Shown: positions 1 to 1,782 of the stretch, piece by piece
How positions within the stretch are numbered: position 1 is the first letter of the stretch
Layout of the letters: every line of letters begins with the position of its first letter
Assembly (NCBI GenBank): GCA_000004985.1
Contig: GG739327.1
Source: Naegleria gruberi
Lineage: Eukaryota
DNA length: 1,782 bases
Strand: one strand, 5' to 3'
The notes under the pieces: generated by a model
The model's database searches: none
Seen by the model: the letters and a program-made list of their open reading frames with translations, nothing else
Told to the model about the DNA's origin: nothing
Position numbers and translations under genes: made by a program

Positions 1-27
1 TATTGATGATGAACACATTTTTTTTAG

Positions 28-69
28 ATCGTCGGTTGGTTGAAAAATCCTCCAAAAACTGGAAGCAAG
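28..69 (+). CDS. putative 42-nt internal micro-exon, spliced in frame to the 375..634 exon
   Basis: It is flanked by an acceptor (T8 run 18-25 then AG at 26-27) and a donor (AAG|GTAACT, GT at 70-71). In the reading phase with codons starting at 30, it encodes RRLVEKSSKNWKQ with no stop. That leaves 1 nt (G69), which joins A375 and T376 to make GAT (Asp). The splice therefore continues exactly into the open frame-2 ORF of the downstream exon. This phase match has about a 1-in-3 chance of occurring randomly. Confidence 0.22.
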
Positions 70-374
70 GTAACTTGTAATTTTTTACAAATCTGTTGAA
101 AAAGAGGTACCAACTTTTGGAACAACAACAAAACTTGGCAGTTGAAATTTTATTGTTTTTTTATTTTTTGTTTTTTTAATTTTTTTGCCCCTAACTTTCA
201 CCACTTCTCTAAAGTTGAACCTATTTTTCATCATTCGGGCGGTCATCTTGCAGCGGTTTTTGCAAATGAAATCATTCTATTTTATTTATTATTTTTTAAT
301 TTTTTAATTTTTATTTTAATAATTTGGCGAAGACCCCTCTCCCCCTGCGTGCTGTAATTTATCCTTCTTCCCAG
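70..374 (+). other. putative 305-nt intron (GT...AG) separating the two proposed exons; very T-rich low-complexity interior
   Basis: Donor GTAACT at 70-75 and acceptor cttcttcccAG ending at 374. The interior is dominated by poly-T and TTTTTTAA-like units, which is typical of nematode introns. Translating it in frame 1 gives the Phe-rich artefact ORF 142..357. Confidence 0.22.
142..330 (+). repeat. T-rich low-complexity / simple-sequence tract (poly-T runs and TTTTTTAA-like tandem units)
   Basis: Directly visible: tttattgtttttttattttttgtttttttaatttttttgcccc (about 150-190) and ttattttttaattttttaatttttattttaataattt (about 287-323). These are interrupted only by a short GC-richer island at 232-262. 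Confidence 0.6.
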
Positions 375-634
375 ATCAAGAGAAAGAAATTCCTAAAGAA
401 AAAGAAGAAAAAGAAGAAAAATTGTCATTTATCGGAAACATTCGTGAAATTATCTCTGAATTGATAGAGGAAATCTTTTCTTCAGCCCTGCGTTTTGCAA
501 TTTTACTAATTTTGAAACTTCTCCTCATTTATTATATTGTTGTGAATTATGGAAAGGATTTATTGAAATTTGCTTGGCATGCTGTAATGTCATCTGATGC
601 AGAAGATCTTGAGAAAAGACTCAAAAATAAATAA
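375..634 (+). CDS. putative terminal coding exon of an upstream + strand gene; encodes a Lys/Glu-rich segment followed by a C-terminal tail-anchor-like TM helix and a short tail; stop TAA at 632-634
   Basis: Frame 2 is open from 323 to the TAA at 632-634. The track ORF 422..634 is the same frame, with TTG miscalled as M. A polypyrimidine tract plus CAG (tccttcttcccag, AG at 373-374) gives a credible 3' splice acceptor, putting the exon start at 375. Translation: (D)QEKEIPKEKEEKEEKLSFIGNIREIISELIEEIFSSALRFAILLILKLLLIYYIVVNYGKDLLKFAWHAVMSSDAEDLEKRLKNK*. The hydrophobic stretch AILLILKLLLIYYIVV lies ~30 residues from the C-terminus. AATAAA overlaps the stop. Confidence 0.4.
626..631 (+). other. 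canonical polyadenylation signal AATAAA overlapping the TAA stop of the 375..634 exon
   Basis: The sequence caaaaATAAATAAtcc contains AATAAA at 626-631, and the stop TAA sits at 632-634. This fits the 3' end of a transcript ending shortly downstream, roughly 645-660. Confidence 0.35.
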
Positions 635-665
635 TCCAGATTATTCGAAACTATTAGTTTACTTC

Positions 666-679
666 CAATTAGCAATTAG
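666..679 (+). repeat. perfect tandem direct repeat CAATTAG x2 (AATTA/TAAT homeodomain-type cores) in the intergenic region
   Basis: acttcCAATTAGCAATTAGaagt: the two 7-mers at 666-672 and 673-679 are flanked by the inverted pentamers ACTTC and GAAGT. Confidence 0.5.
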
Positions 680-1055
680 AAGTTCTGTAAAGTTGACTTT
701 TGAGCATAAACCTGGTTGAACATGAAGTTCTGGTTTAACTAGTATTTTTCTTCACCATTGCCATTTGACTTGACAGTTTCAGCAAAAGTAAAATTTCTAA
801 TAGTCCAAGAAGATACCAGCTTTTCATTAGCCAAGAATCCAAGAACTCGGTTAGGAATTTTTGATTGAACTTATCTTCCATCTGGCCATCCATAGCTCAA
901 AAAGTTTCATGATCCAATCTAATTGCCTTGTTTGTTAACTGTTTCTAAAACCATCACAACATCTCAACACACCATCTGTGAGTCACTGACATTGCATCAA
1001 AATCACCAGTCTCACATTAAAATTCAAAACAAAAAAGAAAACACACACAACCATC

Positions 1056-1061
1056 TTTCAG
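1056..1061 (+). other. consensus nematode 3' splice acceptor TTTCAG 22 nt upstream of the ATG; candidate trans-splice (SL) acceptor or end of a 5'-UTR intron
   Basis: atcTTTCAG|ttattaccattataaatacaacATG. In Caenorhabditis, SL1 trans-splicing uses a UUUCAG acceptor a few to a few tens of nt upstream of the initiator ATG. No in-frame ATG lies between the upstream stop at 1018-1020 and 1084. Confidence 0.35.
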
Positions 1062-1071
1062 TTATTACCAT

Positions 1072-1078
1072 TATAAAT
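1072..1078 (+). promoter_or_regulatory. TATA-box-like TATAAAT motif, 6 nt upstream of the ATG at 1084
   Basis: The sequence is ccatTATAAATacaacATG. It is too close to act as the core promoter for initiation at ATG 1084 if transcription starts ~30 nt downstream. Either it is an incidental AT-rich word or the true initiator is a downstream ATG, for example ATG 1144. Confidence 0.15.
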
Positions 1079-1083
1079 ACAAC

Positions 1084-1782
1084 ATGTCTTTTGGATTTTA
1101 CAAAATATTGGGAAGTTCCTGTTTGATTGGAGGATTTATTGGAATGACACTCTTTTTAATTAGTACTATCGTTACTTTTGTCTGTATTAATATTGATTAT
1201 TACTATGTAAATGATCCTGAGGCTGTGAAATTCAAGATGGTCAACTGTTGTCAAATTACATCGTTACAAAATTGTGAGACGAGCAGCAGGGGAACAACAT
1301 TTTGCAGAACTACTGTAAAATATCCATCCAATTTACAAAATCTGATCGAAATAGTTCAAAAATCCAATTCTGCTTATTACAAACTCACAACAGATTCTCA
1401 AAAATATGAAAAGAGAGAAGAAATTAATGCACCTTTTTATTTTAATCCAAATAATGTTAGTTTATATGAATATTACTCTGAGGATTATCCTAGAAATTTG
1501 TGGTTGGATTTTAATTGTAGAGCTATGGTTGAATATGTTGTAAATGGAACAAATTCAGAGTTGACCAATTCTTTCACAAGCTCAAATTATCCAAATTTAG
1601 CATCGTTTAATAGCTCACTTTCTCTAACAATGATAGAGAAAGTACTCAGATCGCAGGTAAGCGACAAGGTTCAAGTTTCGAAACAAGAACAAGTAGGAGA
1701 CTATATGAATTGTTATACGAATTCGAATGGAGAAACTCTCTTTTCTAACAGATATAGCTATTTATACAAGAATTTACTTGGA
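1084..1782 (+). CDS. 5'-complete, 3'-truncated ORF (233 codons, runs off window end) encoding a predicted single-pass membrane protein with an N-terminal signal anchor and a Cys-containing, N-glycosylation-site-rich ectodomain; family not recognised
   Basis: I translated frame 1 by hand. TAA at 1018-1020 is the nearest upstream in-frame stop, and ATG at 1084 is the first start codon after it. No stop occurs from 1084 to 1782 (MSFGFYKILGSSCLIGGFIGMTLFLISTIVTFVCINIDYYYVNDPEAVKFKMVNCCQITSLQNCETSSRGTTFCRTTVKYPSNLQ...NGTNSELTNSFTSSNYPNLASFNSSLSL...KNLLG). With about two-thirds A+T, a 233-codon open frame is very unlikely by chance. Residues ~8-36 are uniformly hydrophobic, consistent with a signal anchor or TM helix. 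Downstream there are 8+ Cys and at least four N-x-S/T sequons (NVS, NGT, NSS twice). Codon composition is non-repetitive and looks protein-like. The supplied track omits it, presumably because it has no in-window stop. Confidence 0.6.
   Translation, partial: MSFGFYKILGSSCLIGGFIGMTLFLISTIVTFVCINIDYYYVNDPEAVKFKMVNCCQITSLQNCETSSRGTTFCRTTVKYPSNLQNLIEIVQKSNSAYYKLTTDSQKYEKREEINAPFYFNPNNVSLYEYYSEDYPRNLWLDFNCRAMVEYVVNGTNSELTNSFTSSNYPNLASFNSSLSLTMIEKVLRSQVSDKVQVSKQEQVGDYMNCYTNSNGETLFSNRYSYLYKNLLG

What the first reader, a model, noticed from the sequence alone, without database searches (positions are those of the whole stretch)
28..634. Two-exon 3' end of an upstream + strand gene: micro-exon 28..69 splices in frame to exon 375..634, which ends in a tail-anchor-like TM helix
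Acceptor T8-AG (18-27), donor AAG|GTAACT (69|70) and acceptor cttcttcccAG (374) define a 42-nt exon and a 305-nt T-rich intron. In the one phase of the micro-exon that is stop-free and leaves 1 nt over (G69), splicing to A375 T376 rebuilds codon GAT. It then continues seamlessly into the long open frame that the track reported as 422..634. The product ends in a KE-rich stretch, a hydrophobic helix ~30 residues from the C-terminus, then stop, with AATAAA on the stop. This is the layout of a tail-anchored membrane protein 3' end.
Basis: partly seen in the sequence, partly recalled or inferred. Interest (0 to 1): 0.5.

Follow-up and report, generated by a model that had tools for sequence, protein, structure and literature searches.

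The report
Last exon of unannotated Naegleria gene
The 375-634 stretch is very probably the real, intron-preceded last coding exon of a small, unannotated, lineage-restricted membrane protein of the amoeba Naegleria gruberi, but the proposed 42-base "micro-exon" upstream of it is not supported; this is an ordinary missed gene.

Summary
The window is a whole 1782-bp scaffold of the Naegleria gruberi NEG-M assembly.

The 103-codon open frame is not significant on its own (P about 0.07-0.13). It has no homologue among 5.8 G and 1.84 G database proteins.

A third N. gruberi allele settles most of the question. This is L001, a 2951-bp ENA contig.
- It matches the window from 372-375 to 1782. Homology stops at the predicted acceptor cttcttcccAG|ATCAAG.
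- Exon 2 is 98.8% identical, with one in-frame 9-nt indel. The 3' flank is 91.9% identical, with 5-, 7- and 10-nt indels.
- In L001 the frame continues uninterrupted to an ATG, giving a 146-aa protein. The residues before DQEKE are ...FFKKKIPA, not ...SSKNWKQ.

So the exon, frame, acceptor, stop and C-terminal helix are supported. The micro-exon and its donor are not. The true 5' exon is not in the window, so window 1-374 is most likely all intron. The L001 N-terminus resembles a mitochondrial presequence, which weakens the "tail-anchored" label. Whether L001 is genomic (an intron presence/absence difference) or RNA-derived is unresolved.

The parts
375..631 (+). Coding part of the 3'-terminal exon. 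A375 T376 complete a split GAT (Asp) codon, followed by 85 codons: QEKEIPKEKEEKEEK...DLEKRLKNK.
   Evidence: The frame is open. It is 254/257 identical to L001 184-449, with one 9-nt in-frame indel. The adjacent 3' flank is 91.9% identical (Fisher p = 2e-4). In L001 the same frame extends to an ATG, giving a 146-aa ORF whose 149-codon open frame has P = 0.0076 by chance.
632..634 (+). Stop codon TAA.
   Evidence: It is identical in L001.
626..631 (+). AATAAA hexamer. It overlaps the last two sense codons and abuts the stop. It is a candidate poly(A) signal.
   Evidence: The sequence is shown and is identical in L001. Use as a poly(A) signal in Naegleria was not tested.
333..374 (+). 3' splice site: an 80%-pyrimidine, C-rich tract (333-372) followed by the AG acceptor (373-374).
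   Evidence: Composition is given. Homology to L001 begins at 372-375. The shared CAG at 372-374 matches the exon-end CAG of L001, and AG 373-374 is the only AG that fits.
1..332 (+). Most likely intron sequence. The T-rich core is 145-322 (54.5% T). The 5' splice site and the 5' exon lie beyond the scaffold end.
   Evidence: Smith-Waterman and tblastn find no similarity to L001 1-183 on either strand. The strong T>A skew on the + strand is shown. No Rfam family or tRNA is found, and only low-complexity T-rich repeats are present. The intron identity of this stretch is inferred, not shown.
28..69 (+). It is not supported as part of the gene.
   Evidence: It is absent from the L001 ORF, which reads ...KKKIPA|DQEKE. 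It is one of seven phase-1/1 stop-free AG..GT cassettes in 1-372. No database protein contains it.
488..544 (+). Codons for the single hydrophobic (transmembrane-like) helix LRFAILLILKLLLIYYIVV.
   Evidence: Kyte-Doolittle 19-residue maximum of 2.45. The coordinates were checked. The stretch is 100% identical in L001. AlphaFold models 377-631 as one long helix with pLDDT 82.9.
635..900 (+). 3' UTR and intergenic spacer.
   Evidence: It is 91.9% identical to L001, with 5-, 7- and 10-nt indels that would break any reading frame.

Best explanation
The window is a 1782-bp scaffold of Naegleria gruberi NEG-M, apparently a second allele of a locus on a 275-kb scaffold.

Positions 375-634 are the last exon of a small + strand protein-coding gene that is missing from the reference annotation. 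The exon is entered through a canonical acceptor: a pyrimidine tract at 333-372 and AG at 373-374. The junction falls in phase 1 of an Asp codon.

The exon encodes three elements:
- a Lys/Glu-rich linker;
- an amphipathic helix;
- one hydrophobic membrane-spanning helix, followed by a 29-residue charged tail, a TAA stop and an adjacent AATAAA.

The orthologous allele L001 encodes a 146-aa protein. Its first 57 residues are basic, Ser/Thr-rich and free of acidic residues, and they join directly to DQEKE. In the window allele, that 5' exon is not present. Window 1-374 is therefore best read as the 3' part of a single intron of at least 374 nt, whose donor lies beyond the scaffold end. The 28-69 "micro-exon" is intronic sequence that happens to carry splice-like motifs.

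The likely protein is a lineage-restricted single-pass membrane protein anchored by its C-terminal helix. It may be imported into mitochondria through an N-terminal presequence and arrested in the inner membrane. This last step is inference only.
For: Organism and scaffold identity:
- Gene 2 is 98% identical to N. gruberi XP_002671267.
- The annotated partial protein XP_002668098.1 lies on a contig of exactly 1782 bp and equals the translation of window 1084-1656.

Reality of the exon:
- L001 aligns to window 372-1782 at 94.5% identity and stops at the acceptor.
- The exon is 98.8% identical with a 9-nt in-frame indel. The flank is 91.9% identical with frame-breaking indels (Fisher p = 2e-4).
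- The L001 frame is open for 149 codons back past an ATG in an A8-ATG context like that of gene 3 (P = 0.0076).

The 5' exon is absent from the window.

Intron plausibility:
- N. gruberi has 1.7 exons per gene and a mean intron of 203 bp (PMC8296547).
- The L001 upstream exon ends ...CAG, the usual exon-end consensus.

Membrane helix.

Presequence-like N-terminus: 10 K/R, 0 D/E and 11 S/T in 57 residues, against 18 D/E in the remaining 89.
Against: - No transcript evidence was available.
- The donor and the 5' exon of the window allele were not seen.
- All three substitutions in the exon are non-synonymous, so purifying selection on the protein is not shown by dN/dS. Only the low overall rate and frame preservation support it.
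- The gene-2 upstream region 901-1083 is non-coding yet 98.4% conserved, so conservation alone does not prove coding.
- No homologue exists in any database, including other Naegleria species. No Pfam or PDB match was found.
- The JGI annotation has no model here in either allele.
- The 3-nt CAG shared at the junction would also fit a microhomology-mediated deletion.
- The helical hydrophobic moment of the L001 N-terminus is modest (maximum 0.39).
Confidence: 0.7

Rival explanations
1. Positions 28-69 are a genuine internal 42-nt exon, spliced T8-AG|...|GTAACT and joined to 375. It would be either constitutive or a cassette inserted between the L001-type 5' exon and exon 2. Its phase (1/1) would allow that, and it would add DRRLVEKSSKNWKQ.
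For: The motifs are present and are the best of the candidates in the window. The cassette is phase-compatible with the ...GCA G| end of the L001 5' exon. The composition of 1-144 is less T-rich than that of 145-322.
Against: The orthologous ORF or transcript in L001 joins ...KKKIPA directly to DQEKE, with no trace of these 14 residues. Seven such cassettes arise in 372 nt. GTAACT lacks the usual +5 G (general knowledge). No database protein contains the peptide.
Confidence: 0.08
2. The window holds a complete two-exon gene. ATG at 6 (or 9) starts a 64-nt first exon ending at 69. The intron is 70-374 and the last exon is 375-634. The product is 107 aa (MMNTFFLDRRLVEKSSKNWKQ|DQEKE...). It would be a true tail-anchored protein whose 5' exon differs from that of L001.
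For: ATG ATG at 6-11 is in the same open frame as the micro-exon, and 22 codons are open upstream of the donor. The donor phase fits. The 305-nt intron is near the species mean of 203 bp.
Against: This model needs a non-homologous replacement of the entire 5' exon between alleles that are 98.8% identical in the next exon. The combination of an in-frame ATG, an open frame and a GTAA donor is roughly a 1-in-5 chance event here (own estimate). Only 5 nt of upstream context is visible. The exact 107-aa and 106-aa products are in no collection.
Confidence: 0.07
3. Window 1-374 is not an intron. The window allele would be 5'-truncated or rearranged, for example by a deletion or insertion with CAG microhomology, or the small Sanger scaffold would be chimeric. 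The acceptor-like sequence would then be coincidence, and 375-634 a dead remnant of an intact intronless gene like that of L001.
For: The scaffold is tiny and separate from the main 275-kb scaffold. There are 3 nt of microhomology at the break. Pyrimidine-rich runs are common next to the T-rich tract. The three substitutions are all non-synonymous. N. gruberi is a heterozygous diploid (PMC9928731).
Against: The break falls exactly after an AG that is preceded by a 40-nt, 80%-pyrimidine, unusually C-rich tract (36.5% C at 323-374, against about 14% elsewhere). It also falls exactly where the upstream exon ends in CAG. The exon is as well conserved as intact gene 2 (98.8% against 98.9%), with the frame kept.
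Confidence: 0.12
4. 375-634 is not protein-coding at all. It would be conserved non-coding DNA, for example a UTR or regulatory region, with a chance open frame.
For: The window ORF length is not significant. No homologues exist. The nearby non-coding region 901-1083 is equally conserved. The codon-position composition test has little power.
Against: The frame stays open in a second allele and there extends to 149 codons with an ATG (P = 0.0076). The only indel is 9 nt and in frame, while the flank indels are 5, 7 and 10 nt. G is enriched at codon position 1 (0.31, against 0.07 and 0.14). The product has a coherent architecture of linker, helix, membrane helix and charged tail.
Confidence: 0.03

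Closest known systems
Tail-anchored (C-tail-anchored) membrane proteins, such as the mitochondrial outer-membrane and ER proteins inserted by the GET/TRC40 or related routes
   Same: There is a single hydrophobic helix close to the C-terminus, with 29 residues after it. The helix has moderate hydrophobicity, an internal Lys and charged flanks. The rest of the protein is hydrophilic.
   Different: The orthologous full-length protein (L001) has a 57-residue basic, acid-free N-terminal region that looks like a targeting presequence. Tail-anchored proteins lack N-terminal targeting signals. No sequence relationship to any known tail-anchored family was found.
Small single-pass mitochondrial inner-membrane proteins imported by a cleavable presequence and laterally sorted (stop-transfer)
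   Same: The architecture in L001 is a basic, hydroxylated, acid-free N-terminus, then a charged linker, then one membrane helix, then a short tail.
   Different: The comparison rests on composition only. Amphipathicity is modest (maximum moment 0.39). There is no homology to any characterised family and no localisation data. The N-terminal part is not encoded in this window.
Ordinary U2-type GT-AG spliceosomal introns of N. gruberi (1.7 exons per gene, mean intron 203 bp; PMC8296547)
   Same: A pyrimidine tract plus CAG acceptor is present. The flanking exon ends in CAG. The intron lies in phase 1 within a codon and its interior is T-rich.
   Different: The 5' splice site is not visible. If the 5' exon is off-scaffold, the intron is at least 374 nt, longer than the mean. 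The one comparable allele (L001) has no intron at this site, or has had it spliced out.
Intron presence/absence polymorphisms and introner-type recent intron gains (known from, for example, Daphnia and Micromonas; recalled from general knowledge)
   Same: If L001 is genomic DNA, two conspecific alleles differ by the precise presence or absence of an intron at one codon. A CAG lies on both sides of the site.
   Different: It is not shown that L001 is DNA rather than RNA-derived. The 5' end of the insert is unseen, so target-site duplications or terminal repeats cannot be checked. No paper in the library focuses on introners in Naegleria: only three papers hold both words, and I did not read them for this.

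Membership tests
Tail-anchored membrane protein | Exactly one transmembrane segment | tested here: met
   There is one Kyte-Doolittle peak (2.45) at LRFAILLILKLLLIYYIVV. The L001 N-terminal 57 residues have no comparable hydrophobic stretch (sequence). AlphaFold gives a single long helix.
Tail-anchored membrane protein | Transmembrane segment within about 30 residues of the C-terminus | tested here: met
   The helix ends at peptide residue 70 of 99, so 29 residues follow it. This is at the upper edge of the usual definition.
Tail-anchored membrane protein | No N-terminal signal or targeting sequence | tested here: inconclusive
   The N-terminus is not encoded in the window. In the L001 orthologue, the first 57 residues have 10 K/R, 0 D/E and 11 S/T. 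This looks like a presequence and argues against membership. No dedicated predictor was available.
Tail-anchored membrane protein | Post-translational, GET/TRC40-type or unassisted insertion | not testable with these tools
   This needs biochemical or cell-biological assays.
Spliceosomal GT-AG intron ending at 374 | AG acceptor preceded by a pyrimidine tract, at the exact point where a spliced or intronless orthologue diverges | tested here: met
   Window 333-372 is 80% pyrimidine and AG lies at 373-374. The blastn and MAFFT homology boundary with L001 lies at 372-375.
Spliceosomal GT-AG intron ending at 374 | GT donor directly after an exon orthologous to the codons that precede the junction in the orthologue | tested here: not met
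   This test applies to the proposed donor at 69|70 and to any other site in the window. No similarity to L001 12-183 (...AAAATTCCAGCAG) exists anywhere in the window. The real donor, if there is one, must lie off-scaffold.
Spliceosomal GT-AG intron ending at 374 | Removal from mature RNA | not testable with these tools
   No transcript data could be reached. L001 would count as such evidence only if it is RNA-derived, and its origin could not be established.
Presequence-targeted mitochondrial membrane protein | Basic, hydroxylated, acid-free N-terminus able to form an amphipathic helix | tested here: inconclusive
   Composition meets the criterion in L001. The hydrophobic moment is only 0.34-0.39. 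This region is not part of the window.
Any curated protein family (Pfam, PDB sequences, 1.84 G representatives) | Significant sequence similarity | tested here: not met
   Pfam best E-values are 0.078-0.081, below the curated cut-offs. The best PDB E-value is 0.069. The only phmmer hit is a bacterial repeat surface protein matched in 4 repeat stretches, judged spurious.

The most novel reading that the evidence does not exclude
L001 is genomic DNA. The uninterrupted 146-aa ORF it carries, and the intron-interrupted window allele, would then be conspecific N. gruberi alleles. The three alleles of the neighbouring gene are mutually equidistant, at 4 aa differences in 233. That would make this a precise spliceosomal-intron presence/absence polymorphism, either a recent gain or a recent reverse-transcriptase-type loss. 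It would lie in a heterolobosean, inside a fast-evolving orphan gene, with a CAG on both sides of the site.
Probability: 0.3. Interest if true: 0.55.

Novelty: new member of a known kind. Interest (0 to 1): 0.25.

Why it matters
The result adds one small, lineage-restricted membrane-protein gene to N. gruberi. The reference annotation missed it on both alleles.

It shows how a tiny alternate-allele scaffold can mislead. The only annotated model on the scaffold is itself truncated at a false donor.

The one potentially interesting point is the possibility of an intron presence/absence difference between conspecific alleles. Naegleria is often used to infer ancestral eukaryotic intron content, so such a difference would give a datable intron gain or loss event. 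That depends on metadata and reads I could not reach.

Tried and rejected
- Word-index protein searches with the spliced peptide, and with the read-through peptide plus exon 2, found nothing. Searches failed on parameter limits.
- An exhaustive phmmer search gave one spurious bacterial repeat protein.
- Pfam on the window peptide and on the L001 full-length protein gave only sub-threshold noise. PDB sequences gave nothing.
- A JGI metagenome scan used a concatenated exon-2 + gene-2 query. It matched 600 pattern hits, none confirmed.
- Exact-product look-ups of window ORFs all failed (70, 71, 53 and 57 aa). So did look-ups of P0001 and P0003.
- Exact look-ups of six candidate full-length products found none in the collection.
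- A codon-position composition score trained on gene 2 was too weak to discriminate. Gene 2 itself scores only +2.7 bits in cross-validation.
- ORF-length shuffles of the window were not significant.
- Rfam, tRNA and repeat scans of the putative intron found nothing except T-rich low complexity.
- Literature searches for the ENA study and run accessions returned no papers, so the DNA or RNA nature of L001 stays open.
- I did not run a fold search. The model is a single helix, so matches would be meaningless.
The frame is continuous and identical across it in L001.

Full report
**What the window is.** The DNA is AT-rich (about 30% GC) and eukaryotic in style. The long + strand ORF from ATG 1084 to the window end is 98% identical to "predicted protein [Naegleria gruberi]" (P0001, XP_002671267, 263 aa). 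Its 90% cluster also holds XP_002668098.1. That entry is a 191-aa "partial" N. gruberi protein lying on a contig of exactly 1782 bp. It equals the translation of window 1084-1656 residue for residue. The window is therefore a complete small scaffold of the NEG-M assembly, apparently a second allele of a locus on a 275,174-bp scaffold. N. gruberi is described as a heterozygous diploid (PMC9928731). It has 33% GC, 1.7 exons per gene and a mean intron of 203 bp (PMC8296547).

**Checking the observation.**
- T8-AG at 18-27;
- a 42-nt stretch at 28-69;
- AAG|GTAACT at 69|70;
- cttcttcccAG ending at 374;
- a splice product that reads exactly as written, with G69 + AT rebuilding GAT;
- TAA at 632-634;
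- AATAAA at 626-631, which abuts the stop rather than lying on it.

The hydropathy profile has one peak of 2.45 over LRFAILLILKLLLIYYIVV (window 488-544), 29 residues before the end. AlphaFold on the exon alone gives one long helix (residues 6-83, pLDDT 82.9).

**Is it more than chance within the window?** It is not.
- The frame is open from 323 to 631 (103 codons). A frame that long occurs in 7-13% of dinucleotide shuffles of the upstream 1 kb.
- An 85-codon open frame lies in the plainly non-coding T-rich tract 100-354.
- A codon-position score trained on gene 2 has too little power to help. G is, however, enriched at codon position 1 (0.31, against 0.07 and 0.14).
- Seven phase-compatible, stop-free AG..GT cassettes exist in 1-372.

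**Homology searches.** All came back empty.
- The spliced 99-aa peptide has no hit among 5.8 G clustered proteins.
- It has no real hit among 1.84 G representatives scored exhaustively. The single hit is a bacterial repeat surface protein matched in four repeat stretches, which I judge spurious.
- A query that also included the read-through peptide LMMNTFFLDRRLVEKSSKNWKQGNL found nothing even at E <= 10.
- The NEG-M proteome is in that database. Neither the exon, the micro-exon, nor a read-through C-terminus is therefore part of any annotated N. gruberi protein.
- Pfam and PDB give only noise.

**The decisive comparison.** A third member of the gene-2 cluster (P0004) led to L001. L001 is a 2951-bp contig of an ENA metagenome assembly (ERZ929261 / ERR1078381 / PRJEB11402). 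It carries three + strand genes: one at 3-452 cut by the contig start, gene 2 at 927-1718, and a third from 2082.

The three alleles of gene 2 (window, P0001, L001) differ pairwise by 4 residues in 233. L001 is therefore N. gruberi at allele-level divergence.

blastn aligns window 372-1782 to L001 181-1625 at 94.5% identity. Region by region:

| Region (window coordinates) | Identity to L001 | Indels |
|---|---|---|
| Exon 2 coding, 375-631 | 254/257 (98.8%) | one 9-nt in-frame indel (an extra Glu-Glu-Lys in L001) |
| Flank, 635-900 | 91.9% | 5, 7 and 10 nt |
| Gene 2 | 98.9% | none internal (the 15 gap columns are an artefact of where I cut L001) |

The exon-against-flank difference gives Fisher p = 2e-4. 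Stop and AATAAA are identical in the two alleles.

**What lies upstream.** Homology ends exactly at the predicted acceptor. The window has ...ccttcttccCAG|ATCAAGAG and L001 has ...aaaattccagCAG ATCAAGAG.

Upstream of that point, L001 is an uninterrupted ORF back to an ATG at position 12, in the context cagaaaaaaaaATG. Gene 3 has the same A8-ATG context. The ORF gives a 146-aa protein:

MLKRVITSINTKPLWNCKFTKSVLPLSSSHGQLIKSTNNFQLNNVISRQFFKKKIPA|DQEKEIPKEKEEKEEKEEKLSF...KRLKNK

A 149-codon open frame there has P = 0.0076 under Markov resampling.

Smith-Waterman and tblastn find nothing resembling L001 1-183 anywhere in the window on either strand. L001 has nothing resembling RRLVEKSSKNWKQ.

Three conclusions follow:
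- The acceptor at 374 is real. It is an 80%-pyrimidine, unusually C-rich tract plus AG, and it sits exactly where the upstream exon ends in CAG.
- The orthologous 5' exon is not on this scaffold.
- The micro-exon is not part of the conserved coding sequence.

The most economical reading is that window 1-374 is the 3' part of one intron of at least 374 nt.

**Alternatives kept open.**
- The micro-exon is phase 1/1, so it could in principle be an extra cassette (confidence 0.08).
- Its frame is open from window position 3 and contains ATG ATG at 6-11. A self-contained 107-aa two-exon gene is therefore formally possible (0.07). That would need a wholesale non-homologous swap of the 5' exon between alleles that are 98.8% identical next door.
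- The window allele could be a 5'-truncated or rearranged copy, or a chimeric scaffold. CAG would then be deletion microhomology and the acceptor-like tract a coincidence (0.12).
- The stretch could be non-coding (0.03).

**DNA or RNA origin of L001.** I could not establish this, because the accessions are in no paper of the library.
- Three genes with their spacers on one contig suggest genomic DNA.
- The contig begins only 11 nt before the ATG. Intron polymorphisms between conspecific alleles are also very rare. Both points suggest a spliced, read-through RNA contig.

Under either origin, the verdict on the finding is the same. If L001 is genomic, this is an intron presence/absence difference within N. 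gruberi, which I give as the most novel reading (probability about 0.3).

**What the protein is likely to do.** No family membership can be claimed. The visible architecture is a Lys/Glu-rich linker, an amphipathic helix, one membrane helix with an internal Lys, and a 29-residue charged tail.

The L001 N-terminus has 10 K/R, 0 D/E and 11 S/T in 57 residues. The remaining 89 residues have 18 D/E. This is the composition of a mitochondrial presequence, although the helical moment is modest (at most 0.39).

My inferred mechanism is a small single-pass membrane protein held by its C-terminal helix. It may be imported by a presequence and arrested in the mitochondrial inner membrane. Classical tail-anchoring is the alternative if the N-terminus is not a targeting signal. 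Both are inference. Only the helix and its position are shown.

**Verdict.** The terminal exon, frame, acceptor, stop and C-terminal helix hold up. The micro-exon, its acceptor and donor, and the 305-nt intron length do not. "Tail-anchored" is doubtful.

This is an ordinary missed gene in a draft protist genome, so its interest is low. The unresolved intron presence/absence question is the only part that might be more.

Noticed in passing
window 1084-1782 (donor-like site at 1656|1657): The scaffold's only annotated model is XP_002668098.1 (191 aa, partial). It ends at a false donor, CAG|GTAAGC. The two other alleles (XP_002671267 and L001 927-1718) read straight through to 263 aa with a C-terminal hydrophobic segment. 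Gene 2 is an orphan Cys-containing protein with hydrophobic segments at both ends. Its only Pfam hit is a sub-threshold match to Her-1 (E = 0.021).
   Followed up: partly
window 6-11: ATG ATG lies in the same open frame (3-77) as the proposed micro-exon. The T8-AG acceptor at 27 is therefore not needed. A self-contained 107-aa two-exon model (6-69 + 375-634) is formally possible.
   Followed up: partly
window 901-1083: The CA-rich region upstream of the gene-2 ATG is 98.4% identical to L001, apart from 1-nt and 16-nt indels. The spacer 635-900 is 91.9% identical. This points to a conserved 5' UTR or promoter for gene 2.
   Followed up: no
L001 1-12 and 2071-2084: The ENA contig starts only 11 nt upstream of the gene-1 ATG. 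Gene 1 and gene 3 share an A8-ATG start context (cagaaaaaaaaATG and ctcaaaaaaaaATG). The contig could be RNA-derived, and its library type is unknown.
   Followed up: partly
L001 2082-2951: A third + strand gene encodes a hydrophobic protein of at least 290 aa, apparently multi-pass, with no Pfam family above threshold (best hit Psg1, E = 0.024).
   Followed up: no
window 100-354, + frame 1: An 85-codon open frame runs through the T-rich low-complexity tract (FFIFCFF...). It shows that open frames approaching 100 codons arise by chance in this DNA.
   Followed up: yes
window, P0001 and L001: gene 2 codons 22, 46, 59, 76, 105 and 177: The three alleles of gene 2 are mutually equidistant, at 4 aa differences per pair. 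Window against L001 shows 4 synonymous and 4 non-synonymous codon changes. Both genes at this locus evolve fast.
   Followed up: yes

What the first reader, a model, noticed from the sequence alone, without database searches (positions are those of the whole stretch)
1084..1782. Long open-ended ORF missing from the supplied ORF track is the strongest coding signal in the window
Frame 1 runs 233 codons from ATG 1084 to the window edge without a stop, bounded upstream by TAA 1018-1020. In DNA this AT-rich, stop codons arrive about every 12-15 codons by chance, so an open run this long points to real coding sequence. The track lists only stop-terminated ORFs, so it silently drops the gene that continues beyond 1782.
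Basis: seen in the sequence. Interest (0 to 1): 0.7.

Follow-up and report, generated by a model that had tools for sequence, protein, structure and literature searches.

The report
Annotated Naegleria orphan membrane-protein gene
The long open frame is a real gene of the amoeba Naegleria gruberi, already in GenBank as an uncharacterised "predicted protein"; it encodes a small lineage-restricted protein with two membrane-spanning helices, and it was missing from the ORF list only because it runs off the end of a tiny scaffold.

Summary
Frame 1 is open from TAA 1018-1020 to the window edge (254 codons), with the first ATG at 1084 (233 codons). None of 2000 dinucleotide shuffles reach that length. 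The ORF tool omits it because it skips ORFs that run off an end.

The window is almost certainly a whole 1782-nt scaffold of the Naegleria gruberi assembly. GenBank already has a partial 191-aa model on a contig of that exact length (EFC35354.1), identical to window 1084-1656. There is also a full-length 263-aa allele or copy on a 275-kb scaffold (NAEGRDRAFT_73776, 229/233 identical). The gene ends only 30 codons past the window and has no intron in the full-length models.

Compared with an independent contig (L001), the ORF has 8 substitutions in 699 sites and no indels. The upstream spacer has 24 in 442 plus 5 indel events. dN/dS is about 0.25.

One diverged homologue (41% identity, environmental contig L002) keeps both hydrophobic helices, all six loop cysteines and an NGT sequon. 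No other relatives, Pfam family or PDB match were found, and AlphaFold2 models are unreliable.

Best reading: a two-pass, N-in/C-in membrane glycoprotein of unknown role. The existing partial model probably stops at a false splice donor (GTAAGC, 1657). Low interest; already known.

The parts
1084..1782 (+). Codons 1-233 of a 263-codon CDS. It is an allele or near-identical copy of N. gruberi NAEGRDRAFT_73776. The last 30 codons (second TM helix, C260, stop) lie beyond the window.
   Evidence: 100% identity to P0002 over residues 1-191; 229/233 to P0001 and to P0003. Constraint.
1018..1020 (+). In-frame TAA that closes the frame upstream. There is no ATG between it and 1084, so 1084 is the first possible start.
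   Evidence: All database models use the same start, and the L002 homologue starts within a few codons of it.
1013..1083 (+). 71 nt directly upstream of the ATG that are 100% identical to L001, although the spacer overall is 5.4% diverged with indels. Probably the 5' UTR or core promoter (inference).
   Evidence: Alignment.
1105..1191 (+). Hydrophobic helix 1 (residues about 8-36). Read as a signal-anchor or transmembrane segment.
   Evidence: Kyte-Doolittle 19-residue windows score 1.7-2.4. AF2 predicts a helix here with pLDDT 63-74. The segment is conserved as hydrophobic in L002.
1192..1782 (+). Loop of about 197 residues (37-233) between the two helices. It carries six cysteines (C55, C56, C64, C74, C145, C210) and three N-X-S/T sequons (N124, N154, N176). 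Inferred to face the lumen or cell exterior.
   Evidence: All six cysteines, the N154-G-T sequon and the DYPRNLW.DF.CR block are invariant in the 41%-identical homologue.
1657..1662 (+). GTAAGC, a splice-donor look-alike. The existing partial model (P0002, 191 aa) ends immediately before it. It is probably not used as a donor.
   Evidence: P0002 ends at Q191, which is base 1656. Both full-length models read through it. The read-through residues 192-233 are conserved in L002, including G205, Y207, C210, T212, N213 and R223-Y-S225. The only in-frame intron option (114 nt, to AG 1769-1770) has a weak acceptor and would delete those residues.

Best explanation
Window 1084-1782 is the first 233 codons of a genuine, intron-less, 263-codon protein-coding gene of Naegleria gruberi. 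It is an allele or near-identical copy of NAEGRDRAFT_73776, sitting on a tiny 1782-nt scaffold that ends 30 codons before the stop. The product is a small two-pass membrane protein. Shown: an N-terminal hydrophobic helix (about residues 8-36) and a C-terminal one (about 234-258), a loop of about 197 residues between them, and tails of only 7 and 5 residues. Inferred: helix 1 acts as an uncleaved signal-anchor, the loop is translocated into the ER lumen, and helix 2 stops transfer. That gives an N-in/C-in hairpin with the loop on the lumenal or extracellular side. There the six conserved cysteines would form up to three disulfides and N154 (NGT) would be glycosylated. The conserved juxtamembrane C260 is a candidate palmitoylation site. 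The biochemical role is unknown. The most likely class is a lineage-restricted surface or endomembrane glycoprotein (receptor, adhesion or structural), not an enzyme or channel of a known family.
For: Reality of the gene:
- The stop-free run of 254 codons was reached by 0 of 2000 shuffles.
- The translation is identical to GenBank EFC35354.1 over residues 1-191. That protein sits on a contig of exactly 1782 nt.
- It is 229/233 identical, gap-free and with the same ATG, to the full-length P0001 (EFC38523.1 / D2VXK0) and to P0003.
- ORF versus spacer divergence is 8/699 against 24/442 (Fisher p=2.9e-5). Indel events are 0 against 5 (p=0.009). dN/dS is 0.25.
- Codon-position composition is skewed in the ORF (p=0.0015) but not in non-coding controls (p=0.79 and 0.67).

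Architecture:
- The only two hydrophobic segments are at the two ends, and AF2 models them as long helices, the only parts with pLDDT above 60.
- The homologue on L002 (41% identity) keeps both helices, all six loop cysteines, NGT154, WG.ASI at the start of helix 2 and the cysteine after it.
- The flank after helix 1 is acidic (NIDYYYVNDPD), while K7 and R263 lie on the tails. This fits loop-out topology.
Against: - No transcript, EST or proteomic evidence could be consulted. No paper in the library mentions any identifier of the gene.
- dN/dS rests on 8 substitutions (p=0.055).
- The only distant homologue has frameshifts and may be a pseudogene.
- Topology, disulfides, glycosylation and palmitoylation are inferred from sequence only.
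- AF2 gives no reliable fold for the loop (mean pLDDT 43-47).
- An N-terminal signal peptide plus C-terminal GPI signal would give the same hydropathy picture.
- Whether the window copy is an allele or a recent duplicate of the copy on the 275-kb scaffold is not resolved.
Confidence: 0.85

Rival explanations
1. Same gene, different membrane attachment. The N-terminal hydrophobic stretch is a cleaved signal peptide and the C-terminal one is a GPI-attachment signal. The mature product would then be a GPI-anchored, cysteine-rich surface glycoprotein rather than a two-pass protein.
For: Hydrophobic segments exactly at the two termini with a Cys-rich, sequon-bearing middle are the classic GPI-protein pattern. 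Small residues (G233, G235, A236, A237, S238) precede the C-terminal hydrophobic run and could serve as an omega site (sequence).
Against: The N-terminal hydrophobic run is about 28 residues, much longer than a typical signal-peptide h-region (established knowledge: 7-15 residues). There is no polar spacer between the candidate omega site and the hydrophobic tail. The C-terminal segment is more conserved than the protein overall: about 14 of 27 positions identical against 41% overall, including WG.ASI.F.VL, GII.I.V and the following Cys. That is not expected for a peptide that is cleaved off and discarded. No GPI or signal-peptide predictor was available.
Confidence: 0.15
2. The existing GenBank model on this scaffold is right. 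The exon ends at 1656, GTAAGC at 1657 is a used splice donor, and the open frame from 1657 to 1782 is intron that happens to be open.
For: AG|GTAAGC is a good donor consensus, and the deposited partial protein P0002 stops exactly there. An in-frame 114-nt intron to AG 1769-1770 is formally possible.
Against: Two full-length models read through. The 42 codons after 1656 stay open (about 4% by chance at 0.075 stops per codon). They encode residues conserved in the 41%-identical homologue, including C210 and RYS223-225. The candidate acceptor has a poor pyrimidine tract (0.53). Reading through leads straight into the conserved TM2.
Confidence: 0.07
3. The window copy is a non-functional relic: a decaying duplicate or haplotig copy, or an ORF that is open but not expressed.
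For: It sits on a 1.8-kb orphan scaffold. Homology of the flank to L001 breaks off at base 372, so the locus has been rearranged or mis-assembled. The only distant homologue is itself frameshifted. No expression data were available.
Against: There is no stop, frameshift or indel in 233 codons, while the adjacent spacer has accumulated 5 indel events and 5.4% substitutions. dN/dS is 0.25. The 71 nt before the ATG are perfectly conserved.
Confidence: 0.05
4. A chance open frame in AT-rich non-coding DNA.
For: None beyond the absence of a Pfam domain.
Against: 0 of 2000 shuffles reach the length. There are database matches, a constraint pattern and a conserved homologue.
Confidence: 0.01

Closest known systems
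NAEGRDRAFT_73776 (EFC38523.1 / XP_002671267.1 / UniProt D2VXK0), 'predicted protein', Naegleria gruberi, 263 aa
   Same: Same start codon and collinear, with 229/233 residues identical. It supplies the missing 30 C-terminal codons (TM2 and stop).
   Different: There are four substitutions (T22A, E46D, T76A, S105T), and it lies on a 275-kb scaffold rather than this 1.8-kb one. Allele versus recent duplicate is not resolved. It has no functional annotation.
EFC35354.1 / XP_002668098.1, 'predicted protein, partial', N. gruberi, 191 aa, on a 1782-nt contig
   Same: 100% identical to window 1084-1656, and its contig length equals the window length. This is almost certainly the existing annotation of this very sequence.
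   Different: The model stops at 1656 in front of GTAAGC, whereas the evidence here favours reading through to the scaffold end.
Environmental homologue on JGI metagenome contig L002 (fragments P0004 + P0006), organism unknown, 38% GC, flanked by PepX_C- and RGS-domain genes
   Same: 41% identity over the whole length, with both TM helices, six loop cysteines, NGT and DYPRNLW.DF.CR conserved.
   Different: It needs at least three frame corrections, so it is a pseudogene or an error-prone assembly. The neighbouring genes are not shared with L001.
Two-pass membrane proteins with a large disulfide-bonded glycosylated ectoloop (P2X receptors, ENaC/ASIC, CDC50/LEM3, CD36). Resemblance recalled from general knowledge.
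   Same: The overall plan is shared: TM helices near each terminus, short cytosolic tails, and a Cys-rich N-glycosylated loop.
   Different: No sequence similarity: none of these Pfam families appears even at E<=10, and the profile gives no PDB hit. The loop here (about 197 aa) is markedly shorter than in those families. This is an architectural analogy only.

Membership tests
N. gruberi gene NAEGRDRAFT_73776 (allele or copy) | Near-identical, collinear protein sequence with the same start codon | tested here: met
   229/233 identical, 0 gaps, Met1 aligned. Same 90% cluster.
N. gruberi gene NAEGRDRAFT_73776 (allele or copy) | Same genomic neighbourhood (needed to call it an allele rather than a paralogue) | tested here: inconclusive
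   DNA of the 275-kb scaffold could not be retrieved. Against L001, which carries the same gene, the flank is collinear for window 372-1083 but unrelated for 1-371.
Bitopic/two-pass N-in/C-in membrane glycoprotein (architectural class) | Two hydrophobic segments of TM length, and no others | tested here: met
   Kyte-Doolittle windows above 1.6 occur only at 7-22 and 230-245 (window starts). AF2 predicts helices 4-42 and 223-261.
Bitopic/two-pass N-in/C-in membrane glycoprotein (architectural class) | Loop on the extracytoplasmic side (glycosylated, disulfide-bonded) | not testable with these tools
   Support is indirect only: six conserved cysteines, a conserved NGT sequon and the charge distribution.
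GPI-anchored surface protein | Cleavable N-terminal signal peptide, plus an omega site, polar spacer and C-terminal hydrophobic tail | tested here: inconclusive
   No predictor was available. By eye the N-terminal h-region is too long (about 28 aa), there is no polar spacer, and the tail is conserved in sequence. These argue against but do not exclude it.
P2X receptor (PF00864), ENaC/ASIC (PF00858), CDC50/LEM3 (PF03381) | Match to the family profile | tested here: not met
   Not listed by hmmscan against Pfam-A at E<=1 or E<=10 for the window protein, P0001 or the L002 homologue. The PDB profile search is empty.
Caenorhabditis Her-1 (PF09232), CYYR1 (PF10873), Claudin_2 (PF13903) | Score above the Pfam gathering threshold, reproducible among homologues | tested here: not met
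   Scores are 15.4, 15.3 and 14.3 bits against cut-offs of 20, 31 and 29.1. Each hint appears in only one of the three sequences tested.

The most novel reading that the evidence does not exclude
The protein founds a Heterolobosea-restricted family of two-pass membrane glycoproteins whose six-cysteine ectodomain of about 200 residues has a fold with no detectable relative. It has no annotated paralogue in N. gruberi and no annotated orthologue in other sequenced Naegleria species. Such a protein could be a lineage-specific surface receptor or adhesion molecule of free-living amoeboflagellates.
Probability: 0.35. Interest if true: 0.3.

Novelty: already known. Interest (0 to 1): 0.12.

Why it matters
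It matters little beyond bookkeeping. The gene is already deposited, both as a partial model on this scaffold and as a full-length model elsewhere in the assembly.

Two small practical points follow:
- ORF tracks that list only stop-terminated ORFs hide genes cut by contig ends. That is a systematic blind spot on short scaffolds.
- The deposited partial model EFC35354.1 probably ends at a false splice donor and should read through.

Biologically, the protein is one of many uncharacterised lineage-restricted membrane proteins of Naegleria. Its conserved cysteine framework would make it a tractable candidate if surface proteins of these amoebae were being surveyed.

Tried and rejected
- Pfam on the fragment, on full-length P0001 and on the L002 homologue gave only sub-threshold, mutually inconsistent hints (Her-1, DarT, CYYR1, Claudin_2, AsnC_trans_reg2). 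I rejected all of them.
- Rfam and tRNA scans of the window found nothing.
- Exhaustive phmmer over 1.84 billion representatives gave only the protein itself, two fragments of one homologue, and P0005. P0005 is a 70-aa tandem-repeat protein whose score adds up over its repeats at about 20% identity, so I rejected it as spurious.
- A profile search of the 5.8-billion-protein collection, a PDB profile search, and metagenome and viral contig scans found no further relatives.
- AlphaFold2 with the single sequence gave pLDDT 43.4, and with a 5-row alignment 46.8. Only the terminal helices are credible, so I ran no fold search, because matches to such a model are meaningless.
- Retrieving DNA for P0001 or P0002 failed: not on record.
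- Synteny between L001 and L002: none detectable. The downstream neighbour on L001 is not a paralogue.
- Literature: no paper mentions any identifier of the gene. The N. gruberi genome paper is not held. The RNA-seq preprint has no supplements held.
- The upstream ORF has no relatives in the protein collection.

Full report
**1. The observation**

Translating 1018-1782 in frame 1 gives TAA, then 21 codons without Met, then ATG at 1084 and 233 sense codons to the last base of the window. The stop-free run (1021-1782) is 254 codons. The next longest run in any of the six frames is 103 codons. In 2000 dinucleotide-preserving shuffles the longest run anywhere averaged 84 codons (maximum 186) and never reached 254. 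The ORF is missing from the ORF listing because that tool does not list ORFs that run off an end.

**2. What it is**

A search of the 5.8-billion-protein collection returned one cluster: 'predicted protein [Naegleria gruberi]'. Its three members are informative.

- P0001 (EFC38523.1 / XP_002671267.1 / D2VXK0 / NAEGRDRAFT_73776) is 263 aa and lies on a 275,174-nt scaffold. It starts at the same Met and is 229/233 identical to the window, with no gaps.
- P0002 (EFC35354.1 / XP_002668098.1) is labelled 'partial', is 191 aa, and lies on a contig of exactly 1782 nt, the length of the window. It is 100% identical to window 1084-1656.
- P0003 is a 263-aa product on an ENA metagenome contig (L001, 2951 nt).

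The window is therefore almost certainly an entire small scaffold of the N. gruberi assembly, and the gene on it is already annotated. The full-length versions show that only 30 codons are missing (WGAASIVFSVLFFFAFLTGIIIIAVMCNNR, then the stop), and their models have no intron.

**3. Evidence that the frame is under coding constraint**

Window 372-1782 aligns to L001 181-1625. I partitioned the differences by region.

| Region | Substitutions / sites | Rate | Indels |
|---|---|---|---|
| ORF (1084-1782) | 8 / 699 | 1.1% | none |
| Spacer (635-1083) | 24 / 442 | 5.4% | 5 events, 39 gap columns |

- The substitution difference gives Fisher p=2.9e-5, and the indel difference gives p=0.009.
- Of the 8 ORF substitutions, 4 are synonymous and 4 are not. 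Nei-Gojobori gives dS 0.029, dN 0.0072 and dN/dS 0.25 (p=0.055, few events).
- Base composition differs by codon position in the ORF (chi-square p=0.0015) but not in the spacer (0.79) or in bases 1-371 (0.67).
- The 71 nt before the ATG are identical in the two sequences.

**4. A distant homologue**

An exhaustive phmmer search of 1.84 billion representatives found only three other proteins. P0005 is a tandem-repeat artefact. P0004 (48% identity to residues 71-139) and P0006 (43% to residues 205-260) lie on the same strand of one JGI metagenome contig, L002. They are pieces of one homologue that a prokaryotic gene caller split.

- tblastn and a three-frame reading show the homologue spans L002 890-1757 but needs at least three frame corrections. 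It is either a pseudogene or an error-prone assembly.
- L002 is 38% GC and its flanking genes carry PepX_C and RGS domains. It is unlikely to be a viral contig, and it comes from a different organism.
- The corrected protein is 41% identical to P0001 over the full length.
- Conserved features are both terminal hydrophobic helices, all six loop cysteines (C55, C56, C64, C74, C145, C210), the N154-G-T sequon, the block DYPRNLW.DF.CR, WG.ASI at the start of helix 2, and the cysteine that follows it.
- Profile searches with this alignment found nothing more in the protein collection, the PDB, metagenome contigs or viral contigs.
- No paralogue in the N. gruberi proteome and no annotated orthologue from other Naegleria species appeared.

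**5. The splice-donor question**

The deposited partial model stops at Q191 (base 1656), directly before GTAAGC (1657-1662). It presumably treats that as a donor whose acceptor lies off the scaffold. I think this is wrong, for four reasons.

- Both full-length models read through.
- The next 42 codons are open.
- Those codons encode residues conserved in the 41% homologue, including G205, Y207, C210, T212, N213 and R223-Y-S, and they lead directly into the conserved second helix.
- The only in-frame alternative is a 114-nt intron ending at AG 1769-1770. It has a weak acceptor and would remove those conserved residues.

Without transcript data this remains an inference.

**6. How the product most likely works**

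Shown:
- There are only two hydrophobic segments, at about 8-36 and about 234-258. Both are modelled by AF2 as long helices, the only regions with pLDDT above 60.
- The tails are 7 and 5 residues long.
- The loop is about 197 residues, rich in N, S, Y and T, and has six cysteines and three sequons.

Inferred from general principles of membrane-protein biogenesis:
- Helix 1 is a signal-anchor and helix 2 is a stop-transfer sequence, giving N-in/C-in topology with the loop lumenal or extracellular.
- The loop would form up to three disulfides and carry an N-glycan at N154.
- C260 may be palmitoylated.
- K7 and R263 on the tails, and the acidic flank after helix 1, fit the positive-inside rule.

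The main rival is a signal peptide plus GPI signal. I give it about 15%, because the N-terminal hydrophobic run is too long for a signal peptide, no polar spacer precedes the C-terminal run, and the C-terminal segment is conserved in sequence more than the protein as a whole.

The biochemical role cannot be derived. There is no Pfam family above threshold, and the weak hints (Her-1, CYYR1, Claudin_2) are not reproducible between homologues. The AF2 model of the loop is unreliable (mean pLDDT 43-47), so I did not attempt a fold search.

**7. Comparison with known families, and novelty**

The architecture recalls two-pass proteins with a Cys-rich ectoloop (P2X, ENaC/ASIC, CDC50, CD36). None of those profiles matches, and the loop here is much shorter, so this is analogy and not membership. 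The gene itself is already known as an uncharacterised predicted protein. No paper in the library mentions it.

**8. Verdict**

The residual value is a probable correction to the deposited partial model, plus a description of a small lineage-restricted family with a conserved six-cysteine loop.

Noticed in passing
window 375-634 (+), with 372-374 cag: A second conserved coding segment: DQEKEIPKEKEE...LSFIGNIREIIS...ALRFAILLILKLLLIYYIVVNYG...EKRLKNK*, ending at TAA 632-634. It has a hydrophobic helix near its C-terminus. It is 98.9% identical to L001, where it is the end of a continuous 146-aa ORF. It shows codon-position skew (p=0.0017), and its differences are 3 substitutions (all non-synonymous) plus one in-frame 9-nt indel in an AAGAAAAAG repeat. 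It has no relative in the protein collection, not even an N. gruberi model, and no Pfam domain. It may be an unannotated gene.
   Followed up: partly
window 1-374 versus L001 1-180: Similarity to L001 stops abruptly at window 372, exactly at a splice-acceptor-like site (tccttcttcccag|ATCAAG). In the window the upstream gene's frame is closed 17 codons before that point. In L001 it stays open back to an ATG. Only one donor in 1-360 joins in frame: AAG|GTAACT at 69/70, with ATG at 6. That would give a 305-nt intron and a different N-terminus (MMNTFFLDRRLVEKSSKNWKQ|DQEKEIP...). The possibilities are an alternative first exon or structural variant, an allele-specific intron, or a chimeric scaffold end. 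This is not resolved.
   Followed up: partly
window 146-186 and 280-325: T-rich low-complexity tracts (ATTTTTTT and TTTTATT-type degenerate tandem repeats) lie within the stretch that has no counterpart in L001. They fit intronic or intergenic filler.
   Followed up: no
window 635-1083: The intergenic spacer has blocks of near-identity to L001 interrupted by five indel events of 1-16 nt, plus a badly aligned patch around 887-908. The last 71 nt before the ATG (1013-1083), including ...ccatctttcag..., are perfectly conserved and may hold the promoter or 5' UTR.
   Followed up: no
L002 1322-1450: The environmental homologue needs a -2 and a -1 frame correction within about 40 nt (around TTGG and TGGTG), and at least one more after an in-frame TAG. 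The conserved motifs (WYDFDCR, VVNGT) are still readable in the shifted frames. It is either a recently inactivated pseudogene or a result of sequencing and assembly errors.
   Followed up: partly
L001 2082-2951 (+): The downstream neighbour of the gene on L001 is an open-ended 290-aa ORF with hydrophobic segments. It has no Pfam domain and no significant similarity to the protein studied here.
   Followed up: partly
P0001 / P0003 / window, residues 22 and 46: The window copy differs from both full-length versions at T22 (A in the others) and E46 (D in the others). Each of the other two has two private changes (T76A and S105T in P0001; T59I and S177G in P0003). That makes three distinct haplotypes of this gene in the databases.
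   Followed up: no

What the first reader, a model, noticed from the sequence alone, without database searches (positions are those of the whole stretch)
1084..1782. Predicted signal-anchor membrane glycoprotein with Cys-rich ectodomain, family not recognised
The encoded N-terminus has about 7 hydrophilic residues, then a ~28-residue hydrophobic segment (ILGSSCLIGGFIGMTLFLISTIVTFVCINI). That is too long for a typical cleaved signal peptide and fits a type II signal anchor. The rest is hydrophilic with clustered cysteines (CC, C-x8-C, FC, NC, NCY) and several N-x-S/T sequons. Tyr, Asn and Ser are abundant. I cannot place it in a known domain family from memory. It may be a lineage-specific nematode secreted or membrane protein family.
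Basis: inference. Interest (0 to 1): 0.55.

Follow-up and report, generated by a model that had tools for sequence, protein, structure and literature searches.

The report
Orphan two-pass Naegleria membrane glycoprotein
The window holds most of an already catalogued but unstudied gene of the amoeba Naegleria gruberi (not a nematode), which encodes a small membrane protein with a hydrophobic helix at each end and a six-cysteine middle domain; it has no recognisable family and only one known distant relative.

Summary
Window 1084-1782 (+) is an open frame of 233 codons. It has a 7-residue head, a 28-30-residue hydrophobic segment, six later cysteines, three N-x-S/T sequons and a Tyr/Asn/Ser-rich composition.

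The interpretation needs three corrections.
1. The source is Naegleria gruberi. The window is the 1782-bp scaffold that carries GenBank EFC35354.1 ('predicted protein, partial'). It is a 98%-identical allele of the 263-aa NAEGRDRAFT_73776.
2. The full protein has a second, stronger hydrophobic helix at residues 233-259, just past the window end. It is therefore not a simple type II signal-anchor protein. It is most likely a two-pass hairpin with tails of 7 and 4 residues and a ~195-residue exoplasmic domain.
3. It is not an expanded paralogue family. An exhaustive search of 1.84 billion representative proteins found one real relative. That relative is a gene on a metagenome contig from a distant heterolobosean. 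It is 40% identical and has the same layout, all six ectodomain Cys and one conserved sequon (NGT).

Pfam, PDB sequences, viral contigs and prokaryote contigs gave nothing. AlphaFold models were unusable (pLDDT 43). Function is inferred only: a non-catalytic surface or accessory-subunit protein. This is an ordinary lineage-restricted orphan of low to modest interest.

The parts
1084..1782 (+). Coding sequence, codons 1-233 of a 263-codon gene. It is an allele of N. gruberi NAEGRDRAFT_73776 and runs off the window end.
   Evidence: Open frame. 98% identical over 100% of its length to P0001. Residues 1-191 are identical to P0005 = EFC35354.1, which lies on a 1782-bp contig. Conserved against L002 far above the intergenic level.
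1084..1104 (+). Short N-terminal tail (MSFGFYK, codons 1-7), inferred to be cytosolic.
   Evidence: The orientation is inferred; flanking charges are uninformative.
1105..1194 (+). Hydrophobic helix 1 (codons 8-37), inferred to be an uncleaved membrane anchor.
   Evidence: A 28-residue run without charged or strongly polar residues, with negative summed insertion energy. The relative has an equally long run of 34 residues and is 37% identical here. G10, G17, F24 and T31 are conserved at heptad spacing.
1195..1782 (+). Hydrophilic central domain (codons 38-233 of 38-232; the window ends at G233), inferred to be exoplasmic and disulfide-bonded.
   Evidence: Six Cys, all conserved in the relative. 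Three sequons. No hydrophobic stretch; the minimum summed insertion energy is above +11.
1246..1305 (+). Cysteine cluster C55-C56-x7-C64-x9-C74.
   Evidence: all four Cys are invariant, as is Q57.
1432..1551 (+). Best conserved block (codons 117-156: PFYxNPxN ... DYPRNLW-DF-CR ... YVVNGT). It includes C145 and the only conserved sequon, N154-G-T (1543-1551).
   Evidence: 24 of 40 identical in residues 121-160, against 38% for the whole domain.
1657..1662 (+). Donor-like GTAAGC where the GenBank partial model stops. It is most likely not used, and the frame reads through.
   Evidence: P0005 has 191 aa and ends at 1656. P0001 and P0006 read through. Window 1657-1782 has no difference from L002 and holds residues conserved in the relative, including C210.
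1018..1083 (+). In-frame stop (1018-1020) and the leader before the start codon. The context AATACAaCATG resembles that of the relative (AATACAcCATG).

Best explanation
This is a real, single-copy protein-coding gene of Naegleria gruberi. The window is a small allelic scaffold of locus NAEGRDRAFT_73776.

Proposed architecture of the 263-residue product:
- Helix 1 (residues 8-37) acts as an uncleaved signal anchor that starts translocation.
- The ~195-residue middle domain enters the ER lumen. There its six conserved cysteines form up to three disulfides and at least N154 is glycosylated.
- Helix 2 (residues 233-259) stops transfer.
- Only 7 N-terminal and 4 C-terminal residues remain in the cytosol. 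C260 sits next to the membrane and is a possible palmitoylation site.

Proposed function: with almost no cytosolic part and no catalytic motif, the protein most likely works through its outer domain and its two helices. It could be a non-catalytic surface protein or an accessory (beta-type) subunit of a larger membrane complex.

Status of each step:
- Shown: the gene, its identity, the two hydrophobic helices, the conserved Cys and sequon, and the restricted distribution.
- Inferred: the orientation, the disulfides, the glycosylation and the function.
For: - Identity and source.
- Coding constraint: 8 of 699 coding differences against 87.6% identity in the intergenic stretch; pN/pS 0.25.
- Second helix: residues 231-260 carry no charged or polar residues. 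Kyte-Doolittle means reach 2.85, and summed insertion energy is about -4.
- Helix 1 is 28-34 residues long in both species. That is beyond the 7-15-residue hydrophobic core of typical cleaved signal peptides (established knowledge).
- Both helices are as conserved as the middle domain, or more so: 37% and 48% against 38%. Small residues recur on one face. This fits retained, packing helices better than discarded targeting signals.
- All six Cys of the middle domain and the NGT sequon are conserved at 40% overall identity.
- Aromatic residues flank the middle domain at both membrane edges (DYYY after helix 1, RYSYLY before helix 2). This fits both helix ends lying on the same side.
- There are no paralogues and no known-family match, so nothing points to an enzyme.
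Against: - No topology, signal-peptide or GPI predictor could be run.
- Flanking charges do not settle the orientation. K229 and R223 lie on the supposed outer side of helix 2.
- Only two independent sequences exist, so the conservation arguments are thin.
- The sole distant relative is frame-disrupted in its middle on the metagenome contig.
- AlphaFold gave no usable fold (pLDDT 43).
- Nothing bears directly on function, and no expression evidence was available.
Confidence: 0.5

Rival explanations
1. It is a secreted-pathway surface glycoprotein whose N-terminal segment is a cleaved signal peptide. Its C-terminal hydrophobic segment is then either a type I anchor or a GPI-attachment signal (candidate omega site around G233/G235 in NLLGWGAAS). 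The mature product would be a ~195-residue surface glycoprotein held by one anchor.
For: The layout of an N-terminal and a C-terminal hydrophobic segment with a very short tail (CNNR) is the classic look of GPI precursors. Small residues G-W-G-A-A-S precede the last hydrophobic run, and the relative has S-W-G-G-A-S. I-V-T|F at residues 29-32 would satisfy the -3/-1 rule (read from the sequence).
Against: The first hydrophobic run is 28-34 residues in both species, and hydrophobic residues continue past any candidate cleavage site. Both hydrophobic segments are conserved as well as or better than the mature part. The C-terminal Cys next to the membrane is conserved (C260; CC in the relative). 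The spacer between the candidate omega site and the hydrophobic run is very short.
Confidence: 0.22
2. The topology is inverted. Both tails are exoplasmic and the central domain is cytosolic, tethered at both ends. The C55/C56/C64/C74 cluster would then bind a metal instead of forming disulfides.
For: The positive-inside rule is not satisfied clearly either way. R223 and K229 flank helix 2 on the central-domain side. CC-x7-C-x9-C could be a metal site.
Against: The central domain has an even number of Cys, all conserved, including two isolated ones far apart (C145, C210). It has a conserved NGT sequon. Its Asn/Ser/Thr/Tyr-rich, low-charge composition is typical of exoplasmic domains. Acidic residues follow helix 1 (D38, D44, D46).
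Confidence: 0.1
3. It is a single-pass type II signal-anchor protein. The C-terminal hydrophobic stretch would not span the membrane.
For: Within the window only one hydrophobic segment is visible.
Against: The full-length allele and the L002 copy carry a 27-30-residue C-terminal segment that is more hydrophobic than the first. It is conserved in the relative.
Confidence: 0.05
4. It is not a functional gene, but a chance open frame or a decaying pseudogene on a junk scaffold.
For: The scaffold is tiny and its first 371 bases do not match the L002 copy. The only distant relative has frame disruptions. No expression data were found.
Against: Three N. gruberi-type copies keep the frame intact. 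The coding part is much better conserved than its flanks. Identity is 40% with motif and Cys conservation across a divergence at which a neighbouring enzyme is 49% identical. The frame-broken part of the relative is the best conserved protein block, which points to recent damage or assembly error.
Confidence: 0.04

Closest known systems
N. gruberi NAEGRDRAFT_73776 (EFC38523.1 / XP_002671267.1 / UniProt D2VXK0), 'predicted protein', 263 aa
   Same: Same gene. 98% identical over all 233 window codons, with four substitutions (T22A, E46D, T76A, S105T). The window's own GenBank model is EFC35354.1.
   Different: The window copy is truncated at codon 233 by the scaffold end. Its GenBank model is cut further, to 191 aa, at a donor-like GTAAGC.
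Unnamed gene on metagenome contig ERZ27315067 k141_63002 (L001 2344-3211; pieces P0007 and P0008)
   Same: 40% identity along the whole length. Same helix-domain-helix layout, six conserved Cys, the NGT sequon, and the motifs TV(K/R)YPxNL, PFYxNPxN, DYPRNLW and WGxASI.
   Different: It comes from a distant heterolobosean; its neighbouring peptidase S15 is only 49% identical to that of N. gruberi. There is no shared synteny. Its middle is frame-disrupted, and it has an extra CC before C210.
Two-pass accessory subunits with a disulfide-bonded, glycosylated outer loop (BK-channel beta subunits KCNMB1-4; CDC50/LEM3 subunits of P4-ATPases)
   Same: Works-like resemblance only. Both termini are short and cytosolic, there are two helices, and the outer loop carries conserved disulfides and N-glycans with no catalytic domain. 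BK beta architecture is from PMC5854672 (listed); the rest is from general knowledge.
   Different: No sequence similarity: no Pfam hit at E up to 10. Loop length and Cys pattern differ. No partner protein is known.
Na,K-ATPase beta subunit and other type II glycoproteins
   Same: A short cytosolic head, a long N-terminal anchor and an ectodomain with six Cys and a few N-glycans (general knowledge).
   Different: Those proteins have one helix. This one has a second, C-terminal helix. There is no sequence match.

Membership tests
Allele or orthologue of N. gruberi NAEGRDRAFT_73776 | Near-identity over the full length of the fragment | tested here: met
   98% identity at 100% coverage, E 6.7e-148. 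In the same 90% cluster as EFC35354.1, which lies on a 1782-bp contig.
Type II signal-anchor membrane protein | A single uncleaved N-terminal helix and no other membrane segment | tested here: not met
   There is a second hydrophobic helix at residues 233-259 of the full-length allele.
Cleaved N-terminal signal peptide | A hydrophobic core of about 7-15 residues followed by a polar c-region with small residues at -3 and -1 | tested here: inconclusive
   The hydrophobic run is 28 residues (34 in the relative) with no polar c-region. This argues against cleavage, but SignalP could not be run.
GPI-anchored protein | An omega site with small residues at omega and omega+2, a polar spacer of 5-10 residues, and a hydrophobic C-terminus | tested here: inconclusive
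   A hydrophobic C-terminus is present. Candidate G233/G235 has a very short spacer. The segment and the terminal Cys are conserved. No GPI predictor was available.
Pfam Caenor_Her-1 (PF09232) | A score at or above the gathering cut-off of 20 bits | tested here: not met
   15.4 bits, E 0.021 for the window copy. The hit is absent for the full allele, the ectodomain alone and the relative.
Pfam CYYR1 (PF10873) | A score at or above the gathering cut-off of 31 bits | tested here: not met
   15.3 bits. The match covers only the C-terminal helix region of P0001.
BK-channel beta subunit (CaKB) / CDC50-LEM3 | A sequence match to the family profile | tested here: not met
   Neither family is listed by hmmscan against Pfam-A at E up to 10.
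BK-channel beta subunit (CaKB) / CDC50-LEM3 | Association with a pore-forming or ATPase partner | not testable with these tools
   This needs co-purification.
Tetraspanin | Four transmembrane helices and a CCG motif in the large loop | tested here: not met
   Two helices only, with a firm start codon. The motif is CCQ. There is no Pfam hit.
   Exhaustive phmmer over 1.84 billion representatives gave, below E 0.001, only the protein itself, two pieces of one foreign gene and one spurious repeat protein.

The most novel reading that the evidence does not exclude
The protein founds a heterolobosean-specific family whose ~195-residue disulfide-bonded outer domain has a fold not yet seen. It would act as the two-helix accessory subunit of a membrane transporter or channel in Naegleria, analogous to BK beta or CDC50 but of independent origin.
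Probability: 0.12. Interest if true: 0.4.

Novelty: new variant of a known kind. Interest (0 to 1): 0.2.

Why it matters
The consequences are mostly practical.
- The finding is re-assigned to the correct organism.
- It shows that a window-edge truncation hid half of the membrane architecture.
- It corrects a GenBank partial gene model that stops at a false splice donor.

Biologically, this is one of the many lineage-restricted membrane proteins of Naegleria. If its outer domain had a new fold, or if it proved to be an accessory subunit, it would interest people working on heterolobosean cell surfaces. That includes the surfaces of relatives of the pathogen N. fowleri. Nothing here suggests a wider principle.

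Tried and rejected
- Pfam scans of the window product, the full allele, the ectodomain alone and the relative. Only sub-threshold hits appeared, and they differed from one query to the next: Her-1, DarT, CYYR1, AsnC_trans_reg2, APP1_cat. They are treated as chance.
- PDB sequence searches with the single protein and with the profile: no hit at E up to 10.
- Word-indexed homologue searches with the protein and with the alignment: only the protein itself.
- The exhaustive representative search added P0003, a 601-aa tandem-repeat protein matched in 7 stretches at 20% identity. It is rejected as compositional.
- AlphaFold2 on the single sequence and on the 5-row alignment: pLDDT 43.4 and 42.9, with only the two helices modelled. 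A Foldseek search of the PDB with that model gave best E 0.47 and TM below 0.15, which is meaningless.
- Two metagenome-contig scans, one viral scan and one prokaryote-genome scan found no relatives. A giant-virus or bacterial origin therefore has no support.
- Synteny between the N. gruberi-type locus and the relative's contig: none.
- Literature: no paper or supplement in the held library names the locus tag or its accessions. The known N. gruberi ependymin-related protein is a different gene, EFC42264.
- Rfam and tRNA scans of the window: nothing. The tandem-repeat scan found only low-complexity T/AT-rich tracts and the AAGAAAAAG repeat at 396-421. The bacterial promoter/terminator scan is not relevant to a eukaryote.

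Full report
**What is in the window**

Bases 1084-1782 on the + strand translate without a stop for 233 codons, and the frame runs off the window end. In DNA of this composition (31% G+C) the chance of 233 open codons is about 1e-8.

ATG 1084 is the first in-frame ATG after a TAA at 1018-1020. A possible acceptor at 1057-1062 (TTTCAG) would be followed by an in-frame TAA at 1075-1077. The protein therefore cannot be extended upstream.

- A head of 7 residues.
- A run of 28 residues (8-35) with no charged or strongly polar residue.
- Cys at 55, 56, 64, 74, 145 and 210 after that run.
- Three sequons: N124-V-S, N154-G-T and N176-S-S.
- S, N and Y at 11.6, 10.3 and 8.6%.

'Cys-rich' is an overstatement, since six Cys in about 195 residues is 3.1%.

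**Where it comes from**

The only close database match is a 263-aa 'predicted protein' of Naegleria gruberi. It is 98% identical over the whole fragment.

The cluster look-up identifies it as EFC38523.1 / XP_002671267.1 / NAEGRDRAFT_73776, on a 275-kb scaffold. The same cluster holds EFC35354.1, 'predicted protein, partial', 191 aa, on a contig of exactly 1782 bases. That protein is identical to the first 191 codons of the window frame. The window is thus a whole small scaffold of the N. gruberi assembly, not nematode DNA.

It differs from the main-scaffold copy at four residues. Naegleria is described as a mainly heterozygous diploid (PMC9928731). The scaffold is therefore most simply an unmerged second allele.

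A third copy (P0006) lies on an ENA metagenome contig, L002, with the gene at 927-1718.

**Evidence that it is a real gene, and the correct 3' end**

- Window 372-1782 aligns to L002 181-1625 at 94.5% identity.
- Within the coding part only 8 of 699 bases differ: 4 synonymous and 4 not, giving pN/pS about 0.25.
- The intergenic stretch 635-1083 is 87.6% identical, with 43 gap columns.

The GenBank partial model stops at 1656, just before GTAAGC at 1657. The annotators evidently read this as a splice donor. Three observations argue for read-through.
- The main-scaffold model and L002 both read through.
- Window 1657-1782 shows no difference from L002.
- The stretch holds residues conserved in the distant relative, including C210.

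**What the window hides**

The full protein continues for 30 more residues: WGAASIVFSVLFFFAFLTGIIIIAVMCNNR. This segment is more hydrophobic than the first. Kyte-Doolittle means reach 2.85, against 2.4 for the first segment in the full-length allele. Summed insertion energy is about -4 against about -2, using the Hessa scale as I recall it. No other part of the protein comes near membrane-like hydrophobicity.

The protein thus has a hydrophobic helix at each end and a hydrophilic domain of about 195 residues between them. It is not a single N-terminal anchor.

**Relatives**

HMMER read every one of 1.84 billion representative proteins and found four hits below E 0.001.
- The protein itself.
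- Two short proteins, P0002 and P0004.
- A 601-aa tandem-repeat protein, matched in seven stretches at 20% identity, which I discard as compositional.

P0002 and P0004 lie on the same contigs as each other. Their longer versions, P0007 and P0008, are adjacent calls on ENA contig L001, at 2344-2790 and 2909-3211. They are two pieces of one gene.

Joined, they align with the Naegleria protein over its whole length at 40% identity. With the middle restored, the following are all conserved.
- All six Cys of the central domain.
- The N154-G-T sequon.
- The blocks D-x-YY, CCQ, TV(K/R)YPxNL, KRxExNxPFYxNPxN, DYPRNLW-DF-CR, YVVNGT, C(Y/F)TN, RYS and WGxASI.
- Both terminal helices.

The other two sequons are not conserved.

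The contig's neighbouring peptidase S15 has N. gruberi peptidase S15 as its best named match, at 49% identity. The organism is therefore a distant heterolobosean relative. The membrane protein has diverged about as much as an ordinary enzyme. There is no shared gene order.

No paralogue in N. gruberi was found. No relative turned up in viral or prokaryotic contigs or in two metagenome scans.

I cannot say whether N. fowleri lacks the gene, because I could not confirm that its proteome is in the libraries.

**A caveat on the relative**

In L001 the middle of the gene is out of frame. The homologous peptides YDFDCRSFID and YVVNGTSTNLTSNMT sit in different frames. A 67-nt stretch bounded by a 15-nt direct repeat (TTCCAACATGACACA at 2847 and 2914) interrupts the gene. 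Alternatively, a canonical GT...AG interval of 115 nt (2785-2899) would splice in frame and skip this part.

The disrupted part is the best conserved block of the protein: 24 of 40 identical in residues 121-160. I therefore think assembly error or very recent damage is more likely than an old pseudogene. I could not decide between them.

**Known families**

Pfam gave only sub-threshold hits, and they change from one family member to the next: Her-1 at 15.4 bits, DarT, CYYR1, AsnC_trans_reg2 and APP1_cat. I treat them as chance.

PDB sequences gave nothing with the single protein or the profile.

AlphaFold2 produced models with pLDDT 43.4 (single sequence) and 42.9 (5-row alignment). Only the two terminal helices were modelled with any confidence. 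A Foldseek search with such a model returned noise, with best E 0.47.

The protein itself is already catalogued as uncharacterised.

**Most likely mechanism**

I favour a two-pass hairpin.
- Helix 1 acts as an uncleaved signal anchor.
- The middle domain is translocated, disulfide-bonded (six conserved Cys, up to three bonds) and glycosylated at least at N154.
- Helix 2 stops transfer.
- Only MSFGFYK and CNNR are left in the cytosol.

Arguments for this:
- The first hydrophobic run is 28 residues here and 34 in the relative. This is well beyond the usual core of cleaved signal peptides.
- Both helices are conserved as well as or better than the middle domain: 37% and 48% against 38%.
- G10, G17, F24 and T31 are conserved at heptad spacing, as expected for a packing face.
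- Tyr-rich belts (DYYY, RYSYLY) flank the middle domain at both membrane edges.
- A Cys at the cytosolic end of helix 2 is conserved. It is a typical palmitoylation position.

These are inferences from two independent sequences. Flanking charges do not fix the orientation.

With almost nothing in the cytosol and no catalytic signature, the protein most plausibly acts through its outer domain and its helices. It could be a surface protein or an accessory subunit. In layout it resembles BK-channel beta subunits (PMC5854672, listed) or CDC50. It fails the sequence test for both.

**Rivals**

- Main rival: a cleaved signal peptide plus a GPI signal or type I anchor. The overall shape of the precursor fits. 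The length and conservation of the hydrophobic segments argue against it. It needs SignalP/NetGPI or biochemistry to settle.
- Inverted topology with a cytosolic, metal-binding middle domain: less likely, given the conserved sequon, the isolated conserved Cys and the composition.
- Non-gene or pseudogene: contradicted by the coding-specific conservation.

**Verdict**

This is an ordinary, lineage-restricted orphan membrane glycoprotein of Naegleria. It is already deposited but unstudied. Its architecture was half hidden by the window edge. Interest is low to modest.

Noticed in passing
window 375-634 (+), and 1-374: Bases 375-634 encode the last 86 residues of a small upstream gene (stop TAA at 632-634). 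The product has a KE-rich stretch and then one hydrophobic helix, ALRFAILLILKLLLIYYIVV. On L002 the same gene is an intron-less 146-aa ORF (12-452) with no Pfam match. Window 1-371 is unrelated to L002 1-180, and similarity begins exactly at CAG|ATCAAGAG. In the window a polypyrimidine tract plus CAG precedes base 375, and an open frame ending AAG|GTAAC at 69/70 joins in frame. This is either an allele-specific 5' structure with a 305-nt intron (70-374) or a chimeric mini-scaffold.
   Followed up: partly
window 1657-1662: The deposited partial gene model (EFC35354.1, 191 aa) ends at a donor-like GTAAGC. Conservation shows that the frame reads through, so the deposited model is truncated by 42 codons within the scaffold.
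   Followed up: yes
L001 2785-2929: The only distant homologue is frame-disrupted in its best conserved block. A 67-nt stretch bounded by a 15-nt direct repeat (TTCCAACATGACACA at 2847 and 2914) interrupts it. A canonical GT...AG interval (2785-2899, 115 nt) would splice in frame. Assembly error, recent pseudogenisation and intron gain over former coding sequence were not distinguished.
   Followed up: partly
window 396-421: The in-frame repeat AAGAAAAAG (2.9 copies) in the upstream gene's KE-rich stretch is one unit shorter than in L002 (EEKEEK against EEKEEKEEK). This is a length polymorphism between copies.
   Followed up: no
L002 2082-2951: Downstream of the gene in the N. gruberi-type contig lies the start of a multi-pass membrane protein (290 aa, running off the contig). 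Its N-terminus carries several sequons, and it has no significant Pfam match. It has no counterpart on the distant relative's contig.
   Followed up: partly
window 146-186 and 280-325: Long T-rich and AT-rich low-complexity tracts lie in the putative intron or non-homologous 5' part of the scaffold.
   Followed up: no
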